Sequence record: ON528741
From: Shigella phage ESh31
Reading direction: 5' to 3' (one strand)
DNA length: 64,000 nt
The position numbers were made by a program, and so were the translations under genes. Of this stretch, positions 1 to 64,000 are shown piece by piece. Numbering within the stretch: position 1 is the first letter of the stretch; every line of letters begins with the position of its first letter. The notes beneath the pieces are model-generated. The model saw nothing but the letters and a program-made list of their open reading frames with translations, was not told the origin of the DNA and ran no database searches.

Positions 1-1
1 T

Positions 2-253
2 CTTCTTCCATCAGCATTTATACTTGCGCTTTTGGTTGTTTTACTTATTATCGGTTCATTTGTTATTCCTGCACATTTGCATGAAAAATATAAAGATTAT
101 AAATGGAAAAAGGATTATGCTTTACACATAGAAAATATTGATAGGGCGTATAAAGGTTTACCTCCTATTCAACCCAAGAAATCGATTATCGTTGAATTTT
201 TAAAAGCTCGTAAAGCTAAAGTATGTCCTGTTATTGAATATAAGGCTGAATGA
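2..253 (+). CDS. hypothetical membrane protein, 5'-truncated at window edge
   Basis: Frame open from window start to TGA 251-253; hydrophobic N-terminal stretch; stop overlaps next start (ATGA). Confidence 0.3.
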   Translation, partial: LLPSAFILALLVVLLIIGSFVIPAHLHEKYKDYKWKKDYALHIENIDRAYKGLPPIQPKKSIIVEFLKARKAKVCPVIEYKAE

Positions 254-1263
254 TGAAAACAGTAATGAAAAGCTATTTTGGTAGTCATCTTTATGGAACT
301 TCTACCCCAGAATCTGATGTAGATTTTAAAGAAATTTTTGTTCCTCCTGCTCGTGATATTCTTATCGGAAATGTCAAAGAGCACATGAGTAAAAACACTA
401 ACAACACATCATCTAAAAACACTAAAGATGATATTGACCATGAACTATACAGTCTTAAATATTTCTTTAAATTAGCAGCAGATGGTGAAACTGTAGCATT
501 GGATATGCTTCACACTCCACCTGAACTAGTGGTTAAATCTGATTTGCCTGATGTGTGGAAGTTTATTCAAGACAACCGTTCTCGTTTTTATACGACTAAC
601 ATGAAATCCTATTTAGGATATGTCCGCAAGCAAGCTTCTAAATATGGTGTCAAGGGTTCTCGTTTGGCTGCATTACGTGATGTATTGAAAGTAGTTAATC
701 AAATCCCTGAGCAGTGGATTGATTACCAAGAAGATGGTTCTATTAAGCAGCGTCGCACTAAAGTTGAAGATATTAAGCATCGTCTTCCAGAAAACGAATT
801 CTGTGAATGGGTGTTCCATAATCATGAGAAAACAGGCCCACAAACGTTCTACACTGTGTTGGGTCGTAAATATCAGACAACGCTTTCTCTTATTGAGCTT
901 AAGCAGTCACTGAACAAATTAGATGCTGAATATGGTGAACGTGCTCGTAAGGCCGAAGCCAATGAAGGTATTGACTGGAAAGCTCTGAGTCATGCTTGCC
1001 GTGGTGGACTCCAACTATTGGAAATTTACAAAACTGGTGACTTGGTTTATCCACTCCAAGATGCTCCATTTATTCTCGACGTGAAGTTGGGTAAACATCC
1101 ATTTAAAACGGTTCAAGAGTTTTTGGAAGATGTGGTCGATCAAGTAGAAGCAGCATCTACTGAAGCTTCTAAGAACGGTATGCCTAAAACAGTAGACATG
1201 AGTTTCTGGGATGACTTCCTTGAGAAGGTCTATCTTGAAAACCACCGAAGTTATTATAAATGA
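250..1263 (+). CDS. predicted Pol-beta-superfamily nucleotidyltransferase (T4 nrdC.11-position ORF)
   Basis: 337 aa; N-terminal GS-x10-DVD motif (FGSHLYGTSTPESDVDF) typical of minimal nucleotidyltransferases; followed by a terminator. Confidence 0.5.
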   Translation: MMKTVMKSYFGSHLYGTSTPESDVDFKEIFVPPARDILIGNVKEHMSKNTNNTSSKNTKDDIDHELYSLKYFFKLAADGETVALDMLHTPPELVVKSDLPDVWKFIQDNRSRFYTTNMKSYLGYVRKQASKYGVKGSRLAALRDVLKVVNQIPEQWIDYQEDGSIKQRRTKVEDIKHRLPENEFCEWVFHNHEKTGPQTFYTVLGRKYQTTLSLIELKQSLNKLDAEYGERARKAEANEGIDWKALSHACRGGLQLLEIYKTGDLVYPLQDAPFILDVKLGKHPFKTVQEFLEDVVDQVEAASTEASKNGMPKTVDMSFWDDFLEKVYLENHRSYYK

Positions 1264-1265
1264 TA

Positions 1266-1291
1266 GGGAGCCTTCGGGCTCCCTTTTTTAT
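1266..1291 (+). terminator. rho-independent terminator (UUCG tetraloop hairpin plus T-run)
   Basis: GGGAGCC-TTCG-GGCTCCC followed by TTTTTTA immediately after the stop at 1263. Confidence 0.6.
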
Positions 1292-1314
1292 TTCAAAAAT
1301 TTTTCATAAAACGG

Positions 1315-1345
1315 TTTACATGGTCTGTAGTTGTTGATACTATAG
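1315..1345 (+). promoter_or_regulatory. candidate early promoter (GTTTAC -35)
   Basis: GTTTAC followed about 17 bp later by a TACTAT -10-like element, upstream of the ORF at 1382. Confidence 0.35.
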
Positions 1346-1381
1346 ACCTATCAAAACAAATGAGTAAATTGGAGATACAAA

Positions 1382-1582
1382 ATGACTACTTTGAATAAAC
1401 GTTTCGGTAAAGCTAAATCTGGTTGTGCAGCTGAACGTCGTTATGTTTTCGCTCAGTTAGAAGATGTAGAGTATCAGATTAATCAAGTTCATATTACTGG
1501 TATCGAGCCTATGTGTGGCCTTGAAGCTCTTCGTGAAGTTCGTGACGGGTATCGTCGTGACATCGAAGAAATGTCAAAATAA
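1382..1582 (+). CDS. hypothetical small protein (66 aa)
   Basis: ORF with GGAG Shine-Dalgarno 7 nt upstream of the ATG. Confidence 0.4.
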   Translation: MTTLNKRFGKAKSGCAAERRYVFAQLEDVEYQINQVHITGIEPMCGLEALREVRDGYRRDIEEMSK

Positions 1583-1639
1583 GTATACAAACTGATAGGA
1601 TTATGTTATAGTAGTCCTATCAAATCAAAGGAGAATAAA

Positions 1640-2608
1640 ATGAAAACTGTAACTATCAATAAGGGTATCTACTTTGGCAAAGAAATCTCTGGAACTTTTG
1701 AACTCTTAGGTGAGTGGTTCCCTGATAATGCTCCAGTAGATGCACAGGGAGATGGTAAAGTTTTTGTTGAAATTGACGGTAAGCGTCGCGGTGTTTGGGT
1801 TTACAAATCAGACATTTCATATGATGGTGTAAAAGTTGAAGAAGTTAAAGAATCGTATGAAGATATGAAAACCCGCATTAATAAAAGATTTAATGTTATG
1901 GGAATGATGACGAATGGTATTATTAACGGAAACATTCGTTCATTAATTATCTCGGGAGCAGCAGGTATTGGTAAAACGTATTCTTTAGATAAAGCTTTAA
2001 ATAAAGCAAATGATATTGGATACATTGAATATAAAAGCATTAATGGTAAAATCTCTGGTATCGGTCTTTATGAACAGCTTTGGAATAATCGTGAAGAGAA
2101 TTCTGTCCTTTTGATTGATGATGTGGATGTTTTCTCTGATATGGACATTCTTAATCTTCTGAAAGCTGCTCTGGACACTGGAGAGACCCGTAAAGTCTGC
2201 TGGAGCACCGCATCTTCTTACTTAGAAGAAAAAGGCATTGAGCGTGAGTTTGAATTTAAAGGAACGATTGTTTTTATCACAAACGTTGACATTGACCGCG
2301 AATTAGACCGTGGTACTAAACTTGCTCCACATTTACAAGCATTAGTGTCCCGCTCAGTTTATTTGGATTTGGGTGTTCACACTAATGAAGAAATTATGGT
2401 CAGGGTTGAAGATGTTATTCTTTCAACTGACATGATGCAAAAGCGCGGTCTTTCTGATGAAGAAACTTATAAAGCATTATCATGGATGAAAGTCAATGTT
2501 AATCGTTTACGCAATGTTTCACTACGTACTGCGCTTTATCTTGCTGACTTTATTATGACCGACAAAAACGGTTGGGAAGAAATCGCTGAGGTTACTCTTC
2601 TGAAATAA
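1640..2608 (+). CDS. P-loop (AAA-like) ATPase (T4 nrdC.10-position ORF)
   Basis: 322 aa; Walker A GAAGIGKT, Walker B LLIDDVD, sensor-like FITNV; AAGGAG RBS. Confidence 0.55.
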   Translation: MKTVTINKGIYFGKEISGTFELLGEWFPDNAPVDAQGDGKVFVEIDGKRRGVWVYKSDISYDGVKVEEVKESYEDMKTRINKRFNVMGMMTNGIINGNIRSLIISGAAGIGKTYSLDKALNKANDIGYIEYKSINGKISGIGLYEQLWNNREENSVLLIDDVDVFSDMDILNLLKAALDTGETRKVCWSTASSYLEEKGIEREFEFKGTIVFITNVDIDRELDRGTKLAPHLQALVSRSVYLDLGVHTNEEIMVRVEDVILSTDMMQKRGLSDEETYKALSWMKVNVNRLRNVSLRTALYLADFIMTDKNGWEEIAEVTLLK

Positions 2609-2709
2609 TTCATAAGAGGATTTCTATGACAAAAAGGCAGTTCAGAAATAGATTATATGGACTGCCATTAAAAAGATGACTAGAATTAAACTGGTAAATG
2701 GAGGTAGTG

Positions 2710-3012
2710 ATGTTATACTCAAAGGCTCGTGAAATTTACGAAACTAAAATTAAAGAAGCAGTATTTCAGTTCGCAACAACGATGCGATGGACAAATGATT
2801 GGGAGTATTCAAAAAATCATAAGAAGCCCATGGTGACAAGAAAGGCTCATATGTTAGTGTTAATAGACCGTGAGCAGATTAAAGCCCGAGAAGCCCTCCA
2901 GAATCATAAAAAGGCTGCCTTTGAATGGTTTATGGATAACACTGCTCCTGAGACTAAGAAAGCAGTGAGTGCGTGGTTCAGTGGAAAAAATTGTGAAAGA
3001 AGTTTCTTTTAG
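2710..3012 (+). CDS. hypothetical protein (100 aa)
   Basis: Internal ATG at 2710 preceded by GGAGGT RBS; the track's upstream ATG at 2698 lacks an RBS. Confidence 0.4.
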   Translation: MLYSKAREIYETKIKEAVFQFATTMRWTNDWEYSKNHKKPMVTRKAHMLVLIDREQIKAREALQNHKKAAFEWFMDNTAPETKKAVSAWFSGKNCERSFF

Positions 3013-3014
3013 TT

Positions 3015-3072
3015 GTTTACAAGACCGTTCCTCTGTGGTACTATACAACTATCAACTACGGAGGAACACAAA
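3015..3072 (+). promoter_or_regulatory. early promoter/leader cassette (PeSL-like)
   Basis: GTTTAC -35, GTGGTACTATAC -10 region, conserved leader CAACTATCAACTACGGAGGAAC ending at the ATG 3073. Confidence 0.5.
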
Positions 3073-3600
3073 ATGAACGCTAAAGATATTTTCAACCTGG
3101 TAAATTACAACGATGGTAAATTTAAATCAGAAGCACAAAGCAAGTTCTTTAATGACATCTCAATTGGAGGTGAAATCACTGTTGATGGAGGACAAATTTA
3201 CAAATCCCGTTGGAATTGGATCGTTATTATTGACGAGATCGGTATTGTAGAAATTTACAAGAATACGAATAAAAATCGTACATTACACTGGTCTCGTGAT
3301 ACTAACGAACAGTACAAAAAGGATAAAGCATCTAAATTATCTCGTGTAACTCAAGAAGATATTGAGTTCATCAAGAAAGATATTTTGATGTATGATAACT
3401 TAATTGCTGAAGAGCAAGCTGTTATTGATAAATTTGACGAGATTAAAGCTTCTCGTGAAATTCCTGATTTTATGAAAGAATCAGTAAATGAACGATACAC
3501 TCTCATTTCAGAGCGTATTGAAACTTACAAAAAGCAAAGAGCTGAACGCCAAAATACTCTTCGGAAGTTTGAAGAACGGTTAAAGACGGTACTCGCATAA
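3073..3600 (+). CDS. hypothetical protein (175 aa)
   Basis: Start set at the internal Met with GGAGGA RBS directly downstream of the early promoter cassette. Confidence 0.5.
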   Translation: MNAKDIFNLVNYNDGKFKSEAQSKFFNDISIGGEITVDGGQIYKSRWNWIVIIDEIGIVEIYKNTNKNRTLHWSRDTNEQYKKDKASKLSRVTQEDIEFIKKDILMYDNLIAEEQAVIDKFDEIKASREIPDFMKESVNERYTLISERIETYKKQRAERQNTLRKFEERLKTVLA

Positions 3601-3655
3601 CCGCTTTATACCAAGGATGGTATAATGGTTCTAAGCCCTTTTAATTGAGATTATT

Positions 3656-4063
3656 ATGAAACAGTTGATAATTAAAAGATTGAATTTATTGATATGTTGT
3701 TTATGCGTAGTAGTTGCATATGGTTATTATGCTATTAATGATTATATGCATTATAAAGATTATGATGTTACTGTAGTTAATACCTTTACAGGAACTCAAG
3801 GAAAGGGGTCTAGTTTATCGTTTATTGCCGTATATGAACTAAATGACGGTTATAGATTTAGCGAATATATTTCACCGGAGATGTATTCTTCAATAGAAAA
3901 AGGTGATAATATTACTGTAAGTTTACGTCCTTTCGACGTAAAACAGACATTGTTTGATAATATTGTTTGGTTCTTTGGAATGGTATTAGTTCAATCTGTG
4001 TGTGGTGCTTATATAGTCTTTTCCATCTTATTCTGTATATTTAGTAAAATTGAAATTGAGTGA
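3656..4063 (+). CDS. hypothetical membrane protein
   Basis: 135 aa; hydrophobic N- and C-terminal segments. Confidence 0.4.
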   Translation: MKQLIIKRLNLLICCLCVVVAYGYYAINDYMHYKDYDVTVVNTFTGTQGKGSSLSFIAVYELNDGYRFSEYISPEMYSSIEKGDNITVSLRPFDVKQTLFDNIVWFFGMVLVQSVCGAYIVFSILFCIFSKIEIE

Positions 4064-4070
4064 GGAAAAT

Positions 4071-4958
4071 ATGTCAGTAGTAATTAATAATGTCAATGCA
4101 GTAATTAAATCTTTAGTTAATAAAAAATTGAATGAATGGACTGTACTTCGTCGTGGAGAGCCAGATAAATTTTTTCATAGATTTAACCCAACTTTGGATT
4201 TGAATGTTATTGACAGAGATGTTCATGCTGAAATTTTAGATAAATTTAAAGTTGATATTGGGTTTGGATTAGATAAACATTTACAACGAACAAACGGGTC
4301 TGGAATGGGTTTATCTAATCGCATCATGAAAGCCCTTAATAAAATTGGAGCGTTGTCTCGTATTAACGCGAGTGAAATTCTTCGCAATTATAATAAAGGA
4401 TATGACCTTTATGGTAGACTAATGCCGAAATTGTCATTCGATCAAATGATTGCGGATTTGTGGGAAAATCAACGACGATTATTAGCATTAGGCGCTCGAT
4501 TAGCTAAAGGTCTAGATAAACAAATGATTTTTAAGACCAATAATACAGAAGACCTTAAATGCTTTAAATTTAGTATTCGCGGAGATGATTATTACATCAG
4601 AGCTCGCTCTACAGATTATGTTAATATGGGGCATCATCTCTGTTTAGCTTTTGAAGTTTTAAAAGAAGCTGGAACATTAGAATATTCATCTGGTGCAAAA
4701 TGTCCAATTGGTTCAAGTTGTATTTTAATTTATCGCCCGGATGAATCCAGTTCAACTAAATTTCCTACAAAACCTGTACCAGTTCGTAGTAACGAAAAAC
4801 ATTCTGAACAAATTGATTATTTCAGTAAACAAATAGAAGAGCTAAATATTTCTATTCAACAATATGATGATGAAATATTCAGACTATCTGGATTGAGTAG
4901 TAAAGCTAAATCTGAACGTGAAAAATTAATTAAAATTGTTGATTTACTTAAATCTTAA
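4071..4958 (+). CDS. hypothetical protein with C-terminal coiled coil (nrdC-region family)
   Basis: 295 aa from the internal Met with GAGG RBS; C-terminal ~45 aa heptad-rich segment. Confidence 0.5.
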   Translation: MSVVINNVNAVIKSLVNKKLNEWTVLRRGEPDKFFHRFNPTLDLNVIDRDVHAEILDKFKVDIGFGLDKHLQRTNGSGMGLSNRIMKALNKIGALSRINASEILRNYNKGYDLYGRLMPKLSFDQMIADLWENQRRLLALGARLAKGLDKQMIFKTNNTEDLKCFKFSIRGDDYYIRARSTDYVNMGHHLCLAFEVLKEAGTLEYSSGAKCPIGSSCILIYRPDESSSTKFPTKPVPVRSNEKHSEQIDYFSKQIEELNISIQQYDDEIFRLSGLSSKAKSEREKLIKIVDLLKS

Positions 4959-4966
4959 GGAACACC

Positions 4967-5992
4967 ATGAAAACTCGTTCTCAAATTGAAGATATGGTTC
5001 GTAATGCCAGCTATACTCGTGATGTTATGACATTTTTGTGCCAAAATAATTTAGACCCTGATAAAGTTAATCGTGATATTCACTTTAAATATATGAATAG
5101 CAGTGAATGGTTACGTCATTTTAGTAAAGCGGGGTATATTACACAAATGACTGCTCGTGAGCAGCTCACCGATTTCTGTAAAACTATTGATTATAAAAAT
5201 CCTCTGTTTGTTCAAGGTGTTGGTCAGAGTAAGGTCGATTTATCATCTGGATTTTTCAATCCAAATCATTATCGTCTTGAATGGAGATTTATTGCTCTAT
5301 TCCGTAGACAATTAAAGCAAATTTTGTCTACTGCTAGTCGATTAAAAGGCTCTGATATTAACTTAAAGAATCTGAAATTTGATGGTTATACTCTTCAGAT
5401 GGAAGTAAGACCGTTAAAAGAAAATAATAGAACTGCACGAATTAGCTTTAAACCTAATACAAAAAATTCTCTTTCAATTTGTGAATGCCTTAAATCACAG
5501 CTGACAGAAGCATTTAAGTATATGGATGTTGTTGCTGCTGTTCAATCTAAGATTTTACCTCGTTTTGAACGATTTAAATTAGACACAACAACGTATGAAC
5601 TTGATATGATCGTTTCATTTAAATACGATTTTTTGAGAAAGGACGAAGTCCCGCAAGAGAAAAAGCAGGAAGTACAAGATAACTTAAATTTAAATTTATC
5701 CAATTACTTATCAAACGATCCTAAATTTTGGATGTATAGTTCAGGTAATAAAGATGCATGGAAATTTAATAAAGTGAATTTTCTTCCTATTGAAAATCCG
5801 AGTCTTAAACCTGTTGAAAAATGGCATGCAGATGCGATTGAGAAGTCTATCAAGGCAGTAGATGATGAACTCGTTAAAGCAACTAATGAAGTGCTAGAAG
5901 CTGAAAAGATGTTGGAAAAAGCTCAAGAAAAAGTCAAAAATCTTACGAAGCAACGTTCTAAACTGAACAATGCACTAAATGCACTGAACTAG
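4967..5992 (+). CDS. hypothetical protein with C-terminal coiled coil
   Basis: 341 aa; AAGGA RBS; C-terminal tail LEAEKMLEKAQEKVKNLTKQRSKLNNALNALN. Confidence 0.5.
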   Translation: MKTRSQIEDMVRNASYTRDVMTFLCQNNLDPDKVNRDIHFKYMNSSEWLRHFSKAGYITQMTAREQLTDFCKTIDYKNPLFVQGVGQSKVDLSSGFFNPNHYRLEWRFIALFRRQLKQILSTASRLKGSDINLKNLKFDGYTLQMEVRPLKENNRTARISFKPNTKNSLSICECLKSQLTEAFKYMDVVAAVQSKILPRFERFKLDTTTYELDMIVSFKYDFLRKDEVPQEKKQEVQDNLNLNLSNYLSNDPKFWMYSSGNKDAWKFNKVNFLPIENPSLKPVEKWHADAIEKSIKAVDDELVKATNEVLEAEKMLEKAQEKVKNLTKQRSKLNNALNALN

Positions 5993-6021
5993 TTTACATT
6001 GCCACAAGGATGTGGTATAAT
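5993..6021 (+). promoter_or_regulatory. early promoter with palindromic spacer
   Basis: GTTTAC -35, spacer containing CCACAAGGATGTGG, then GTATAAT -10; the same arrangement recurs at 51951 and 56210. Confidence 0.5.
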
Positions 6022-6049
6022 GTTCTTACTTTCTACTGAGGAGATTATT

Positions 6050-7051
6050 ATGACTCGTAACGAATATATCAAATCATTCAATAGCGTTATTGATGATAAA
6101 GCTATACCGATGTTTGGTCAAAATATCGTTCTTTCTATTATCAATCAATGGCTCAATAGTGTTGATGCAAGTATTGTTTCTTCTACTAAATTTATTCATG
6201 AAATTCGTAAAATTTCTAGCCGTGTAGATAAAGATGTTATCAAGAAAACCTTTAAAGAGTCTCGTCTTCTTTCATATTTGGTTAATCGGGATATTCTTGG
6301 TAATTTTGGGAAAGAAATTAAACGAACTAAAGATGTAGTAGGATATAATTGGTTCGGTGATGTTAATTCTTATCATCTTAATAATAAAGAAGACCCTGAG
6401 AATATTTTTACTCGTCGTTGGATTAGTAATTTCAAACTTTTCAAAGGACAAATTCTAAAATCAGCTTCTAAATTATGTTATGGCGATTATCGTCAAATTC
6501 ATCCTTTGGCTTCTGATATGATTATCGTAAAAGAATATGAGCTTGATGAAAATAAAGTAGCTATTTTTGTGAATTATGGATTTTTTACACCAAACGCTAG
6601 CCAAAAGAATATTAATAAATTTTTCTCAATTGCTAGCACTATAACTCGTCAGTTAGAGACTGCATTACTTTGTATGGAAACAGTAGAAAATATTCATACA
6701 TATCCTTTTAAGAATATATGCGGTTGGGAAGGATATAAAATTGTAATTAGCCTTCGTGAATTAAAGTGCGCGTACTCACCGACTGATAAAGAAATTTATC
6801 AACAAAAATGTGATGAAATTGTGAATACTCCTAAAGAAGAAACTACCCTTGAGGAACTAATGGATAATCTTGATGATTCACCTGAACCGGTAGAAATTCG
6901 TCCAGAAGTTATTGCACTAGAAAAAGCTTATAAAGAAGTTCTAGAAATTTCTAATAAAGCGCAGAAAGAATATGAGCAGGCTAAAAGGATTTGGGAAGAA
7001 TCTGTTAATCGTCTTGATCGTCTAGAACAAGCTTTACAGTTAATTAAGTAA
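6050..7051 (+). CDS. hypothetical protein with C-terminal coiled coil
   Basis: Start at internal Met (MTRNEY) after GAGGAG RBS; C-terminal heptad-rich tail. Confidence 0.5.
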   Translation: MTRNEYIKSFNSVIDDKAIPMFGQNIVLSIINQWLNSVDASIVSSTKFIHEIRKISSRVDKDVIKKTFKESRLLSYLVNRDILGNFGKEIKRTKDVVGYNWFGDVNSYHLNNKEDPENIFTRRWISNFKLFKGQILKSASKLCYGDYRQIHPLASDMIIVKEYELDENKVAIFVNYGFFTPNASQKNINKFFSIASTITRQLETALLCMETVENIHTYPFKNICGWEGYKIVISLRELKCAYSPTDKEIYQQKCDEIVNTPKEETTLEELMDNLDDSPEPVEIRPEVIALEKAYKEVLEISNKAQKEYEQAKRIWEESVNRLDRLEQALQLIK

Positions 7052-7103
7052 TTTAAAGCCAAGGATGGCTCGGAGTATAAATCATTAACCAAGTGAGAAG
7101 AAC

Positions 7104-8033
7104 ATGAAAACTCGTAAACATTATATTGATTATTTTGACAGTCTTATTACTAAACACCGTAATTATCAGATCGGGCACAGAGCAGTAATCAATAATATTC
7201 TTCGTGATTTCCTTCAATATGTTGGTCAGGAAAATCATATCTGTAAAGATACTCAAAACGCTTATTCTCATTCGTTAGGCAATTTGCTTGAATGGTTTAA
7301 ACGTTCTCGTATGTTATCTTCTACTGTAGCTCGTGATAACATTAAAAACTTTATGAAGCCGAGCTTCATTAAATCTGCGACATCTATAACTGATTTGGTT
7401 GAATTTACTATTGTTAACGATGTTAAAAAGACCCATTTGGCTGATTGGTTATCTACCATTCCTGAAACTAAATTTGCTGATAAATTTGCTTGTCAATTCA
7501 ATGACCAAGTGAATATGCTTTTTAAGCATGCTCGCAAGCTGTTTACTGCAGGCGATGACCGTACAAATACAGTTCATGTTAAGGACTGGGTTATTGCTGA
7601 TGAAGTAACACATAAGCCAGGTGGTTCATCAGTATTAATTAATATCCAGGTTCCTTATTATTACTCACGTAATCTTGGCACCATGACAGCTAAAGAAATT
7701 AATAAGCACAACAAAACTATTCGTTCGTTGTCTTATAAACTCCGCATGATGTTAAAAATTATGGACGTAGTGGAAATGTATGACGAAACCGAAGATAATG
7801 GTTCAATGTTATACAGTTCACGCATTCTAATTAAACTGAAGAACCCTAATACATATAAGACAGTTGTAAAAGAGCCTAAAGTAGAAAAGGTTGATAATCT
7901 GAGTGAAGAACGTGAATATCTCAATGCCCGTTTGATTGAAGTTGAAGCCCAAATTGCAGAACACACCAAATTGTTAAAAGCTCTTAATGCAAAAGCAAAT
8001 GGTTTACGTAATGCTATTGAGGTATTGAAATGA
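7104..8033 (+). CDS. hypothetical protein with C-terminal coiled coil
   Basis: 309 aa; C-terminal tail [42 protein letters not shown]. Confidence 0.5.
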   Translation: MKTRKHYIDYFDSLITKHRNYQIGHRAVINNILRDFLQYVGQENHICKDTQNAYSHSLGNLLEWFKRSRMLSSTVARDNIKNFMKPSFIKSATSITDLVEFTIVNDVKKTHLADWLSTIPETKFADKFACQFNDQVNMLFKHARKLFTAGDDRTNTVHVKDWVIADEVTHKPGGSSVLINIQVPYYYSRNLGTMTAKEINKHNKTIRSLSYKLRMMLKIMDVVEMYDETEDNGSMLYSSRILIKLKNPNTYKTVVKEPKVEKVDNLSEEREYLNARLIEVEAQIAEHTKLLKALNAKANGLRNAIEVLK

Positions 8034-8419
8034 AAAAGCGTTTATTAGAAGACATTGCAGCTTCAAGTAATTCCAGTTTAATTAAAATTATTATGGCTGG
8101 TGAGGAAGATGATATGGAAATGCGTGGAAAGATTCACGGCTGCGACGATTTAGATTTTAAACCTCCAGCATGGGATGCTATTATGGCTATGGTTGAACGA
8201 CGTGAAAGAGCTTCTAAAAACGTTCCTAATTGCCCTGAATGCGGTACTGAACAAGTTCAATTGATTAACTGGCGTAAACCAGAGCTTGAATATAAATGCC
8301 GTCAATGTAAACATAAATTCAGTAAGCATGCTCCGGAAATGGTTAAATTGCCTGACTCTACTGAGTTCTTTAAAGAACTTGTGAGTGTTCAACCAATGCC
8401 TAATAATATTTTGGATTAA
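8030..8419 (+). CDS. zinc-ribbon protein
   Basis: 129 aa; CPECG...CRQCKHKF Cys4 motif; ATGA overlap with the upstream gene. Confidence 0.45.
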
Positions 8420-8421
8420 AA

Positions 8422-8664
8422 ATGACCAAGCGTAAAGAATATATGGAGGCTGCTGAAAAGGCAGTCCGTGAATTAGCAATAGCTTATTATAATGAACATG
8501 GTAAATTTCCTAATAGATACAGCGTGCTTAAATCTGCTTTAACTCGTTCATATAAAAATATGCTATCAGAAGTAAGTGATATTATATACAAACATAAAGA
8601 ACAAACGGGCCAAAGTCTTGATTACGACGAGACTTTTAAACAAGTACTAGGAATTAAGGAATAA
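8422..8664 (+). CDS. hypothetical protein (80 aa)
   Basis: Tightly packed ORF between the zinc-ribbon ORF and nrdC. Confidence 0.4.
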
Positions 8665-8665
8665 T

Positions 8666-8929
8666 ATGTTTAAAGTATATGGTTATGATAGCAACATTCA
8701 TAAATGCGTGTATTGCGATAATGCAAAACGTCTTTTGACTGTGAAGAAACAGCCGTTTGAATTTATCAACATTATGCCGGAAAAAGGTGTTTTTGATGAT
8801 GAGAAAATCGCTGAGCTTCTGACTAAACTAGGTCGTGATACTCAAATCGGCTTAACAATGCCCCAGGTATTTGCTCCTGATGGAAGTCATATTGGTGGAT
8901 TTGACCAACTGCGAGAATATTTTAAATGA
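8666..8929 (+). CDS. nrdC: NrdC thioredoxin/glutaredoxin
   Basis: 87 aa; CVYC active-site motif; matches T4 NrdC by length, sequence recollection and position upstream of gene 49/nrdD. Confidence 0.8.
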   Translation: MFKVYGYDSNIHKCVYCDNAKRLLTVKKQPFEFINIMPEKGVFDDEKIAELLTKLGRDTQIGLTMPQVFAPDGSHIGGFDQLREYFK

Positions 8930-9141
8930 TGCTCGAAGGAAATGACTATATTCATGATTACCGCGGAAGCGCGGTATATGTAGGTGATGAAGTTGCAGTT
9001 TATTATGGGTATGGAACTTTGATGACAGCAAAGGTTATTCAAATTAAAAATAATCGTGCTAAACTCGAAGTTTATTATTCTAATGGTGAAAAGTCTATTT
9101 CTAAGTGGAAATACGGCGATTGTATGGTTAAATTGGGGTAA
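8926..9141 (+). CDS. hypothetical protein (71 aa)
   Basis: ORF overlapping the nrdC stop (ATGA). Confidence 0.4.
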   Translation: MMLEGNDYIHDYRGSAVYVGDEVAVYYGYGTLMTAKVIQIKNNRAKLEVYYSNGEKSISKWKYGDCMVKLG

Positions 9142-9143
9142 AT

Positions 9144-9314
9144 ATGATTTACGATATTAATGTATCACGAGCTCCGTCAATGGTTACTATTCCTGCTGAA
9201 GAACTAGATCGTCTTCATAAAATTGAAGAACTTCTTTGGGAAATTGAATGTGCCCTGCCATCAGGACTAGAATCCTGGATTGATGATGAAGAACTTAATA
9301 AATTGCGAAATTAA
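9144..9314 (+). CDS. hypothetical small acidic protein (56 aa)
   Basis: ORF below the track cutoff, read directly: MIYDINVSRAPSMVTIPAEELDRL... Confidence 0.3.
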   Translation: MIYDINVSRAPSMVTIPAEELDRLHKIEELLWEIECALPSGLESWIDDEELNKLRN

Positions 9315-9324
9315 TTGGTGAAAA

Positions 9325-9645
9325 ATGACTATTGAAAATAAATTAGATGTTGATGCAGTTCTGAGCGAAATCATTGAAGACCATGATGCATTTTCGGAAA
9401 ACTATGATTTCGATTTTTCCGATTATCTTAAACCTGTCGAAATAGAAGACTGGGTACAAGACGGCAAATGTCAATATCGTCAGTGTGTTTATTTTAGTCC
9501 AAAACATAATGTACATGTGGCTGTAAATGAATCTCGGTCAGGTTCTTATCATTCTGACTGGTATTATGCAGTTCCGACTGTTGAACTAGTCGAGCCCCAT
9601 GAACGTGTAGTAACTCAGACAGTACGAGAATGGATTACGCTATAA
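9325..9645 (+). CDS. hypothetical acidic protein (106 aa)
   Basis: ORF between nrdC and pin. Confidence 0.4.
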   Translation: MTIENKLDVDAVLSEIIEDHDAFSENYDFDFSDYLKPVEIEDWVQDGKCQYRQCVYFSPKHNVHVAVNESRSGSYHSDWYYAVPTVELVEPHERVVTQTVREWITL

Positions 9646-9768
9646 AACCTTGGTGGGCGGCTAGATGGGAAACTGTAGAGCCAGAGCCGGAAGAACCGGT
9701 TTACACTGATGAAGAAACAATATATAATGAACCAACGATAAATGACTTAATTGATATGGAGATGGGAC

Positions 9769-10254
9769 ATGATTACAGTAGATAAGTGGTTTAGAATTAA
9801 TCGTGCTGATACAGGGCTGTGTAATTACTGGCCGGAACTTAGTGCAGGTACTGTCTTTAAAGTTCGTGAACTTGCAAAAGAATGCGAAGATGATATAGAG
9901 CCTGATACTGGAATTATTGAAATTGAACTTTCTGATGGAAAGATTATTAACATCTACGATAAGCCAACTACGTATTGGTGCTTGTGGAATACTGAATCAG
10001 TAGAAAATGGCGAAATTGAAGAAGTTGTAGAGAGAACTAATCAAGTTGTTCAGAAGCCTAAAGCCGATTTTCAAGGTGAACGTATTCCATACGCATTAGC
10101 TAAATTAGCTGCGCAAGAAAATAACGATGGCTATGAAGGTAACCTGATGCAAGCTGCCGCAGAATACATTGAATGGCTTGAAAATCAAATTTCTTTTTCT
10201 GACCAAAAGATTCGGCAATATAAGCGATTGAATCAAATGTTTTACAATACTTGA
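9769..10254 (+). CDS. pin: protease inhibitor Pin-like protein
   Basis: 161 aa from the internal Met with GGAG RBS; length and position between nrdC and gene 49 match T4 pin. Confidence 0.5.
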   Translation: MITVDKWFRINRADTGLCNYWPELSAGTVFKVRELAKECEDDIEPDTGIIEIELSDGKIINIYDKPTTYWCLWNTESVENGEIEEVVERTNQVVQKPKADFQGERIPYALAKLAAQENNDGYEGNLMQAAAEYIEWLENQISFSDQKIRQYKRLNQMFYNT

Positions 10255-10265
10255 AAATAATAAAT

Positions 10266-10290
10266 ACCCTTATCTATTTAAGGTAAGGGT
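10266..10290 (+). promoter_or_regulatory. hairpin between pin and gene 49 (terminator or translational control element)
   Basis: ACCCTTA...TAAGGGT inverted repeat followed by TTTATT, 5 nt before the gene 49 ATG. Confidence 0.4.
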
Positions 10291-10295
10291 TTATT

Positions 10296-10769
10296 ATGTT
10301 ATTGACTGGCAAATTATATAAAGAAGAAAAACAGAAATTTTATGATGCACAAAACGGTAAATGCTTAATTTGCCAACGAGAACTAAATCCTGATGTTCAA
10401 GCTAATCACCTTGACCATGACCATGAATTAAATGGACCAAAAGCAGGAAAGGTACGTGGATTGCTTTGTAATCTCTGCAATGCCGCAGAAGGTCAAATGA
10501 AGTATAAATTTAATCGTTCTGGCTTAAAGGGACAAGGTGTTGATTATCTTGAATGGTTAGAAAATTTACTTACTTATTTAAAATCCGATTACACCCAAAA
10601 TAATATTCACCCTAACTTTGTTGGAGATAAATCAAAGGAATTTTCTCGTTTAGGAAAAGAGGAAATGATGGCTGAGATGCTTCAAAGAGGATTTGAATAT
10701 AATGAATCTGACACCAAAACACAATTAATAGCTTCATTTAAGAAGCAGCTTAGAAAGAGTTTAAAATGA
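10296..10769 (+). CDS. 49: endonuclease VII (Holliday junction resolvase)
   Basis: 157 aa; near-identical to T4 gp49 as I recall it (MLLTGKLYKEEKQKFYDAQNGKCLICQ...); Cys-rich zinc site. Confidence 0.85.
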   Translation: MLLTGKLYKEEKQKFYDAQNGKCLICQRELNPDVQANHLDHDHELNGPKAGKVRGLLCNLCNAAEGQMKYKFNRSGLKGQGVDYLEWLENLLTYLKSDYTQNNIHPNFVGDKSKEFSRLGKEEMMAEMLQRGFEYNESDTKTQLIASFKKQLRKSLK

Positions 10770-12583
10770 CAATTGAAAAAGAAATTGAAGGATTGATTCA
10801 TAAAACTAATAAAGACCTTTTAAACGAGAATGCTAATAAAGATTCTCGTGTTTTTCCAACTCAACGGGACCTTATGGCTGGTATTGTGTCTAAACACATT
10901 GCCAAAAATATGGTCCCGTCTTTTATTATGAAAGCGCATGAAAGCGGAATTATTCATTTCCATGATATTGATTATTCCCCTGCTCTTCCATTTACTAATT
11001 GCTGTTTAGTAGATTTAAAAGGAATGCTTGAGAACGGATTTAAGCTTGGTAATGCACAGATTGAAACTCCTAAATCAATTGGCGTTGCTACTGCAATTAT
11101 GGCACAAATTACTGCACAGGTTGCTTCCCATCAATATGGCGGAACGACTTTTGCTAATGTAGATAAAGTACTTTCTCCTTATGTTAAACGCACCTATGCA
11201 AAACATATTGAGGATGCAGAAAAATGGCAAATCGCTGATGCGTTAAATTATGCTCAATCTAAAACAGAAAAAGATGTATACGATGCATTCCAAGCTTATG
11301 AATATGAAGTAAATACTCTCTTTAGTTCAAACGGACAAACACCTTTTGTAACAATTACATTTGGTACAGGAACTGACTGGACTGAACGAATGATTCAGAA
11401 AGCAATTCTGAAAAATCGTATTAAAGGTCTTGGTCGTGATGGGATAACTCCTATTTTCCCTAAGCTTGTTATGTTTGTTGAAGAAGGTGTTAATCTTTAT
11501 AAAGACGATCCGAACTATGATATTAAACAGCTTGCTCTAGAGTGCGCAAGCAAAAGAATGTATCCTGATATTATTTCAGCTAAGAACAATAAAGCTATCA
11601 CCGGCTCATCTATTCCTGTTTCTCCAATGGGTTGCCGTAGTTTCTTGAGCGTATGGAAAGATTCGACTGGTAATGAAATTCTTGATGGACGTAATAATCT
11701 CGGTGTTGTAACACTGAATCTTCCTCGTATCGCGTTAGATTCTTATATTGGAACACAATTCAATGAACAGAAATTTGTTGAATTGTTCAATGAACGAATG
11801 GATTTATGTTTTGAAGCATTGATGTGTAGAATTAGTTCCTTAAAAGGAGTTAAAGCGACTGTTGCTCCTATTCTTTACCAAGAAGGTGCATTCGGGGTTC
11901 GTCTTAAACCTGATGACGATATAATTGAGTTATTTAAAAATGGTAGAAGTTCAGTGTCTCTAGGATACATTGGTATTCACGAATTGAATATTCTTGTCGG
12001 TCGTGATATTGGACGAGAAATTTTAACTAAAATGAATGCTCGTCTTAAACAATGGACTGAAAGAACTGGGTTTGCTTTTAGTTTGTATTCTACTCCTGCT
12101 GAAAACCTTTGTTATCGCTTCTGTAAACTTGATACAGAAAAATATGGAAGTGTAAAAGATGTTACCGATAAAGGCTGGTACACTAACAGTTTCCACGTTT
12201 CAGTAGAAGAAAATATTACTCCGTTTGAAAAGATTTCTCGTGAAGCGCCATATCATTTCATTGCGACAGGTGGTCACATTTCTTATGTTGAACTTCCTGA
12301 TATGAAAAATAACTTGAAAGGCCTTGAGGCCGTATGGGATTATGCTGCACAACATTTAGATTATTTTGGTGTTAATATGCCAGTAGATAAATGTTTTACA
12401 TGTGGAAGTACCCATGAAATGACTCCTACTGAAAACGGATTTGTTTGTTCTATTTGTGGAGAAACTGATCCTAAAAAGATGAACACAATAAGAAGAACAT
12501 GTGGTTATTTGGGAAATCCGAACGAACGCGGATTTAATCTCGGTAAAAATAAAGAAATCATGCATAGGGTTAAACACCAATGA
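10766..12583 (+). CDS. nrdD: anaerobic ribonucleoside-triphosphate reductase, uninterrupted
   Basis: 605 aa; C-terminal glycyl-radical motif RRTCGYLG; C-terminal Cys cluster; no intron. Confidence 0.9.
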   Translation: MTIEKEIEGLIHKTNKDLLNENANKDSRVFPTQRDLMAGIVSKHIAKNMVPSFIMKAHESGIIHFHDIDYSPALPFTNCCLVDLKGMLENGFKLGNAQIETPKSIGVATAIMAQITAQVASHQYGGTTFANVDKVLSPYVKRTYAKHIEDAEKWQIADALNYAQSKTEKDVYDAFQAYEYEVNTLFSSNGQTPFVTITFGTGTDWTERMIQKAILKNRIKGLGRDGITPIFPKLVMFVEEGVNLYKDDPNYDIKQLALECASKRMYPDIISAKNNKAITGSSIPVSPMGCRSFLSVWKDSTGNEILDGRNNLGVVTLNLPRIALDSYIGTQFNEQKFVELFNERMDLCFEALMCRISSLKGVKATVAPILYQEGAFGVRLKPDDDIIELFKNGRSSVSLGYIGIHELNILVGRDIGREILTKMNARLKQWTERTGFAFSLYSTPAENLCYRFCKLDTEKYGSVKDVTDKGWYTNSFHVSVEENITPFEKISREAPYHFIATGGHISYVELPDMKNNLKGLEAVWDYAAQHLDYFGVNMPVDKCFTCGSTHEMTPTENGFVCSICGETDPKKMNTIRRTCGYLGNPNERGFNLGKNKEIMHRVKHQ

Positions 12584-13050
12584 ATTATGATAGATTTTAT
12601 CCTTGCGATTTTGTGAATGGCCCTGGATGCAGGGTCGTTCTTTTCGTTACAGGTTGTTTGCATAAATGCGAAGGGTGTTATAATAAATCAACATGGAATG
12701 CTAGAAATGGTATTCCATTCACTGGTGAAACACTAGAACAATTGATTGAATGTTTGAATAATGATTATATAGAAGGATTAACTATAACCGGAGGTGACCC
12801 TCTTTATCCTGATAACAGAGACGTGATTCACTCTGTGGTTCAAACTATTAAAAATCTTTATCCCAATAAAAGCATTTGGTTGTGGACAGGATATAAGTTT
12901 GAAGATATTAAACAACTAGAAATGCTTAAATATGTTGATGTTATTATTGATGGGAAGTATGAGAAAAATCTTCCGACTAAAAAGCTGTGGCGAGGATCAG
13001 ATAATCAGCGACTTTGGTCAAATACCGATGGGGTGTGGACACATGATTAA
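12580..13050 (+). CDS. nrdG: anaerobic RNR activating protein (radical SAM)
   Basis: 156 aa; Cys-rich motif GCLHKCEGC; ATGA overlap with nrdD. Confidence 0.85.
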   Translation: MNYDRFYPCDFVNGPGCRVVLFVTGCLHKCEGCYNKSTWNARNGIPFTGETLEQLIECLNNDYIEGLTITGGDPLYPDNRDVIHSVVQTIKNLYPNKSIWLWTGYKFEDIKQLEMLKYVDVIIDGKYEKNLPTKKLWRGSDNQRLWSNTDGVWTHD

Positions 13051-13165
13051 ATTGAATTACATTATGGATACTATAAATGATATGATTTTTCATTTTGGTC
13101 CAGAATTTTATTCGCAATATAGTTTAGTGCTTATCAATGCTTGGTTAATCAATTAAGGGTAAAAT

Positions 13166-13381
13166 ATGTATAAATTTCGTAAAGGTTTAGCTGATTTTCT
13201 TACAACTGTAACGTTCTTTCTGTTTATGGCAGTTGGAGCTATTTTTCTTATTCCTTTTATTGTTGTATTTTTCGTGATTAGTTTAATTTCTCCAGAAAAG
13301 GGCTTATCTTCTAGTGAGTTCAATGAGCGTCTGGATAAAATTACTAACAAGCTGAATGCGGTTCTTGATAAAAAGGCTTAA
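13166..13381 (+). CDS. hypothetical small membrane protein
   Basis: 71 aa; one long hydrophobic segment. Confidence 0.4.
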   Translation: MYKFRKGLADFLTTVTFFLFMAVGAIFLIPFIVVFFVISLISPEKGLSSSEFNERLDKITNKLNAVLDKKA

Positions 13382-13383
13382 TT

Positions 13384-13695
13384 ATGATTAGTTTTGAGCG
13401 GTATGTAGTAGAGAGTTGGAATGGTTTTGATATGTTCGGTAATGACTATTATTTCTATGAATGTAGTCTGAACCCAAGCTTCTGGGCTGGACGTGAACAA
13501 GACCTCGAAGAAATCAACGCTCGTGCCGATTTGTTAGGTGAACTGCCTACGGTTTATTTTACCTTTGATGAATCCGGCTTCGTTATCCAGGTTTATTTTC
13601 CTGAAGAAAACTCTGGTGAGGATTCTGTTAATCCTCCTTATTGGGCTTACCAAGGAATTATTTCTCGTGGAACAAAACTCGAACTTAAAGAATAA
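13384..13695 (+). CDS. hypothetical protein (103 aa)
   Basis: ORF ending 1 nt before the glutaredoxin-like reading frame becomes conserved. Confidence 0.45.
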   Translation: MISFERYVVESWNGFDMFGNDYYFYECSLNPSFWAGREQDLEEINARADLLGELPTVYFTFDESGFVIQVYFPEENSGEDSVNPPYWAYQGIISRGTKLELKE

Positions 13696-13990
13696 GATTG
13701 AAGTCTATGGAATTCCAGATGAAGTAGGTCGTTGTCCTGGATGTCAATCAGTTACAAAACTTCTAAAGGAGCTCAATGCTCCTTTTACTTTTTATAAAGT
13801 TCTTACTAATAATGGTAAGATTGAGTATGATCGTCAACTGATTGTATCTCTTGCTAAACGCGCTGGATTCACATCTCTTAACATTCGTTATCCAGTCATT
13901 TTCATTAATGATTCCAGACAAAAGAACATTAAACACTTCAAAGAAACTCTCATTTCACTTGGATATGATAGAGATATCATAGAAGACTAA
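13667..13990 (+). CDS. nrdH: glutaredoxin-like protein (NrdH-like); start codon uncertain
   Basis: CPGC active site (GRCPGCQSV); no in-frame ATG before the motif; candidate starts are GTG 13667 or ATT 13697. Confidence 0.5.
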   Translation: MEQNSNLKNKIEVYGIPDEVGRCPGCQSVTKLLKELNAPFTFYKVLTNNGKIEYDRQLIVSLAKRAGFTSLNIRYPVIFINDSRQKNIKHFKETLISLGYDRDIIED

Positions 13991-14087
13991 GATGGGCCCT
14001 CTGGGCCTTTCTTTCTTACATTCTGTATATTACCATTCTAAGCTATCGTTCCTTTCTTATCATTCCCTGAAATATTTTTCACAAAGT

Positions 14088-14148
14088 TGTTTACAACAAG
14101 TTCAAACCGTGGTATTATTAACATATGAATTACCTTTGAGGAATTGAT
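14088..14148 (+). promoter_or_regulatory. early promoter (GTTTAC / GTGGTATTATTA)
   Basis: GTTTAC -35 and CCGTGGTATTATTA -10 region upstream of the ORF at 14149. Confidence 0.45.
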
Positions 14149-14331
14149 ATGGTTATGGTTGATAAAGAAATTAAAAAGGGACAGTATTATCTCATTAATG
14201 GTAATGCTGTTCGTGTTACTCATGTAAATAGTTTTGAAGTTTGCTATATTATACTCAAGTTACATAAACGCATGATTTGCGATCGTGCTGCATTTAGTTC
14301 AGTTGCTAAGGAAATTAAACTCCATGGGTAA
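14149..14331 (+). CDS. hypothetical small protein (60 aa)
   Basis: GAGG RBS. Confidence 0.35.
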   Translation: MVMVDKEIKKGQYYLINGNAVRVTHVNSFEVCYIILKLHKRMICDRAAFSSVAKEIKLHG

Positions 14332-14617
14332 AACGTATCGTCGTAAAGATTTAAAAGTACGTGATTATGACTATTTCGGAAAGCGTAAAGCTCCTGATGG
14401 TGTAAGTCATAAAGATATGGTTGAAAACATTTTTCGCTCAGATAAATGGCGTAGAATGAAAGGCATTGATTCAGAAGTTAAAGATGAGCTAAATCGCCAA
14501 TTACGTGATGAAGTAAGAAAGTTGAAAAAATCAGTTTACATTGACGATGATTTTGATTATAATACTTCTCAACGAGTTGCTAAACGTAAATCAAACGAGT
14601 GTTATCGTTACAGCTGA
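14324..14617 (+). CDS. hypothetical basic protein (97 aa)
   Basis: Lys/Arg-rich ORF; start placed at the internal Met. Confidence 0.35.
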   Translation: MGKTYRRKDLKVRDYDYFGKRKAPDGVSHKDMVENIFRSDKWRRMKGIDSEVKDELNRQLRDEVRKLKKSVYIDDDFDYNTSQRVAKRKSNECYRYS

Positions 14618-14624
14618 GGAAAAT

Positions 14625-14756
14625 ATGAATATCAAACGAATGCTTTTTAAGCAGGGGTTATACACTTTAAATGTTACTCCAAAAGGCGATACAACTAAGT
14701 GGTCAGTAAATGACTGGATTAAATTCATTGATGAAAATGGTAATTGGGAAATTTAA
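14625..14756 (+). CDS. hypothetical small protein (43 aa)
   Basis: GAGGAAAAT RBS then ATG; the track ORF's N-terminal extension lacks an RBS. Confidence 0.3.
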   Translation: MNIKRMLFKQGLYTLNVTPKGDTTKWSVNDWIKFIDENGNWEI

Positions 14757-14957
14757 ATGAATCCTGAATCTAAATTATCGCAACGAATTGCCGAAGCTCG
14801 TCGTCAGTTCTTTGAAAATATGATAGCACAAGGTATTGATGATGAAGTTTTTCTAAACTGGTTTTGGAATCACAAATATTCAAGTTGCTCAGGAGCAATA
14901 TTAATATCAGCCGCAATGATGTACGAAGGCTGGAAGGGTGCCAAAAAGTTTAGCTAA
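14757..14957 (+). CDS. hypothetical protein (66 aa)
   Basis: ORF followed by a UUCG terminator. Confidence 0.35.
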   Translation: MNPESKLSQRIAEARRQFFENMIAQGIDDEVFLNWFWNHKYSSCSGAILISAAMMYEGWKGAKKFS

Positions 14958-14976
14958 GGGCTTCGGCCCTTTTTGG
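14956..14976 (+). terminator. UUCG tetraloop terminator
   Basis: AAGGGCTTCGGCCCTTTTT. Confidence 0.55.
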
Positions 14977-15009
14977 ATAATAAAATTTTAACGTAATTGA
15001 GGATAATGT

Positions 15010-15336
15010 ATGACTATTCAAATTAAAAACGTCATTAATTCTTACGCATATGATAAAGTAGTTTCTTTGCTAGAAAAAGGCGATATTGTAACTCCTCAAA
15101 GTTTGGATAAATGGGAAAAAGAGCTTCATCAAACGATGAAACAGAATGATCAGAAGATTGGACGCAATACTGTCCGTGAATTGTTGGTTCAATATATCTT
15201 GTCAGAATTTGATGTTAAAGCTTTTGGTGTAGAATCTAAAGCTTATCAAAAGCATGAAATTTCCGATAAAACTATTCGTCGCATGAAAAATCAACGCAAG
15301 AAAAAATTTGCAGACCTGAAAATTACTAAGGTATAA
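15010..15336 (+). CDS. hypothetical protein (108 aa)
   Basis: GAGGA RBS. Confidence 0.4.
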   Translation: MTIQIKNVINSYAYDKVVSLLEKGDIVTPQSLDKWEKELHQTMKQNDQKIGRNTVRELLVQYILSEFDVKAFGVESKAYQKHEISDKTIRRMKNQRKKKFADLKITKV

Positions 15337-15338
15337 TT

Positions 15339-15554
15339 ATGAACGAAGCTCTTATTAACGATTTGCGTCTTGCTGGATATGAAGTAAATACAAATGGCAT
15401 TGGTTTAACTCAAATTGAAGGAAACGGATTCATCCTTGAGTATGAATTTAGCCAATGGTGGTTATATGCCAATTATGGCGAATTGATTGAATACGTTGAC
15501 CAATTTGATTCACTAGATGCAGCTCTTGAAGCGGCTAAGTTGATGAATGTATGA
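15339..15554 (+). CDS. hypothetical acidic protein (71 aa)
   Basis: Tightly packed ORF. Confidence 0.4.
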   Translation: MNEALINDLRLAGYEVNTNGIGLTQIEGNGFILEYEFSQWWLYANYGELIEYVDQFDSLDAALEAAKLMNV

Positions 15555-15820
15555 AATTTATTAATATTTCTATTACTATTGAAAATTATGGCATTTTCTA
15601 TGTTGACCAATACATGAAAATTTCATTTTTCCCAAATAAGACTGGTGTTGGATATTGGGAAAGCCATGTTTCTGAATTAAATGAAAGTGAATATGTTAGT
15701 ACACATGAAAAGTTTTTAGACTTTTTATATCATGCTGATCTAACTAGTCATTATATAGATATTCATGAATTTAAAAAGATGATGGAAAAAGTATTCCAAG
15801 CATACTGTTTACTTAGATAA
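15551..15820 (+). CDS. hypothetical protein (89 aa)
   Basis: ATGA overlap with the upstream ORF. Confidence 0.4.
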   Translation: MKFINISITIENYGIFYVDQYMKISFFPNKTGVGYWESHVSELNESEYVSTHEKFLDFLYHADLTSHYIDIHEFKKMMEKVFQAYCLLR

Positions 15821-15898
15821 CTGATATCCTCTATGCTTTAAGATAGATCTTCAAATATTATGATATAATAGATCTATGAATTGAGCTAAGAGGTGAAA

Positions 15899-16456
15899 AT
15901 GTCAGAAACTAAGCCTAAATATAATTACGTAAACAATAAAGAGCTTTTACAAGCTATTATTGATTGGAAAACAGAATTAGCAAATAATAAAGACCCAAAT
16001 AAAGTAGTTCGTCAGAATGATACTATCGGATTAGCCATTATGCTTATTGCAGAAGGCTTATCTAAACGTTTCAACTTTTCAGGATACACCCAGTCTTGGA
16101 AACAAGAAATGATTGCAGATGGTATAGAAGCTTCTATTAAGGGGCTTCACAATTTTGATGAAACGAAATATAAAAACCCACATGCGTATATAACTCAAGC
16201 TTGTTTTAATGCATTCGTCCAGCGTATTAAAAAAGAACGTAAGGAAGTTGCAAAGAAATATAGTTACTTCGTTCACAATGTCTATGACAGCCGTGACGAC
16301 GATATGGTTGCGTTAGTAGATGAAACTTTTATTCAAGACATCTATGATAAAATGACGCATTACGAAGAATCAACCTATAGAACACCGGGGGCTGAAAAGA
16401 AAAGTGTTGTAGACGATTCTCCTAGTTTGGATTTTTTATATGAGGCTAACGATTAA
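15899..16456 (+). CDS. 55: late-transcription sigma factor gp55
   Basis: 185 aa from the ATG after AAGAGG RBS; matches T4 gp55 as I recall it ([23 protein letters not shown]...). Confidence 0.9.
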
Positions 16457-16658
16457 CCTCTCCGGATTCTTGGAAGAAATACCTGAAGTTGAAGCTATTC
16501 CCTATTTACTTAAAATGTATCTCAGGGAAGTTTTAGCTCTTGACATTGATATTGATCCAGAAAATCCGTATGATACCGCTTTTAAATCTAATGGTGTAGA
16601 ATTAAATTACAGGTATCATTTAACAGATGATGATTTTTATTTTATATTAGAGAAATAA
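16440..16658 (+). CDS. hypothetical protein (72 aa)
   Basis: ORF overlapping the 3' end of gene 55 in another frame. Confidence 0.35.
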
Positions 16659-16659
16659 T

Positions 16660-16977
16660 ATGACTGATAAACCCGAAATTAATGATGAAGTGGAAAAGCT
16701 TATTTCTTCTATTGAAGAAAAGAACCGTCTTGAAGCAGAAAGAAAAGCAAATAAGTTATTGTCTAAAAACAAACGCGAACTGAATCGTCTTTATAAGCAC
16801 GCTCAGATTGCAGCTGAAAACAATAATTTTGCTCAATACGAATATGCTATCAAGAAAAGTCGGGATATTCTAAAACAGCCATATAACGATGAACTCATCA
16901 GTATTCTTTGGAAGACTACTAGATCGCAAATTGAGGATATGATTGATGCTTACACACGTAAAATTCAAGCGTCTTAA
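16660..16977 (+). CDS. hypothetical protein (105 aa)
   Basis: Charged, helix-prone ORF. Confidence 0.4.
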   Translation: MTDKPEINDEVEKLISSIEEKNRLEAERKANKLLSKNKRELNRLYKHAQIAAENNNFAQYEYAIKKSRDILKQPYNDELISILWKTTRSQIEDMIDAYTRKIQAS

Positions 16978-17149
16978 AATTAATGCAGGATTTACTGAAT
17001 CTTTGAATGGTCATCTTTGTGTGAAAATTTCTGAAAAAGAATACCATGATAGTTCAATTAAAGAAGTTAATCCTCCTATTGTAAGAGCAGACCCTAATAT
17101 GAAAGTGTGGGTTGATTCTTATCAAGTCAAAAAATGGTGGCAGTTATGA
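16943..17149 (+). CDS. hypothetical protein (68 aa)
   Basis: Overlapping ORF. Confidence 0.3.
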   Translation: MMLTHVKFKRLKINAGFTESLNGHLCVKISEKEYHDSSIKEVNPPIVRADPNMKVWVDSYQVKKWWQL

Positions 17150-17392
17150 AAGATGAACACCCAGACTTCTGAAATAGATTATAATAAAATTCGTTCCTCT
17201 AAAGAGGAAATGATGAGACTCTTTAAAGAGTCTCATGATAAAGCTAAAGCAGAAGGAACTATAAAATATAAGCGCATAAAATTTAAAAGTTCTAATGAGC
17301 CTCTGTATGGCGTATTATGTGGATAGGAGCTTCGGCTCCTATATTGCTTTATAAATTTTTGGTAAAATAAACCAAAACAAAGAGGATATTAA

Positions 17393-18595
17393 ATGAAAGT
17401 ATGTATTTTTATGGCTCGAGGTCTTGAAGGTTGTGGTGTAACAAAATTCTCACTCGAGCAACGTGATTGGTTTATTAAAAATGGTCATGAAGTAACTTTG
17501 GTTTATGCTAAAGATAAATCATTTACTCGTAATTGCGCGCATGATTATAAATCATTTTCAATTCCGGTTTTATTGGCAAAAGAATACGATAAAACACTTA
17601 AGCTGGTAAATGATTGTGATATTCTAATTATCAATTCAGTTCCTGCTACTTCGGTTGAAGAAGACACTATTAATAACTATAAAAAAATTATTGATAACAT
17701 TAAACCTTCTGTTCGTGTTGTAGTTTATCAGCATGACCATTCTTCTCTTTCTTTGCGTCGAAATTTGGGATTAGAAGAAACTGTTCGTCGAGCTGATGTT
17801 ATTTTTAGCCATTCTGATAATGGTGATTTTAATAAAGTTCTGATGAAAGAATGGTATCCTGAAACAGTTTCTCTGTTTGATGATATTGAAGAAGCACCGA
17901 CCGTATATAACTTTCAGCCTCCTATGGATATTGCGAAAGTTCGATCAACCTATTGGAAAGATGTTTCTGAAATTAATATGAATATCAACCGTTGGATTGG
18001 TCGTACGACTACATGGAAAGGTTTTTATCAGATGTTTGATTTTCACGAAAAACATCTTAAACCTGCAGGACTAAGTACTATTATGGAAGGTCTGGAACGT
18101 TCTCCAGCGTTCATTCCTATTAAAGAAAAAGGAATTCCATACGAGTATTATCGTCTTCATCAAGTAGACCAAATTAAAATTGCTCCTAATTTGCCAACGC
18201 AAATTCTTGACCGTTATGTAAATAGCGAAATGCTTGAACGCATGAGTAAATCCGGATTTGGTTATCAACTGAGTAAGTTGGACAAAAAATATTTACAACG
18301 TTCTTTAGAATATACTCATCTCGAGCTTGGTGCATGTGGAACAATTCCGGTATTTTGGAAATCTACTGGCGAAAATTTAAAATTCCGTGTTGATAATACT
18401 CCTTTGACCTCGCATGATAGCGGTATCATTTGGTTTGATGAAAATGATATGGAATCAACATTTGAACGTATTAAAGAACTGTCATCTGACCGAGCTCTTT
18501 ATGACCGTGAGCGAGAAAAAGCATATGAATTTTTGTATCAGCATCAAGATTCAAGCTTCTGCTTTAAAGAACAGTTTGACATTATTACAAAATAA
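17393..18595 (+). CDS. agt: DNA alpha-glucosyltransferase
   Basis: 400 aa; near-identical to T4 alpha-gt as I recall it; AAGAGG RBS; flanked by UUCG hairpins. Confidence 0.9.
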   Translation: MKVCIFMARGLEGCGVTKFSLEQRDWFIKNGHEVTLVYAKDKSFTRNCAHDYKSFSIPVLLAKEYDKTLKLVNDCDILIINSVPATSVEEDTINNYKKIIDNIKPSVRVVVYQHDHSSLSLRRNLGLEETVRRADVIFSHSDNGDFNKVLMKEWYPETVSLFDDIEEAPTVYNFQPPMDIAKVRSTYWKDVSEINMNINRWIGRTTTWKGFYQMFDFHEKHLKPAGLSTIMEGLERSPAFIPIKEKGIPYEYYRLHQVDQIKIAPNLPTQILDRYVNSEMLERMSKSGFGYQLSKLDKKYLQRSLEYTHLELGACGTIPVFWKSTGENLKFRVDNTPLTSHDSGIIWFDENDMESTFERIKELSSDRALYDREREKAYEFLYQHQDSSFCFKEQFDIITK

Positions 18596-18612
18596 AGGGC
18601 TTCGGCCCTTTA
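18595..18612 (+). terminator. UUCG tetraloop terminator
   Basis: AAGGGCTTCGGCCCTT directly after the agt stop. Confidence 0.5.
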
Positions 18613-18634
18613 GCTTTATACGGAGTTTGATATA

Positions 18635-18775
18635 ATGATATTTCTTGGATATGTGATACTTTTTCTTGCATTTTATCTATTCACTAGAGCGTGCTGGATT
18701 GGGTTCTTTAGCACTCCAGATGGATTTATTTCAATAATTTTATTTTGCATTTCAATGACGGTTCTTGATATATGA
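18635..18775 (+). CDS. hypothetical small membrane protein (46 aa)
   Basis: GGAG RBS; hydrophobic sequence MIFLGYVILFLAFYLF...; stop overlaps the next start. Confidence 0.3.
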   Translation: MIFLGYVILFLAFYLFTRACWIGFFSTPDGFISIILFCISMTVLDI

Positions 18776-19395
18776 AAAAATATATAACTTATTTAACAAT
18801 ATATAGTGGAGATAAACTTCCTCCTTTTTATATTGGATCTACGTCTTTAGATAGGCATTTAGCTGGATATCATGGTTCAGTTTTATCTAAAAAGTATAAG
18901 AAAATTTATAATAAAGAGCTTTCAGATAATCCTCACTTATTTGATTCATGCATTTTAGCTGAATTTGATACACGTGAAGAAGCTATTAAATGCGAGTTAT
19001 ATTATCAACGATTGCATGATGCAGTTAAAAATCCATTATTCTTTAATATGTCATATGCTGCTCCAAAAGGTTCATTTGGAAGAGATAATAAAGGACAAAA
19101 TCATCCATTATATGGTTCTCATAATTGTAAAGGAAATATACATTCACATGATCCATTAACAGGAAAATCTGCCTTTTTGCCTTATATTCCAGAAGGTTAT
19201 GTAAAAGGAAGGTCAAATAAATTTAAAGCTTCATCACATAATAAAGGTAAAAAATGGTATAATAACGGAGTTAAGCAAATGTTATGTCATGAACCTCCTG
19301 GTCCTGAATGGACAAAAGGAAAAATTAAAGAACTAGTTTCAAAAGCAGCTAAATTAGGATGGAAAAGACACCATGAAAATACTAAACTTGGGTGA
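18772..19395 (+). CDS. GIY-YIG family endonuclease-like protein (Seg-like)
   Basis: 207 aa; N-terminal TIYSG-x9-FYIGSTS spacing like GIY-x10-YIG with downstream R..H and conserved-Glu pattern; overlaps the gene 47 start by 23 nt. Confidence 0.45.
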   Translation: MKKYITYLTIYSGDKLPPFYIGSTSLDRHLAGYHGSVLSKKYKKIYNKELSDNPHLFDSCILAEFDTREEAIKCELYYQRLHDAVKNPLFFNMSYAAPKGSFGRDNKGQNHPLYGSHNCKGNIHSHDPLTGKSAFLPYIPEGYVKGRSNKFKASSHNKGKKWYNNGVKQMLCHEPPGPEWTKGKIKELVSKAAKLGWKRHHENTKLG

Positions 19396-20392
19396 TTGGC
19401 ATTTAGGCGTTAAAGCTGATGATGAGTGGATTCGCGGTATTCAAATTGATGGAATTAAGCAAGCGATAGAATATTCTAAGAAAAATGGAATTACTGTATG
19501 GATTCAATATGGTGATATTTTTGATGTGCGAAAAGCAATCACACATAAAACTATGGAGTTTGCCCGTGAAATAGTTCAAATGCTTGATGACGCTGGAATC
19601 ACATTACATACTATTGTAGGAAATCACGATCTCCACTACAAAAATGTAATGCATCCAAATGCCTCTACTGAGCTTTTGGCTAAATATCCTAATGTTAAAG
19701 TATATGATAAGCCTACTACAGTAGATTTTGACGGATGTTTAATTGATTTAATTCCTTGGATGTGTGAAGAAAATACTGGTGAAATTCTTGAACACATCAA
19801 AACTTCATCTGCTTCTTTTTGCGTTGGTCACTGGGAACTGAACGGATTTTATTTTTATAAAGGAATGAAATCTCACGGTCTTGAACCTGATTTCCTTAAG
19901 ACTTATAAGGAAGTGTGGTCTGGTCACTTCCATACTATCTCTGAGGCTGCTAACGTCAGATATATTGGGACACCATGGACACTAACTGCAGGTGACGAGA
20001 ATGACCCTCGTGGGTTCTGGATGTTTGATACAGAAACAGAACGAATGGAATTTATTCCAAACAATACTACCTGGCATCGTAGAATTCATTATCCATTTAA
20101 AGGAAAAATTGACTATAAAGATTTTACAAATCTATCAGTACGTGTTATAGTAACTGAGGTAGACAAAAATCTGACGAAGTTCGAATCTGAACTAGAAAAA
20201 GTTGTGCATTCATTACGAGTTGTGTCAAAGATTGATAACTCTGTCGAGTCAGATGACAGTGAAGAAGTTGAAGTTCAATCTCTTCAGACGTTAATGGAAG
20301 AATACATTAATGCAATTCCAGACATCACTGATTCTGATCGTGAAGCACTTATTCAATATGCAAATCAGTTATATGTAGAGGCAACACAATGA
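19373..20392 (+). CDS. 47: recombination nuclease subunit gp47 (Mre11-like)
   Basis: 339 aa; phosphoesterase motifs (LGDWHLG, GNHD); matches T4 gp47. Confidence 0.9.
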   Translation: MKILNLGDWHLGVKADDEWIRGIQIDGIKQAIEYSKKNGITVWIQYGDIFDVRKAITHKTMEFAREIVQMLDDAGITLHTIVGNHDLHYKNVMHPNASTELLAKYPNVKVYDKPTTVDFDGCLIDLIPWMCEENTGEILEHIKTSSASFCVGHWELNGFYFYKGMKSHGLEPDFLKTYKEVWSGHFHTISEAANVRYIGTPWTLTAGDENDPRGFWMFDTETERMEFIPNNTTWHRRIHYPFKGKIDYKDFTNLSVRVIVTEVDKNLTKFESELEKVVHSLRVVSKIDNSVESDDSEEVEVQSLQTLMEEYINAIPDITDSDREALIQYANQLYVEATQ

Positions 20393-20652
20393 TTTTTGAT
20401 GAATTTAAAGATGTCATGATGAGTCAGCATTTTGAATGCGAAGTAAAAGATGATATTGGGCATAAAGAAATTATTGAATATTGGTTTGAACCGCTAGAGG
20501 TTGAAGATAATTGTATTAAAAAGGTTACGGTCTGCACTGACTGGGCTGTATCTTTTAACTTCAACATTTTAGATAATGACACACCTAAATCATTACGAGA
20601 TATGGCTGTATCTTGTATTAAGGATGCATACTGTGAAGTTTTCGACATTTGA
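20389..20652 (+). CDS. hypothetical acidic protein (87 aa)
   Basis: ATGA overlap with gene 47. Confidence 0.4.
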   Translation: MIFDEFKDVMMSQHFECEVKDDIGHKEIIEYWFEPLEVEDNCIKKVTVCTDWAVSFNFNILDNDTPKSLRDMAVSCIKDAYCEVFDI

Positions 20653-20839
20653 CATTAATGATGAATTCATAGCAAATATTGATTATACCGAAGAAGATTC
20701 TAGATATGTTGGAATAATTTATATCACATCAAAAGCAGCACAAGGTGTTGTTTGCATGGCTGAATTTGATGAATACTTTTTAGATTATGATGATATGATA
20801 GAATGGTCTAAAAGATACATTAAAAGGAATCTTTTGTGA
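20624..20839 (+). CDS. hypothetical protein (71 aa)
   Basis: Start placed at the internal Met. Confidence 0.35.
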   Translation: MHTVKFSTFDINDEFIANIDYTEEDSRYVGIIYITSKAAQGVVCMAEFDEYFLDYDDMIEWSKRYIKRNLL

Positions 20840-22518
20840 AGAATTTTAAACTAAACCGAGTTAGGTATCAAAATATAATGTCAGTAGGTGGAAATCCTAT
20901 TGACATTCAATTAGATAAGGTTCAAAAAACTCTTATTACTGGCCGAAATGGCGGTGGTAAGTCTACTATGTTAGAAGCCATCACATTTGGGCTTTTTGGC
21001 AAGCCATTTCGTGATGTAAAGAAAGGTCAATTAATAAACAGCACAAATAAGAAAGAACTTTTAGTTGAACTGTGGATGGAATATGATGAGAAAAAGTACT
21101 ATATCAAAAGAGGACAAAAACCAAACGTTTTCGAAATCACCGTTAACGGTACACGTCTTAATGAATCTGCCAGCAGTAAAGATTTCCAAGCAGAATTTGA
21201 ACAGCTTATCGGAATGTCATATGCCAGTTTCAAGCAGATTGTTGTCCTTGGTACAGCAGGGTATACCCCTTTCATGGGTTTGTCGACCCCTGCGCGAAGA
21301 AAGCTTGTGGAAGACCTGCTCGAGGTAGGAACATTAGCTGAAATGGATAAGCTTAATAAAGCACTAATACGTGAATTAAATTCACAAAACCAAGTGCTTG
21401 ATGTTAAAAAAGATAGTATTATCCAGCAAATTAAAATATATAATGATAACGTTGAACGCCAGAAAAAATTAACCGGTGATAACCTTACTCGTCTGCAGAA
21501 TATGTATGATGATTTGGCAAAAGAAGCTAGAACGTTAAAATCGGAAATAGAAGAAGCTAATGAAAGATTAGTTAATATTGTTTTGGATGAAGACCCGACT
21601 GATGCATTTAATAAAATCGGTCAAGAAGCAGTTTTGATTAAATCAAAAATTGACTCGTATAATAAAGTCATTAATATGTATCACGAAGGTGGATTATGTC
21701 CAACCTGTTTGTCACAATTAAGTTCCGGTGATAAAGTTGTTTCTAAAATTAAAGATAAAGTTTCTGAATGCACGCATTCGTTTGAACAGCTTTCAACACA
21801 CCGTGATAATTTAAAAGTTCTTGTTGATGAATACCGAGATAATATTAAAACCCAGCAGTCGTTGGCAAATGATATTCGCAATAAAAAGCAATCTCTAATC
21901 ACGACAGTAGATAAAGCTAAAAAAGTTAAAGCAGCTATAGAAAAAGCATCTTCTGAGTTTATTGACCATGCTGATGAAATAGCACTGCTTCAAGAAGAAC
22001 TTGATAAAATTGTTAAGACAAAAACTAATTTAGTAATGGAAAAATACCACCGAGGAATTTTGACTGATATGCTCAAAGATTCTGGTATTAAAGGTGCTAT
22101 TATTAAAAAGTACATTCCATTATTTAATAAGCAGATTAACCACTATCTTAAAATAATGGAAGCGGATTATGTGTTTACATTAGATGAAGAATTTAATGAG
22201 ACAATTAAATCCCGTGGTCGTGAAGATTTTAGTTATGCTTCATTTAGTGAAGGTGAAAAGGCAAGAATTGATATTGCTCTTTTATTTACTTGGCGTGATA
22301 TTGCTTCTATTGTATCTGGTGTTAGTATTAGTACATTAATACTCGATGAAGTGTTTGATGGGTCATTTGATGCCGAAGGTATTAAAGGTGTAGCGAATAT
22401 TATAAATTCAATGAAAAATACTAATGTTTTTATAATTTCGCATAAAGACCATGACCCACAAGAATATGGTCAGCATCTTCAAATGAAGAAAGTTGGTCGA
22501 TTTACTGTAATGGTTTAA
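20836..22518 (+). CDS. 46: recombination ATPase gp46 (Rad50/SbcC-like)
   Basis: 560 aa; Walker A GRNGGGKST; central coiled coil with CPTC zinc hook; Walker B/D-loop near the C-terminus. Confidence 0.9.
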   Translation: MKNFKLNRVRYQNIMSVGGNPIDIQLDKVQKTLITGRNGGGKSTMLEAITFGLFGKPFRDVKKGQLINSTNKKELLVELWMEYDEKKYYIKRGQKPNVFEITVNGTRLNESASSKDFQAEFEQLIGMSYASFKQIVVLGTAGYTPFMGLSTPARRKLVEDLLEVGTLAEMDKLNKALIRELNSQNQVLDVKKDSIIQQIKIYNDNVERQKKLTGDNLTRLQNMYDDLAKEARTLKSEIEEANERLVNIVLDEDPTDAFNKIGQEAVLIKSKIDSYNKVINMYHEGGLCPTCLSQLSSGDKVVSKIKDKVSECTHSFEQLSTHRDNLKVLVDEYRDNIKTQQSLANDIRNKKQSLITTVDKAKKVKAAIEKASSEFIDHADEIALLQEELDKIVKTKTNLVMEKYHRGILTDMLKDSGIKGAIIKKYIPLFNKQINHYLKIMEADYVFTLDEEFNETIKSRGREDFSYASFSEGEKARIDIALLFTWRDIASIVSGVSISTLILDEVFDGSFDAEGIKGVANIINSMKNTNVFIISHKDHDPQEYGQHLQMKKVGRFTVMV

Positions 22519-22529
22519 TTTATAAGAGA

Positions 22530-22557
22530 TTATGCTTTAATTTATTAGAGTATAATC
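22530..22557 (+). promoter_or_regulatory. middle promoter candidate (MotA box plus -10)
   Basis: TATGCTTTA MotA-box-like element about 12 bp upstream of TATAAT. Confidence 0.5.
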
Positions 22558-22573
22558 TCTATGGAGGAAAAAC

Positions 22574-22762
22574 ATGGAATATTCAACTGGACAGCATTTA
22601 TTAACTTTTCCTGAAATAAAACGATATATTCTGAGAAATAATTTTTCTAATGAAGAGCATATAGTTACTGAATCTATGCTTAGGAATGCATTTAAAGCAG
22701 AATATACAAAAATAATGTCCAATAGAAATGAAGCTTGGACTGTTACTGATTATTATGACTAA
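22574..22762 (+). CDS. hypothetical protein (62 aa)
   Basis: GGAGGA RBS. Confidence 0.45.
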   Translation: MEYSTGQHLLTFPEIKRYILRNNFSNEEHIVTESMLRNAFKAEYTKIMSNRNEAWTVTDYYD

Positions 22763-22771
22763 AGGTGTATT

Positions 22772-23161
22772 ATGACTAAAATTACTGTGAATTATACTGT
22801 TGACGTAAAAGATATTCAGCCAAAACACGTGCGTTCTGAATCAAATCCACAAAACCAAAATAAAATTCGTCGAGCATGGGTTTTGTCTCTTTCTGATAAC
22901 GCAATGGAAGTTATTCAGAACAAAATTAAATCTGCACCTGCTCGTCATGCGTATTATGAAGCTATCGATCGTGAAGTAAGTAATAAATGGATTGAACTAA
23001 TGCGCAAACATACTACAGAATCCCTAAACGCCGGTGCTAAATTTATTATGACTTCATGTGGTGAACGCCTTGAAGATGATTATTGTGGTAATGCAGATGA
23101 ACGTCTAATTGTTGCTGCTCAAATTGTTGCGGAAACAATTGCGGCTGATTTTAATCGTTAA
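22772..23161 (+). CDS. rpbA: RNA polymerase-binding protein RpbA
   Basis: 129 aa; length and position between genes 46 and 45 match T4 rpbA. Confidence 0.6.
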
Positions 23162-23216
23162 TTGCTTTATTAAATTAGTTATAAAATTAAATCTCATTTG
23201 AATTGAAGGAAATTAC

Positions 23217-23903
23217 ATGAAACTGTCTAAAGATACTACTGCTCTGCTTAAAAATTTCGCTACTATTAACTCCGGTATTATGCTTAAATCCGGTCAATTT
23301 ATTATGACTCGCGCAGTTAATGGTACAACTTATGCGGAAGCAAATATTTCTGACGTTATTGATTTTGATGTAGCAATTTACGATTTGAACGGTTTTCTCG
23401 GTATTCTGTCTCTAGTTAATGATGATGCAGAAATTTCCCAGTCAGAAGATGGAAATATTAAAATTGCTGATGCCCGTTCAACAATTTTTTGGCCAGCAGC
23501 CGATCCGAGTACAGTAGTTGCTCCTAATAAACCAATTCCATTCCCGGTAGCATCTGTTGTTACTGAAATTAAAGCTGAAGACCTTCAACAACTGTTGCGT
23601 GTATCTCGTGGTCTGCAAATTGATACAATTGCTATCACGGTAAAAGAAGGTAAAATCGTAATTAACGGTTTTAATAAAGTAGAAGATTCTGCTCTGACCC
23701 GTGTTAAATATTCTTTGACTCTTGGTGATTATGATGGTGAAAATACATTTAATTTCATTATCAATATGGCAAATATGAAAATGCAACCAGGAAATTATAA
23801 ACTTCTGCTCTGGGCAAAAGGTAAACAAGGTGCTGCTAAATTTGAAGGTGAACATGCGAATTATGTAGTAGCTCTTGAAGCTGATTCTACCCACGATTTT
23901 TAA
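23217..23903 (+). CDS. 45: sliding clamp gp45
   Basis: 228 aa; matches T4 gp45; GAAGGA RBS. Confidence 0.9.
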   Translation: MKLSKDTTALLKNFATINSGIMLKSGQFIMTRAVNGTTYAEANISDVIDFDVAIYDLNGFLGILSLVNDDAEISQSEDGNIKIADARSTIFWPAADPSTVVAPNKPIPFPVASVVTEIKAEDLQQLLRVSRGLQIDTIAITVKEGKIVINGFNKVEDSALTRVKYSLTLGDYDGENTFNFIINMANMKMQPGNYKLLLWAKGKQGAAKFEGEHANYVVALEADSTHDF

Positions 23904-23904
23904 T

Positions 23905-23924
23905 AGAGGGCTTCGGCCCTTTAT
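23905..23924 (+). terminator. UUCG tetraloop hairpin
   Basis: AGAGGGCTTCGGCCCTTT after the gene 45 stop. Confidence 0.5.
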
Positions 23925-23954
23925 AATTTACACTAAAACTTGAATGAGGAAATT

Positions 23955-24914
23955 ATGATTACCGTAAATGAAAAAGAACACATTCTTGAACAGAAATATC
24001 GTCCATCTACTATCGATGAATGTATTCTTCCCGCCTTTGATAAAGAAACCTTTAAATCTATTACAAGTAAAGGTAAGATTCCACATATTATTCTTCATTC
24101 TCCTTCTCCAGGAACAGGTAAAACAACTGTAGCAAAAGCATTGTGTCATGATGTAAATGCTGATATGATGTTTGTAAATGGATCAGACTGTAAAATTGAT
24201 TTCGTTCGTGGTCCTTTAACTAATTTTGCGAGTGCAGCTTCATTTGATGGTCGTCAAAAAGTAATCGTTATTGATGAATTTGACCGCTCAGGTTTAGCAG
24301 AATCTCAGCGACATCTTCGTTCCTTTATGGAAGCTTATAGTTCAAACTGTAGTATTATTATTACTGCTAACAATATTGATGGTATTATTAAACCGCTTCA
24401 GTCACGCTGTCGAGTTATTACGTTCGGTCAACCGACCGATGAAGATAAAATTGAAATGATGAAGCAGATGATTCGTCGGTTGACCGAAATCTGTAAGCAT
24501 GAAGGAATTGCTATAGCTGATATGAAAGTTGTAGCAGCTTTGGTTAAAAAGAATTTTCCTGATTTTCGTAAAACTATTGGCGAGCTCGATAGTTATTCAT
24601 CTAAAGGTGTTTTGGATGCTGGTATTTTATCACTGGTTACTAACGATCGTGGTGCTATTGATGATGTTCTTGAGTCTCTCAAAAATAAAGATGTTAAACA
24701 ACTCAGAGCTTTAGCACCAAAATATGCAGCTGATTATTCGTGGTTCGTAGGTAAACTTGCCGAAGAAATCTATTCACGTGTAACTCCACAGAGTATTATT
24801 CGTATGTACGAAATTGTCGGCGAAAATAATCAGTATCATGGTATTGCAGCTAATACTGAATTGCATTTAGCTTATCTTTTCATTCAGTTAGCATGTGAAA
24901 TGCAGTGGAAGTGA
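23955..24914 (+). CDS. 44: clamp loader large subunit gp44
   Basis: 319 aa from the ATG after GAGGAAATT; Walker [10 protein letters not shown]. Confidence 0.9.
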
Positions 24915-24915
24915 T

Positions 24916-25479
24916 ATGAGCTTATTTGAAGATGATATTCAATTAAACGAGCATCAAATTGCTTGGTATTCAAAAGATTGGACAGCTGTCCAATCCGCTG
25001 CTGATTCTTTTAAAGAAAAAGCTGAAAATGAATTTTTTGAAATAATTGGAGCTATCAATAATAAAACTAAATGCTCTATTGCTCAAAAAGATTATTCAAA
25101 ATTCATGGTCGAAAATGCATTATCACAATTTCCAGAGTGCATGCCAGCTGTATATGCTATGAATTTAATTGGATCAGGCTTAAGTGATGAAGCCCATTTT
25201 AATTATCTAATGGCTGCAGTTCCTCGTGGTAAAAGATATGGTAAATGGGCAAAACTAGTTGAAGATTCCACCGAAGTATTGATTATTAAGTTACTTGCTA
25301 AGCGGTATCAAGTTAATACAAATGATGCAATTAACTATAAATCAATTCTTACTAAAAATGGAAAACTACCTTTAGTATTAAAAGAACTTAAAGGATTAGT
25401 CACGGATGATTTTTTGAAAGAAGTGACTAAGAACGTAAAAGAACAGAAACAACTCAAAAAACTAGCATTGGAATGGTAA
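24916..25479 (+). CDS. 62: clamp loader small subunit gp62
   Basis: 187 aa from the internal Met ([18 protein letters not shown]...). Confidence 0.85.
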
Positions 25480-25480
25480 A

Positions 25481-25849
25481 ATGATTGAAATTACTCTTAA
25501 AAAACCTGAAGATTTTCTGAAAGTAAAAGAAACTTTGACTCGTATGGGAATTGCTAATAATAAAGATAAAGTTCTGTATCAGTCCTGTCATATTCTTCAG
25601 AAAAAAGGACTATACTATATCGTTCATTTTAAAGAAATGCTTCGTATGGATGGTCGCCAAGTTGAAATGACAGAAGAAGATGAAGTTCGTCGTGATTCAA
25701 TAGCATGGTTGTTAGAAGATTGGGGACTGATTGAAATCGTTCCTGGTCAAAGAACTTTTATGAAAGATTTAACTAATAACTTCCGAGTTATTTCTTTTAA
25801 ACAAAAACATGAATGGAAACTCGTTCCTAAATATACGATTGGTAATTAA
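25481..25849 (+). CDS. regA: translational repressor RegA
   Basis: 122 aa; matches T4 RegA. Confidence 0.85.
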   Translation: MIEITLKKPEDFLKVKETLTRMGIANNKDKVLYQSCHILQKKGLYYIVHFKEMLRMDGRQVEMTEEDEVRRDSIAWLLEDWGLIEIVPGQRTFMKDLTNNFRVISFKQKHEWKLVPKYTIGN

Positions 25850-25850
25850 T

Positions 25851-26072
25851 ATGACTGCTATAACTCCGCAAGAATACATGGCGTCTCTTAAAGAAAAATA
25901 TAATCTTTCTGCAACAGAAACACTTTTTGATTTACCAGAAAACCTTCAACTAAAATTTCAGGTAGAATTTCAAAAATTAATTCACCCAGAACAAAAACAC
26001 TTTACTGCAGTCGTTAAGTCAATTAATGCAGATGGAATGACAATTTTTCACCGACAAATAGTACTAATTTAA
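25851..26072 (+). CDS. hypothetical protein (73 aa)
   Basis: Start at the internal Met directly after the regA stop. Confidence 0.4.
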   Translation: MTAITPQEYMASLKEKYNLSATETLFDLPENLQLKFQVEFQKLIHPEQKHFTAVVKSINADGMTIFHRQIVLI

Positions 26073-26075
26073 GCA

Positions 26076-26096
26076 AGGGGCTTCGGCCCCTTATTT
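26076..26096 (+). terminator. UUCG tetraloop terminator
   Basis: GGGGCTTCGGCCCC followed by TTATTT. Confidence 0.55.
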
Positions 26097-26112
26097 GGAG
26101 TATAATATATCA

Positions 26113-26150
26113 AGAGCCTAATAACTCGGGCTATAAACTAAGGAATATCT
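26113..26150 (+). promoter_or_regulatory. gene 43 translational operator hairpin
   Basis: GAGCC-TAATAACTC-GGGCT hairpin directly upstream of the RBS and ATG of gene 43, matching the T4 gp43 autoregulatory operator. Confidence 0.5.
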
Positions 26151-28847
26151 ATGAAAGAATTTTATATCTCTATCGAAACAGTCGGAAATAATATTGTTGA
26201 ACGTTATATTGATGAAAACGGAAAGGAACGTACTCGTGAAGTAGAATATCTTCCAACTATGTTTAGGCATTGTAAGGAAGAGTCAAAATACAAAGACATC
26301 TATGGTAAAAATTGTGCTCCTCAAAAATTTCCATCAATGAAAGATGCTCGAGATTGGATGAAACGAATGGAAGACATCGGTCTCGAAGCTCTCGGTATGA
26401 ACGATTTTAAACTCGCTTATATCAGTGATACATACGGTTCAGAAATTGTTTATGACCGAAAATTTGTTCGTGTAGCTAACTGTGACATTGAGGTTACTGG
26501 TGATAAATTTCCTGACCCAATGAAAGCTGAATATGAAATTGATGCTATCACTCATTACGATTCAATTGATGATCGTTTTTATGTTTTCGACCTTTTGAAT
26601 TCAATGTACGGTTCAGTATCAAAATGGGATGCAAAGTTAGCTGCTAAGCTTGACTGTGAAGGTGGTGATGAAGTTCCTCAAGAAATTCTTGACCGAGTAA
26701 TTTATATGCCATTCGACAATGAGCGTGATATGCTCATGGAATATATTAATCTTTGGGAACAGAAACGACCTGCTATTTTTACTGGTTGGAATATTGAGGG
26801 ATTTGACGTTCCGTATATCATGAATCGCGTTAAAATGGTTCTCGGTGAACGTAGTATGAAACGCTTCTCTCCAATCGGTCGAGTAAAATCTAAACTTATC
26901 CAAAATATGTACGGTAGCAAAGAAATTTATTCTATTGATGGCGTATCTATTCTTGATTATTTAGATTTGTATAAGAAATTCGCATTTACTAATTTGCCGT
27001 CATTTTCTTTGGAATCAGTTGCTCAGCATGAAACCAAAAAAGGTAAATTACCATACGACGGTCCTATTAATAAACTTCGTGAGACTAATCATCAACGATA
27101 CATTAGTTATAACATCATTGACGTAGAATCAGTTCAAGCAATTGATAAAATTCGCGGGTTTATCGATCTAGTTTTAAGTATGTCTTATTACGCTAAAATG
27201 CCTTTTTCTGGTGTAATGAGTCCTATTAAAACCTGGGATGCTATTATTTTTAACTCATTGAAAGGTGAACATAAGGTTATTCCTCAACAAGGTTCGCATG
27301 TTAAACAGAGTTTTCCGGGTGCATTTGTGTTTGAACCTAAACCAATTGCTCGTCGATATATTATGAGTTTTGACTTGACGTCTCTGTATCCGAGCATTAT
27401 TCGTCAGGTTAACATTAGTCCTGAGACTATTCGTGGTCAGTTTAAAGTTCATCCAATTCATGAATATATCGCAGGAACAGCTCCTAAACCGAGTGATGAA
27501 TATTCTTGTTCTCCGAATGGATGGATGTACGATAAGCATCAAGAAGGTATCATTCCAAAGGAAATCGCTAAAGTATTTTTCCAGCGTAAAGATTGGAAAA
27601 AGAAAATGTTCGCTGAAGAAATGAATGCCGAAGCTATTAAAAAGATTATTATGAAAGGCGCAGGGTCTTGTTCAACTAAACCTGAAGTTGAACGATATGT
27701 TAAGTTCAGTGATGATTTCTTAAATGAACTATCGAATTATACTGAATCTGTTCTCAATAGTTTGATTGAAGAATGTGAAAAAGCGGCTACACTTGCTAAT
27801 ACAAATCAGCTGAACCGTAAAATTCTTATTAACAGCCTTTACGGCGCTCTTGGTAATATTCATTTCCGCTACTATGATTTGCGAAATGCTACTGCTATTA
27901 CAATTTTTGGTCAAGTCGGTATTCAGTGGATTGCTCGTAAAATTAATGAGTATCTGAATAAAGTATGTGGAACTAATGGCGAAGATTTCATCGCAGCAGG
28001 TGATACTGATTCGGTATATGTTTGTGTAGATAAAGTTATTGAAAAAGTTGGTCTTGACCGATTCAAAGAGCAGAACGATTTAGTTGAATTCATGAATCAG
28101 TTCGGTAAGAAAAAGATGGAACCTATGATTGATGTTGCATATCGTGAGTTATGTGATTATATGAATAACCGCGAGCATCTGATGCATATGGACCGTGAAG
28201 CTATTTCTTGCCCTCCGCTTGGTTCAAAGGGTGTCGGTGGATTTTGGAAAGCGAAAAAACGTTATGCTCTGAACGTTTATGATATGGAAGATAAGCGATT
28301 TGCCGAACCGCATCTAAAAATTATGGGTATGGAAACTCAACAGAGTTCAACACCAAAAGCAGTACAAGAAGCTCTCGAAGAAAGTATTCGTCGTATTCTT
28401 CAGGAAGGTGAAGAGTCTGTCCAAGAATATTACAAGAACTTCGAGAAAGAATATCGTCAACTTGACTATAAAGTTATTGCTGAAGTAAAAACTGCGAACG
28501 ATATAGCGAAATATGATGATAAAGGTTGGCCAGGATTTAAATGTCCGTTCCATATTCGTGGTGTGCTAACTTATCGTCGAGCTGTTAGCGGTTTAGGTGT
28601 AGCTCCAATTTTGGATGGAAATAAAGTAATGGTTCTTCCATTGCGTGAAGGAAATCCATTTGGTGACAAATGCATTGCTTGGCCGTCGGGTACAGAACTT
28701 CCAAAAGAAATTCGTTCTGACGTACTGTCTTGGATTGACTACTCAACTTTGTTCCAAAAATCGTTTGTTAAACCGCTTGCAGGCATGTGTGAATCGGCTG
28801 GTATGGACTATGAAGAAAAAGCTTCGTTAGACTTCCTGTTTGGCTGA
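26151..28847 (+). CDS. 43: DNA polymerase gp43 (family B)
   Basis: 898 aa; exonuclease and polymerase motifs (YGDTDS); C-terminal clamp-binding tail SLDFLFG. Confidence 0.95.
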   Translation: MKEFYISIETVGNNIVERYIDENGKERTREVEYLPTMFRHCKEESKYKDIYGKNCAPQKFPSMKDARDWMKRMEDIGLEALGMNDFKLAYISDTYGSEIVYDRKFVRVANCDIEVTGDKFPDPMKAEYEIDAITHYDSIDDRFYVFDLLNSMYGSVSKWDAKLAAKLDCEGGDEVPQEILDRVIYMPFDNERDMLMEYINLWEQKRPAIFTGWNIEGFDVPYIMNRVKMVLGERSMKRFSPIGRVKSKLIQNMYGSKEIYSIDGVSILDYLDLYKKFAFTNLPSFSLESVAQHETKKGKLPYDGPINKLRETNHQRYISYNIIDVESVQAIDKIRGFIDLVLSMSYYAKMPFSGVMSPIKTWDAIIFNSLKGEHKVIPQQGSHVKQSFPGAFVFEPKPIARRYIMSFDLTSLYPSIIRQVNISPETIRGQFKVHPIHEYIAGTAPKPSDEYSCSPNGWMYDKHQEGIIPKEIAKVFFQRKDWKKKMFAEEMNAEAIKKIIMKGAGSCSTKPEVERYVKFSDDFLNELSNYTESVLNSLIEECEKAATLANTNQLNRKILINSLYGALGNIHFRYYDLRNATAITIFGQVGIQWIARKINEYLNKVCGTNGEDFIAAGDTDSVYVCVDKVIEKVGLDRFKEQNDLVEFMNQFGKKKMEPMIDVAYRELCDYMNNREHLMHMDREAISCPPLGSKGVGGFWKAKKRYALNVYDMEDKRFAEPHLKIMGMETQQSSTPKAVQEALEESIRRILQEGEESVQEYYKNFEKEYRQLDYKVIAEVKTANDIAKYDDKGWPGFKCPFHIRGVLTYRRAVSGLGVAPILDGNKVMVLPLREGNPFGDKCIAWPSGTELPKEIRSDVLSWIDYSTLFQKSFVKPLAGMCESAGMDYEEKASLDFLFG

Positions 28848-28860
28848 TAGAATAAATCTA

Positions 28861-28882
28861 GGGACCTCCGGGTCCCTTTTTC
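28861..28882 (+). terminator. UUCG-type tetraloop terminator
   Basis: GGGACC-TCCG-GGTCCC followed by TTTTTC. Confidence 0.55.
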
Positions 28883-28963
28883 ATACAAGTAATATAAATC
28901 TATACTTATGAAAAACAGATGATTCTGGACCTTTAGAATTCCCTAAAAAATTTTCACAAAACT

Positions 28964-29027
28964 GTTTACAAGACTGTTCTTCCATGGTACTATACAACTA
29001 TCAACTAATACGGATTTGGAGAATAAA
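28964..29027 (+). promoter_or_regulatory. early promoter/leader cassette (PeSL-like)
   Basis: GTTTACAAGACTGTTCTTCCATGGTACTATACAACTATCAACTA...GGAGAATAAAATG; near-identical copies at 56210 and 59852. Confidence 0.5.
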
Positions 29028-29264
29028 ATGAAAATTGTTATGGGATGCTTAGCAGTTTGTTTAGTTGCATTAGCAGCAGTTCCATTTGTTAGTGTTGAAA
29101 ATGATACTCAACCTGTGATTGAATCTAGCACCGTTATTCACACTAATGGTAAAATATCAGTTAAAATTGATGATAATCTTCATGTGAATACAAATGGATC
29201 TTTAGGTGTGCAAATGGGTAATACCTGCATAAGCACTACTGGAGTAATTACTACTTGCATTTGA
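29028..29264 (+). CDS. small secreted protein (signal peptide)
   Basis: 78 aa from the internal Met; N-terminal hydrophobic signal MKIVMGCLAVCLVALAAVPF. Confidence 0.45.
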   Translation: MKIVMGCLAVCLVALAAVPFVSVENDTQPVIESSTVIHTNGKISVKIDDNLHVNTNGSLGVQMGNTCISTTGVITTCI

Positions 29265-29274
29265 GGAAATTATT

Positions 29275-29655
29275 ATGAAAATCGCTATTTTGGTTATTGC
29301 ATTAGGTCTTACTGGTTGTGTAGCTCAAGGACCGGTAGTAAATCAGTCTGATGTAGGAAAAATTGTAAACTGTTCAAGCAAATTTTATAATCCTAATGTC
29401 AAGTGTTATAAAGAAGCTCCAAAGCAAACAGTCGAACAAATGCAGGCGAATTTTGACGAAGCTATTCGTCCAGATGAATCTGCTCAAGCATATCGTAATT
29501 CTGATGTAATTACACGCGAAGAAAAAATTGAAAACTACTGCGCCGAGCTTTGGGCTAATTGGGCTAATAATTACCAATGGCGTACTGGTAAAAATGCTCC
29601 GATGGAGTATGTAGTGAATTCTTATAATTCATGCGTAAAAAATTTGACTAAGTGA
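29275..29655 (+). CDS. predicted lipoprotein
   Basis: 126 aa; signal peptide with lipobox LTGC (MKIAILVIALGLTGCVAQ); GAGG RBS. Confidence 0.5.
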   Translation: MKIAILVIALGLTGCVAQGPVVNQSDVGKIVNCSSKFYNPNVKCYKEAPKQTVEQMQANFDEAIRPDESAQAYRNSDVITREEKIENYCAELWANWANNYQWRTGKNAPMEYVVNSYNSCVKNLTK

Positions 29656-29662
29656 GGAAAAC

Positions 29663-29914
29663 ATGGAAACTTTAGTAGCAGGTTCAATTTTTATGGTTTT
29701 AGTTTCAGGTGTGTTGGCTATTATTATATACATGCTTCCATGGTTTATCGCCTTGATGCGTGGGTCAAAATCGACAGTAGGAATCTTTTTCACATCTTTA
29801 CTGTTTAACTGGTCAATTATTGGTTGGTTTATTACATTTATTTGGTCAATTGCGGGTGAAACTAAAAAGTCTGCACAGCCAAATCAGGTAATTATCATCA
29901 GAGAGAAGGAATGA
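29663..29914 (+). CDS. imm: superinfection immunity membrane protein Imm
   Basis: 83 aa; two transmembrane helices; length and position upstream of gene 42 match T4 imm. Confidence 0.6.
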   Translation: METLVAGSIFMVLVSGVLAIIIYMLPWFIALMRGSKSTVGIFFTSLLFNWSIIGWFITFIWSIAGETKKSAQPNQVIIIREKE

Positions 29915-30060
29915 AAAGCAAAATTATAGCAGTGTTGCTTTTAATCTTGATGATTATAATAAGTATATACTATAGTGTAACGGTTCCTCTTATGATTCCA
30001 ACTATTATTTTAGGTTGGAGCTTATTACTGTTACAAGTTAAATATGAATGTATCAATTGA
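29911..30060 (+). CDS. hypothetical small membrane protein (49 aa)
   Basis: ATGA overlap with imm; strongly hydrophobic; below the track cutoff. Confidence 0.35.
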   Translation: MKSKIIAVLLLILMIIISIYYSVTVPLMIPTIILGWSLLLLQVKYECIN

Positions 30061-30067
30061 GGTTTAA

Positions 30068-30808
30068 ATGATTAGTGACTCTATGACAGTTGAAGAAATC
30101 CGTCTTCATTTGGGGCTTGCATTAAAAGAAAAAGATTTCGTAGTTGATAAAACTGGCGTTAAAACTATTGAAATTATTGGCGCATCATTTGTAGCAGATG
30201 AACCCTTTATTTTTGGCGCTCTTAATGATGAATACATTCAGCGTGAACTTGAATGGTACAAGTCTCAAAGTCTGTTTGTTAAAGATATTCCAGGTGAAAC
30301 ACCAAAGATTTGGCAGCAGGTAGCATCTTCTAAAGGCGAAATTAACTCGAATTATGGTTGGGCTATTTGGTCAGAAGATAACTATGCCCAGTATGATATG
30401 TGTTTAGCTGAACTTGGTCAAAATCCTGATTCTCGACGTGGTATCATGATTTATACTCGTCCATCTATGCAGTTTGACTATAATAAAGATGGTATGTCAG
30501 ATTTCATGTGCACGAATACAGTACAGTACCTGATTCGTGACAAGAAAGTCAATGCAGTAGTAAGCATGCGCTCAAATGACGTGGTCTTCGGATTCCGTAA
30601 TGATTATGCATGGCAAAAATACGTATTAGATAAATTAGTATCTGATTTGAATGCAGGCGATTCAACTCGTCAGTATAAAGCAGGTTCTATTATATGGAAT
30701 GTTGGAAGTCTTCATGTATATTCTCGTCATTTTTACTTGGTTGATCATTGGTGGAATACTGGCGAAACTCATATTGTGAAAAAAGACTATAAAGGTGAGT
30801 GGAAATGA
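30068..30808 (+). CDS. 42: dCMP hydroxymethylase
   Basis: 246 aa; thymidylate-synthase-like fold; matches T4 gp42. Confidence 0.9.
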   Translation: MISDSMTVEEIRLHLGLALKEKDFVVDKTGVKTIEIIGASFVADEPFIFGALNDEYIQRELEWYKSQSLFVKDIPGETPKIWQQVASSKGEINSNYGWAIWSEDNYAQYDMCLAELGQNPDSRRGIMIYTRPSMQFDYNKDGMSDFMCTNTVQYLIRDKKVNAVVSMRSNDVVFGFRNDYAWQKYVLDKLVSDLNAGDSTRQYKAGSIIWNVGSLHVYSRHFYLVDHWWNTGETHIVKKDYKGEWK

Positions 30809-31647
30809 TTCAATTCGTAATTCCAAGTTATCAACGTGTCGGGGCAGTTTCTGCCCTTGATATGTTTCCGACTGATTATGAACCGCATATTGTAGTGCGT
30901 GAACACGAAGAAAAAGCTTATTATGATGCTTATGGGTCTAGAGCTAAAATTATAACTATTCCTGATGATGTAAACGGAATTGCCGGTACTCGTAAAGCAA
31001 TTACTGATATGTATGCAGGTCAACGAATTTGGATGATTGACGATGATACTACTATTCGTATGAGTTCAATGCGAAAAAGAGATGACCGTCGTTGTGTGGA
31101 TAAAGTCAATCAATTGACTCATGAACAGTTCTATGAATTGATTCAATATGTTGAGGATGCCATGGATTGCGGGTATTATCATGGCCATGCTCGTCTACCT
31201 ATTTTTAAAATTACTTCATCTTGGGGTAATTATCGTGAAAATTCATACGGATTCACGAATACATGGTATGACCTCGGAAAACTTACGACAGAACAAATTG
31301 GGTATGGAAAAATTGATTTATGCGAAGATATGTATGCATTTCTCAATTTAATTAATCAAGGCTATCCGCATTTGGCCTTGTTCAAATATCTGGTTGTATC
31401 TGGAAAAGCACAAGCTCCTGGCGGGTGCAGTTCAATTCGTAGTAATTCTAAACATAATAGAGCGCTTGAGCAAATCAATAGAGAGTTTCCAGAGCAAGCT
31501 CGTTGGAAAACTTCTAATATTGAAAAACGAAAATCGTTGGGTGAAGAAGATGAACCACTAAAGGTTCTTCGCATGTGTGTTTCACGTAAAGAAAAATCAG
31601 AAGCATTTCATAAGTTTAATGCTATTCATCCAATAGCAGTTGATTAA
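30799..31647 (+). CDS. GT-A type glycosyltransferase at the beta-gt locus (candidate beta-glucosyl-HMC alpha-glucosyltransferase)
   Basis: 282 aa; DxD-type motif WMIDDDTT; occupies the position of T4 beta-gt but is shorter and unrelated in sequence. Confidence 0.5.
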   Translation: MEMIQFVIPSYQRVGAVSALDMFPTDYEPHIVVREHEEKAYYDAYGSRAKIITIPDDVNGIAGTRKAITDMYAGQRIWMIDDDTTIRMSSMRKRDDRRCVDKVNQLTHEQFYELIQYVEDAMDCGYYHGHARLPIFKITSSWGNYRENSYGFTNTWYDLGKLTTEQIGYGKIDLCEDMYAFLNLINQGYPHLALFKYLVVSGKAQAPGGCSSIRSNSKHNRALEQINREFPEQARWKTSNIEKRKSLGEEDEPLKVLRMCVSRKEKSEAFHKFNAIHPIAVD

Positions 31648-31672
31648 TGCCTAAATTTATTGTGTTATAATT
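31647..31672 (+). promoter_or_regulatory. middle promoter candidate upstream of uvsX
   Basis: Imperfect MotA-box-like TGCCTAA about 12 bp upstream of TATAAT. Confidence 0.35.
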
Positions 31673-31724
31673 ACTCTATCTTTAACCAGTGAGGAAAATA
31701 TAATGATGCCTATGGAAAAAATGA

Positions 31725-32906
31725 ATGTCTATTGCAGATTTAAAATCCCGTTTGATTAAAGCTTCCACTTCTAAAATGACTGCTGAACTGACTACATCTA
31801 AATTCTTTAATGAAAAGGATGTAATCCGTACAAAAATCCCAATGCTGAATATTGCTATTTCTGGTGCGATTGATGGCGGCATGCAGTCTGGTTTAACTAT
31901 TTTTGCAGGTCCTTCTAAACACTTTAAATCAAATATGTCTTTGACTATGGTTGCGGCATATTTGAACAAATATCCTGACGCGGTTTGTCTATTCTATGAT
32001 AGTGAATTTGGTATTACTCCAGCTTATTTGCGATCCATGGGAGTTGACCCGGAACGAGTAATTCATACGCCGATTCAGTCAGTTGAACAGCTGAAAATTG
32101 ATATGGTGAATCAGCTTGAAGCTATTGAGCGTGGTGAAAAGGTTATTGTATTCATCGACTCAATCGGTAATATGGCTTCTAAGAAAGAAACGGAAGACGC
32201 CTTGAATGAAAAATCTGTGGCAGATATGACTCGTGCTAAATCACTGAAGTCATTATTTCGTATTGTTACTCCTTATTTTAGCATTAAAAATATTCCATGT
32301 GTTGCGGTTAACCATACAATTGAAACACTTGAAATGTTTAGTAAAACCGTGATGACAGGTGGTACAGGCGTAATGTATTCGGCTGATACTGTATTCATTA
32401 TCGGTAAGCGTCAGATTAAAGATGGTTCTGATCTTCAGGGGTATCAATTTGTTCTAAATGTAGAAAAATCTCGTACCGTTAAAGAAAAAAGTAAATTCTT
32501 TATTGATGTTAAATTTGACGGTGGTATCGATCCTTATTCTGGATTGTTAGATATGGCTCTAGAATTAGGATTTGTAGTAAAACCTAAGAATGGTTGGTAT
32601 GCTCGTGAATTTCTTGACGAAGAAACCGGCGAGATGATTCGCGAAGAAAAATCTTGGCGTGCAAAAGATACCAACTGCACTACATTCTGGGGTCCTTTAT
32701 TTAAGCATCAACCATTCCGAGATGCTATTAAACGTGCTTATCAGTTAGGTGCTATTGATAGTAATGAAATTGTTGAAGCTGAAGTTGATGAATTGATTAA
32801 CTCAAAGGTTGAAAAATTTAAATCTCCAGAAAGTAAAAGTAAATCAGCAGCTGATTTAGAAACTGACCTCGAGCAGTTAAGTGATATGGAAGAATTTAAT
32901 GAATAA
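31725..32906 (+). CDS. uvsX: recombinase UvsX (RecA-like)
   Basis: 393 aa; Walker A GPSKHFKS; matches T4 UvsX. Confidence 0.9.
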   Translation: MSIADLKSRLIKASTSKMTAELTTSKFFNEKDVIRTKIPMLNIAISGAIDGGMQSGLTIFAGPSKHFKSNMSLTMVAAYLNKYPDAVCLFYDSEFGITPAYLRSMGVDPERVIHTPIQSVEQLKIDMVNQLEAIERGEKVIVFIDSIGNMASKKETEDALNEKSVADMTRAKSLKSLFRIVTPYFSIKNIPCVAVNHTIETLEMFSKTVMTGGTGVMYSADTVFIIGKRQIKDGSDLQGYQFVLNVEKSRTVKEKSKFFIDVKFDGGIDPYSGLLDMALELGFVVKPKNGWYAREFLDEETGEMIREEKSWRAKDTNCTTFWGPLFKHQPFRDAIKRAYQLGAIDSNEIVEAEVDELINSKVEKFKSPESKSKSAADLETDLEQLSDMEEFNE

Positions 32907-33240
32907 AGATGATTTAGACTTAGATCTAGAAATTATCGATGAATCCCCCTCTTCGGAGGGGGAAGAAAGAAAAGAACGTCTTTTTAATGAGTCTCTTAAG
33001 ATAATTAAATCTGCCATGGAAAATGTTATCCAGGAGATTGTCATTAAACTAGAAGATGGTTCTACACATATAGTGTATGTAACTAAACTGGATTGGGTTG
33101 ATGGAAAGGTTGTAATGGACTTTGCTGTTCTTGACCAAGAAAGAAAAGCTGAGTTAGCTCCTCATGTAGAAAAATGTATTACAATGCAACTGCAAGATGC
33201 ATTTAATAAAAGGTCAAAGAAAAAATTTAAATTCTTTTAA
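32899..33240 (+). CDS. 40: head vertex assembly protein gp40-like
   Basis: 113 aa from the internal Met overlapping the uvsX stop; position between uvsX and gene 41. Confidence 0.5.
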   Translation: MNKDDLDLDLEIIDESPSSEGEERKERLFNESLKIIKSAMENVIQEIVIKLEDGSTHIVYVTKLDWVDGKVVMDFAVLDQERKAELAPHVEKCITMQLQDAFNKRSKKKFKFF

Positions 33241-33249
33241 GGAGTAAGT

Positions 33250-34677
33250 GTGGTAGAAATTATTCTTTCTCATCTCATATTTGATCAAGCTTATTTTTCA
33301 AAAGTTTGGCCATATATGGATTCAGAATATTTTGAAAGTGGTCCAGCTAAAAATACATTCAAATTAATTAAATCTCATGTTAATGAGTATCATAGCGTTC
33401 CATCTATTAATGCGTTAAATGTTGCATTAGAAAATAGTTCATTTACTGAAACAGAATATTCTGGTGTAAAAACACTTATTTCAAAACTGGCTGATTCTCC
33501 AGAAGACCACAGCTGGTTAGTAAAAGAAACAGAAAAATATGTTCAGCAAAGGGCGATGTTTAATGCTACATCTAAAATAATCGAAATTCAAACTAATGCT
33601 GAGCTTCCTCCGGAAAAACGAAATAAGAAAATGCCGGATGTTGGTGCTATTCCTGACATCATGCGGCAAGCATTATCTATTTCATTTGATAGTTACGTTG
33701 GTCATGATTGGATGGATGACTACGAAGCACGTTGGCTATCTTATATGAATAAAGCTCGTAAGGTTCCATTTAAACTCAAAATTCTAAATAAAATTACTAA
33801 AGGCGGAGCTGAAACTGGAACACTGAACGTTTTAATGGCTGGTGTTAACGTCGGTAAGTCATTAGGATTGTGTTCATTGGCAGCAGATTATTTGCAGCTC
33901 GGACATAATGTTCTTTACATTTCCATGGAAATGGCAGAAGAAGTTTGTGCTAAGCGTATTGACGCTAATATGCTTGATGTTTCTCTTGACGATATTGATG
34001 ATGGGCATATTTCTTACGCTGAGTATAAAGGAAAGATGGAAAAATGGCGTGAGAAATCTACCCTTGGTCGTTTAATCGTTAAGCAATATCCTACTGGTGG
34101 AGCAGACGCTAATACATTTCGATCACTTTTAAATGAATTAAAGCTCAAGAAGAATTTTGTTCCAACAGTCATTATTGTCGACTATCTAGGTATTTGTAAA
34201 TCTTGCCGCATTAGAGTTTATTCAGAAAATAGTTACACAACTGTTAAAGCTATCGCAGAGGAATTGCGTGCTCTGGCTGTTGAAACCGAAACTGTTCTTT
34301 GGACTGCAGCACAGGTTGGTAAACAAGCTTGGGACTCTTCCGATGTTAACATGAGCGATATTGCAGAATCTGCTGGTCTTCCAGCAACAGCTGATTTTAT
34401 GCTTGCGGTCATTGAAACCGAGGAGCTAGCAGCTGCTGAACAACAACTCATTAAGCAAATCAAATCACGATATGGCGATAAGAACAAATGGAATAAGTTT
34501 TTGATGGGTGTTCAAAAAGGAAATCAGAAATGGGTAGAAATTGAACAAGATTCTACTCCAACTGAAGTGAGTGAGGTAGCAGGTTCACAACAGATACAAG
34601 CTGAGCAGAATCGCTATCAAAGAAATGAATCCACTCGAGCTCAGTTAGATGCTTTGGCAAATGAATTAAAATTTTAG
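33250..34677 (+). CDS. 41: replicative DNA helicase gp41 (DnaB-like)
   Basis: 475 aa; GTG start after AAGGAG; Walker A GVNVGKS. Confidence 0.9.
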   Translation: MVEIILSHLIFDQAYFSKVWPYMDSEYFESGPAKNTFKLIKSHVNEYHSVPSINALNVALENSSFTETEYSGVKTLISKLADSPEDHSWLVKETEKYVQQRAMFNATSKIIEIQTNAELPPEKRNKKMPDVGAIPDIMRQALSISFDSYVGHDWMDDYEARWLSYMNKARKVPFKLKILNKITKGGAETGTLNVLMAGVNVGKSLGLCSLAADYLQLGHNVLYISMEMAEEVCAKRIDANMLDVSLDDIDDGHISYAEYKGKMEKWREKSTLGRLIVKQYPTGGADANTFRSLLNELKLKKNFVPTVIIVDYLGICKSCRIRVYSENSYTTVKAIAEELRALAVETETVLWTAAQVGKQAWDSSDVNMSDIAESAGLPATADFMLAVIETEELAAAEQQLIKQIKSRYGDKNKWNKFLMGVQKGNQKWVEIEQDSTPTEVSEVAGSQQIQAEQNRYQRNESTRAQLDALANELKF

Positions 34678-34735
34678 TTTACAAGCTGACAAGACTATGG
34701 TATAGTAGTCTTGTTGGTTAAATGAGGAGATTGTT

Positions 34736-34918
34736 ATGGAATTGGTAAAAGTAGTTTTTATGGGGTGGTTTAAGAACGAAAGTATGTTTACTAAAGAAAT
34801 CACAATGATGAAAGATGACGTTCAATGGGCTACTACTCAATATGCTGAAGTTAATAAAGCATTAGTTGAAGCTTTCATTGATGACAAGAAAGTATGTGAA
34901 GTGGATTGCCGAGGATAA
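34736..34918 (+). CDS. dmd: antitoxin Dmd (inhibitor of RnlA/LsoA)
   Basis: 60 aa; matches T4 Dmd as I recall it (MELVKVVFMGWFKNESMF...); GAGGAG RBS. Confidence 0.75.
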   Translation: MELVKVVFMGWFKNESMFTKEITMMKDDVQWATTQYAEVNKALVEAFIDDKKVCEVDCRG

Positions 34919-34919
34919 T

Positions 34920-35177
34920 ATGCATATTGTTTTATTTAAACCTACTCCGTATAACGTCAGGAAAAATACGCAATTCAAAGCACTTATTGCAGATACGTGG
35001 GAATTGGTGCTAGATATTCCAGCAGAAGAAAGTCCTCCATTTGGTCGAGTGGAATTTATTAAGTTTGTTGTACGTCCTACGAAGAGGCAGATTCGTCAGT
35101 GTAAAAGGCATTTTCGTAAGATCGTTAAGCTAGAGAAACAGTTTGTAACATGTGATTATGCAGAAGTTTTAAAATAG
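34920..35177 (+). CDS. hypothetical protein (85 aa)
   Basis: Internal Met overlapping the dmd stop. Confidence 0.4.
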   Translation: MHIVLFKPTPYNVRKNTQFKALIADTWELVLDIPAEESPPFGRVEFIKFVVRPTKRQIRQCKRHFRKIVKLEKQFVTCDYAEVLK

Positions 35178-35237
35178 CTGTTTACTTTTGTTGGAAATTG
35201 AGATACTATATAAACATAAACTACTGAGGAGATTATC

Positions 35238-35531
35238 ATGAAAAAATTTATTTTTGCTACAATTTTTACTTTGGCTTCTTGTGCTGCTCAGCCTGCTATG
35301 GCAGGTTATGATAAAGATTTGTGTGAATGGTCTATGACTGCAGATCAGACTGAAGTTGAAACTCAAATTGAAGCGGATATTATGAATATCGTTGAGCGTG
35401 ATCGTCCTGAAATGAAAGCTGAAGTACAAAAACAGCTTAAGTCTGGTGGTGTAATGCAGTATAATTATGTTCTGTATTGCGATAAAAACTTTAATAACAA
35501 AAATATCGTAACCGAAATCACAGGTGAATAA
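35238..35531 (+). CDS. sp: periplasmic protein Spackle
   Basis: 97 aa with signal peptide MKKFIFATIFTLASCAAQPAMA; length and position match T4 sp (61.3). Confidence 0.7.
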   Translation: MKKFIFATIFTLASCAAQPAMAGYDKDLCEWSMTADQTEVETQIEADIMNIVERDRPEMKAEVQKQLKSGGVMQYNYVLYCDKNFNNKNIVTEITGE

Positions 35532-35532
35532 T

Positions 35533-36171
35533 ATGATTTATTATATGCACAAAAATCCACCGTTTAAATACGGTAAATTTCCTGATGCACAATGTTATAA
35601 TATAACGCCTGATGAAAATAACCGTGGATATCTTATTGGCACAATTTTTGTAATTGTTAAAGATAACGAAATCGTTGCCTGGGCAGATTTTAAAGGTACA
35701 ACACATGATGTTAATCCGGTGCCTTTCACATATTACAATATAATGGATTTGGCATATGATTATAATTGGTTTAATCATGACACGTTGGCTCATATTCATA
35801 TTGAAGGTGTAGGATTTGACATCTCTTATTCTAGCTACTCATTGTGTCCTATGAGTCGGGCTCATAAAGAACCTGAATATTTTTCATTTAGGAAACGTGT
35901 AAACTTTAAACGCAACACAGAGTATGTCGGTGGAATCTTTGTTAAAGATAATCGAATTATTCGTATTAATTATCCTTTGAGCGTTAGTCAAAAAGATATT
36001 GATGTTGATTTAGATTTCACTGAAAATAATATTAATCATATTGCTTCTGTGTATTTTGGTATCGATCACAAAATTGTAATATGTGGATATGAATTACCGT
36101 TTGAAGAACAGCCTAAAGTAAAAGTTTCTATTGACGATCAAATTTTTAATGCTTTTATGAATAAAGGTTAA
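35533..36171 (+). CDS. hypothetical protein (212 aa) with conserved C-terminal tail
   Basis: Ends in SIDDQIFNAFMNKG, shared with the next ORF. Confidence 0.45.
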   Translation: MIYYMHKNPPFKYGKFPDAQCYNITPDENNRGYLIGTIFVIVKDNEIVAWADFKGTTHDVNPVPFTYYNIMDLAYDYNWFNHDTLAHIHIEGVGFDISYSSYSLCPMSRAHKEPEYFSFRKRVNFKRNTEYVGGIFVKDNRIIRINYPLSVSQKDIDVDLDFTENNINHIASVYFGIDHKIVICGYELPFEEQPKVKVSIDDQIFNAFMNKG

Positions 36172-36172
36172 T

Positions 36173-36529
36173 ATGTATAGTTCTGAATTTTCATATTTAA
36201 AAATGGAAAAAATTTCATACGATTTTATAGATGAAAAGGTTTATTACAGTTTCCATGAACCACGTTTTAATAGTGAGGTTGGGTTTATTGTAGTAAAAGA
36301 CAATTTCATTTTAAAGATATATTCGGCATTAAAGGATTTTCACTACGAAAATATTAACCTAAAATTTAATAAAGAAAACGTTCGTAATTGCGCAGTAACA
36401 ATTACAGGAAATAAAGGTACATGTGTTATGCTATCCGATGAAATTAATGATTTGCTAAATGATGCAGAAAAAGTTGCTATTCCATCGATTGATGACCAAA
36501 TTTTTAATGCTTTTATGAATAGAGGTTAA
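36173..36529 (+). CDS. hypothetical protein (118 aa) with conserved C-terminal tail
   Basis: Ends in SIDDQIFNAFMNRG; the last ~45 nt are a near copy of the end of the preceding ORF. Confidence 0.45.
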   Translation: MYSSEFSYLKMEKISYDFIDEKVYYSFHEPRFNSEVGFIVVKDNFILKIYSALKDFHYENINLKFNKENVRNCAVTITGNKGTCVMLSDEINDLLNDAEKVAIPSIDDQIFNAFMNRG

Positions 36530-36530
36530 T

Positions 36531-36695
36531 ATGAAAACATATAAAGAATTTATTAAAGAAGATATGGTAGCTGGAGATTCAGGTGGTAATCCTGAAAATA
36601 TCTCTACTGGAACAACATCAGGTGCTGTAGTAAATAAAGGTCCTGAGCAGATTCCTAAAAAGAAAAAAGAGGAATCTAAAGAAAAAGAAGAGTAA
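36531..36695 (+). CDS. hypothetical small low-complexity protein (54 aa)
   Basis: Gly/Thr/Ser-rich then Lys/Glu-rich; below the track cutoff. Confidence 0.3.
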   Translation: MKTYKEFIKEDMVAGDSGGNPENISTGTTSGAVVNKGPEQIPKKKKEESKEKEE

Positions 36696-36697
36696 AA

Positions 36698-37726
36698 ATG
36701 TCATCAATACCTTGGATTGATAATGAGTTTGCATATCGTGCATTGGCTCATTTACCTAAATTCACACAAGTAAATAATAGTTCAACTTTTAAATTACGTT
36801 TTAGATGCCCTGTTTGTGGAGATTCAAAAACCGACCAGAATAAAGCCCGTGGATGGTATTATGGTGATAATAATGAAGGAAATATTCATTGTTATAACTG
36901 TAACTATCATGCACCAATCGGAATATATTTAAAGGAGTTTGAACCTGATTTATATCGTGAGTATATCTTTGAAATAAGAAAAGAAAAAGGTAAAAGTCGT
37001 CCAGTAGAAAAACCTAAAGAACTTCCTAAACAACTTGAGAAGAAAATAATTAAATCTCTTCCGTCATGTGTTAGATTAGATAAACTGGCGGAAGACCATC
37101 CAATTATAAAATATGTAAAAGCTCGTTGTATTCCAAAGGATAAATGGAAATATCTTTGGTTTACAACCGAATGGCCTAAATTAGTTAATAGCATAGCACC
37201 AGGAACATACAAAAAGGAAATTTCTGAGCCTCGTCTTGTTATTCCAATTTATAATGCTAATGGAAAAGCTGAGTCTTTTCAAGGACGTGCATTAAAGAAA
37301 GATGCTCCCCAAAAATATATCACCATCAAAGCTTATCCTGAAGCAACAAAAATCTATGGAGTCGAACGAGTTAAAGATGGTGATGTATATGTTCTAGAAG
37401 GACCTATAGATTCACTTTTTATTGAAAATGGTATAGCTATTACGGGTGGTCAATTAGACCTAGAAGTTGTTCCATTTAAAGATAGACGAGTGTGGGTTTT
37501 AGATAATGAACCTCGTCACCCTGACACTATCAAACGAATGACTAAATTAGTTGATGCAGGAGAAAGGGTTATGTTTTGGGATAAATCTCCCTGGAAATCA
37601 AAAGATGTCAATGATATGATTAGAAAGGAAGGTGCAACCCCTGAACAAATTATGGAATATATGAAAAATAATATTGCCCAGGGGTTGATGGCTAAAATGC
37701 GGCTATCTAAATATGCCAAGATTTAA
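36698..37726 (+). CDS. 61: DNA primase gp61
   Basis: 342 aa; N-terminal zinc ribbon CPVCGDS...CYNC; TOPRIM-like region. Confidence 0.9.
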   Translation: MSSIPWIDNEFAYRALAHLPKFTQVNNSSTFKLRFRCPVCGDSKTDQNKARGWYYGDNNEGNIHCYNCNYHAPIGIYLKEFEPDLYREYIFEIRKEKGKSRPVEKPKELPKQLEKKIIKSLPSCVRLDKLAEDHPIIKYVKARCIPKDKWKYLWFTTEWPKLVNSIAPGTYKKEISEPRLVIPIYNANGKAESFQGRALKKDAPQKYITIKAYPEATKIYGVERVKDGDVYVLEGPIDSLFIENGIAITGGQLDLEVVPFKDRRVWVLDNEPRHPDTIKRMTKLVDAGERVMFWDKSPWKSKDVNDMIRKEGATPEQIMEYMKNNIAQGLMAKMRLSKYAKI

Positions 37727-37923
37727 ATTAACCCAACTAAAGCAAATGCTAGATCTACGAATGTATCAAGAGTAACTACTGGAATATTAACACCATGCGC
37801 AATTGCAATTGGTGATAAAATAAAGTTCCAGAGTAAAATTCCTACCATAGCAGAAATAGTAAAAGCTATACGTTTTTTATTACCTTTTATGGCATTAACA
37901 AGTGCCATTAATTTTTGTACCAT
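37723..37923 (-). CDS. antisense-oriented small membrane protein (66 aa)
   Basis: Minus-strand ORF with AAGGAGG RBS 4 nt before the ATG; two predicted transmembrane helices; sits in the 61-56 intergenic gap. Confidence 0.5.
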   Translation of the reverse strand: MVQKLMALVNAIKGNKKRIAFTISAMVGILLWNFILSPIAIAHGVNIPVVTLDTFVDLAFALVGLI

Positions 37924-37994
37924 ATATCCTCCTTATTGCTTTATATATTTATTGTATAATTAATCTACTAACCCATGAATTGAAAGGAAAAATA

Positions 37995-38513
37995 ATGGCT
38001 TACTTTAACGAATGTTCACAACTGATTGAAGGCGCTGATAAAGCTCAAAATGAATATTGGGATATTCTCGGTGATGAAAAAGACCCGCTGCAGGTAATGC
38101 TTGACATGCAGAAATCTCTGCAGATTCGTTTAGCTAAAGATAAACCTGAATATAATCGTCATCCTGATGACTTGGCTACTGCCGGTGAAGTTGTTGATTG
38201 GTTGCGTAATCAGAAAGATTATATTGACGATGAATTCCGTGAACTTCTGACTTCTCTTGGTGGTATGAGTAATGGTGAAAAAGACGCATCTGCTGTATGG
38301 AAACCTTGGAAGTCGCAGCATGGTGAACGTCGTGAAACTCTGATTACTGATTTGTCTCCACAAGACCAGTTAGAAATTAAATTTGAAATGATTGATATTC
38401 TTCATTTCGTTCTGAATATGTTCCAGGGTCTTGGTCTTACAGCAGAAGAAATCTTTAAACTTTATTATCTGAAAAATGCCGAGAACTTTGCTCGTCAGGA
38501 CCGAGGTTATTAA
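37995..38513 (+). CDS. 56: dCTPase-dUTPase gp56
   Basis: 172 aa from the internal Met (MAYFNECSQLIEGADKAQNEYWDILGDEKDPLQ...). Confidence 0.85.
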   Translation: MAYFNECSQLIEGADKAQNEYWDILGDEKDPLQVMLDMQKSLQIRLAKDKPEYNRHPDDLATAGEVVDWLRNQKDYIDDEFRELLTSLGGMSNGEKDASAVWKPWKSQHGERRETLITDLSPQDQLEIKFEMIDILHFVLNMFQGLGLTAEEIFKLYYLKNAENFARQDRGY

Positions 38514-38543
38514 CAGCTCGTCTTAAAAGCCGCGAGAATTTAT

Positions 38544-38551
38544 TATAAATA
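38544..38551 (+). promoter_or_regulatory. late promoter TATAAATA upstream of soc
   Basis: Exact TATAAATA about 30 nt upstream of the soc ATG. Confidence 0.5.
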
Positions 38552-38581
38552 ATCATGTAATTTAAATAAAAGGAGAATTAC

Positions 38582-38827
38582 ATGGCTAGTACTCGCGGTT
38601 ATGTTAATATCAAAACATTTGAGCAGAAATTAGATGGAAATAAGAAAATTGAAGGAAAGGAAATTTCCGTAGCTTTCCCTCTTTATTCTGACGTTCATAA
38701 AATTTCTGGTGCTCATTACCAGACATTCCCTTCAGAAAAAGCAGCATATTCTACAGTATATGAAGAAAATCAACGTACTGAATGGATTACTGCAAACGAA
38801 GATTTGTGGAAAGTAACTGGTGAATAA
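38582..38827 (+). CDS. soc: small outer capsid protein Soc
   Basis: 81 aa; matches T4 Soc as I recall it (MASTRGYVNIKTFEQKLDGNKKIEGKEISVAFPLY...). Confidence 0.85.
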   Translation: MASTRGYVNIKTFEQKLDGNKKIEGKEISVAFPLYSDVHKISGAHYQTFPSEKAAYSTVYEENQRTEWITANEDLWKVTGE

Positions 38828-38832
38828 ATTCA

Positions 38833-38857
38833 AGGACTCCTTCGGGAGTCCTTTTTC
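38833..38857 (+). terminator. UUCG tetraloop terminator
   Basis: AAGGACTCC-TTCG-GGAGTCCTT followed by TTTTC. Confidence 0.6.
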
Positions 38858-38922
38858 ATTTAAATGGTTTACATATCAAAATGAGTATGGTATAATAGAA
38901 TTATCTTATAGAGGAGAGCACT

Positions 38923-39129
38923 ATGTTAAATCGTTGGATTAAACCAAATGAAGATTTAGATATTATCATTTCACGGCATGTAATGAAGAAATATGAATTG
39001 CAACCCTGGTCTACAGAAGTTGTTGTGCATTCATTTATGATGCACGCAGATGGGTCTGTTGAATTTAACGCAGAGATTCGATATGATTATGGTGAGAAGC
39101 AGGTCGAATTCAAAAGAGGCTTTTTGTAA
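38923..39129 (+). CDS. hypothetical protein (68 aa)
   Basis: GAGGAGAG RBS. Confidence 0.4.
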   Translation: MLNRWIKPNEDLDIIISRHVMKKYELQPWSTEVVVHSFMMHADGSVEFNAEIRYDYGEKQVEFKRGFL

Positions 39130-39470
39130 TGTTTATCTTTAATTGGTTTAAAAGTTTCTTTACGGATTTTTTCTCTACAACTCCCGGAGAAGGTGTAGTT
39201 CCTATTTCAAATGACTACCTCCCTTTAACTGTAGTTGAATATGTTTATATGGGAGATGGAACAGTAGAAGCAGTTACTATGACTTATGAAGAAGCCCAGG
39301 AATATTATAAAAATCCTTGGCGCTGGTCAACACCTACTACATCATCTAATGCACAGAATACACAGTCTAGTTATGATTCATATGACACCAATGTTCCTGT
39401 TCATGTATGGGCAGGTGATTCATGTGGAAGTTCTTGTGATTCTAGCTGTTCATCTACATCTTGTGATTGA
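39129..39470 (+). CDS. hypothetical protein with Ser/Cys-rich C-terminus
   Basis: 113 aa; C-terminal [18 protein letters not shown]. Confidence 0.4.
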
Positions 39471-39478
39471 GGAAAATT

Positions 39479-39964
39479 ATGGAAGCGATTTTGTTTGAAA
39501 TGTATATTAGCAGTAATAGCATGTCGTTTGCTAAAGATGTTCCAATTACTGTAGCCGTAGTGATTGATAAGGGTTATTGTAACCCTATGTATCTCGTAGA
39601 AAATTTCGTTTCAATGCCAGTTCCAGAAGATGTTGAAATAAAACTTAAAAAGATCGGAATTATTGAAACTGTGCCAAATAGTCCGTTTAGAGCAATTGAA
39701 GCATTTACTAAATCCGAATACATTAATGTTAGCGCAGAACAATATAATGGTAATCCTTTATCTTTTTATTCGTACGATTCAGTATATGACTGGAAAATAA
39801 ATGAAGGAAATAAATTTATAATTGCGAGTGAAGATGCTTTATCATACTTTATTTATTATGTATGGAATAATTTAAATCCAAAATTGCTAAAAATTCATGA
39901 ATTTGACGATGCTCCTACTATTGTTTTAGGTAAAACAAATGAAAGTTCTGAAGAAAATGCTTGA
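39479..39964 (+). CDS. mrh: Mrh-like protein (161 aa)
   Basis: Start at the internal Met after GAGGAAAAT; length and position (soc side of modA/modB) match T4 mrh. Confidence 0.4.
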
Positions 39965-40142
39965 ATGGTTCAGTAGACCAAACTCAATGTACATTGATGA
40001 TGGTTGGGTTGAACAAGCAAATAAAGAAATGCAGAACGAATCAGAAGAATGGATGAAATCAATGATTAGTGCTGAGAAAGAAAAGAAATTAGAGCGCTCA
40101 GCGCTTAAATTGATGAGAGACATCTATGGTGATAAATCATGA
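39957..40142 (+). CDS. hypothetical protein (61 aa)
   Basis: Internal Met overlapping the upstream stop. Confidence 0.3.
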
Positions 40143-40298
40143 CCAAAGATATGACGTTAGAAGAGGCAAAGGCTAAAGCAAATGAAGCCTTGGATTTGCT
40201 TCTTAAAATTGGCAGTAAAATGATGGAAGAAAATGAAAAATACATTCAGGAAAATAAAATTCCTGACGGTCCATTAGTAGGCAAAAGGAAATCACATG
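40138..40298 (+). CDS. hypothetical small protein (53 aa)
   Basis: ATGA-overlapped ORF below the track cutoff. Confidence 0.3.
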
Positions 40299-40766
40299 AT
40301 TGAAGTAGCAAAACATTATTCAATAGAATTTATGTCCAAAGAAGGTAAATCAGTAAATACACTTGATAAAAAGTGCTCATTAATTATTCCTTTAGCAGAA
40401 AATCCGGATCTTTTAATTAAAGATATAAAAGAAAGAAAATATCCAGAAAATGTTATTCTAATTATAAAGCATACTGAAGATATTTTGCAGAATACAGATT
40501 CACCATTTTCTTCTTCCGAAGCTTTAACTATTAAAGGCTATAAAAGAGCTCATGAATACGGTCTTTTTGACATGTTTGAAGACGATAAAGTTAAATTAGC
40601 GAGTCAACCTTCTAAAAGTAAAACATTCATTATTGAAGATATTAAAGATATAAATGCATTTGTTAAGATGATCTGGGCTCATTTTGATGTTGGACTACGC
40701 TGGAGAATGTCCGAAGAAGAAAGAAAGATTGTTGAAGCTAATCGTCAATTTGGTTTTTATCGCTAG
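40296..40766 (+). CDS. hypothetical protein (156 aa)
   Basis: ORF in the mod region. Confidence 0.4.
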
Positions 40767-40774
40767 GAATTAAT

Positions 40775-40957
40775 ATGGATTTATTTGAGATGTTAGAAGA
40801 TAATCATTCTACGAATAACCAGAATGATTCTAGTGATTATAAGAAAGAGTACCGTATAGTATTACAGAATTATGGAATTGAAGCCCCAGATGCTCTTCTA
40901 GAAGAACTAGCTTCATACCATCTTGACCCTCCGCCTTGGGCTCCCTGGGCAAAATAA
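40775..40957 (+). CDS. hypothetical acidic protein (60 aa)
   Basis: ORF upstream of modB. Confidence 0.3.
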   Translation: MDLFEMLEDNHSTNNQNDSSDYKKEYRIVLQNYGIEAPDALLEELASYHLDPPPWAPWAK

Positions 40958-41024
40958 TTCAAAAAGTTGTTTACTTTCCTTTCTAACGATGATATGATAG
41001 CTTCTGAAGTATACGGAGGCTATC

Positions 41025-41648
41025 ATGATTATTAATCCTACAGATGTTGAACAGTTATCTATAAAAGCTGAAAGCGTTGATTTTCAATATGATATGTATA
41101 AAAAAGTCTGTGAAAAATTTACTGACTTTGAGCAGTCTGTTCTTTGGCAATGTATGGAAGCCAAAAAGAATGAAGCTCTTCATCGGCAATTGAATAAAAT
41201 CATTAAAAAGCATTTAACTAAATCGCCTTATCAGTTATATCGTGGTATATCAAAATCGACAAAAGAACTTATTAAAGATTTACAAGTTGGAGAAGTGTTT
41301 TCAACGAACAGGGTAGATTCATTTACTACTAGTTTGCATACAGCGTGTTCTTTTTCTTATGCTGAATATTTCACTGAAACAATACTTCGTTTAAAAACTG
41401 ATAAAGCTTTTAATTACTCTGACCATATCAGCGATATTATACTTTCTTCTCCTAATACTGAGTTTAAGTATACATATGAAGATACTGATGGGTTAGATTC
41501 AGAGCGTACTGATAACTTAATGATGATTGTGCATGAACAAGAATGGATGATTCCAATTGGAAAGTATAGAATAACTTCTATTTCAAAAGAAAAATTACAC
41601 GATTCATTTGGAACATTTAAAGTTTATGATATTGAGGTAGTTGAATGA
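41025..41648 (+). CDS. modB: ADP-ribosyltransferase ModB
   Basis: 207 aa; R-S-ExE type motifs (LYRG, FTTSL, EQEWMIP); length matches T4 ModB. Confidence 0.6.
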   Translation: MIINPTDVEQLSIKAESVDFQYDMYKKVCEKFTDFEQSVLWQCMEAKKNEALHRQLNKIIKKHLTKSPYQLYRGISKSTKELIKDLQVGEVFSTNRVDSFTTSLHTACSFSYAEYFTETILRLKTDKAFNYSDHISDIILSSPNTEFKYTYEDTDGLDSERTDNLMMIVHEQEWMIPIGKYRITSISKEKLHDSFGTFKVYDIEVVE

Positions 41649-42247
41649 AATACTCAATAATGCAACTAAAAGATTTTAAAATAAAATCAATGGATGCATC
41701 GGTGCGTGCTTCTATTCGTGAAGAATTACTTTCTGAAGGGTTTAATTTATCTGAAATTGAACTTTTAATTCATTGTATTACTAATAAGCCAGATGACCAT
41801 ACTTGGTTAAATGAAATAATCAAATCTCGTTTGGTTCCAAACGATAAACCTCTTTGGAGAGGTGTTCCAGTCGAGACTAAACAAATATTAAATCAAGGAA
41901 TTGATATTATTACATTTGATAAAGTAGTATCAGCTTCATATGATAAAAATATAGCTCTACATTTTGCTTCCGGTTTAGAGTATAACACACAAGTTATTTT
42001 TGAATTCAAAGCTCCTATGGTATTCAATTTCCAGGAGTATGCTATAAAAGCTCTACGCTGCAAAGAATATAATCCAAACTTTAAGTTTCCGGATAGCCAT
42101 CGCTATCGTAATATGGAATTAGTTTCAGATGAACAAGAAGTAATGATACCAGCTGGAAGTGTATTTAGAATTGCAGATAGATATGAGTATAAAAAGTATT
42201 CAACATACACTATCTATACTCTTGATTTTGAAGGATTTAATCTATAA
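41645..42247 (+). CDS. modA: ADP-ribosyltransferase ModA
   Basis: 200 aa; paralogue of the preceding ORF (LWRG, SASYD, EQEVMIP). Confidence 0.6.
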   Translation: MKYSIMQLKDFKIKSMDASVRASIREELLSEGFNLSEIELLIHCITNKPDDHTWLNEIIKSRLVPNDKPLWRGVPVETKQILNQGIDIITFDKVVSASYDKNIALHFASGLEYNTQVIFEFKAPMVFNFQEYAIKALRCKEYNPNFKFPDSHRYRNMELVSDEQEVMIPAGSVFRIADRYEYKKYSTYTIYTLDFEGFNL

Positions 42248-42370
42248 TGGAAGGACTTAGATTCATTATACCATGAAATTTTTAAAGCATTTTTACATAA
42301 AGTTGTTTACAAGTTAAAGTAAAAATGTTATAGTATAAGTAGTTAACCGTCCGTAAGATGTGAGAAAAAT

Positions 42371-43117
42371 ATGAAGCTGTCTAATAACCAAATTCGTAAA
42401 ATTAAACGTCGTTTAGAGCATACTCAGGCATCTGCAAAAAGACGTTCTAAAGATTTTAACTTAGACTTCAATTACATTAAGAACATTTTAGATCAGAAAG
42501 TTTGTGCTTACTCGGGAGAACCTTTTGATAATCGTATTGAAGGAGAGAAATTATCATTAGAACGTTTTGATAATAACGTTGGATACATTAAAGGGAATGT
42601 TATTGCAGTAAAGAAAAAGTATAATACATTTCGTTCTGATTATACTTTAGAGGAGTTAATTGAAAAACGTGATTTGTTTGCTTTGCGAATTGGTCGTTCA
42701 TCTGCGAAAAAAGTTCATAAACTAAATTTAGATGAAAAGAAATGGGCTAAAATCAAAAAGACTTATAATCAAATTAAAGCTATACAGAAAAAACGTGAAA
42801 ACCGAATTGAACACATTTCTCAGCTTTCTAAATCAAAACAGACCTCTGACATTAAGCTAAGAATTATAGCACTTAAAGCTCGTATTGATGGTTCTCGTAT
42901 AGCAGAAGGCGCTGAAGTTGTTAAATTGAACGTTCTTCTTAAAGGCTCGGATTGGAAAACTGTGAAAAAGTTGTCAGAAGCAGAAATGCAATATGATATG
43001 TGTGATAAAATTATTCAAGGTGTAGAGCGGTATCAAAACTTGTCTTTTATTGATAAACTTAAACTGAAAAGAGGATATCCGCTGAATTGTTCAATTTTTA
43101 AACTTATCCGAGGATAA
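42371..43117 (+). CDS. srd: Srd-like protein (248 aa)
   Basis: Length and position between modA and dda match T4 srd; contains a degenerate HNH-like segment. Confidence 0.4.
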   Translation: MKLSNNQIRKIKRRLEHTQASAKRRSKDFNLDFNYIKNILDQKVCAYSGEPFDNRIEGEKLSLERFDNNVGYIKGNVIAVKKKYNTFRSDYTLEELIEKRDLFALRIGRSSAKKVHKLNLDEKKWAKIKKTYNQIKAIQKKRENRIEHISQLSKSKQTSDIKLRIIALKARIDGSRIAEGAEVVKLNVLLKGSDWKTVKKLSEAEMQYDMCDKIIQGVERYQNLSFIDKLKLKRGYPLNCSIFKLIRG

Positions 43118-43118
43118 T

Positions 43119-43430
43119 ATGGTTTATGTATATGCGATAGTTTACCGAGACAAAGACGGATTTACGGCGCCAGTTCCGCTTGATGAACATCGTCCTGCTG
43201 TATTTTTTGAATGGAATATTGCTGATAAAGTATTTACTACTCTTAAAGAGCAGTATCGATTAGCTTTAGGTAAGGGAATTCCAAGATTAGTTGAGACTCC
43301 ACGCAAGTTTTGGTTTAATAAAATAGAAGTTAAACATGTTAAGCCTGACGTAGACACACAAAGATTATATCAGCGAATTTTAGATACTGGGCGTATTGTT
43401 AGTATTCCAATTGCAGGGACTTTCCGATGA
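43119..43430 (+). CDS. hypothetical protein (103 aa, dda.1 position)
   Basis: ORF immediately upstream of dda with ATGA overlap. Confidence 0.4.
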   Translation: MVYVYAIVYRDKDGFTAPVPLDEHRPAVFFEWNIADKVFTTLKEQYRLALGKGIPRLVETPRKFWFNKIEVKHVKPDVDTQRLYQRILDTGRIVSIPIAGTFR

Positions 43431-44746
43431 CATTTGATGATTTGACCGAAGGCCAGAAAAATGCCTTTAACATTGTTATGAGGGCTATTAAAGAAAAGAA
43501 ACACCATGTAACTATTAATGGACCTGCTGGTACTGGTAAGACTACTCTTACTAAGTTCATCATTGAAGCTTTAATATCAACAGGCGAAACTGGTATCATT
43601 TTGGCAGCTCCTACACATGCAGCTAAAAAGATTCTTTCAAAACTGTCGGGGAAAGAAGCGAGTACTATTCACAGTATTCTTAAAATTAACCAAGTTACGT
43701 ATGAAGAAAACGTTCTTTTTGAACAGAAGGAAGTACCAGATTTAGCTAAATGCAGGGTATTAATCTGCGACGAAGTGTCAATGTATGATAGAAAGCTATT
43801 TAAAATTCTGCTTTCAACTATTCCACCTTGGTGTACTATAATTGGAATAGGGGATAATAAGCAAATTAGACCTGTTGATCCAGGAGAAAATACTGCTTAT
43901 ATCAGTCCATTCTTTACACACAAAGATTTTTATCAGTGTGAACTTACTGAAGTTAAACGCAGTAATGCTCCTATTATTGATGTAGCTACTGATGTTCGCA
44001 ACGGTAAGTGGATTTATGATAAAGTTGTTGACGGGCATGGAGTACGTGGATTTACAGGTGATACCGCTTTACGCGATTTTATGGTAAATTATTTTTCAAT
44101 CGTCAAATCTCTAGATGATTTGTTTGAAAATCGCGTAATGGCATTTACGAATAAATCTGTTGACAAGTTAAATAGCATTATTCGTAAAAAGATTTTTGAA
44201 ACTGATAAAGATTTTATTGTAGGTGAAATTATTGTAATGCAGGAACCATTAATTAAAACATATAAAATTGATGGAAAGCCTGTATCAGAAATTATTTTTA
44301 ATAATGGACAATTAGTTCGTATTATAGAAGCAGAGTATACATCGACGTTTGTTAAAGCTCGTGGTGTTCCTGGAGAATACTTAATTCGTCATTGGGATTT
44401 AACAGTAGAAACTTACGGCGATGATGAATATTATCGTGAAAAGATTAAAATAATTTCATCTGATGAAGAGCTATATAAGTTTAACCTATTTTTAGGTAAA
44501 ACGGCAGAAACTTATAAAAATTGGAACAAAGGCGGAAAAGCTCCGTGGAGTGATTTTTGGGATGCTAAATCACAGTTTAGTAAAGTGAAAGCACTTCCTG
44601 CATCAACATTCCATAAAGCTCAGGGCATGTCTGTAGACCGTGCTTTCATTTATACGCCTTGTATTCATTATGCAGATGCTGAATTGGCTCAACAACTTCT
44701 TTATGTTGGTGTTACCCGTGGTCGTTATGACGTATTTTATGTGTGA
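43427..44746 (+). CDS. dda: DNA helicase Dda (SF1B)
   Basis: 439 aa; Walker A GPAGTGKTT; near-identical to T4 Dda as I recall it. Confidence 0.9.
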   Translation: MTFDDLTEGQKNAFNIVMRAIKEKKHHVTINGPAGTGKTTLTKFIIEALISTGETGIILAAPTHAAKKILSKLSGKEASTIHSILKINQVTYEENVLFEQKEVPDLAKCRVLICDEVSMYDRKLFKILLSTIPPWCTIIGIGDNKQIRPVDPGENTAYISPFFTHKDFYQCELTEVKRSNAPIIDVATDVRNGKWIYDKVVDGHGVRGFTGDTALRDFMVNYFSIVKSLDDLFENRVMAFTNKSVDKLNSIIRKKIFETDKDFIVGEIIVMQEPLIKTYKIDGKPVSEIIFNNGQLVRIIEAEYTSTFVKARGVPGEYLIRHWDLTVETYGDDEYYREKIKIISSDEELYKFNLFLGKTAETYKNWNKGGKAPWSDFWDAKSQFSKVKALPASTFHKAQGMSVDRAFIYTPCIHYADAELAQQLLYVGVTRGRYDVFYV

Positions 44747-44752
44747 GGCTAT

Positions 44753-45013
44753 ATGATTAACATCAATTCAAAATATTTAAATCGTCTAATAGATGGTATA
44801 AGGAAGCATACTAATAAGCAAGATAATCTTAATGTTATGGTAACAGGAGCTGAGCTCCTTCATAAGCTTTATCTTATAAGTGATACTATATTAGCAATTA
44901 AACGAATTGAAAAACAATCATATCACAGTAATACAGATACGGTAATTACACTAGATGAAAGTGTCTGTAAATTACTAATTAAATTTGAGGAAGCTATTCG
45001 TGGAAATAACTAA
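44753..45013 (+). CDS. small paralogous protein, copy 1 (dexA.x family)
   Basis: 86 aa; first of three similar small ORFs. Confidence 0.4.
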   Translation: MININSKYLNRLIDGIRKHTNKQDNLNVMVTGAELLHKLYLISDTILAIKRIEKQSYHSNTDTVITLDESVCKLLIKFEEAIRGNN

Positions 45014-45245
45014 AGATCAGTTTTATCTTCTTCAGGATAAAGTTAGCGAAATTTATGAAATTGCTCATGGTAAAAATCGTGAAACTGTAAAAATTGAATC
45101 TAGTAAGTTGATGCTTCAATTAGAAGAAATTGAACGAGATTTAATTGCGTTAGAATTCTTTTGTGGTGAAGTGAAAACTGTTACAATCAATGATTACGTT
45201 TTAGGCGAAATTAGCTATCTTTATGAGGCGATTATTAATGATTGA
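44985..45245 (+). CDS. small paralogous protein, copy 2
   Basis: Shares LQLEEIERDL / VTINDYVLGEI motifs with copy 3; start may be GTG 45000. Confidence 0.4.
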   Translation: MRKLFVEITKDQFYLLQDKVSEIYEIAHGKNRETVKIESSKLMLQLEEIERDLIALEFFCGEVKTVTINDYVLGEISYLYEAIIND

Positions 45246-45480
45246 ATTAAGTTGGTACCAGTTTAAATCTCTTATGACAAATGTTAAAGCTGTCATTCAA
45301 GAAAATCCAGGACCTGATAATGTTACTATTCGCGAAAAAGCTTCAAAGATAGTATACAGTCTTGAAGAGATACAAAAAGATATTGAATCTATGGCAAAAT
45401 TTATTGATGAGCCTATTAATAAAGTTTATATTCAAGACTATACTGTAGGCCAAATTCGCGATTTAGCGAGGAAAGTTTAA
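45238..45480 (+). CDS. small paralogous protein, copy 3
   Basis: YSLEEIQKDI / VYIQDYTVGQI motifs parallel copy 2. Confidence 0.4.
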   Translation: MIELSWYQFKSLMTNVKAVIQENPGPDNVTIREKASKIVYSLEEIQKDIESMAKFIDEPINKVYIQDYTVGQIRDLARKV

Positions 45481-46163
45481 TGTTTGATTTTATTATAGAT
45501 TTTGAAACAATGGGAAGTGGTGAAAAAGCAGCTGTTATTGATTTGGCTGTAATTGCTTTTGACCCTAACCCAGAAGTAGTTGAATCATTCGATGAACTAG
45601 TTTCACGTGGCATTAAAATCAAATTTGATTTAAAAAGCCAAAAAGGACATCGTCTTTTTACTAAAAGCACTATCGAATGGTGGAAAAATCAGTCTCCTGA
45701 AGCTCGAAAAAATATTGCACCATCCGATGAAGATGTAAGCACCATTGATGGTATTGCAAAATTCAACGATTACATCAATGCACATAATATCGATCCTTGG
45801 AAATCTCAAGGCTGGTGCCGTGGAATGTCGTTTGATTTTCCAATTTTAGTCGATCTCATTCGCGATATTCAACGTCTTAATGGCGTTTCCGAGAATGAGC
45901 TTGATACATTTAAGTTAGAACCATGTAAATTCTGGAATCAGCGTGATATTCGTACCAGAATTGAAGCACTTCTGCTTGTTCGTGATATGACCACATGTCC
46001 TCTTCCAAAAGGAACTTTAGATGGATTCGTTGCACATGATTCTATTCATGACTGTGCGAAAGACATCCTGATGATGAAGTACGCTTTACGCTATGCTATG
46101 GGTCTTGAAGATGCTCCGTCAGAGGAAGAGTGCGATCCTCTATCTCTTCCAACAAAACGATAA
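45480..46163 (+). CDS. dexA: exonuclease A (DEDD family)
   Basis: 227 aa; N-terminal DFETMG motif; matches T4 DexA. Confidence 0.85.
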   Translation: MFDFIIDFETMGSGEKAAVIDLAVIAFDPNPEVVESFDELVSRGIKIKFDLKSQKGHRLFTKSTIEWWKNQSPEARKNIAPSDEDVSTIDGIAKFNDYINAHNIDPWKSQGWCRGMSFDFPILVDLIRDIQRLNGVSENELDTFKLEPCKFWNQRDIRTRIEALLLVRDMTTCPLPKGTLDGFVAHDSIHDCAKDILMMKYALRYAMGLEDAPSEEECDPLSLPTKR

Positions 46164-46169
46164 AAAGTT

Positions 46170-46226
46170 GTTTACTTCCTCGGTTAGTTGTGGTACTATA
46201 ACACCATAGCTACTGAGGATAATAAA
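46170..46226 (+). promoter_or_regulatory. early promoter/leader cassette (PeSL-like variant)
   Basis: GTTTAC -35, GTGGTACTATAAC -10 region, GAGG RBS. Confidence 0.45.
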
Positions 46227-46739
46227 ATGAAAATTTATCGTGTTGAATCATCGTTTAGCGCATTAAATGATGATAGTGGTATAATGAAAATTAGGCAAGA
46301 GTTATGCGTTCAATCAACTCCTTATCGTGGATTTGATTCTATGAAAACTCGAACTTGGCTAAAATTTTGCGGTATTAATTCATCGTCATTTCATCATCAT
46401 AGCGATAATTATGAAAGCCATGAAAGTATTCCTATTCCACACGATGATAAGTTATTAGTTGAAAATGCTAATGATGTTATTAAAACTAAATGGAATAAAG
46501 ATTATTCACGAATTGAAAATTATATTCCATTGTGGTTTATTGCATTATATCATTTTGCTTTCGCTAGTGAATATGATATGATGAGATGGTTCACTCGAGA
46601 AGAGCGTGAAGACTTAAAAGAACGTGGAATGTACATTGCGATTTATGAAGTGCCAGATGACCAAGTTATCATTGGCGGACATCAAGTAATGTTCCGCAAA
46701 TCACACGCCGAATTAAAAGGCTTTATTACCTTAGATTAA
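46227..46739 (+). CDS. hypothetical protein (170 aa)
   Basis: Start at the internal Met after GAGGATAAT. Confidence 0.4.
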   Translation: MKIYRVESSFSALNDDSGIMKIRQELCVQSTPYRGFDSMKTRTWLKFCGINSSSFHHHSDNYESHESIPIPHDDKLLVENANDVIKTKWNKDYSRIENYIPLWFIALYHFAFASEYDMMRWFTREEREDLKERGMYIAIYEVPDDQVIIGGHQVMFRKSHAELKGFITLD

Positions 46740-46751
46740 GGGGAAAACATC

Positions 46752-47246
46752 ATGAATATCAGTACTACAGCTACTTACATCCTGAAAGACGAAAAGCAAA
46801 TCAACTGGTATGGTGCTTCAGTGCGAGCTTATGAAAAGTTTTGTGAAATTTTAGGCGCCACTCAAGGTAATAGTTTCACTATTGTTAACTTCATCAAACA
46901 AGCTGAAGGCCCTTGGTTATTCTTAGAAATTAAAAATTCATACGGTACAATTTCTACTACCGCCCTTCCAAGCACCGACTTTGAACTGTTGATTGAAGAA
47001 GTAGAACCCGTTAAAGACATCTGTATTGATATGGATATCGCTTGTATGTACGGTACTCTGGTTAAGCCTATTGAGCCTACTGATTTGTTGTGTAAAGCTG
47101 TTTCAATTCGACGTCCGTTCGCAGGTCCAGTGAGTGGATGGGTAACTGATCAGTGGATTGAAGACGGTGTTGAACTTCTGAACGTTGTTCATGCAGGTGA
47201 TTTTAGTGTAGTTCCACGTAGTGCAGTAATTAATATCCTTAATTAA
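46752..47246 (+). CDS. paralogous protein A with conserved C-terminal domain
   Basis: 164 aa; C-terminal WVTDQWIEDGVELLNVVHAGDFSVVP. Confidence 0.45.
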   Translation: MNISTTATYILKDEKQINWYGASVRAYEKFCEILGATQGNSFTIVNFIKQAEGPWLFLEIKNSYGTISTTALPSTDFELLIEEVEPVKDICIDMDIACMYGTLVKPIEPTDLLCKAVSIRRPFAGPVSGWVTDQWIEDGVELLNVVHAGDFSVVPRSAVINILN

Positions 47247-47318
47247 GTTTACTTTATAGAGAGCCTGTTATAATGGCTCTCATGGAGAATAAATCTTAAC
47301 AACAAAGAGAGAAAAATT

Positions 47319-47792
47319 ATGATTACTATCGGTGAAATTAAGCGTGTATCGTCTGCATCTCGTTCTAAAGCTGCAGGTCGTCTAGTTGAAGTGGTAGGAC
47401 TTCGTACTAATGGTACTGGTCGTGTTATAGAAGTTAAAGTTCGAATCATTCCTAGTTCTGGAAAAACTGAAACTCAGTACGCTTACGTAAGTCCTAAATT
47501 TCTGGAAACTCGTGTTAGCTCTCATTTTGCTTCTGTTGAAGAAGTTGAATCCACTGAGTCTAATGCACAATTTAAATGGGCGTTGTGTAAAGGCGTTGAA
47601 TTTGTAACTGATGAAGAATTCGATTATATTGATGATTTCGCTGGTCCAAGTAAAACTGATAGGATGTGTGGCTTCATCACAGACCAATGGGTTGAAGATG
47701 GTGAAAAGCTCTACAATATCGTATTCTTAGGTGACTTCCGGGTTGTTGAAGAATCTGAAATCACTCGTTATGCTTCTCCTCGTAAAGCTTAA
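47319..47792 (+). CDS. paralogous protein B with conserved C-terminal domain
   Basis: 157 aa; C-terminal FITDQWVEDGEKLYNIVFLGDFRVVE. Confidence 0.45.
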   Translation: MITIGEIKRVSSASRSKAAGRLVEVVGLRTNGTGRVIEVKVRIIPSSGKTETQYAYVSPKFLETRVSSHFASVEEVESTESNAQFKWALCKGVEFVTDEEFDYIDDFAGPSKTDRMCGFITDQWVEDGEKLYNIVFLGDFRVVEESEITRYASPRKA

Positions 47793-47801
47793 GGAATTAT
47801 T

Positions 47802-48221
47802 ATGAATATTGCAAATCTCTCTACTGGTGATTACGTATATGTATCCGTTGATTCTCGTTCTAAAGTTGCAGGAAAGCTGGTTGAAGTTCTTTCTGTAAGT
47901 GATCCAGTTTTTGGTCGTAACGAGGTTAAAGTTCGTGACGCTGATGGTAACATTGGTTATGTCTCAAGTCAGTTCATTGAGCCAGAAGAAAGCGCATTTA
48001 AATGGAAACTTTGTTCTTCAGTTTTAGTTGTAAAAGACCATAAATTCACAATTGCGGCGGCAACAGATGGAACTCCATGGACAACGAATCAAGTCGCTGG
48101 TTTTATTTCGGACCGTTGGGTAGAAGATGGTGTCAAGCTCTACAATATTGTTTTTGCAGGCCAGTTCATGGTAGTTCCTGAATTCCAAATTAAAAAATGG
48201 TGCGAAGCAGCTTTAGCATAA
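47802..48221 (+). CDS. paralogous protein C with conserved C-terminal domain
   Basis: 139 aa; C-terminal FISDRWVEDGVKLYNIVFAGQFMVVP. Confidence 0.45.
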   Translation: MNIANLSTGDYVYVSVDSRSKVAGKLVEVLSVSDPVFGRNEVKVRDADGNIGYVSSQFIEPEESAFKWKLCSSVLVVKDHKFTIAAATDGTPWTTNQVAGFISDRWVEDGVKLYNIVFAGQFMVVPEFQIKKWCEAALA

Positions 48222-48249
48222 ATTTGCATAAAGTTTAAAATTTTTTCAT

Positions 48250-48328
48250 AAAACTATATACATCAGTAGTTGATTATGGTACTATATCAATATCAACTAC
48301 TGATACAGAAAATAACTTGGAGAATAAA
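48250..48328 (+). promoter_or_regulatory. promoter/leader cassette with hairpin flanking the -10
   Basis: CAGTAGTTGAT (48264-48274) and ATCAACTACTG (48292-48302) are exact reverse complements around TATGGTACTATATCAAT; GGAG RBS follows. Confidence 0.45.
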
Positions 48329-48598
48329 ATGGAAAACTTAATTATCATCGAGCAATCTTTTAATGATTATGGTATGGCTTACGGTTATCGTGCGATAATG
48401 GAAGATTCTCGTGGATGTGTTATCGATATTGCTGAATGTAAAGATTTACTGCAGCTTTTGAAGATTGTTCGCAAAAATTGGGATTGTGAAAACATTAAAG
48501 CTCGTGTTGTAACGGAAGAAGAAACTGTTTTTCATGATGTAAAATTTGCCAAAGGTGCTGCTACTCTTCTGAAACGCATCGCTCCACTGTTCAATTAA
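48329..48598 (+). CDS. hypothetical protein (89 aa)
   Basis: Start at the internal Met after GGAGAATAAA. Confidence 0.4.
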   Translation: MENLIIIEQSFNDYGMAYGYRAIMEDSRGCVIDIAECKDLLQLLKIVRKNWDCENIKARVVTEEETVFHDVKFAKGAATLLKRIAPLFN

Positions 48599-48611
48599 TG
48601 AGGAAATTGTA

Positions 48612-48827
48612 ATGAAACGTAAAATTGTTCAGAATTGCACTAATGACGAATTTGAAGATGTATTATTCGATCCAGATTTGGTAGTAGTTCAAAAGGAACA
48701 CACTGCTAAGTTTACTCACTTGACTTCGGTTTATGTGTATGAAAAGGTTGGTGATAAACAACCGATTTATGGTGTATTCCGTGAAATCACTGAAGACGGT
48801 ACAACTTACTGGAAGGAAATTTATTAA
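48612..48827 (+). CDS. cef: Cef-like protein (71 aa)
   Basis: Length and position between dexA and gene 39 match T4 cef; GAGG RBS. Confidence 0.4.
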
Positions 48828-49246
48828 TGGCTATTAGATTTGAAGTTAATAAATGGTATCAATTTAAAAATAAACAAGCTCAAGAAAATTTTATTAAAGA
48901 CCATACTGATAACGGAATCTATGCGCGCCGTTTAGGTATGGAACCTTTTAAAATTTTAGATGCTGATTATCTTGGGCGTCCTACTAAAATTATGTCATCT
49001 ACTGGCACAATTGGATATGCAAAACATGGTGATATCCTTGATGAAAACTTTATCTGGCTTTCTACTAACGAAGCTGAGTTCTTCGATGAAGTTGAAAATC
49101 CATATCAGGCATCTGAAGAGCAAGAGCAGGAAGAGCAAGAACAAATAGAAGATTTCACAGAATTTCCTGTCATGAAAGTTACTATTGAAAATAATGAACA
49201 GGCATGGTCCTTGTATCAGATGTTGAAAGCACACTTTAAGGAATAA
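48827..49246 (+). CDS. hypothetical protein with acidic EQEQEEQEQ tract
   Basis: 139 aa; possibly the goF-position gene. Confidence 0.35.
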
Positions 49247-49248
49247 TT

Positions 49249-49425
49249 ATGCCAATGTATGATTATAAATGCCAATCCGAAGATTGCGGGCATGAATATG
49301 AAAAAATTAAAAAGATTTCTGAACGAGAAAATGATGTTTGCCCTAAATGTCATCGTTTGTCTACTCGTCGGCCTTCTGCTCCTAAGCATGTGAATGGTGG
49401 ATTTTACGACTTACTTAAAGGGTAA
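49249..49425 (+). CDS. FmdB-like zinc-ribbon small protein (58 aa)
   Basis: MPMYDYKCQSEDCGHEYE...CPKCH: CxxxxC...CxxC arrangement typical of FmdB-family zinc ribbons; below the track cutoff. Confidence 0.4.
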   Translation: MPMYDYKCQSEDCGHEYEKIKKISERENDVCPKCHRLSTRRPSAPKHVNGGFYDLLKG

Positions 49426-49427
49426 TT

Positions 49428-49799
49428 ATGTTTAAAATCGGTAAGAAATATCGTGTTCGCGAAGGTGAAGAAAAGAAATATCTATTTTCTGCTATTCATA
49501 GGAACGGTTCTATTAATGCAGTAATATCTACAAGCGAATTTATCGTTGAAGATATGAAAGGTCATAATGTTACAATGATTAGTACAGCATCTGGAAATGA
49601 TGGAAAAATTCTTCACAGCTTTCAGAGTAATGTTCTAATTTATGATGAAGAATTTGACTTCTTCGAAGAAGTTACAGAAGATTTTGATTTTGGATGCACC
49701 ATCACTATGAAATCTGGTGACCCTCTTTCTTTTACAGTTAAAGATGAAAGAAGTCGCTTGAGAATTATTAGTCTTCTTCAAGCCATTAAATTTGAGTGA
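49428..49799 (+). CDS. hypothetical protein (123 aa)
   Basis: ORF upstream of gene 39. Confidence 0.4.
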   Translation: MFKIGKKYRVREGEEKKYLFSAIHRNGSINAVISTSEFIVEDMKGHNVTMISTASGNDGKILHSFQSNVLIYDEEFDFFEEVTEDFDFGCTITMKSGDPLSFTVKDERSRLRIISLLQAIKFE

Positions 49800-49803
49800 A
49801 ATT

Positions 49804-50064
49804 ATGAAATATGTTAATCGTTCTATCGCAGCATTAGTATTAGCAGTATCTTTAGTAGGATGTACTGATGCTGATAATGCAACCAAAGTTTTATCTTCAA
49901 GTGGTTTTACTAATATTGAAATCACTGGATATAATTGGTTTGGTTGTTCTGAAAATGATTTCCAACATACTGGATTTCGTGCTGTTGGACCTACCGGGCA
50001 GAAAGTAGAAGGAACAGTATGTTCTGGGCTGTTCTTTAAGGATTCAACTATTCGTTTTAAATAA
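49804..50064 (+). CDS. predicted small lipoprotein
   Basis: Signal peptide with lipobox LVGC (MKYVNRSIAALVLAVSLVGCTD); followed by a UUCG terminator. Confidence 0.45.
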   Translation: MKYVNRSIAALVLAVSLVGCTDADNATKVLSSSGFTNIEITGYNWFGCSENDFQHTGFRAVGPTGQKVEGTVCSGLFFKDSTIRFK

Positions 50065-50065
50065 A

Positions 50066-50082
50066 AGGCCTTCGGGCCTTTA
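50066..50082 (+). terminator. UUCG tetraloop hairpin
   Basis: AAGGCCTTCGGGCCTT. Confidence 0.5.
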
Positions 50083-50130
50083 GCTTTATGATTACCGGAG
50101 TATAATATTCCCGAAACCAAACGAGGATAA

Positions 50131-51951
50131 GTGATGATTAAGAATGAAATTAAAATTCTGAGCGATATTGAACATATCAAAAAGCGTAGCGGCATGTACA
50201 TTGGCTCTTCAGCTAATGAAATGCATGAGCGCTTTCTGTTTGGTAAATGGGAAAGTGTTCAGTATGTACCTGGTCTTGTTAAGCTTATTGATGAAATTAT
50301 CGATAACTCAGTAGATGAAGGTATTCGTACTAAGTTTAAATTCGCAAATAAAATTAATGTTACTATTAAAAACAATCAAGTAACAGTTGAAGATAACGGT
50401 CGCGGTATTCCACAAGCGATGGTTAAAACACCTACCGGTGAAGAAATTCCTGGTCCTGTTGCCGCATGGACTATTCCAAAAGCAGGTGGTAACTTCGGTG
50501 ATGATAAAGAACGCGTCACTGGCGGTATGAACGGTGTTGGCTCTAGTTTAACTAACATTTTTTCTGTTATGTTTGTCGGTGAAACTGGCGACGGTCAAAA
50601 TAATATTGTAGTTCGTTGTTCAAACGGCATGGAAAATAAATCATGGGAAGATATTCCTGGAAAATGGAAAGGAACCCGTGTTACTTTCATTCCTGATTTT
50701 ATGTCATTTGAAACTAATGAGCTGTCCCAAGTTTATCTTGACATTACACTAGATCGTCTCCAGACACTTGCTGTTGTTTATCCTGATATTCAATTTACCT
50801 TTAATGGTAAAAAGGTTCAGGGCAATTTTAAGAAATACGCACGCCAATATGATGAACATGCTATCGTTCAAGAACAAGAAAATTGTTCTATTGCGGTTGG
50901 TCGTTCACCGGATGGTTTTCGTCAATTAACATACGTTAATAACATTCATACTAAGAATGGTGGCCATCACATTGACTGTGTTATGGATGATATTTGTGAA
51001 GACCTTATTCCACAAATCAAACGTAAGTTCAAAATTGATGTAACTAAAGCACGCGTTAAAGAATGTTTGACTATCGTTATGTTCGTTCGTGATATGAAAA
51101 ACATGCGATTTGATTCTCAGACTAAAGAGCGTTTGACTTCTCCATTTGGTGAAATTCGTAGTCATATTCAGCTTGATGCTAAAAAGATTTCACGCGCTAT
51201 TTTAAACAATGAAGCAATTCTGATGCCAATTATTGAAGCTGCCTTGGCTCGTAAATTGGCGGCAGAAAAAGCAGCAGAAACTAAAGCAGCTAAAAAGGCT
51301 TCTAAAGCTAAGGTTCATAAACACATTAAAGCGAATCTTTGTGGTAAAGATGCTGACACTACTCTTTTCTTGACTGAGGGTGATTCCGCTATCGGATATC
51401 TTATTGATGTTCGTGATAAAGAACTTCATGGTGGTTATCCATTACGTGGTAAAGTTCTCAACAGTTGGGGTATGTCATATGCTGATATGCTTAAAAATAA
51501 AGAACTGTTTGATATTTGCGCAATCACTGGATTAGTTCTTGGTGAAAAGGCTGAAAACTTAAATTATCATAATATTGCTATTATGACCGATGCTGACCAT
51601 GATGGTCTAGGAAGCATTTATCCTTCTCTGCTCGGATTTTTTAGTAATTGGCCAGAACTGTTTGAACAAGGAAGAATTCGCTTTGTCAAAACTCCTGTAA
51701 TCATCGCTCAGGTCGGTAAAAAACAAGAATGGTTTTATACAGTCGCTGAATATGAGAGTGCTAAAGATGCTCTACCTAAACATAGCATCCGTTATATTAA
51801 GGGACTTGGCTCTTTGGAAAAATCTGAATATCGTGAGATGATTCAAAACCCAGTATATGATGTTGTTAAACTTCCTGAGAACTGGAAAGAGCTTTTTGAA
51901 ATGCTCATGGGAGATAATGCTGACCTTCGTAAAGAATGGATGAGTCAGTAG
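50131..51951 (+). CDS. 39: DNA topoisomerase II large subunit, contiguous 39+60-type gene
   Basis: 606 aa uninterrupted; GHKL ATPase N-terminus and TOPRIM-like C-terminal part; no gene 60 split or insertion. Confidence 0.85.
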   Translation: MMIKNEIKILSDIEHIKKRSGMYIGSSANEMHERFLFGKWESVQYVPGLVKLIDEIIDNSVDEGIRTKFKFANKINVTIKNNQVTVEDNGRGIPQAMVKTPTGEEIPGPVAAWTIPKAGGNFGDDKERVTGGMNGVGSSLTNIFSVMFVGETGDGQNNIVVRCSNGMENKSWEDIPGKWKGTRVTFIPDFMSFETNELSQVYLDITLDRLQTLAVVYPDIQFTFNGKKVQGNFKKYARQYDEHAIVQEQENCSIAVGRSPDGFRQLTYVNNIHTKNGGHHIDCVMDDICEDLIPQIKRKFKIDVTKARVKECLTIVMFVRDMKNMRFDSQTKERLTSPFGEIRSHIQLDAKKISRAILNNEAILMPIIEAALARKLAAEKAAETKAAKKASKAKVHKHIKANLCGKDADTTLFLTEGDSAIGYLIDVRDKELHGGYPLRGKVLNSWGMSYADMLKNKELFDICAITGLVLGEKAENLNYHNIAIMTDADHDGLGSIYPSLLGFFSNWPELFEQGRIRFVKTPVIIAQVGKKQEWFYTVAEYESAKDALPKHSIRYIKGLGSLEKSEYREMIQNPVYDVVKLPENWKELFEMLMGDNADLRKEWMSQ

Positions 51952-51980
51952 TTTACTTTACCACAAGGATGTGGTATAAT
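51951..51980 (+). promoter_or_regulatory. early promoter with palindromic spacer
   Basis: GTTTAC...CCACAAGGATGTGGTATAAT, near-identical to the promoter at 5993. Confidence 0.5.
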
Positions 51981-52005
51981 TAATTGGGCAAATGAGGATA
52001 TTGAA

Positions 52006-52209
52006 ATGAAATCATATAAAGTAAATTTAGAACTTTTTGATAAAGCAGTTCATCGAGAATATAGAATCATTCAACGCTTTTTCGATATGGGAGAAGCCGA
52101 AGAGTTTAAAAACCGCTTTAAGGATATTAGAGATAAAATTCAATCCGACACCGCAACTAAAGATGAATTACTAGAAGTTGCTGAAGTTATTAAACGCAAT
52201 ATGAATTAA
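52006..52209 (+). CDS. hypothetical protein (67 aa, rIIA.1 position)
   Basis: GAGGA RBS; immediately upstream of rIIA. Confidence 0.45.
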
Positions 52210-52219
52210 TGAGGAAATT

Positions 52220-54397
52220 ATGATTATCACCACTGAAAAAGAAACAATTCTTGGCAATGGTTCTAAATCAAAGGCATTTAGCATCACAGCATCTCCTAAA
52301 GTATTCAAAATTCTGTCATCTGATTTGTATACAAACAAGATTCGCGCAGTAGTCCGTGAATTGATTACCAACATGATTGATGCTCATGCTCTCAATGGAA
52401 ATCCTGAAAAATTTATCATTCAAGTTCCAGGACGATTAGATCCGCGATTTGTTTGTCGAGATTTTGGTCCAGGTATGAGCGATTTTGATATTCAAGGTGA
52501 TGATAATTCTCCTGGGTTGTATAATTCATACTTCAGTTCATCTAAGGCTGAATCTAATGATTTCATTGGTGGATTTGGTTTAGGTTCTAAATCTCCGTTT
52601 AGTTATACTGATACGTTTAGTATTACTTCGTATCATAAAGGTGAAATTCGTGGTTATGTAGCTTACATGGATGGTGATGGCCCACAGATTAAACCTACAT
52701 TCGTAAAAGAAATGGGTCCAGATGATAAAACTGGTATTGAAATCGTAGTTCCAGTTGAAGAAAAAGACTTTAGAAACTTTGCTTATGAAGTTTCTTATAT
52801 CATGCGACCGTTCAAAGATTTGGCTATTATTAATGGTCTTGACCGCGAAATTGATTATTTTCCGGATTTTGATGATTATTACGGTGTAAATCCAGAAAGA
52901 TACTGGCCTGATCGTGGTGGATTATATGCTATCTATGGCGGTATTGTTTATCCTATCGATGGTGTTATTAGAGACCGTAACTGGCTAAGCATTCGCAATG
53001 AAGTGAATTACATTAAGTTTCCAATGGGTTCACTTGATATTGCTCCATCACGTGAAGCTCTTTCATTGGATGATCGTACTCGTAAAAATATTATTGAACG
53101 AGTTAAAGAGCTTAGTGAGAAAGCATTTAATGAAGATGTAAAACGATTTAAAGAATCTACATCTCCCCGTCACACATATCGTGAATTGATGAAGATGGGG
53201 TATTCTGCTCGAGATTATATGATTAGTAATTCAGTCAAATTCACGACTAAAAATCTGTCATATAAAAAGATGCAGAGCATGTTTGAACCTGACAGTAAGT
53301 TATGTAATGCAGGAGTTGTGTATGAAGTAAATCTTGACCCTCGACTGAAACGCATTAAGCAAAGTCATGAAACTTCAGCCGTTGCATCAAGTTATCGTCT
53401 GTTTGGTATTAATACAACAAAAATTAATATCGTTATTGATAATATTAAAAATCGTGTTAATATTGTCCGTGGATTAGCACATGCGCTAGATGATAGTGAA
53501 TTTAATAACACTTTAAATATTCATCACAATGAGCGTCTTCTGTTTATTAATCCGGAAGTAGAATCGCAGATTGATTTACTACCTGATATTATGGCAATGT
53601 TTGAAAGTGATGAAGTTAACATTCATTATTTGTCAGAAATTGAAGCTTTAGTTAAAAGCTATATTCCAAAGGTAGTTAAAAGTAAAGCTCCTCGTCCTAA
53701 AGCTGCTACAGCATTTAAGTTTGAAATTAAAGACGGGCGCTGGGAAAAAGAGGAACTGTTTACACTCACATCAGAAGCAGATGAAATTACTGGTTATGTA
53801 GCATACATGCATCGTTCTGATATTTTCTCTATGGATGGTACTACATCTCTTTGTCATCCATCTATGAATATTTTGATTCGTATGGCTAATCTTATTGGCA
53901 TTAATGAATTTTATGTTATTCGTCCGCTTTTACAGAAAAAGGTAAAAGAACTCGGTCAGTGCCAATGTATTTTTGAAGCTTTGCGTGATTTATATGTAGA
54001 TGCTTTTGATGATGTAGATTATGATAAGTATGTAGGTTATTCAAGTTCAGCTCAACGATATATTGATAAAATTATCAAGTATCCTGAGTTAGATTTTATG
54101 ATGAAGTACTTCAGTGTAGATGAAGTTTCTGAAGAATATACACGACTCGCTAATATGGTTAGTTCATTACAGGGTGTATATTTCAACGGTGGAAAAGATA
54201 CTATCGGTCATGATATCTGGACAGTAACTAATCTCTTTGATGAATTATCACGTAATGCTTCAAAAAATAGTGATAAAATGGTTGCTGAGTTTACCAAGAA
54301 ATTCCGTATTGTTTCCGACTTCATCGGTTATCGCAACTCTTTAAGCGATGATGAAGTTTCCCAAATCGCTAAAACTATGAAGGCCCTTGCGGCCTAA
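52220..54397 (+). CDS. rIIA: rIIA membrane-associated protein
   Basis: 725 aa; matches T4 rIIA by length and sequence recollection. Confidence 0.9.
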
Positions 54398-54408
54398 TAA
54401 GGAAAATT

Positions 54409-55347
54409 ATGTACAATATTAAATGCCTGACCAAAAACGAACAAGCTGAAATTGTTAAGCTGTATTCAAGTGGTAATTACACCCAACAGGAATTGGCTGA
54501 TTGGCAAGGTGTATCGGTTGACACAATTCGTCGTGTTTTGAAAAATGCTGAAGAAGCTAAACGCTCTAAAGTTACTATTAGCGGTGATATTACAATTAAA
54601 GTTAATAGCGATGCAGTTATTGCTCCAGTTGCTAAATCTGACATTATTTGGAATGCATCTAAAAAATTCATTTCAATTACTGTTGACGGTGTAACTTATA
54701 ACGCAACTCCTAATACTCATTCAAACTTCCAGGAAATTCTTAATCTGCTTGTAGCAGATAAGTTGGAAGAAGCGGCACAAAAAATTAATGTTCGTCGCGC
54801 TGTTGAAAAATATATTTCCGGCGATGTTCGAATTGAAGGCGGAAGCTTGTTCTATCAAAATATCGAATTACGGTCTGGTTTAGTTGATCGTATTCTCGAT
54901 TCGATGGAAAAAGGTGAAAACTTTGAATTTTATTTTCCGTTCTTGGAAAATTTGCTGGAAAACCCAAGCCAGAAAGCGGTATCTCGACTCTTTGATTTCT
55001 TGGTAGCAAACGATATTGAAATTACAGAAGATGGTTACTTCTATGCTTGGAAAGTAGTTCGTAGCAATTACTTTGACTGTCACTCAAATACCTTTGATAA
55101 CAGTCCTGGTAAAGTAGTTAAAATGCCACGTACTCGTGTAAATGACGATGATACACAAACTTGTTCTCGTGGTCTGCATGTGTGTTCTAAATCTTATATT
55201 CGTCACTTTGGCAGTTCAACCAGCCGAGTTGTAAAAGTTAAAGTACATCCGCGTGATGTAGTATCAATTCCGATTGATTACAACGATGCTAAAATGCGTA
55301 CCTGCCAATACGAAGTAGTTGAAGACGTTACTGAACAATTTAAATAA
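54409..55347 (+). CDS. rIIB: rIIB protein
   Basis: 312 aa; starts MYNIKCLTKNEQAEIVKLYSSGNYTQQELADW... Confidence 0.9.
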   Translation: MYNIKCLTKNEQAEIVKLYSSGNYTQQELADWQGVSVDTIRRVLKNAEEAKRSKVTISGDITIKVNSDAVIAPVAKSDIIWNASKKFISITVDGVTYNATPNTHSNFQEILNLLVADKLEEAAQKINVRRAVEKYISGDVRIEGGSLFYQNIELRSGLVDRILDSMEKGENFEFYFPFLENLLENPSQKAVSRLFDFLVANDIEITEDGYFYAWKVVRSNYFDCHSNTFDNSPGKVVKMPRTRVNDDDTQTCSRGLHVCSKSYIRHFGSSTSRVVKVKVHPRDVVSIPIDYNDAKMRTCQYEVVEDVTEQFK

Positions 55348-55362
55348 GGGCTTCGGCCCTTA
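55347..55362 (+). terminator. UUCG tetraloop hairpin
   Basis: AGGGCTTCGGCCCT directly after the rIIB stop. Confidence 0.5.
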
Positions 55363-55379
55363 TCATATTAAGGAAAATT

Positions 55380-55574
55380 ATGTTAGGTTATCAAGCACGA
55401 GTAAAAGAAGAATACGATCAATTAATGCTCAAAATTAATGCACTGAGCAAATTTTTAGAAAGCACAAAGTTTCTAACGGTTAGTGCAGTTGAGCAAGAAC
55501 TGCTGCTTTCACATTTCATCTCAATGAAATCTTATGCTGAGTGTCTAGAGAAAAGAATCGCACAATTCAAATAA
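55380..55574 (+). CDS. hypothetical protein (64 aa)
   Basis: ORF flanked by two UUCG hairpins. Confidence 0.4.
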   Translation: MLGYQARVKEEYDQLMLKINALSKFLESTKFLTVSAVEQELLLSHFISMKSYAECLEKRIAQFK

Positions 55575-55577
55575 AAT

Positions 55578-55600
55578 AAGGGCTTCGGCCCTTTTGTTTT
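55578..55600 (+). terminator. UUCG tetraloop terminator
   Basis: AAGGGCTTCGGCCCTT followed by TTGTTTT. Confidence 0.55.
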
Positions 55601-55636
55601 AAGAGAAATTATGATTCCGACATAAAGGAAAGTTTA

Positions 55637-56194
55637 ATGCAGAAAACGAATCCGGGTTTACAGAGACTATTTCAGATTCCGACATTTACCCTATCGAACA
55701 GTGACTTGACTAGTGAAATGAAGGTCAAAATTGCTGATACAGCAAGATACTCTTTAAAACAAAACCCGAACCAGGATAAAGCAGAAGTTATCGAAAGATG
55801 CCGTATCGCTGTGTACGCAGAGTTTTTTGTGGCAGATTGGCTAAGCGGATATGTCAATAAAGGCCAAGAAGATGTCGATGATCCGTACACATATGCATGG
55901 GATGTATTGGCGCATCCAAAATACTGCGGGCTTCGCGTAGAAGTTAAGACACATCAAACTGACTCGCGTTGGATTTCGGTAACAACAGGATGCAGCGGAG
56001 AGTATCCATATGGTTCTGGAATAAATCTAGGGCCCATTCTAAATCATCAAGTCGCTGACTGTATAATTATATTCAACACTAAAGAAATTCATCCAGGTGT
56101 CATCCAGTACACTCCGAAGTTCATCGGTGACAGAGAAGACCTTCGTAAAGTTGTAAGAAAAAGCAACTACAGCGGATGGTATCTTTCCATTTAA
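55637..56194 (+). CDS. denB: endonuclease IV DenB
   Basis: 185 aa; length and position next to rIIB match T4 denB. Confidence 0.75.
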   Translation: MQKTNPGLQRLFQIPTFTLSNSDLTSEMKVKIADTARYSLKQNPNQDKAEVIERCRIAVYAEFFVADWLSGYVNKGQEDVDDPYTYAWDVLAHPKYCGLRVEVKTHQTDSRWISVTTGCSGEYPYGSGINLGPILNHQVADCIIIFNTKEIHPGVIQYTPKFIGDREDLRKVVRKSNYSGWYLSI

Positions 56195-56209
56195 AAATTT
56201 CACAAAACA

Positions 56210-56276
56210 GTTTACATACCACAAGGACCGTGGTACTATACAACTATCAACTACTGATACGGATTTGGAGAATAAA
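56210..56276 (+). promoter_or_regulatory. early promoter/leader cassette (PeSL-like)
   Basis: GTTTACATACCACAAGGACCGTGGTACTATACAACTATCAACTACTGATACGGATTTGGAGAATAAAATG. Confidence 0.5.
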
Positions 56277-56540
56277 ATGAAATTTAAATTTTATTACGCT
56301 AAACATAAAATAACTGATGAGTTTGTGTCAGTTGAATATTCGAGCGATGATGAAGGCATGATTTATACTCGCTTAGGATTATCGCATTGGGAGTCTGATC
56401 AGCCTTATTTTTCAACTCCTGAAGAAATTACACGCTTAGTTAATGGTCATATGAATGACCACTGGAATGTAATTCTTTCAGATAGTCTTAAAGAGGCTAT
56501 TAATAGTAATGAAATGAAAATCGCTGAGATTGAACTATGA
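56277..56540 (+). CDS. hypothetical protein (87 aa)
   Basis: Start at the internal Met after the cassette RBS. Confidence 0.4.
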   Translation: MKFKFYYAKHKITDEFVSVEYSSDDEGMIYTRLGLSHWESDQPYFSTPEEITRLVNGHMNDHWNVILSDSLKEAINSNEMKIAEIEL

Positions 56541-56725
56541 GTTCATTATGGTGGTGTTTTGTTTGGTTAATTAGTATTCCAGTAATCTGTTTAACATTTA
56601 CTTTTGTGATGAGGTTATTATGAAAATTTTGAATTCTGTACTTATTGCTTGTGCGTGGTGGGTTGCACAGGTTTCAGCGGTAGTAGTTGGTATTCACATT
56701 TATTACGAATATTTTTAAAAAAGTT

Positions 56726-56783
56726 GTTTACAAGACTGTTCTTCCGTGGTATTATTACCCTATCAACTACGGAGGAACAGAAA
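56726..56783 (+). promoter_or_regulatory. early promoter/leader cassette (PeSL-like)
   Basis: GTTTACAAGACTGTTCTTCCGTGGTATTATTACCCTATCAACTACGGAGGAACAG. Confidence 0.5.
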
Positions 56784-56897
56784 ATGAAAAAGATTGTTAA
56801 AGCTATATGGAATGTAGTTATAATACTAGTAGTTTTGAGTATATTCCCAATCGTTTTAATGATTGATGTATTAAACGTTTACTTTGGATTTATGTGA
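56784..56897 (+). CDS. hypothetical small membrane protein (37 aa)
   Basis: MKKIVKAIWNVVIILVVLSIFPIVLMIDVLNVYFGFM directly after the promoter cassette. Confidence 0.3.
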   Translation: MKKIVKAIWNVVIILVVLSIFPIVLMIDVLNVYFGFM

Positions 56898-56904
56898 GGA
56901 AAAT

Positions 56905-57102
56905 ATGAAGCGTACACGCAGTGCTTTTACATTTATTGAATGGTTTTTCGATAATATTTTTCCGGCTTTATTCATTTTCATGCTGATTTTTGCCTTGGGT
57001 TCAGTTGTAGTTGGAATCTATTTGATGGCGGTAGTCGGAATGGATATTCATCAAAATGGTTTAAAATCTGTGGTTGAAACAATTTGGAATGGTGTAAAAT
57101 GA
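56905..57102 (+). CDS. hypothetical membrane protein (65 aa)
   Basis: GAGGAAAAT RBS; two hydrophobic segments. Confidence 0.35.
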   Translation: MKRTRSAFTFIEWFFDNIFPALFIFMLIFALGSVVVGIYLMAVVGMDIHQNGLKSVVETIWNGVK

Positions 57103-57217
57103 TGAATTTGCTGAGTGGTTGGTTTTATATTCTCATGTTTTACATTGGTGCAAATTTCCCATATTGGATGGGATGGTCAACAACTGCATTTGGATTTTAT
57201 ACTCCTTGAGGCGAATT

Positions 57218-57433
57218 ATGAAAAGTTTTAAAGATGTAAAAGTTGGTGAAATTTTCTGTTTAGATAATGGTGATCAGTTAATTCGTATTTCACCTCTTAA
57301 GAGCACTAGCGAGAAACCGACAGTTAATGCTACTTTAGCAAATAATAGTAATGAACGTTTCTGTATTGAAAATGATACTGAAACTTATACTGTAGAAGAG
57401 TTTTGGGAATTGAGCGTCGACTGCGACGATTAA
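57218..57433 (+). CDS. hypothetical protein (71 aa)
   Basis: Internal Met after GAGG RBS. Confidence 0.35.
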   Translation: MKSFKDVKVGEIFCLDNGDQLIRISPLKSTSEKPTVNATLANNSNERFCIENDTETYTVEEFWELSVDCDD

Positions 57434-57493
57434 TTTATCGGCCGTATGTATTCATGCGGCCTTGGAGTAGAAAATAATTTAGAGGAAATTAAA

Positions 57494-57937
57494 ATGAAAT
57501 ATATGGCTGTTACTGATCTGAACAACGCAGGCGCTACTGTTATTGGTACAATCAAGGGCGGTGAGTGGTTTTTGGGAACTCCGCATAAAGATATTTTATC
57601 TAAACCTGGATTTTACTTTTTAGTAAATGAATTCGATGGTTCATGCGTATCCGCACGATTTTATGTGGGTAATCAGCGTTCTAAGCAAGGATTCAGCGCA
57701 GTTCTAAGTCATATTCGTCAACGCCGGTCTCAACTTGCGCGTACTATTGCAAATAACAATGTTCCATACACAGTATTTTATCTGCCTGCTTCTAAGATGA
57801 AACCTCTGACGACGGGGTTTGGAAAAGGTCAGTTAGCTTTGGCGTTTACCCGTAATCATCATTCTGAGTATCAAACACTTGAAGAAATGAATCGTATGTT
57901 GGCTGATAACTTTAAATTTGTTTTGCAGGCATATTAA
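57494..57937 (+). CDS. ndd: nucleoid disruption protein Ndd
   Basis: 147 aa from the internal Met; matches T4 Ndd as I recall it ([43 protein letters not shown]...). Confidence 0.8.
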
Positions 57938-58017
57938 TGAGTAATTTCCACAACGAACACGTGATGCAGTTCTATCGTAATAATCTTAAAACTAAAGGCG
58001 TCTTCGGACGCCAGTGA
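57937..58017 (+). CDS. stp: Stp peptide (activator of the PrrC anticodon nuclease)
   Basis: 26-codon [29 protein letters not shown], matching T4 Stp; its 3' end contains a UUCG hairpin. Confidence 0.75.
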
Positions 58018-58024
58018 GGAAAAT

Positions 58025-58183
58025 ATGAATATTGCAAAATTATTAGGAGTTATTTCATTTATTTGTTGGATAGTAGCATGTGTTTTAACTATCTGTATTG
58101 ATGCCAGCAGCGTGTTTTCACAAGCTTTAGCTCAGGGTATGTGTGCATATTTAACATTTGTGTTGTTATCTACTAATGATTAA
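58025..58183 (+). CDS. ac: small membrane protein (52 aa), ac-like
   Basis: GAGGAAAAT RBS; hydrophobic; size and position between stp and gene 52 match T4 ac. Confidence 0.4.
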   Translation: MNIAKLLGVISFICWIVACVLTICIDASSVFSQALAQGMCAYLTFVLLSTND

Positions 58184-58319
58184 GAAAATCTTGGGCTACT
58201 CAGTAGCCCTTGCTACTTTATTGGTAGCACTATATTATGGAGTAATGTTCGGATTAATTCAAGTCGTGCTTTTCATTTCTGATGTTATTATGGCACTACA
58301 TTCACTAGTATGGTAAATT
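58176..58319 (+). CDS. hypothetical small membrane protein (47 aa)
   Basis: Overlaps the ac stop; hydrophobic; ends 1 nt before gene 52. Confidence 0.3.
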
Positions 58320-58320
58320 T

Positions 58321-59649
58321 ATGCAACTGAATAATCGCGATTTAAAAAGTATCATTGATAATGAAGCATTGGCTTATGCTATGTACACGGTTGAAAATCG
58401 TGCTATCCCAAATATGATTGATGGATTTAAGCCAGTTCAACGATTTGTTATCGCTCGAGCTCTTGATTTGGCACGAGGAAATAAAGATAAGTTTCACAAA
58501 CTCGCTTCTATTGCAGGCGGTGTAGCGGACCTTGGATATCATCATGGCGAAAACTCTGCACAAGATGCAGGTGCTTTGATGGCTAATACTTGGAATAATA
58601 ACTTTCCTCTGTTAGATGGTCAAGGAAACTTTGGTTCTCGTACTGTCCAAAAGGCAGCGGCAAGTCGTTATATTTTTGCTCGTGTAAGTAAAAATTTCTA
58701 TAACGTATATAAAGATACTGAATATGCTCCGGTACATCAAGATAAAGAACACATTCCGCCTGCTTTCTATTTGCCTATTATTCCTACTGTTCTTCTTAAT
58801 GGTGTTTCCGGTATTGCAACTGGTTATGCAACTTACATTCTTCCTCATAGTGTTTCTTCTGTCAAGAAAGCTGTACTACAAGCTCTTCAAGGAAAGAAAG
58901 TAACTAAACCGAAGGTAGAATTCCCAGAATTTCGTGGTGAAGTCGTTGAAATTGATGGGCAATATGAAATTCGTGGAACATATAAGTTTACTTCACGAAC
59001 TCAAATGCATATCACTGAGATTCCGTATAAGTATGATCGTGAAACTTATGTGAGTAAAATCTTAGACCCACTTGAAGATAAAGGCTTCATTACATGGGAT
59101 GATGCTTGTGGCGAGCATGGTTTTGGATTCAAAGTTAAATTCCGCAAAGAATATTCTTTGAGCGATAATGAAGAAGAACGTCATGCAAAAATTATGAAAG
59201 ACTTCGGGTTGATTGAGCGTCGTTCTCAGAATATTACGGTTATTAATGAGAAAGGAAAACTACAAGTTTACGATAACGTAGTCGATTTAATTAAAGACTT
59301 TGTTGAAGTTCGTAAAACTTATGTCCAAAAACGAATTGATAACAAAATCAAAGAAACTGAGTCAGCATTTCGTTTAGCCTTTGCCAAGGCGCATTTCATT
59401 AAGAAAGTAATTTCAGGTGAAATTGTTGTACAGGGTAAAACTCGCAAAGAACTGACCGAAGAACTTTCTAAAATTGAGATGTATTCTTCTTATGTTGATA
59501 AACTAGTCGGAATGAATATTTTTCATATGACTTCCGATGAAGCGAAGAAACTTGCTGAAGAAGCTAAAGCCAAAAAAGAAGAAAACGAATATTGGAAAAC
59601 TACTGATGTAGTTACAGAATACACCAAAGATTTAGAGGAAATCAAATGA
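58321..59649 (+). CDS. 52: DNA topoisomerase II medium subunit gp52
   Basis: 442 aa; GyrA-like breakage-reunion domain; matches T4 gp52. Confidence 0.9.
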   Translation: MQLNNRDLKSIIDNEALAYAMYTVENRAIPNMIDGFKPVQRFVIARALDLARGNKDKFHKLASIAGGVADLGYHHGENSAQDAGALMANTWNNNFPLLDGQGNFGSRTVQKAAASRYIFARVSKNFYNVYKDTEYAPVHQDKEHIPPAFYLPIIPTVLLNGVSGIATGYATYILPHSVSSVKKAVLQALQGKKVTKPKVEFPEFRGEVVEIDGQYEIRGTYKFTSRTQMHITEIPYKYDRETYVSKILDPLEDKGFITWDDACGEHGFGFKVKFRKEYSLSDNEEERHAKIMKDFGLIERRSQNITVINEKGKLQVYDNVVDLIKDFVEVRKTYVQKRIDNKIKETESAFRLAFAKAHFIKKVISGEIVVQGKTRKELTEELSKIEMYSSYVDKLVGMNIFHMTSDEAKKLAEEAKAKKEENEYWKTTDVVTEYTKDLEEIK

Positions 59650-59795
59650 GTCCATTCATAGGTATTACAAGCGCAGCGCTAGTATCCGGTAGCATTTTAC
59701 TGGCGGGTTTAGGTGTTGTTCCAGCCGTAGCAGGAGGTCTTCTTGCGTTCGGAATTCAACGTGTTATCATGATAGTAATCGCGTTTGAACAGTAA
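59646..59795 (+). CDS. hypothetical small membrane protein (49 aa)
   Basis: ATGA overlap with gene 52; Gly/Ala-rich hydrophobic helix. Confidence 0.35.
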   Translation: MSPFIGITSAALVSGSILLAGLGVVPAVAGGLLAFGIQRVIMIVIAFEQ

Positions 59796-59800
59796 TTTTA

Positions 59801-59828
59801 GGGAGAGCCGAGGCTCTCCCTTTTTTAT
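59801..59828 (+). terminator. rho-independent terminator
   Basis: GGGAGAGCC-GAG-GCTCTCCC followed by TTTTTTATTTT. Confidence 0.6.
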
Positions 59829-59851
59829 TTTAAAATTTTTTTCACAAAACG

Positions 59852-59922
59852 GTTTACAACCAAAGCATACTGTGGTACTATACAACTATCAACTACTGAT
59901 ACAGAATTACGGAGATTAGAAA
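59852..59922 (+). promoter_or_regulatory. early promoter/leader cassette (PeSL-like) driving motA
   Basis: GTTTACAACCAAAGCATACTGTGGTACTATACAACTATCAACTACTGATACAGAATTACGGAGATTAGAAAATG. Confidence 0.5.
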
Positions 59923-60558
59923 ATGTCTAAAGTAACTTACATCATCAAAGCTTCTAACGATGTTCTGAATGAAAAAACTGCTGCGATTTTAATTACCATT
60001 GCTAAGAAAGATTTCATTACAGCTGCAGAAGTTCGTGAGGTGCATCCAGATTTAGGTAACGCAGTAGTTAATAGTAATATTGGGGTATTGATTAAAAAAG
60101 GCCTGGTGGAGAAATCTGGTGATGGATTAATCATTACTGGTGAAGCTCAGGATATTATTTCAAATGCAGCAACTTTATATGCACAGGAAAATGCTCCGGA
60201 ACTGCTGAAAAAACGAGCAACTCGTAAAGCTCGTGAGATTACTTCTGATATGGAAGAAGATAAAGACCTCATGTTAAAACTTTTAGATGAAAATGGATTT
60301 GTTCTTAAAAAGGTTGAAACTTATCGTAGTAATTATCTTGCCATTTTAGAAAAACGCACTCACGGAATTCGTAATTTTGAAATTAACAATAATGGAAATA
60401 TGCGAATTTTTGGATACAAAATGATGGAACATCATATTCAGAAATTTACTGATATCGGAATGTCATGTAAAATCGCTAAAAACGGTAATGTGTATCTTGA
60501 CATTAAACGCTCGGCAGAAAACATTGAAGCAGTAATCACTGTAGCATCTGAACTGTGA
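59923..60558 (+). CDS. motA: middle-transcription activator MotA
   Basis: 211 aa; near-identical to T4 MotA as I recall it. Confidence 0.9.
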   Translation: MSKVTYIIKASNDVLNEKTAAILITIAKKDFITAAEVREVHPDLGNAVVNSNIGVLIKKGLVEKSGDGLIITGEAQDIISNAATLYAQENAPELLKKRATRKAREITSDMEEDKDLMLKLLDENGFVLKKVETYRSNYLAILEKRTHGIRNFEINNNGNMRIFGYKMMEHHIQKFTDIGMSCKIAKNGNVYLDIKRSAENIEAVITVASEL

Positions 60559-60568
60559 GGAATAAATA

Positions 60569-60898
60569 ATGAACAAGTTAGAAATTGTTAATGAACTTCG
60601 TCGTTGTGCAGAACCCACTCAAGAGGGATGGGACATCTGGTACCATGGGGCTTATCTTGGAACTATTGTAAAGATTAAGACTGGTAAATACATGATTATT
60701 CGTGAAAGTAAAGATGCTCCAGTAGGTATTCGCAATAATTTCATGGCAGCTATAAGTTCCTTTATGGATTCAGCTTACGAAATTTACCTTGCTGATTATA
60801 AAGAATTCCATGAATCTCAACCAGTTATTCGCTCAATTGGTGTTAACAAAGCTCAACAGAAAACTTTATGGCAACGTATTAAAGGATGGTTTAAATGA
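60569..60898 (+). CDS. hypothetical protein (109 aa)
   Basis: GAGGAATAA RBS. Confidence 0.4.
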   Translation: MNKLEIVNELRRCAEPTQEGWDIWYHGAYLGTIVKIKTGKYMIIRESKDAPVGIRNNFMAAISSFMDSAYEIYLADYKEFHESQPVIRSIGVNKAQQKTLWQRIKGWFK

Positions 60899-61050
60899 AA
60901 ACATTTAAAATTGTCGTAGAATTTTATAACGGCGAAGGTGTAGTCCATCTTAAAGCGGCCAACCAGTTTGATGCGGTAAGAGTATATTGTCAATGCTTTG
61001 AAAGTTCTAAACAAGCTATAAAAATTAAAAGTGTTGAGGAAACCAAATGA
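60895..61050 (+). CDS. hypothetical small protein (51 aa)
   Basis: ATGA-overlapped ORF below the track cutoff. Confidence 0.3.
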
Positions 61051-61514
61051 AAACCTTCAAAGAGCGTCTTGAATTATTAGACCTGGCTTTATTACGTGAA
61101 ACTCCAGAAAGTCTAGCAGCTAAATTACAGGCCTATGGCGACTACACCGAATATACGGAAGAGGATGTTTTAGAAGAGGTTCCTGAAATCTGTTGGCAAG
61201 TAGCTCATTGGAACAATAATGAAAAATATCAACGTCGAATTGTGTGTGCAGCCAACCGCTTTAAGTTAAAAGATGGTGGGACTCTGGTTATTCCTGGTGC
61301 TCGTCATTATTCTAAAGATATGGCTGAAGTTCTTGACCAGGTAAGTGATAAACTTGTATCAGACCATGTTTGTGGTGAAGACCAAGGATTTATTGACCAG
61401 TATAGCAATTACTGGACACGTGAAGAAGCAATGATTATTGCAACTTACGCTGGACAAGTGCGTATTGAACGTGGTGGTAGTGAAAAAGAACTTTACTCCG
61501 AGGACCTTTACTAA
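61047..61514 (+). CDS. hypothetical protein (155 aa)
   Basis: GAGGAAACC RBS. Confidence 0.4.
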
Positions 61515-61810
61515 TGAATATTAAAAAGTTTCAAATTGATGGAATTACTAATCAAATCCAGGCACTAGAATATGCCAATAAAATGATGTCAACTAATTGG
61601 GGAATTTATACCAATGAGCCGGGATTTAAGTTCTGCGATATGGAATTCGCCAAAAAGCTTGTAGGAAAAGATTATGTATGTCCATTTAGTTCTCCAGTAA
61701 ATGGAATGCTAAAACCTGCTTTACGCGATCTTTATATTGCGATGAACGAAGAGATGATAAAAGAGCTAAAACGTCAACTGAAGGTGATTCAATTTGGCCA
61801 GGGAAATTAA
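61514..61810 (+). CDS. hypothetical protein (98 aa)
   Basis: ATGA overlap with the upstream ORF. Confidence 0.4.
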   Translation: MNIKKFQIDGITNQIQALEYANKMMSTNWGIYTNEPGFKFCDMEFAKKLVGKDYVCPFSSPVNGMLKPALRDLYIAMNEEMIKELKRQLKVIQFGQGN

Positions 61811-62012
61811 TTCAAAATCTGATTATTTTAATTCTCTCAATGATAAAGATAAAAATCTAATACGGCATTTTATTGTTGAGATGGGATATACCGATACAAA
61901 CGATTTAAGAGAACATATATTTGAATGTGGTGTAGCTAAAAAGTTTTCATTCACATGCAAATGTTTAAGAGAGGTAATTCAGCATTATGAACAATTTAGT
62001 CGCAAAACATAA
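61794..62012 (+). CDS. hypothetical protein; start uncertain (non-ATG in the track)
   Basis: Frame open from 61794; contains FTCKC Cys pair. Confidence 0.3.
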   Translation: MAREINSKSDYFNSLNDKDKNLIRHFIVEMGYTDTNDLREHIFECGVAKKFSFTCKCLREVIQHYEQFSRKT

Positions 62013-62095
62013 TTTTAATAAAGCTTCTGTTCATAAGGATAAGAAGAAAGCGTTTAAAGAATCTAATCGCAAACAGAAACATAAGGGGAAGGTCT

Positions 62096-62374
62096 ATGAT
62101 TATTGATTCTCAGTCCGTGGTTCAATACACAATCAAAATTGATATTCTAGAAAAGCTATATAAGTTTCTACCAAATTTATACCACTCAATTGTTAATGAA
62201 TTAGTTGAAGAACTACATCTTGAGAATAATGATTTCTTGATTGGAACTTATAAAGACCTCTCAAAAGCAGGGTATTTTTACGTAATTCCAGCTCCAGGAA
62301 AAAGTATTGATGATGTATTAAAAACTATAATGATTTATGTCCATGATTATGAAATTGAAGATTATTTCGAATGA
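62096..62374 (+). CDS. arn: anti-restriction protein Arn-like (McrBC inhibitor)
   Basis: 92 aa acidic protein; length and position next to asiA match T4 arn. Confidence 0.5.
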   Translation: MIIDSQSVVQYTIKIDILEKLYKFLPNLYHSIVNELVEELHLENNDFLIGTYKDLSKAGYFYVIPAPGKSIDDVLKTIMIYVHDYEIEDYFE

Positions 62375-62523
62375 GTCATAATCTTGAAAAGGTAATCGAG
62401 CATAATGTAGCTCAGGAACGTAAGTCGTTCAAGGAATTCGTAGAAAAAATTTTTGAAGAAAATAACACAGACCAGTTTACAAATCAAGCGTCTGATGATA
62501 CTATAATAAAGTCAACTAATTGA
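62371..62523 (+). CDS. hypothetical small protein (50 aa)
   Basis: ATGA-overlapped ORF between arn and asiA. Confidence 0.3.
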   Translation: MSHNLEKVIEHNVAQERKSFKEFVEKIFEENNTDQFTNQASDDTIIKSTN

Positions 62524-62535
62524 GTGGTATAGTTA

Positions 62536-62808
62536 ATGAATAAAAATATTGATACAGTTCGTGAAATTATTACTGTTGCGTCTATTTTGATTAAATTTTC
62601 CAGAGAAGATATTGTTGAAAATCGTGCTAATTTTATTGCATTTCTGAATGAGATTGGAGTAACGCATGAAGGTAGAAAATTAAATCAGAATTCATTCCGT
62701 AAAATTGTTTCTGAATTAACTCAAGAAGATAAGAAAACCCTCATCGACGAATTCAACGAGGGTTTTGAGGGTGTATATCGATATCTAGAGATGTATACGA
62801 ACAAATAA
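62536..62808 (+). CDS. asiA: anti-sigma70 protein AsiA
   Basis: 90 aa; matches T4 AsiA as I recall it (MNKNIDTVREIITVASILIKFSREDIVENRANFIAFLNEIG...). Confidence 0.9.
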   Translation: MNKNIDTVREIITVASILIKFSREDIVENRANFIAFLNEIGVTHEGRKLNQNSFRKIVSELTQEDKKTLIDEFNEGFEGVYRYLEMYTNK

Positions 62809-63465
62809 TTATTTAGCCCTTCCTAATATTCTGGCCGCCTGAGCACATATTGATTCAAGGCGGTCATTACTTATATGATCATTTCTATACCAGTACATGG
62901 TTATCGTTCCAGCATAGATATTATCCAAATTAAAATATGGACAACTGTACATGTAGTTTATTTCGGGAGTAGGCTTTTTAGTTGGTAAAAAAGCAAATTT
63001 TGAGTTGGAATAATAATGACGTCCATTTAAATGAACTGTATATTCATCCATAGTTTTATCAACAGGATATCCTCCAAGTGATTTTTCAGTTATTGTTGAA
63101 GGTAATCTTCCTTCATATGCTATAATATCAACAAAATAGTTTAAGTTTTTAGGGCGGAAAGAATATACCGCACTAAAGTCTGCCTCAGATGATATATGAA
63201 CTATCTGGAGTTGTTCCAGGGCGACAGATTCAAAGCGTGCATTTCTTTCCTTTTCAATAATTTCACTGTATGTTTCATACTTTGATTGCTTATAGTACTC
63301 AAAGAAACTATCTCCCCTATACCAAACAATCGCCATTATAAACAAAAGAATTACGACAGCTACCCGGGAAGCAAGAACCTTCCCGGTAGCGTTATCTTTG
63401 AACAAGCGATCTAGAACACCCAACAGAATATCAGAGGGCGAAAATGATATTCTAGGTGCTGCCAT
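62809..63465 (-). CDS. t: holin T
   Basis: 218 aa on the minus strand; near-identical to T4 holin T; AAGGAGGG RBS. Confidence 0.9.
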   Translation of the reverse strand: MAAPRISFSPSDILLGVLDRLFKDNATGKVLASRVAVVILLFIMAIVWYRGDSFFEYYKQSKYETYSEIIEKERNARFESVALEQLQIVHISSEADFSAVYSFRPKNLNYFVDIIAYEGRLPSTITEKSLGGYPVDKTMDEYTVHLNGRHYYSNSKFAFLPTKKPTPEINYMYSCPYFNLDNIYAGTITMYWYRNDHISNDRLESICAQAARILGRAK

Positions 63466-63495
63466 AGACCCTCCTTTTAAGGATATTTATTCAAA

Positions 63496-64000
<505 letters not shown>

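Follow-up and report, generated by a model that had tools for sequence, protein, structure and literature searches.

The gene located between gene 42 and uvsX in Shigella phage ESh31 very probably encodes a beta-glucosyl-HMC-alpha-glucosyltransferase of the T2/T6 type (ba-gt, also called ggt or TAGT), and the accompanying pattern of DNA modification is most likely the T6-like one, with gentiobiosyl-hmC. The DNA analyzed here is a stretch of 64,000 nucleotides from sequence record ON528741 (the window), which represents a segment of a Tequatrovirus (T-even) genome in the orientation opposite to that of the standard T4 map. By BLASTP, the predicted protein aligns without gaps to the phage T2 beta-glucosyl-HMC-alpha-glucosyltransferase, with 277 of 280 residues identical (99%). 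It also matches PHROG 842, annotated as 'beta-glucosyl-HMC-alpha-glucosyltransferase', with an E value of 2e-89. The sole Pfam match, to PF20691 (TET-associated glycosyltransferase, TAGT), extends over profile positions 2-205 of 205, and its 39.1 bits exceed the gathering threshold of 27.5 bits. Homologs were found by tblastn in 688 of 50,697 phage records, with E values down to 2e-179, and the ORF is thus not a chance one. The 472 records with at least 90% identity belong nearly all to T4-like phages of Escherichia, Shigella, Yersinia or Salmonella; about 200 further records, at 60-80% identity, come from relatives that infect Klebsiella, Enterobacter and Citrobacter. The 64-kb window has no further copy of ba-gt and no paralog.

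The biochemical definition of this enzyme family dates from the 1960s, and its genes were cloned in the 1990s, those of T2 and T6 reportedly by Winkler and Rueger in 1993. The T2/T6 enzyme has the number EC 2.4.1.28. The family has been re-examined in papers of 2024-2026 (PMC11078745, PMC13216743, PMC13390438, bioRxiv 10.64898/2026.02.25.707755). The ba-gt of this phage is an intact, standard member of the family, and the gene, its position in the locus and its consequence have all been described already.

Gene structure and locus

The order of genes in this part of the window is gene 43 (DNA polymerase, 26151-28847), small ORFs of the imm region, gene 42, ba-gt, uvsX, gene 40 and gene 41. Gene 42 (30068..30808, plus strand) encodes the dCMP hydroxymethylase, whose product hm-dCMP carries the base that is glucosylated later. 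It is intact by the ORF list and by its match to Pfam Thymidylat_synt, and its region shares 96% nucleotide identity with the T4 gene 42 region. The uvsX gene follows ba-gt at 31725-32906. An earlier reading of this DNA from its letters only (the sequence-only reading) had placed the gene between 42 and uvsX, as these coordinates bear out.

The ORF list gives a real ORF on the plus strand at 30799-31647, which has 282 codons when counted from the first GTG. Ba-gt most likely starts with the ATG at 30805, so that the gene (30805..31647, plus strand) has 280 codons plus a stop. A Shine-Dalgarno-like AGGTGA (30793..30798, plus strand) lies 6 nt upstream of this ATG, and the start codon overlaps the stop of gene 42 (TGA, 30806-30808) in the ATGA at 30805..30808 on the same strand; the sequence around the start reads ...AAAGGTGAGTGGAAATGATTC.... 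The 843-nt, 280-aa form is annotated in the records of T2, Solly, EH2 and Geo; these four records and those of PKO111 and STML-198 also annotate an ATGA shared with gene 42. Three points speak against the GTG at 30799 as the start: the spacing from the ribosome binding site, the overlap in ATGA and the way in which the orthologs are annotated. Judging from the relatives' annotation and the same spacing, the first two codons of the listed ORF, GTG GAA (30799..30804, plus strand), probably do not contribute to the ba-gt protein. The length of 282 aa reported earlier is therefore correct for the ORF from its first GTG, while the protein itself is probably 280 aa; residue numbers below refer to this 280-aa form.

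The GC content across the ORF is 0.35-0.38, which is the same as that of the neighbouring genes, and base composition thus bears no mark of recent foreign origin. Nucleotide alignment with T4 continues at 96% identity to position 30790 and resumes at 31737. The T4 block of beta-gt plus segA (~1.9 kb) is exactly replaced here by the single ba-gt gene (~0.95 kb).

The alpha-glucosyltransferase gene (a-gt; Pfam AGT, PHROG 2888), predicted to make the alpha-glucosyl-hmC that ba-gt extends, is found at 17393..18595 on the plus strand. Its ORF is complete, in agreement with the earlier claim of an intact alpha-gt at 17393: the product has 400 aa, matches Pfam AGT over positions 1-355 of 355 with 788 bits, and is identical to T4 alpha-gt at 366 of the 400 residues (92%).

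Ba-gt is transcribed in the direction of gene 42, and its start codon shares bases with the stop of that gene; translation of the two is therefore probably coupled. Two mRNA hairpins are predicted at 30794..30866 on the plus strand, with an MFE of -29.3 kcal/mol and a z score of -4.3 versus shuffles for the 91 nt around the start. Hairpin 1 (30794-30832) would enclose the ribosome binding site and the AUG, and hairpin 2 (30833-30866) has a G+C-rich core stem, GGGGCAG/CTGCCC, at 30841-30857. In 6 sequences from 4 genera the two stems persist, through invariant bases or changes on one side only. A covariation test on these 6 sequences yielded 0 compensatory pairs, and the structure thus remains a prediction; the hairpins fit translational coupling to gene 42. 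A scan of 28800-31800 for the sigma-70 consensus found 19 matches, which is not clearly above the 13.0 +/- 3.5 found in shuffles, and none of them is located between gene 42 and ba-gt.

Conserved residues and predicted fold

A family alignment was assembled that reaches homologs with as little as 28-32% identity; the word-indexed protein search gave 11 homologs. All 40 of the invariant columns in this alignment are retained in the window ba-gt. Among them are P7-S8-Y9-x-R11 (after the first strand), R32, G58/T62/R63, D79-D80-D81, D175 and G206-G207-x-S209-x-x-R212. Arg11 (codon 30835..30837, plus strand) belongs to the loop that follows the first beta-strand (IPSYQR), and T2 alone carries His at this family-invariant position. 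Asp79-Asp80-Asp81 (31039..31047, plus strand) form the DxD motif of GT-A glycosyltransferases and occupy the end of a strand of the model; this is the motif, WMIDDDTT, that the sequence-only reading had recognized. Glu174-Asp175 (31324..31329, plus strand) begin the helix 174-184 of the model, and the invariant Asp175 is a candidate for the catalytic base, as the ED motif of GT2 enzymes suggests.

Searching the PDB with the ba-gt sequence gave 0 matches at E values up to 1, and with no solved structure found in this way the fold had to be predicted. The AlphaFold2 model, based on a small alignment, has a pTM of 0.77 and a mean pLDDT of 74. Its N-terminal half, made of alternating strands and helices, is confident, two of its loops are ill-defined, and residues 131-139 and 192-211 have pLDDT values below 50. 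The best Foldseek matches in the PDB are mostly GT-A/GT2 enzymes, namely K4 chondroitin polymerase (K4CP), TarP, TarS, AvpGT and WrtF; the probabilities of the GT2 matches are near 1, but the TM-scores are only 0.35-0.45. The predicted fold of ba-gt is GT-A and GT2-like, with a single Rossmann-like domain. This agrees with the published model of T6 TAGT, in which the fold is likewise GT-A and is placed as a sister of GT2 (PMC13216743). Given the moderate confidence of the model and the low TM-scores, the roles attributed to individual residues are inferred ones.

With the TAGT family of PF20691, ba-gt shares the whole profile, the DxD motif and the predicted GT-A-like fold. The family takes its name from members found beside TET/JBP dioxygenases, whereas ba-gt belongs to the hmC pathway of gp42, which is thymidylate-synthase-like. 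The comparison also differs in acceptor, as ba-gt would act on a sugar already present on the DNA and not on the base.

Relation to the T4 beta-glucosyltransferase

T4 beta-gt and ba-gt are alike in that both depend on UDP-glucose, form a beta linkage, modify hmC DNA and are encoded between gene 42 and uvsX. They differ in Pfam family (PF09198 for T4 beta-gt, PF20691 for ba-gt), in fold (GT-B (PMC13216743) versus predicted GT-A) and in acceptor (bare hmC versus alpha-glucosyl-hmC), and they display no homology. The best BLASTP match between T4 beta-gt (351 aa) and ba-gt has an E value of 0.28 over 10 residues, and the best tblastn match of T4 beta-gt to the 64-kb window has an E value of 1.3. 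The sequence-only reading had noted that the gene does not resemble the ~351 aa T4 enzyme and had proposed a BLASTP comparison with the T2/T6 and T4 proteins; the comparison justifies that impression and places the gene with T2.

In CC31 (Karamvirus) and STML-198 (Gelderlandvirus) gene 42 is followed by a TAGT gene and then by beta-gt. Over its first 65 residues, the CC31 beta-gt shares 57% identity with the T4 enzyme. As these two phages carry both genes side by side, the 'beta-gt position' consists of two adjacent slots, not one; T4 has only beta-gt in them and the phage analyzed here only the TAGT. The difference between T4 and this phage is therefore more suggestive of reciprocal loss or a cassette exchange than of one gene having been replaced by an analog.

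Most phages that possess transferases of these kinds combine an alpha-GT or a beta-GT with a TAGT, and many have a solitary TAGT without an alpha- or beta-GT (PMC13216743). Among 753 phage genomes that encode such enzymes, just 6, T4 included, combine alpha-GT with beta-GT (PMC13216743). Within Tequatrovirus, alpha-gt with ba-gt is the majority state and T4 is the exception. The claim that a non-T4 enzyme occupies the beta-gt position is correct as to the enzyme, but it describes the usual state of these phages rather than a departure from it; from the published data on T2 and T6, on the Durham phages and from surveys, the feature is already known and 'non-T4' is the norm.

Comparison with orthologs in related phages

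Orthologs were compared from T2, the two T6 records, Solly, EH2 and Geo, phages in which the gene occupies the same position as here. The enzymes of Solly and EH2 (Durham collection; named TAGT in PMC13390438) are identical to the window ba-gt at 279 of 280 residues and lie at the same locus, in genomes that are also without beta-gt. Over 24 kb, the Solly genome is one of the nearest to the window, with 97.2% identity. The sole difference from these two enzymes is at residue 106 (codon 31120..31122, plus strand), which is His in the window and in T6 and Arg in Solly, EH2, T2 and Geo. T2 ba-gt has H11, R106 and S251 where the window has R11, H106 and P251 and is otherwise identical; it has the same length, the same position after gene 42, the same ATGA overlap and the same alpha-gt partner. 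The two residues private to T2, H11 and S251, are both absent from the window ba-gt, as are all 7 residues private to Geo. The T6 RefSeq protein (279 residues, aligned over its full length) differs by Y40N, D55G and a missing Asp79.

Apparent lesions in ba-gt are seen in both public T6 records, an amber codon at position 10 in MH550421 and a deletion of one Asp in the DDD motif in NC_054907. The window ba-gt has neither.

The a-gt product of the window is distinguished from its T6 and Geo counterparts by 35 of 400 positions. There is no dam gene in the window, where homology to T4 jumps from T4 position 17725 to 16825 at window positions 37934/37955. The dam gene is absent from the Solly group as well, but not from Geo, EL and BGP (PMC13390438).

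Predicted modification of the DNA

T2 and T6 are without beta-gt; in these phages a second transferase (ba-gt, ggt or g-gt) puts a beta-linked glucose on alpha-glucosyl-hmC to give gentiobiosyl-hmC (bioRxiv 10.64898/2026.02.25.707755; PMC11078745). The hmC of T2 is ~70% alpha-glucosyl, 5% gentiobiosyl and 25% bare, and that of T6 is ~3% alpha-glucosyl, 72% gentiobiosyl and 25% bare (bioRxiv 10.64898/2026.02.25.707755; PMC11078745). Deletion of ba-gt from T6 leaves only alpha-glucosyl-hmC; Brig1 then degrades the DNA in vitro, and the phage that lacks the gene shows greater sensitivity to Brig1 (PMC11078745). BapA frees glucose from the DNA of the T6 ba-gt deletion, but not from wild-type T6 DNA (bioRxiv 10.64898/2026.02.25.707755). 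Ten new Tequatrovirus isolates have been studied by HPLC/MS; all have an alpha-GT and a TAGT 'at the position syntenic with' T4 beta-GT, and beta-glucosyl-hmdC was detected in none of them (PMC13390438). Solly, EH2 and five others contain ~1/3 hmdC, ~2/3 alpha-gentiobiosyl-hmdC and a trace of alpha-glucosyl-hmdC, and in Geo, EL and BGP the three stand at about 1:2:2 (PMC13390438).

In the pathway that we propose for this phage, gp42 would supply hydroxymethyl-dCMP for the DNA, and alpha-gt would add alpha-linked glucose, after replication, to about two-thirds to three-quarters of the hmC. Ba-gt would move a further glucose from UDP-glucose onto the first one in beta-1,6 linkage, which would produce alpha-gentiobiosyl-hmC. 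If GT2 enzymes are a guide, the DDD motif may hold the divalent metal and the UDP-sugar/diphosphate, and Asp175 (in C-E-D) would be the probable base of an inverting reaction; a UDP-alpha-glucose donor and a beta-linked product imply that configuration is inverted. The transfer of glucose by this ba-gt to alpha-glucosyl-hmC DNA is supported indirectly, by the gentiobiosyl-hmdC of Solly and EH2 and by the deletion genetics of T6.

The DNA of this phage is thus predicted most likely to contain mostly gentiobiosyl-hmC, a quarter to a third of bare hmC, and no beta-glucosyl-hmC. The gap of one residue to the Solly and EH2 enzymes makes a T6-like pattern the most likely, and the lack of T2- and Geo-private residues together with the lack of a dam gene predicts a genome of the T6/Solly kind. 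The T2/T6-style pattern that the sequence-only reading had predicted gains support in this way, gentiobiosyl-hmdC having been measured in phages whose enzymes are each one residue away (PMC13390438).

An enzyme of the same specificity but of low or intermediate activity would give a different result, with DNA that is T2-like (mostly alpha-glucosyl-hmC, ~5% gentiobiosyl) or Geo-like (about 1:2:2). Enzymes that are nearly identical do accompany very different gentiobiosyl shares, 5% in T2, ~40% in Geo, EL and BGP and ~67-72% in Solly, EH2 and T6, so the ratio is unreadable from the presence of the gene alone. The window enzyme has His at residue 106 where Solly and EH2 have Arg, and the 35 positions at which a-gt differs from T6 and Geo could shift the ratio of mono- to diglucosyl-hmC, which for that reason has to be inferred for this phage. 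Nevertheless, we regard such reduced activity as rather unlikely: H106 is the residue of T6, the T2-specific H11 and S251 and all seven Geo-specific residues are lacking, and the missing dam gene agrees with the Solly group and not with Geo, EL and BGP (PMC13390438).

The TAGT family is itself diverse, with homologs that adjoin beta-gt in CC31 and STML-198 and many solitary members (PMC13216743), and membership alone therefore does not fix specificity. A transferase that uses another sugar, forms another linkage or acts directly on hmC or beta-glucosyl-hmC is nonetheless very improbable here, in view of the 99% identity with T2, the single residue that separates the protein from its counterparts in phages whose DNA was measured to be gentiobiosylated, and the absence from the window of any beta-gt that could provide a beta-glucosyl acceptor. 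We give almost no credence to a diverged or truncated T4 beta-glucosyltransferase that would put a single beta-glucose on hmC. Such an enzyme could be suspected from the position next to gene 42 and from the loose labels 'b-gt' or 'beta-glucosyltransferase' given to some orthologs, but the absence of BLASTP similarity and the different Pfam family refute it; the predicted fold differs too, and phages with the same gene content have no beta-glucosyl-hmdC (PMC13390438). A ba-gt of the T2/T6 type with a T6-like product remains the preferred reading.

A more speculative proposal combines several of these observations. Natural single-residue variants of ba-gt would set the ratio of mono- to diglucosyl-hmC and make it readable from sequence; the low share in T2 would stem from H11 and/or S251, R11 and P251 would give the present phage a T6-like genome, and the conserved hairpin would tie the translation of ba-gt to gene 42. 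Taken jointly these statements are possible but doubtful, and if true, the ratio set by residues and the coupling by the hairpin would only refine a known system, the identity of the gene being unchanged.

Significance for host defence

The value of these results lies in annotation: the phage can be placed with the majority of Tequatrovirus, which have alpha-gt and ba-gt, and its DNA is expected to contain gentiobiosyl-hmC and a fraction of bare hmC. This can be of use in the choice of therapeutic phages and in the reading of host range, without new biology. Gentiobiosyl-hmC resists Brig1 in vitro, yet T6 is sensitive to Brig1 in vivo; gentiobiosyl DNA also remains a target of GmrSD, and 25-33% bare hmC leaves a phage open to Brig3 (PMC11078745, PMC13216743, bioRxiv 10.64898/2026.02.25.707755). 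The effect on defence is thus less simple than the altered sensitivity to glucose-dependent restriction that had been anticipated. For the present phage, the DNA is predicted to be a poor substrate for Brig1 in vitro and one that BapA would be unable to deglucosylate, and it would stay exposed to enzymes of the GmrSD/BrxU type and to the hmC glycosylase Brig3.

Variation within the ba-gt coding sequence

The codon for Arg11 of ba-gt is CGT in the window (30835-30837), and the equivalent codon in T2 is CAT, encoding His (positions 3037-3039 of the T2 ortholog locus, L001). This arginine is invariant in the alignment of the TAGT family, down to ~30% identity; T2 has histidine. An exact 111-nt stretch containing the T2 His11 codon is common to all of the T2/SV76 records (8/8), and RB14, which is among the next-closest records, is exactly one base apart from T2 over this stretch, at the His11 codon. 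His11 together with S251 would be a candidate cause of the low (5%) gentiobiosylation of T2.

The ba-gt genes of both public T6 records each contain an apparent lesion. In MH550421 (7138-7980 of locus L003, reverse strand) codon 10 is TAG, compared with CAG in the other T6 record and CAA in the window, and the CDS is thus annotated from Met20 (261 aa). In NC_054907/AP018814 (1211-2050 of locus L006) a 3-nt deletion leaves the DDD motif one Asp short (WMIDDTT, 279 aa). Since T6 is the phage classically described as 72% gentiobiosylated, the lesions in these records are mutations specific to the stocks, errors of sequencing or changes that are tolerated. The TAGT reference used in PMC13216743 is the T6 RefSeq protein that carries the Asp deletion.

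Organization of the locus

The two transferases lie side by side in Karamvirus and Gelderlandvirus, in the order gene 42, TAGT, beta-gt, as in CC31 (Karamvirus; L012 201-1228) and STML-198 (Gelderlandvirus; L014 207-1228). The single-transferase state of T4 (beta-gt) and of the window (TAGT) resembles the outcome of reciprocal losses from such a two-gene cassette.

Two mRNA hairpins are predicted at the 42/ba-gt junction (window 30794-30866). The ribosome-binding site and AUG lie within the first of these, and the second has the core GGGGCAG-nnn-CTGCCC (30841-30857). The junction fold scores z = -4.3 against shuffled sequences. The stem bases of the second hairpin are invariant in four genera, in which the loop and nearby synonymous sites are variable; no compensatory changes in the stems were seen in the comparison across these genera.

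Differences from T4 elsewhere in the window

The window alpha-gt (17393-18595) is a mosaic relative to T4 and T6. Its N-terminal 46 and C-terminal 80 residues are identical in all three. It differs from T6 and Geo at 35 residues and from T4 at 34, with the differences clustered at residues 47-118 and 221-276, variable regions which may affect site choice or the interaction with the replisome (gp45). In the interval from alpha-gt to gene 47, occupied in T4 by the small gene 47.1, the window has a 207 aa GIY-YIG/seg-like homing endonuclease ORF on the + strand (18772-19395; PHROG 10820, E 1e-94). The Pfam GIY-YIG match of this ORF is weak (21.4 bits, just below the 22.6 cut-off), and no T4 nucleotide match was found at 18779-19372.

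Several optional or mobile elements of T4 are missing from the window, namely the nrdD intron with I-TevII, mobC, mobB, dam, segF and the gene 60/mobA insertion, which divides the large subunit of the topoisomerase. Junctions of missing elements fall at 11301/11304, ~12590, 17377/17402, 37934/37955, 38476/38544 and 51551/51616. Without the gene 60/mobA insertion, gene 39 is presumably in one piece, and the window appears to lack the gene 60 translational bypass region. No nucleotide match to T4 covers either end of the window (63491-64000 and 1-248). At its 3' end the window extends past T4 position 160197 and adjoins gene 38, at which T2-type and T4-type phages encode unrelated gp38 proteins.

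Follow-up and report, generated by a model that had tools for sequence, protein, structure and literature searches.

Two adjacent genes of Shigella phage ESh31 end in the same C-terminal peptide, encoded by two nearly identical stretches of DNA. We analysed a stretch of 64,000 nucleotides from sequence record ON528741 (hereafter, the window). The two ORFs, of 212 and 118 aa, lie on the + strand at 35533-36171 and 36173-36529, as the preliminary description had placed them, and both close with SIDDQIFNAFMN(K/R)G, after which come TAA, a single T and the start codon ATG of the gene downstream. A repeat search of the window delimited a direct repeat of 49 nt (36127-36175 versus 36485-36533) with 45 of 49 positions identical and a spacing of 358 nt. 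The copies had been described as differing at 3 positions in 45 nt, a count that holds when the Ser codon is left out, but from the Ser codon to the stop there are 4 differences (TCT/TCG, GAC/GAT, GAT/GAC and AAA/AGA). A back-translated pattern for QIFNAFMN occurs exactly twice in the window, far beyond chance (shuffles averaged 0.01 occurrences).

Two AdfA-family genes between spackle and primase

The features of the locus are as follows:

35238..35531, + strand: sp (spackle), the left-hand neighbour (Pfam T4_Spackle, E 5.8e-45)
35533..36171, + strand: adfA = gene 61.2, anti-DarT factor A, 212 aa (Pfam PF23813, E 3.2e-136, full length)
36037..36039, + strand: CAT codon of AdfA His169, equivalent to RB69 AdfA residue 164 (NINHIAS versus NINRIAS alignment)
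36127..36175, + strand: repeat copy 1, comprising the last 14 codons of adfA (SIDDQIFNAFMNKG), TAA, T and the ATG of the 118-aa gene
36173..36529, + strand: mini-adfA (RB32ORF033c type, phrog_4122), 118 aa (BLASTP, Pfam, PHROG)
36485..36533, + strand: repeat copy 2, comprising the last 14 codons of mini-adfA (SIDDQIFNAFMNRG), TAA, T and the ATG of 61.1
36531..36695, + strand: gene 61.1, 54 aa, the right-hand neighbour in Tequatrovirus (phrog_1823, E 7e-34; T4 annotation)
36698-37726: primase gene 61, next after 61.1

Both ORFs lie between sp and 61.1/61, the position of the AdfA family (downstream of spackle, upstream of primase), and the window holds two tandem AdfA-family members in the spackle-to-primase interval of the 'anti-toxin island'. 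The left-hand neighbour is also sp in T4, T2, SP18, MN01, IME341 and metagenome contigs, and every family member found starts at, or immediately past, the sp stop codon. The genes of the region form one closely packed unit, in which the final adfA codons AAA GGT are also the Shine-Dalgarno of mini-adfA and the mini-adfA codons AGA GGT give a GAGG Shine-Dalgarno for gene 61.1. A promoter and terminator scan of the region returned promoters at chance level and no terminators.

The 212-aa ORF matches Pfam PF23813 with 451.9 bits over profile positions 1-211 (gathering cut-off 27 bits), and by synteny it occupies the place of T4 gene 61.2. AdfA is known from the work of LeRoux et al. 2022 (cited in PMC11257639). 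In two-hybrid assays, RB69 AdfA with His at residue 164 binds DarT1 and RB69 AdfA with Arg does not; the AdfA(R164H)-DarT1 interaction was direct by this assay, two-hybrid and plaque data cover RB69 and T4 AdfA, and deletion of T4 adfA was without phenotype (PMC11257639). Where RB69-like AdfA reads NINRIAS, window AdfA reads NINHIAS, with His169 inside a predicted helix (residues 164-175), and by this alignment it carries the residue of the DarT1-neutralising allele. In the AlphaFold model of AdfA (mean pLDDT 65.5), two tandem modules, in each of which a helix accompanies a five-strand beta-meander, are followed by a linker and the tail; residues 2-79 and 102-175 show the same succession of secondary-structure elements, and the N-terminal module has the same strand-helix topology with no tail of its own.

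The remainder of the two proteins had been described as unrelated in appearance, a view that the comparisons do not support. In a BLASTP alignment the C-terminal part of AdfA (residues 113-212) matches the 118-aa protein over its residues 21-118, with 37% identity and E 4e-11, and this protein scores 34.4 bits against the Pfam AdfA profile (positions 113-211), above the gathering score of 27, with the tail supplying much of the score. After removal of the tails, the C-terminal half of AdfA had no BLASTP match to the mini protein, and profile-profile alignment with hhalign gave a weak similarity (P 3.6e-5, probability 71%, 47 columns). The AlphaFold model of the mini protein (mean pLDDT 82.5, core above 90) contains one module plus a second helix, the linker and the tail, in place of the two-module architecture of ~210 aa, and the predicted topology is equal in both AdfA halves and the mini protein. 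When this model was searched with Foldseek against BFVD, significant matches (E <= 0.001) were to family members only, among them a 212-aa AdfA (E 5.9e-5) and a 145-aa family member (E 2e-4), tails included. The gene matches phrog_4122 (E 1.4e-72), is present in 333 phage records and has dN/dS values of 0.03-0.30 among its orthologues. At the position aligned to the decisive His/Arg of AdfA it has Asn72, preceded by Arg71, and the His feature is absent.

Set beside T4 gp61.2, the 212-aa ORF agrees in its full-length match, its post-sp position and its RB69-164-equivalent His, whereas the 118-aa ORF has in common the tail, the slot, the predicted topology and an above-gathering match to the C-terminal half of the profile, but differs in having one module instead of two, Asn72 for His/Arg, and a weak similarity once the tail is set aside. 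These comparisons indicate that mini-AdfA is a single-module paralogue of the C-terminal half of AdfA and not an AdfA orthologue. T2, which is treated in the literature as having no adfA homologue (PMC11257639), has no adfA and carries the 118-aa paralogue alone.

Selection on the tail peptide

When 1.84 billion representative proteins were searched exhaustively with an HMM, 11 matched, and these fall into 7 subfamilies, every one located directly after sp in T-even phages, and all 7 carry the tail. Subfamily representatives share 22% identity in the body and 87% in the tail, and the only invariant columns of a 36-sequence alignment (Q109, I110, F111 and F114) all lie in the tail. Across genera, the codons of DDQIFNAFM show synonymous variants at 7 of the 8 degenerate codons, and there were only two kinds of amino-acid change, N to K in a single case and M to L in a pseudogene that is split. 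Because silent sites change in this way while the peptide stays fixed, the tail peptide is under purifying selection, and S-I-D-D-Q-I-F-N-A-F-M-N-(K/R)-G is the near-invariant signature of a small, otherwise fast-diverging AdfA family. The preliminary description had proposed a docking peptide shared by otherwise unrelated proteins; a near-invariant, selected peptide behind a variable linker is indeed what we find, but it is the signature of one homologous family. A pattern scan of IMG/VR added 13 loci only and serves as a measure of diversity, not of frequencies. In the bacterial genome scan DDQIFNAFM had no match, and the shorter DQIFNAF had at least 120 scattered matches in 596 Gb, which we estimated to be about chance level and disregarded. 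Nor does the K or R of the tail mark the architecture of the locus, as two-gene genomes have NRG, NKG and NRD in the upstream copy.

The conserved stretch could instead be a nucleotide signal, acting in translational coupling, ribosome binding or RNA structure and not as a protein motif. The final ~13 nt ([AC]GAGGTTAATATG) do hold a GAGG Shine-Dalgarno, the stop and the next start in every context, and the upstream copy in tandem pairs often has a weakened Shine-Dalgarno. Such a signal accounts for the last two codons only, however, while the 36 nt upstream vary silently around a fixed peptide, and neither junction folds better than shuffled sequences (z-scores 0.36 and 0.27). An Rfam search at the junction gave no relevant match at E <= 1, and on this result and the shuffle-level folding we rejected an RNA element at the repeat. 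We therefore hold a nucleotide signal to be very improbable as the explanation of the stretch. The closing two codons, together with the stop and start codons after them, also serve as the ribosome-binding and start junction of the following gene.

The repeat and the natural variants of the locus

Three architectures occur in nature, with both genes, with adfA only (as in T4) and with the mini gene only (as in T2), and a census of the phage collection counted ~157, ~329 and ~128 records, respectively. This census leaves out junction-specific megablast counts (233 T4-type and 189 T2-type records), in which halves of the junction were joined in two-gene genomes, inflating the numbers.

These architectures bear on the earlier suggestion that the direct repeat allows deletion or exchange of the intervening gene, and the variants fit it. 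T4 and the metagenome contigs L028-30 lack the gene at 36173-36529 and are short by exactly one 358-bp unit, while T2 lacks adfA and retains, upstream of its mini gene, 13 of 14 nt from the end of the adfA tail; how these variants arose, and in which direction, we infer from the genomes compared. A clean 358-bp gap bounded by the repeat separates T4 from L017/L019 and the window from L028-30, and the alignments thus place the boundaries of a natural one-unit indel, adfA alone versus adfA plus mini-adfA, at the repeat edges. The single tail of L028-30 equals copy 2 of the window in 46 of 46 nt from ATT through ATG (36488-36533), and that of T4 differs from copy 2 solely at the Ser codon (TCT for TCG). 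L028-30 are mosaic immediately upstream of the tail, and ordinary recombination in the flanks, instead of crossover inside the repeat, is an alternative for the spread of the indel. A tandem duplication of the mini gene in Yersinia phage phiD1, considered as evidence of unequal crossover, was discarded as an assembly artefact, its junction being an N-rich Illumina adapter.

Recombination of a comparable kind has been observed in this neighbourhood of T4, where segments of the dmd-tifA-adfA 'anti-toxin island' are deleted or amplified by recombination at homologies of 6-10 bp (Srikant, Guegler and Laub, eLife 2022; bioRxiv 10.1101/2022.04.14.488369). In both cases recombination between direct repeats would add or remove a unit and leave one repeat copy; the T4 events were observed in the laboratory at 6-10 bp, whereas the repeat described here is 49 nt long, coding and peptide-selected, and its events are deduced from natural genomes. 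A repeat pair with 45-48 of 49 positions identical, 358 nt apart, would also be a substrate for the short-homology recombination of T-even phages, which is efficient.

DNA exchange could be taken further, to the point where gene conversion or cassette exchange copied the tail and the peptide itself has no particular function. Several observations agree with this, beyond the clean one-unit indels among natural genomes and the short-homology recombination of T4. Tails of paralogues in the same genome differ at 0-3 of 36 nt and those of orthologues across genera at 3-5, both Gaprivervirus paralogues read FMKR (AAG CGA) where orthologues elsewhere read FMNR, and in L017 the two paralogues have 12 of 13 tail codons equal where codon bias predicts 6.9 (P ~0.002). 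In the window, 9 of 12 codons are synonymously alike, which is inside the codon-bias expectation (P ~0.15). That tails are closer within a genome than across orthologues suggests recombination or gene conversion of the tail, and the two tails appear to have been homogenised within genomes. As a full explanation, however, copying of DNA is improbable in our judgement. The peptide core is invariant through 7 subfamilies, in Tequatro-, Mosig-, Dhaka- and Gaprivervirus and in unclassified contigs, most codons vary synonymously, and downstream genes differ between lineages, which therefore have no common right flank; fixed amino acids with drifting silent sites need selection on the peptide, which conversion cannot provide. 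We conclude that the repeat arises chiefly as a side effect of peptide conservation, codon bias and the start junction.

Possible roles of the tail

In the AlphaFold model of the mini protein, the tail is a short helix (pLDDT ~50-56) behind a linker below 50, and AdfA shows a similar pattern; the low pLDDT is weak evidence here because an invariant segment yields no covariation signal. The linker varies from 12 to 37 residues in length, and the helical hydrophobic moment of the tail is ordinary (29% of shuffles are higher). PDB sequence searches with AdfA, the family profile and the tail peptide gave no significant match. A weak similarity to dCMP deaminase (E 0.46), spanning the 'VGGIFVKDNRII' hairpin, was dismissed as coincidental.

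A helix of this kind might be conserved simply for folding, packing on the sheet of a module or swapping into homo- or hetero-oligomers. The tail always accompanies the same module type and never an unrelated body, AlphaFold predicts it as a helix whose invariant I, F and F and nearly invariant M fall at i, i+1, i+4 and i+5, as in a packing face, and two paralogues with the same tail in one phage would permit hetero-oligomers. Against this, the core exceeds 90 pLDDT but AlphaFold positions the helix on it with low confidence, the linker length ranges from 12 to 37 residues, and the N-terminal AdfA module has the same topology with no tail of its own (in the model of mean pLDDT 65.5). Moreover, the bodies are 22% identical, and a helix packed in the core should change along with them, yet the tail stays invariant. 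A purely intramolecular or self-association role is thus unlikely in our estimation, though it deserves to be kept in view.

A shared C-terminal docking peptide is plausible from the near-invariance of the tail, the selection on it, its variable linker and its low-confidence predicted helix, and we infer that the tail would act as a tethered interaction motif while the variable body would confer target specificity. RB69 AdfA with Arg164 does not bind DarT1 in two-hybrid assays despite having the tail, and the His164 form binds even as an AdfA-T18 fusion, with its C-terminus blocked (PMC11257639); therefore, the tail by itself does not suffice to bind DarT1, and binding does not require the C-terminus to be free. 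In the mechanism that we propose, the tail helix, tethered by the flexible linker of variable length, would contact a partner common to all family members. The likeliest target would be a conserved surface of the ADP-ribosyltransferase toxin, as with the C-terminal toxin-binding segments of classical antitoxins, and a conserved third-party protein would be the alternative; the variable body, including the RB69-164-equivalent residue, would set which toxin variant is recognised. Taken as a whole, an AdfA-family pair with a selected, tethered tail, whose repeat is both by-product and recombination substrate, is the explanation we consider probable, although well short of certain.

In classical type II antitoxins such as Phd, CcdA and MazE, a folded domain carries a flexible C-terminal extension, which folds when it binds the toxin. 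The AdfA family resembles them in its structured body, flexible linker and short C-terminal helix, and in neutralising a toxin by direct binding, as in the AdfA(R164H)-DarT1 two-hybrid (PMC11257639). It differs in that its genes are orphans with no paired toxin gene, it has no DNA-binding domain, and the specificity determinant of AdfA (residue 164) lies in the body instead of the tail. Comparison with solved antitoxins gave no sequence or fold match to the family.

The C-terminal tails of T4 gp43 and gp55 (SLDFLF/Y) bind the gp45 sliding clamp. The AdfA-family tail bears a loose resemblance to them, being acidic-aromatic, C-terminal, from the same phage and starting with S-[IL]-D, and DarT acts on DNA under replication. 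It has no LDFL core, however: gp43 here ends in KASLDFLFG versus PSIDDQIFNAFMNRG, and where the clamp motif is S-L-D-F-L-[FY] the tail reads S-I-D-D-Q-I-F-N-A-F. Clamp binding and mimicry of an SSB tip were both rejected, as their defining motifs are unmatched.

More tentatively, and with rather doubtful odds in our own assessment, the post-spackle slot may be a diversity-generating cassette site for toxin inhibitors that join a variable recognition body to an invariant effector tail. The DDQIFNAFM helix may be their common working part, plugging a site conserved among several ADP-ribosyltransferase toxins (variants of DarT, and possibly others such as CmdT), or alternatively it may recruit one conserved host or phage protein. 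The tail DNA may serve as the right-hand crossover point, so that bodies could be stacked, swapped or deleted as units. If the slot is such a site, mini-AdfA would be another inhibitor, independent of AdfA and directed at a different target; it could help explain why deletion of T4 adfA is without phenotype, and phages described as lacking adfA may nevertheless be protected.

For the AdfA family, a segment of 9-14 residues that is near-invariant in 7 subfamilies provides a defined target for deletion, mutation and use as bait. The half-size and 145-aa relatives give more inhibitor candidates than had been assumed, and the correlation of DarTG sensitivity with the presence of adfA should be re-examined across all members of the family. 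Selection on the peptide also builds a 49-nt direct repeat, and natural genomes differ by one repeat unit; these one-unit differences suggest a route by which T-even phages may gain and drop counter-defence genes.

AdfA and its one-module paralogue

The window comes from a T-even (Tequatrovirus) genome whose nearest relatives are RB51, RB68, AR1 and wV7 (97-99% identity over the sp-61 region). Plus-strand genes run in the order helicase 41, dmd, 61.4, sp, a 212-aa ORF, a 118-aa ORF, 61.1 and primase 61.

Features of the sp-61 region
35238-35531, + strand: sp
35533-36171, + strand: 212-aa ORF (adfA)
36173-36529, + strand: 118-aa ORF (mini-adfA)
36531-36695, + strand: 61.1, followed by primase 61
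36127-36175 and 36485-36533: 49-nt direct repeat from a repeat search, 45/49 identical, spacing 358 nt

The two ORFs share the ending SIDDQIFNAFMN(K/R)G, after which come TAA, a single T and the start codon ATG of the following gene. The observation of identical tails in the preliminary description is real, since a back-translated QIFNAFMN pattern matches exactly twice in the 64-kb window, with 0.01 matches expected from shuffles, and the 49-nt repeat accompanies it. The repeat, earlier given as about 45 nt with 3 differences, is indeed present, but across the 45 nt that begin with the Ser codon and end with the stop there are 4 differences.

Pfam PF23813 matches the 212-aa protein over its full length (E 3e-136) and identifies it as gp61.2, or AdfA (anti-DarT factor A). 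RB69 escape mutants led to the discovery of AdfA, and the change of Arg164 to His in RB69 AdfA confers binding and neutralisation of DarT1, the ADP-ribosyltransferase toxin of the DarTG1 defence system; T4 AdfA is the His form (PMC11257639). By alignment, window AdfA carries His169 (codon 36037-36039) at the equivalent site. A 6-nt tandem duplication at 35791-35802 (CATATT CATATT, coding His-Ile-His-Ile) accounts for its 212 residues compared with 210 in RB51/RB68-type relatives. The identical 212-aa protein is found in phage BECP11, and a match in R5505 covers the same 1599 nt as the query. Alleles of adfA are mosaic (window 35533-36126 compared with P0017, P0020 and the adfA-only metagenome contigs L028-L030): either of two N-terminal types (window/RB69-like and T4-like, about 61% identical to each other) pairs with either C-terminal type across different phages, which indicates recombination within adfA.

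The 118-aa protein has no annotation beyond hypothetical ('RB32ORF033c'; phrog_4122, E 1e-72), and dN/dS values of 0.03-0.30 among its orthologues show that the gene is real. To the preliminary description the two proteins looked unrelated outside the tail, which does not hold: BLASTP aligns residues 21-118 with AdfA 113-212 (37% identity, E 4e-11), and the protein exceeds the Pfam AdfA threshold (34.4 vs 27 bits, profile positions 113-211). Its AlphaFold model has five antiparallel strands followed by a helix, then a short strand and another helix (mean pLDDT 82.5, with a confident core above 90 across residues 11-90), and the AdfA model, of lower confidence (pLDDT 65.5), repeats the pattern of five strands plus helix in each half (residues 2-79 and 102-175). 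Foldseek searches of viral predicted structures gave significant matches (E <= 0.001) to family members only, namely an AdfA of 212 aa, a homologue of 118 aa, and proteins of 157 aa (Yersinia phage fPS-65) and 145 aa. The earlier impression has its source in the weak similarity of the bodies, which without the tail give no BLASTP match and an hhalign P of 3.6e-5 (probability 71%). We treat the 118-aa gene as a one-module AdfA paralogue, here named mini-AdfA. AdfA itself is already known, and the 118-aa gene carries a hypothetical annotation and lies within reach of the Pfam AdfA model; the accessible literature does not describe the one-module paralogue, the 145-aa protein or the other relatives as AdfA family members.

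Conservation of the tail across the family

Profile searching across 5.8 billion proteins found 71, and an exhaustive HMM search returned only 11 matches among 1.84 billion cluster representatives; these sort into seven AdfA-family subfamilies.

Subfamilies of the AdfA family
AdfA: 208-216 aa
mini-AdfA: 118 aa
Gaprivervirus relative: 116-122 aa
First subfamily on metagenome contigs: 120 aa
Second subfamily on metagenome contigs: 125 aa
phrog_8539 (Dhaka- and Gaprivervirus): 144-148 aa
A further subfamily: 143-144 aa

The tail ends every one of them, and every subfamily occupies the same slot, with a start at or beside the sp stop codon. In Gaprivervirus SP18 and MN01, tail-bearing genes again occur as a tandem pair, with a 146-aa form upstream of a mini form. 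Only four columns of a 36-sequence alignment are invariant, all in the tail (Q, I, F, F), and mean identity among subfamily representatives is 22% for the bodies and 87% for the tail. Within the nine codons of DDQIFNAFM, synonymous variants occur between lineages at 7/8 degenerate codons, and changes of residue are limited to a single N to K and a single M to L, the latter in a copy split into two ORFs. Silent variation around nearly fixed residues indicates purifying selection on the peptide and, as judged from these codons, is at odds with a DNA segment copied recently. None of the species genomes searched, 185,579 from bacteria and archaea, encodes the motif, and the string QIFNAF had no occurrence in the literature searched.

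The split copy, on Logan contig SRR21291449_79271 (3937-4294), is a mini-type gene broken into 63-aa and 68-aa ORFs 3' of a 144-aa family member, with its tail changed to FNAFLKRGE, and has the look of a gene in decay. Another locus (L027, about 3870-3890) has a 9-nt tandem duplication, AGAGGCTAA AGAGGCTAA, at the stop codon of a 125-aa family member.

Candidate roles of the tail

The preliminary description proposed a docking peptide shared by unrelated proteins. The tail is instead the signature of one homologous family, but an invariant segment on a variable linker does suit an interaction motif. The segment between core and tail spans 12-37 residues among family representatives, and AlphaFold places a tail helix at residues 106-115 of the mini protein and 200-209 of AdfA, with pLDDT below 50 in the preceding linker and about 50-56 in the helix itself. 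The main rival is a structural or oligomerisation role. The invariant segment, variable-length linker, fast-diverging bodies and lack of confident packing on the core in these models are easier to reconcile with a tethered interaction motif than with a core element. Searches of solved structures with AdfA, the family profile and the tail peptide returned none resembling the family.

Classical antitoxins bind their toxins through C-terminal segments. A tethered tail would have the same target in all family members, which might likewise be a conserved toxin surface or else a conserved third protein, and the body, including residue 164, would determine specificity. The tail alone is insufficient, because RB69 AdfA with Arg164 carries it yet does not bind DarT1 in a two-hybrid assay, and a free C-terminal end is unnecessary, because His164 AdfA binds even with its C-terminus fused to T18 (PMC11257639).

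We also considered a clamp-binding motif. DNA polymerase gp43 (window 26151-28847, C-terminus KASLDFLFG) and late sigma factor gp55 (window 15899-16456, its C-terminal tail also read in the window) end in tails known to bind the sliding clamp. The AdfA tail is only loosely alike and lacks a motif of the gp43/gp55 type, so that clamp binding stays a tentative lead.

At the DNA level, the last two tail codons, [AC]GA GGT, together with TAA-T-ATG double as a GAGG ribosome-binding site and the start of the next gene, which differs between genera. GAGG is always kept where a family gene precedes an unrelated gene. In 7/8 tandem pairs from two genera (window 36163-36171 and equivalents in L015, L016 and L018-L021) the upstream gene ends in AAA GGT or AGA/CGA GAT, giving a weaker site for the downstream mini gene, which may tune its expression. 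The analysis ruled out promoters or terminators within the gene unit and, at the repeat, an RNA structure or element.

The repeat in gene gain and loss

With an identical peptide and the codon usage of this phage, chance alone would match 6.9/13 tail codons. The pair in the window has 9/12 (P ~0.15), so peptide and shared junction explain its repeat with nothing further needed. Tails are closer in other genomes, with 12/13 matching in APTC-EC-2A (L017; P ~0.002). Paralogue tails in one genome show 0-3 differences per 36 nt and orthologue tails across genera 3-5, and FMKR (AAG CGA) is common to both Gaprivervirus paralogues. This small sample points to partial homogenisation of the tails, via gene conversion or crossovers within them.

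A junction query found about 157 records with adfA and mini-adfA; mini-adfA alone (T2 type) occurs in about 128 records and adfA alone (T4 type, RB69-like phages included) in about 329. Natural variants without the mini gene thus exist. Compared with both-gene genomes that share its adfA allele (L017, L019), T4 shows a clean 358-bp gap with ends within the repeat, and contigs L028-30, whose adfA is 98-99% identical to the window's, show the same gap; their single tail has the first marker of the copy at the adfA end and then the sequence of the mini-adfA copy (46/46). T4 deletes and amplifies segments between 6-10 bp homologies in the same region (bioRxiv 10.1101/2022.04.14.488369), which makes a 49-nt repeat a credible recombination substrate. 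The suggestion that the repeat allows precise deletion or exchange fits the gaps. However, the roughly 40 nt just 5' of the L028-30 tail are T4-like, so ordinary flank recombination can also spread the indel.

T2 has been described as a phage without an adfA homologue (PMC11257639). Its 118-aa paralogue directly follows sp, and TAGAGGTTAGTATG, 13/14 nt of an adfA tail end, is kept 5' of the mini gene (L001 2489-2503); this remnant indicates that the T2 form probably derives from a both-gene ancestor by adfA loss. We infer the direction and frequency of repeat-mediated gain and loss from natural genomes. What looks like a duplicated mini gene in Yersinia phage phiD1 (HE956711, L016 2486-2680) was rejected as an assembly artefact of the public record, because the second 118-aa copy and a 33-aa fragment are joined via N-rich, Illumina adapter-like sequence (GATCGGNNGANC...TGAACTNNAG).

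The accessible literature contains no description of the invariant tail or of the one-unit indel. The finding as a whole provides a precise, testable handle on how the AdfA counter-defence family works and how it gains and loses genes.

Follow-up and report, generated by a model that had tools for sequence, protein, structure and literature searches.

A conserved minus-strand gene between genes 61 and 56 of Shigella phage ESh31, very probably late and predicted to encode a small membrane protein

The closest described relatives of the gene considered here are RB32ORF030w, RB69ORF029w, VR7ORF033w and ar1_033 of phage AR1, all annotated as hypothetical and accompanied by hundreds of further relatives. 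An identical protein has also been deposited (for example, ACP30950.1 of RB51), and the family as a whole corresponds to phrog_2024, a group that PHROGs assigns to unknown function and places outside its lysis category. Small phage envelope proteins with which such a product might be compared include the holins, which typically end in a charged hydrophilic tail, and RI, Imm and Sp, which are expressed early, or early and late, from the strand opposite to that of the gene described here. In T4 the early and middle transcripts all lie on that opposite strand, and late transcription uses the clockwise strand (PMC2988020); differential RNA sequencing, reported in a preprint (GSE255091), gave 150 T4 start sites, 22 of them antisense. 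T4 is the reference organism of its phage family and its annotation is widely reused. Its own copy of the gene is intact at 17738..17938 and is without annotation in the reference records NC_000866 and AF158101, and read or peptide counts that are limited to the genes annotated in those records will miss it. At least one newer T4 record (OZ209023.1) does enter it as a hypothetical protein. The gene is already catalogued and is not new, and it is uncharacterised; literature searches that covered the locus names of the family, T4 ribosome profiling, unannotated open reading frames (ORFs) and T4 start-site mapping yielded no description of it.

The window analysed here is the whole stretch of 64,000 nucleotides from Shigella phage ESh31 (ON528741), a Tequatrovirus. 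Its sequence contains a 66-codon minus-strand ORF between the primase and dCTPase genes, and the features needed to place it are as follows.

36698..37726, plus strand: gene 61 (DNA primase), the convergent neighbour of the ORF
37723..37923, minus strand: coding sequence of a predicted 66-aa small membrane protein, with ATG at 37921-37923 and TAA at 37723-37725
37928..37935, minus strand: Shine-Dalgarno sequence of the ORF, TAAGGAGG, with the core AAGGAGG at 37928-37934 and 4 nt (ATAT) to the ATG
37995..38513, plus strand: gene 56 (dCTPase/dUTPase), the divergent neighbour of the ORF
62809..63465, minus strand: holin gene t
63496 onwards, minus strand: end of gene 38

An earlier, sequence-only reading of this DNA had proposed a 66-codon minus-strand gene with an AAGGAGG ribosome-binding site 4 nt before its ATG, converging on gene 61 so that the two stops adjoin. 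All of this is borne out, and the stops in fact overlap within TTTAAA (37723-37725 for the ORF, 37724-37726 for gene 61). The label "antisense" given to it holds in part: RNA reading through from gene 61 covers the ORF as far as a hairpin at 37889-37908, but the ORF overlaps no other gene by more than 3 nt. The statement that it is the only minus-strand gene of the window besides t and 38 is essentially right, with the exception that a 61-aa minus-strand ORF at 14038..14223 matches phrog_13445; this was the sole further family match on that strand, and none was found for a 67-aa antisense ORF lying within gene 61 (37516..37719). A length of 66 codons is by itself unremarkable against chance. 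What takes the ORF beyond chance is its conservation, that is, the retention of a full-length frame and of the Shine-Dalgarno sequence, the constraint on its codons and the presence of homologues in seven genera.

Full-length, intact copies were found in 686 of 692 phage records. The protein is 90-100% identical within Tequatrovirus, about 55% identical in Mosigvirus and 44-52% identical in Gaprivervirus. More distant homologues, which we call subfamily B, occur in Dhakavirus, Gaprivervirus, Jiaodavirus, Kanagawavirus and Gelderlandvirus, all of them convergent with the primase gene, an arrangement seen in seven genera of Tevenvirinae in total. Some genomes carry two tandem paralogues, and in Gaprivervirus the copy that corresponds to our ORF is not adjacent to the primase gene. 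No homologue was found downstream of primase in Karamvirus Pet-CM3-4, Serratia phage 92A1 or Pseudotevenvirus GAP161. The phrog_2024 profile matches the ORF with E=1.5e-31 (residues 2-66 against positions 1-65 of 65) and was matched by all 11 of the diverse homologues tested. Within Tequatrovirus, pN/pS in the ORF frame is 0.14, the lowest among the six frames; the value for Gaprivervirus copy A, 0.50, is weaker. Variable sites are distributed 6/2/12 over the three codon positions, and second positions are the least variable in three genera (2, 0 and 4 sites). Five residues (W32, N33, P38, G44 and P48) are invariant in both subfamilies, down to 20-25% identity, an AGGAG-type Shine-Dalgarno sequence precedes the ATG in every orthologue inspected, and ATG, Shine-Dalgarno sequence and length are all kept in seven genera. 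We conclude that the enterobacterial T4-like phages (Tevenvirinae) have in this ORF a real and conserved accessory gene, under purifying selection and syntenic across genera, and the earlier view of it as a genuine coding gene opposite in strand to its neighbours is upheld.

Sequence comparison points to neither a partner nor a function. A phmmer search against 1.84 billion representatives found nothing outside the ORF's own family; three long repetitive proteins in its output (P0032, P0036 and P0037) were set aside as spurious, their scores being sums of many weak repeat matches. Pfam, NCBIfam and PADLOC gave nothing significant for the family, and no PDB sequence scored below E=0.2 in a profile search. 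The lone PADLOC match (E=0.044) was to an unrelated restriction enzyme model from one homologue, and membership of a defence or counter-defence family was not found. When the AlphaFold2 model (pLDDT 78) was compared with BFVD, the only significant match was the ORF's own orthologue; two 63-aa proteins of T4-like phages at E 0.2-0.7 are probably distant family members.

The prediction of a small membrane protein is supported by a firm transmembrane (TM) helix at residues 19-42 (Kyte-Doolittle 1.8-2.0). Basic residues lie on its N-terminal side (K4, K13, K16, K17 and R18) and only D53 and D57 on its C-terminal side, which fits the positive-inside rule. The sequence-only reading had predicted two TM helices, and the second of these is marginal: residues 47-66 form a hydrophobic stretch that includes two Asp and a Pro and lacks basic residues, but their summed apparent insertion energy is +6.5 kcal/mol, the last of the modelled helices (2-14, 16-42 and 52-63) has 12 residues, and the segment is not hydrophobic in subfamily B. 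The charge distribution suggests an N-in topology with a presumably periplasmic C-terminal part. In such an arrangement the basic amphipathic N-terminus (five Lys/Arg within residues 4-18) of this 66-residue inner-membrane protein would stay in the cytoplasm, residues 19-42 would span the membrane once, and the last 24 or so residues would be periplasmic, forming a loop and a short acidic amphipathic helix that may rest on the membrane surface or dip back in. The five invariant residues would then fall in the outer half of the TM helix and where it emerges into the periplasm. In an in-silico digest, trypsin yields a single hydrophobic peptide of 48 residues, and proteomics based on trypsin would probably miss the protein.

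The region upstream of the ORF contains one further feature, which the sequence-only reading had not mentioned and which is the main clue to the timing of expression.

37946..37953, minus strand: candidate T4 late-promoter core, AATAAATA, equivalent to TATAAATA with A at -13

This core ends 22 nt before the ATG, with a predicted transcription start near 37940 and a predicted leader of 17 nt; in T4 this start corresponds to about nt 17,722, on the plus strand of NC_000866. In all seven genera examined, a core of the form (N)ATAAATA or TAAATA stands 12-22 nt upstream of the ATG, and within Tequatrovirus it is kept across three different upstream contexts, between which nothing further upstream than ATAAATA is conserved. 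The homologue in IME523 is preceded by a perfect TATAAATA. T4 and several relatives depart from T or A at the first core base and have G (as in T4) or C, and the motif of Gelderlandvirus SEA1, ATTAAATA, has two mismatches to the consensus. In the window ATAAATA is about six-fold depleted (6 copies observed versus 38.5 +/- 6 expected), and four of the six copies precede gene 49, soc, holin t and our ORF, lying 18-30 nt upstream of a Shine-Dalgarno sequence plus ATG. The variant with A at -13 is shared by holin t, gene 49 and the ORF in the window; of the 50 T4 late promoters listed in PMC2988020, 9 have it, and the T at -13 is poorly conserved among T4-like phages (PMC1524935). A consensus scan for a sigma-70-type promoter upstream of the ORF on the minus strand found none. 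The strand of the ORF is opposite to that of all early and middle genes in the window, a polarity that fits late transcription only. The ORF is very probably a late gene, because it lies on a strand without early or middle transcripts, because the late core is conserved, and because ATAAATA is depleted, with four of its six copies placed before gene 49, soc, holin t and the ORF. RNA polymerase with gp55, gp33 and gp45 would start at AATAAATA, approximately 17 nt upstream of the ATG, and only once DNA replication has begun; since the leader would be short and the Shine-Dalgarno sequence is near-perfect, the message should be translated well.

Two plus-strand signals share this short region with the ORF and its promoter.

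37934..37960, plus strand: middle-promoter-like site for gene 56, with a presumed MotA box, TATTGCTTTA, at 37934-37943, an 11-nt spacer and TATAAT at 37955-37960
37889..37918, plus strand: terminator-like hairpin downstream of gene 61, ATGGCATT-AACA-AGTGCCAT followed by TAATTTTTGT, with the stem-loop at 37889-37908

We take TATTGCTTTA to be a MotA box from its agreement with the MotA consensus. The late core of the ORF falls within the spacer of this gene 56 promoter, on the opposite strand, and the two predicted starts are about 27 bp apart. The site corresponds to a middle promoter that relatives have annotated before gene 56; in phage fPS-65 the annotation reads "predicted middle promoter", and a terminator is annotated at the place of our hairpin. 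The T4 record gives the oriA primer RNA as the gene 56 transcript. The hairpin occupies codons 6-12 of the ORF and has a folding energy of -8.9 kcal/mol (z = -2.3). Among the genera folded it was found only in Tequatrovirus: the orthologues in Mosigvirus and Dhakavirus have no comparable hairpin and the fold in Gaprivervirus is not terminator-like. On the minus strand, no terminator for an ORF transcript was found within the end of gene 61 (37300-37723); in Jiaodavirus a GC-rich hairpin lies between ORF and primase. The interleaving described for this DNA, of the start region of the ORF with the promoter of gene 56, does hold in the window, but it is confined to this lineage. In T4 the 780-bp dam gene comes between the ORF and gene 56, two genes stand there in fPS-65-like phages, and in Mosigvirus, Gaprivervirus and Dhakavirus the position of the late core relative to the MotA box differs. 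Neither the interleaving of late core and middle promoter nor the hairpin within the ORF is conserved. In the window they make for a compact layout, with a late core in the spacer of an opposing middle promoter and the terminator of one strand within the coding sequence of the other, and the arrangement is a tidy natural case of strand- and time-partitioned transcription.

Several other explanations of the locus have to be considered, the least credible being that the ORF is not a gene at all and is a by-product either of a conserved regulatory spacer, in which the terminator of gene 61 and the promoter of gene 56 lie, or of an extension of gene 61 by read-through. It is true that the T4 reference lacks the ORF and that the plus-strand frame which continues gene 61 has no stop for some 77 codons beyond its TAA in Tequatrovirus and Mosigvirus, with a pN/pS that is also low (0.23, and tied at 0.22 in Mosigvirus). 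The low value arises because the third codon positions of the two frames coincide, and the antisense frame stays open because a hydrophobic ORF has hardly any codons for Tyr, His or Gln. In addition, locus L009 has a stop in the gene 61-phase frame, about 35% of residues (counted by eye) agree between genera in that frame versus 55% in the sense frame, and it is in the sense frame that second codon positions vary least; the extension of gene 61 was rejected on the frame comparison and pN/pS. As for a spacer, start, Shine-Dalgarno sequence and length persist in seven genera while the hairpin is limited to one, and the Gaprivervirus copy lies away from the primase gene. Only a little more credible, and still highly improbable, is an early or middle gene, for example for superinfection exclusion in the manner of Imm or Sp. 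Exclusion proteins are small membrane or periplasmic proteins, and the ORF encodes a small envelope protein within the early-gene region near sp, but upstream on its strand there is no conserved sigma-70-like or MotA-type site, only the ATAAATA core and the Shine-Dalgarno sequence, and no homology was detected outside the ORF's own family.

A holin or pinholin that times lysis by making lethal holes in the membrane would suit a small hydrophobic protein with a late-type promoter like that of holin t, and a few database records do use the name: UniRef has "Holin" for phage OE5505, and KP1079 has a "putative holin"; holin-named proteins also appear among weak structural matches in BFVD. Those structural matches are not significant (E > 7), no holin family matches in Pfam or NCBIfam, and the phrog_2024 assignment is to unknown function and not to lysis. 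The last 20 residues of the product form a hydrophobic stretch that contains two Asp, lacks basic residues and does not make a charged tail, and the second hydrophobic segment, already marginal, has no hydrophobic counterpart in subfamily B; the architecture of a holin (two or more TM segments, or one with a large periplasmic domain, and a charged C-terminus) was not found in the ORF product. The phage already has a T4-type holin T, and we know of no classical rapid-lysis locus that maps between genes 56 and 61. The database "holin" labels are unsupported and we regard a holin as very unlikely. Slightly less so, though improbable as the main explanation, is that the RNA matters most: late transcription would run antisense into gene 61 and occlude the oriA-type promoter of gene 56, and so help to shut off primase and origin priming late in infection, the ORF being secondary. 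The overlapping stops, the lack of a minus-strand terminator in 37300-37723, the late core within the gene 56 promoter spacer and the gene 61 terminator inside the ORF all fit such a role, and T4 has sites known to be transcribed from both strands, at different times (PMC2988020). Against it stand the constraint on the protein (pN/pS 0.14, strong Shine-Dalgarno sequence, kept length, and residues invariant to 20-25% identity), the intervention of dam or of two genes in T4 and fPS-65, the different placement of the late core in three other genera, and the Jiaodavirus hairpin that separates the ORF from the primase gene. Promoter occlusion or an antisense RNA could be an additional effect in the lineage of the window.

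The best explanation, and in our judgement a likely one, is a real and conserved late gene for a small inner-membrane protein that acts as a non-essential late modulator of the envelope. We infer the late timing, the topology and the role of this product, which would modulate the envelope of the infected cell, most likely through helix-to-helix or juxtamembrane contacts with a further protein of the envelope late in infection; that it forms pores by itself is less likely. It may fine-tune lysis, or give protection against host defences that act on the membrane or against superinfecting phage. A more specific version is speculative and rather unlikely in its entirety: an overlooked late membrane protein that tunes lysis by binding the TM helix of holin T or another protein, or that neutralises a defence or a superinfecting phage, and whose late promoter might also compete with the oriA-type gene 56 promoter and drive antisense transcription into primase. 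If late timing and membrane location are true, T4 would have one more envelope protein of the final phase of infection, beside the few already listed (T, RI, RIII and the spanins), and the gene would be an inexpensive target for a knockout. Current understanding is not overturned by these findings.

In comparison with known systems, the ORF of the window is an ordinary member of the phrog_2024/RB32ORF030w family, in the same genomic position and without any difference. Holins and pinholins such as lambda S, S21-68 of phage 21 and T4 T are likewise small inner-membrane proteins of phages, and late expression is predicted for the ORF, but there is no homology, and they have two or three TM segments, or the large periplasmic domain of T, against one firm TM helix here. 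RI (an antiholin), Imm and Sp are also short bitopic or periplasmic, non-essential accessory proteins, which act by binding components of the envelope, and sp is located in the same gene block as the ORF; the sequence searches with the ORF detected nothing similar beyond its own family. Type I toxin peptides (Ldr, Hok and TisB) share with the ORF a small hydrophobic product and an mRNA covered by an antisense transcript. The sole link to them is a non-significant Pfam Ldr match (E=0.1) in one of 11 members, and they differ in that the ORF is very probably a phage late gene, with no evidence for a dedicated antitoxin RNA. The T4 late genes with variant promoters (t, gene 49 and soc) likewise have (A/T)ATAAATA shortly before a strong Shine-Dalgarno sequence and ATG, and holin t is, like the ORF, on the strand opposite to the early genes. 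The T4 copy of the ORF differs from them in having G as its first core base, a rarer deviation, and the start of the ORF transcript is a predicted one.

The small open reading frame (ORF) between gene 61 (primase) and gene 56 (dCTPase) was re-read together with its surroundings, and the anatomy given to it in the sequence-only reading proved correct in its coordinates, strand, Shine-Dalgarno spacing and position of its stop against that of gene 61. The features of the region are as follows.

37723..37923, minus strand: small ORF of 66 codons, ATG at 37921-37923 and stop at 37723-37725
37928-37935, minus strand: Shine-Dalgarno sequence TAAGGAGG of the small ORF, AAGGAGG 4 nt from the ATG
37946-37953, minus strand: late-promoter core AATAAATA of the small ORF, the T4 late core TATAAATA with A at -13
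36698..37726, plus strand: gene 61 (primase), convergent with the small ORF
37889-37908, plus strand: terminator-like hairpin of gene 61 (-8.9 kcal/mol, z = -2.3), then TAATTTTTGT
37934-43 and 37955-60, plus strand: middle promoter-like site of gene 56, TATTGCTTTA and TATAAT with an 11-nt spacer
37995, plus strand: start of gene 56 (dCTPase)

The stops of the small ORF (37723-37725) and gene 61 overlap within the palindrome TTTAAA. A 67-codon antisense ORF within gene 61 (37516..37719) has no family match. Since a length of 66 codons alone is unremarkable in the AT-rich DNA of the window, the case for the small ORF rests on comparative evidence.

A translated search found the small ORF in 692 of 50,697 phage records, at full length in 686 of the 692. 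Protein identity ranges over 90-100% in Tequatrovirus, falls to approximately 55% in Mosigvirus and stands at 44-52% for Gaprivervirus. When the Dhakavirus copy was used as the query, a second subfamily (B) emerged; its members come from Dhakavirus, Jiaodavirus, Kanagawavirus and Gelderlandvirus, and Gaprivervirus carries one as a tandem second copy. Subfamilies A and B share 20-31% identity, and both are covered by phrog_2024. Family members are 62-74 residues long throughout, M1, W32, N33, P38, G44 and P48 are invariant across both subfamilies, and in every inspected carrier genome the ORF lies on the strand opposite the primase gene and converges on it. For Tequatrovirus, the pN/pS computed from the summed synonymous and non-synonymous differences is 0.14, lower than in any of the other five frames, and the variable sites at codon positions 1/2/3 number 6/2/12. 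The proposal that the small ORF is a gene withstood this check of conservation and selection: it is a real protein-coding gene. Tandem A and B paralogues occur in Gaprivervirus and in at least one other phage, ESCO47 (proteins P0077 and P0184). In VR25 (locus L024) the copies lie at 1295..1492 and 1501..1701, and because the second begins 8 nt past the stop of the first, the tandem copies probably form a single late operon. The B copy is disrupted in TH40 (locus L004), an UNVERIFIED record.

An alternative is that the coding sequence here is a read-through extension of gene 61. The plus-strand frame in phase with gene 61 is open for approximately 77 codons past the TAA (37724..~37960), spanning the whole small ORF, and its pN/pS is also low (0.23, and tied at 0.22 in Mosigvirus). 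This frame shares third codon positions with the small ORF, however, and it is open because the hydrophobic small ORF on the opposite strand is devoid of codons for Tyr, His and Gln. The plus-strand frame lacks its own start, it contains a stop in one Tequatrovirus locus (L009), and its inter-genus identity, counted from translations, is approximately 35% versus 55% in the sense frame. On these grounds a coding role for the plus-strand frame was rejected.

As for the minus-strand small ORF, we infer with good support that it is transcribed late, because of its strand polarity, its late-promoter core and the conservation of that core in unconserved surroundings. It lies on the strand opposite to the T4 early and middle transcripts, a polarity consistent with late transcription. 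Among the 50 T4 late promoters listed in PMC2988020, 9 carry A(-13), and the -13 position is poorly conserved among T4-like phages generally (PMC1524935). On both strands of the window ATAAATA occurs only six times (10260, 37946, 38545, 39850, 60562 and 63484), versus 38.5 +/- 6 expected from dinucleotide-preserving shuffles, a depletion of about six-fold. Four copies precede a Shine-Dalgarno sequence and ATG by 18-30 nt, those of gene 49 (10296..10769), soc, holin gene t and the small ORF, with gene t having the same core, AATAAATA, as the small ORF. By itself, the core comes close to being diagnostic of late promoters in this genome. The remaining two copies are classed as incidental or orphan. 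The one at 60562..60568 (plus strand) is made up of the motA stop and the beginning of the gene that follows (…TAA ATA ATG) and is coding-forced, incidental and no promoter candidate. The AATAAATA core at 39850..39856 (minus strand) lies antisense in an early, mrh-like gene (39467..39964, plus strand) with no ORF or Shine-Dalgarno sequence downstream; it could represent an orphan late promoter in antisense orientation or simply have survived by chance.

Late-promoter core at the small ORF and its orthologues.
Window and RB51: aATAAATA
T4 (upstream neighbour dam): gATAAATA
fPS-65-like phages (one further gene between): gATAAATA
Mosigvirus: aATAAATA
Gaprivervirus: cATAAATA
Dhakavirus: aATAAATA
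Jiaodavirus (two copies): gATAAATA and cATAAATA
Kanagawavirus: TATAAATA, perfect
Gelderlandvirus: ATTAAATA

In all of these contexts, within Tequatrovirus and in other genera, the core is kept where the flanking sequence is not conserved, and it ends 12-22 nt upstream of the ATG. Placing the motif at -13 to -6 predicts a start near 37940 in the window and a leader of 17 nt. No sigma-70-type site was found on the minus strand upstream of the small ORF.

The 5' region of the small ORF had also been described as interleaved with the gene 56 promoter, and in the window the late core does fall in the spacer of that promoter, on the opposite strand. The TATTGCTTTA/TATAAT site agrees well with the consensus of MotA-dependent middle promoters and would serve gene 56; a predicted middle promoter is annotated at the equivalent place in fPS-65, and the T4 record equates the oriA primer with the transcript of gene 56. 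The predicted starts of the small ORF and gene 56 are divergent and approximately 27 bp apart. With TAATTTTTGT behind it, the hairpin resembles a terminator for gene 61, and it is annotated as a terminator in fPS-65. Because it sits in codons 6-12 of the small ORF, early or middle read-through RNA of gene 61 is antisense to almost the whole small ORF. Late RNA of the small ORF would in turn enter gene 61 antisense, and no terminator was found for it. In T4 the small ORF and the promoter of gene 56 are separated by dam, and the late core of other genera is not in the spacer but upstream of the MotA box or overlapping it. The terminator hairpin is present only in Tequatrovirus, and Jiaodavirus has a GC-rich hairpin between the orthologue and the primase gene. 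These interleavings are real but not conserved, and we read them as consequences of tight packing; some RNA-level side effect might exist in the ESh31 lineage.

Two transmembrane helices had been proposed for the protein, and only one is firm. Residues 1-18 are amphipathic, with five Lys/Arg, and residues 19-42 form a clear transmembrane segment (Kyte-Doolittle ~2.0). The second helix is marginal: the C-terminal 20 residues score as hydrophobic (Kyte-Doolittle 1.86), contain P48, D53 and D57 and have a summed apparent insertion energy of +6.5 kcal/mol. AlphaFold2 (27-sequence alignment, mean pLDDT 78) places helices at 2-14, 16-42 and 52-63, the last of only 12 residues, with a loop at 43-51. 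Since this stretch is weak here and not hydrophobic at all in subfamily B (…TMEHVLSIIGFFSGVPV), the family as a whole is described by a single membrane span and, after it, a short tail that is periplasmic or interfacial, rather than by a hairpin of two spans. The N-terminus is predicted to be inside from the positive-inside rule. The conserved residues (W-N-x4-P-x5-G-x3-P) are concentrated in the span's outer half and at the point where it exits, a pattern that suggests a binding surface for another envelope component. Taken as a whole, a real, late, single-span membrane protein is the probable product of the small ORF.

Homology, domain and solved-structure searches with this protein gave no functional lead. 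Two orthologues are labelled 'holin', a reading we consider unlikely: no family match lies behind the labels, the protein has no holin hallmarks, and the phage already encodes the T4 holin T. The T4 interval between genes 56 and 61 is not known to contain any essential or rapid-lysis locus, which speaks for an accessory role that is dispensable under laboratory conditions. The tandem paralogues and the divergence of A and B fit an accessory envelope function adapting to hosts or competitors. Our tentative view is that the protein is made late and acts as a modulator by binding some other protein of the inner membrane or periplasm, though any particular role proposed for it is unlikely to be the right one.

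Two other ORFs in the window were noted. A second small minus-strand ORF (14038..14223, 61 aa), a candidate gene only, lies in the gap after an nrdH-like gene. The 28-residue profile phrog_13445 matches the last 28 residues of its product (E=3e-21), so a mini-ORF is annotated there in relatives. A 118-aa ORF (36173..36529, plus strand) has a C-terminal motif (…IPSIDDQIFNAFMN) in common with the preceding 61.2-like ORF; it corresponds to RB32ORF033c ('similar to gp61.2') and is a local partial duplication lacking in T4.

The region is 97-99% identical to that of Tequatrovirus genomes, among them EPIMRB01, AR1, wV7 and RB51. The orthologue is labelled 'RB32ORF030w hypothetical protein, similar to RB69ORF029w' in RB51, ar1_033 in AR1 and 'hypothetical protein' in many other records. 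The protein gives a full-length match (E=1.5e-31) to phrog_2024, a family with no assigned function, and had no match in Pfam, NCBIfam or PADLOC. The small ORF is thus already catalogued in GenBank and PHROGs, though uncharacterised, and the object itself is known. Added here are the late-promoter evidence, the synteny across a family that comprises two subfamilies, the correction from two membrane spans to a single firm one and the omission of the gene from the T4 reference. In that reference (NC_000866, locus L002) the orthologue is intact at 17738..17938 (3739..3939 of the locus), with 97% protein identity, yet it is unannotated in the T4 reference records, within the 309-bp gap between dam and gene 61. 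The annotation is likewise missing in T2 (LC348380), and the exact T4 version of the protein is found only in raw-read assemblies and is absent among NCBI proteins. The small ORF is no surprise, but it allows a helpful correction of the annotation and makes an inexpensive target for experiments in a model phage.
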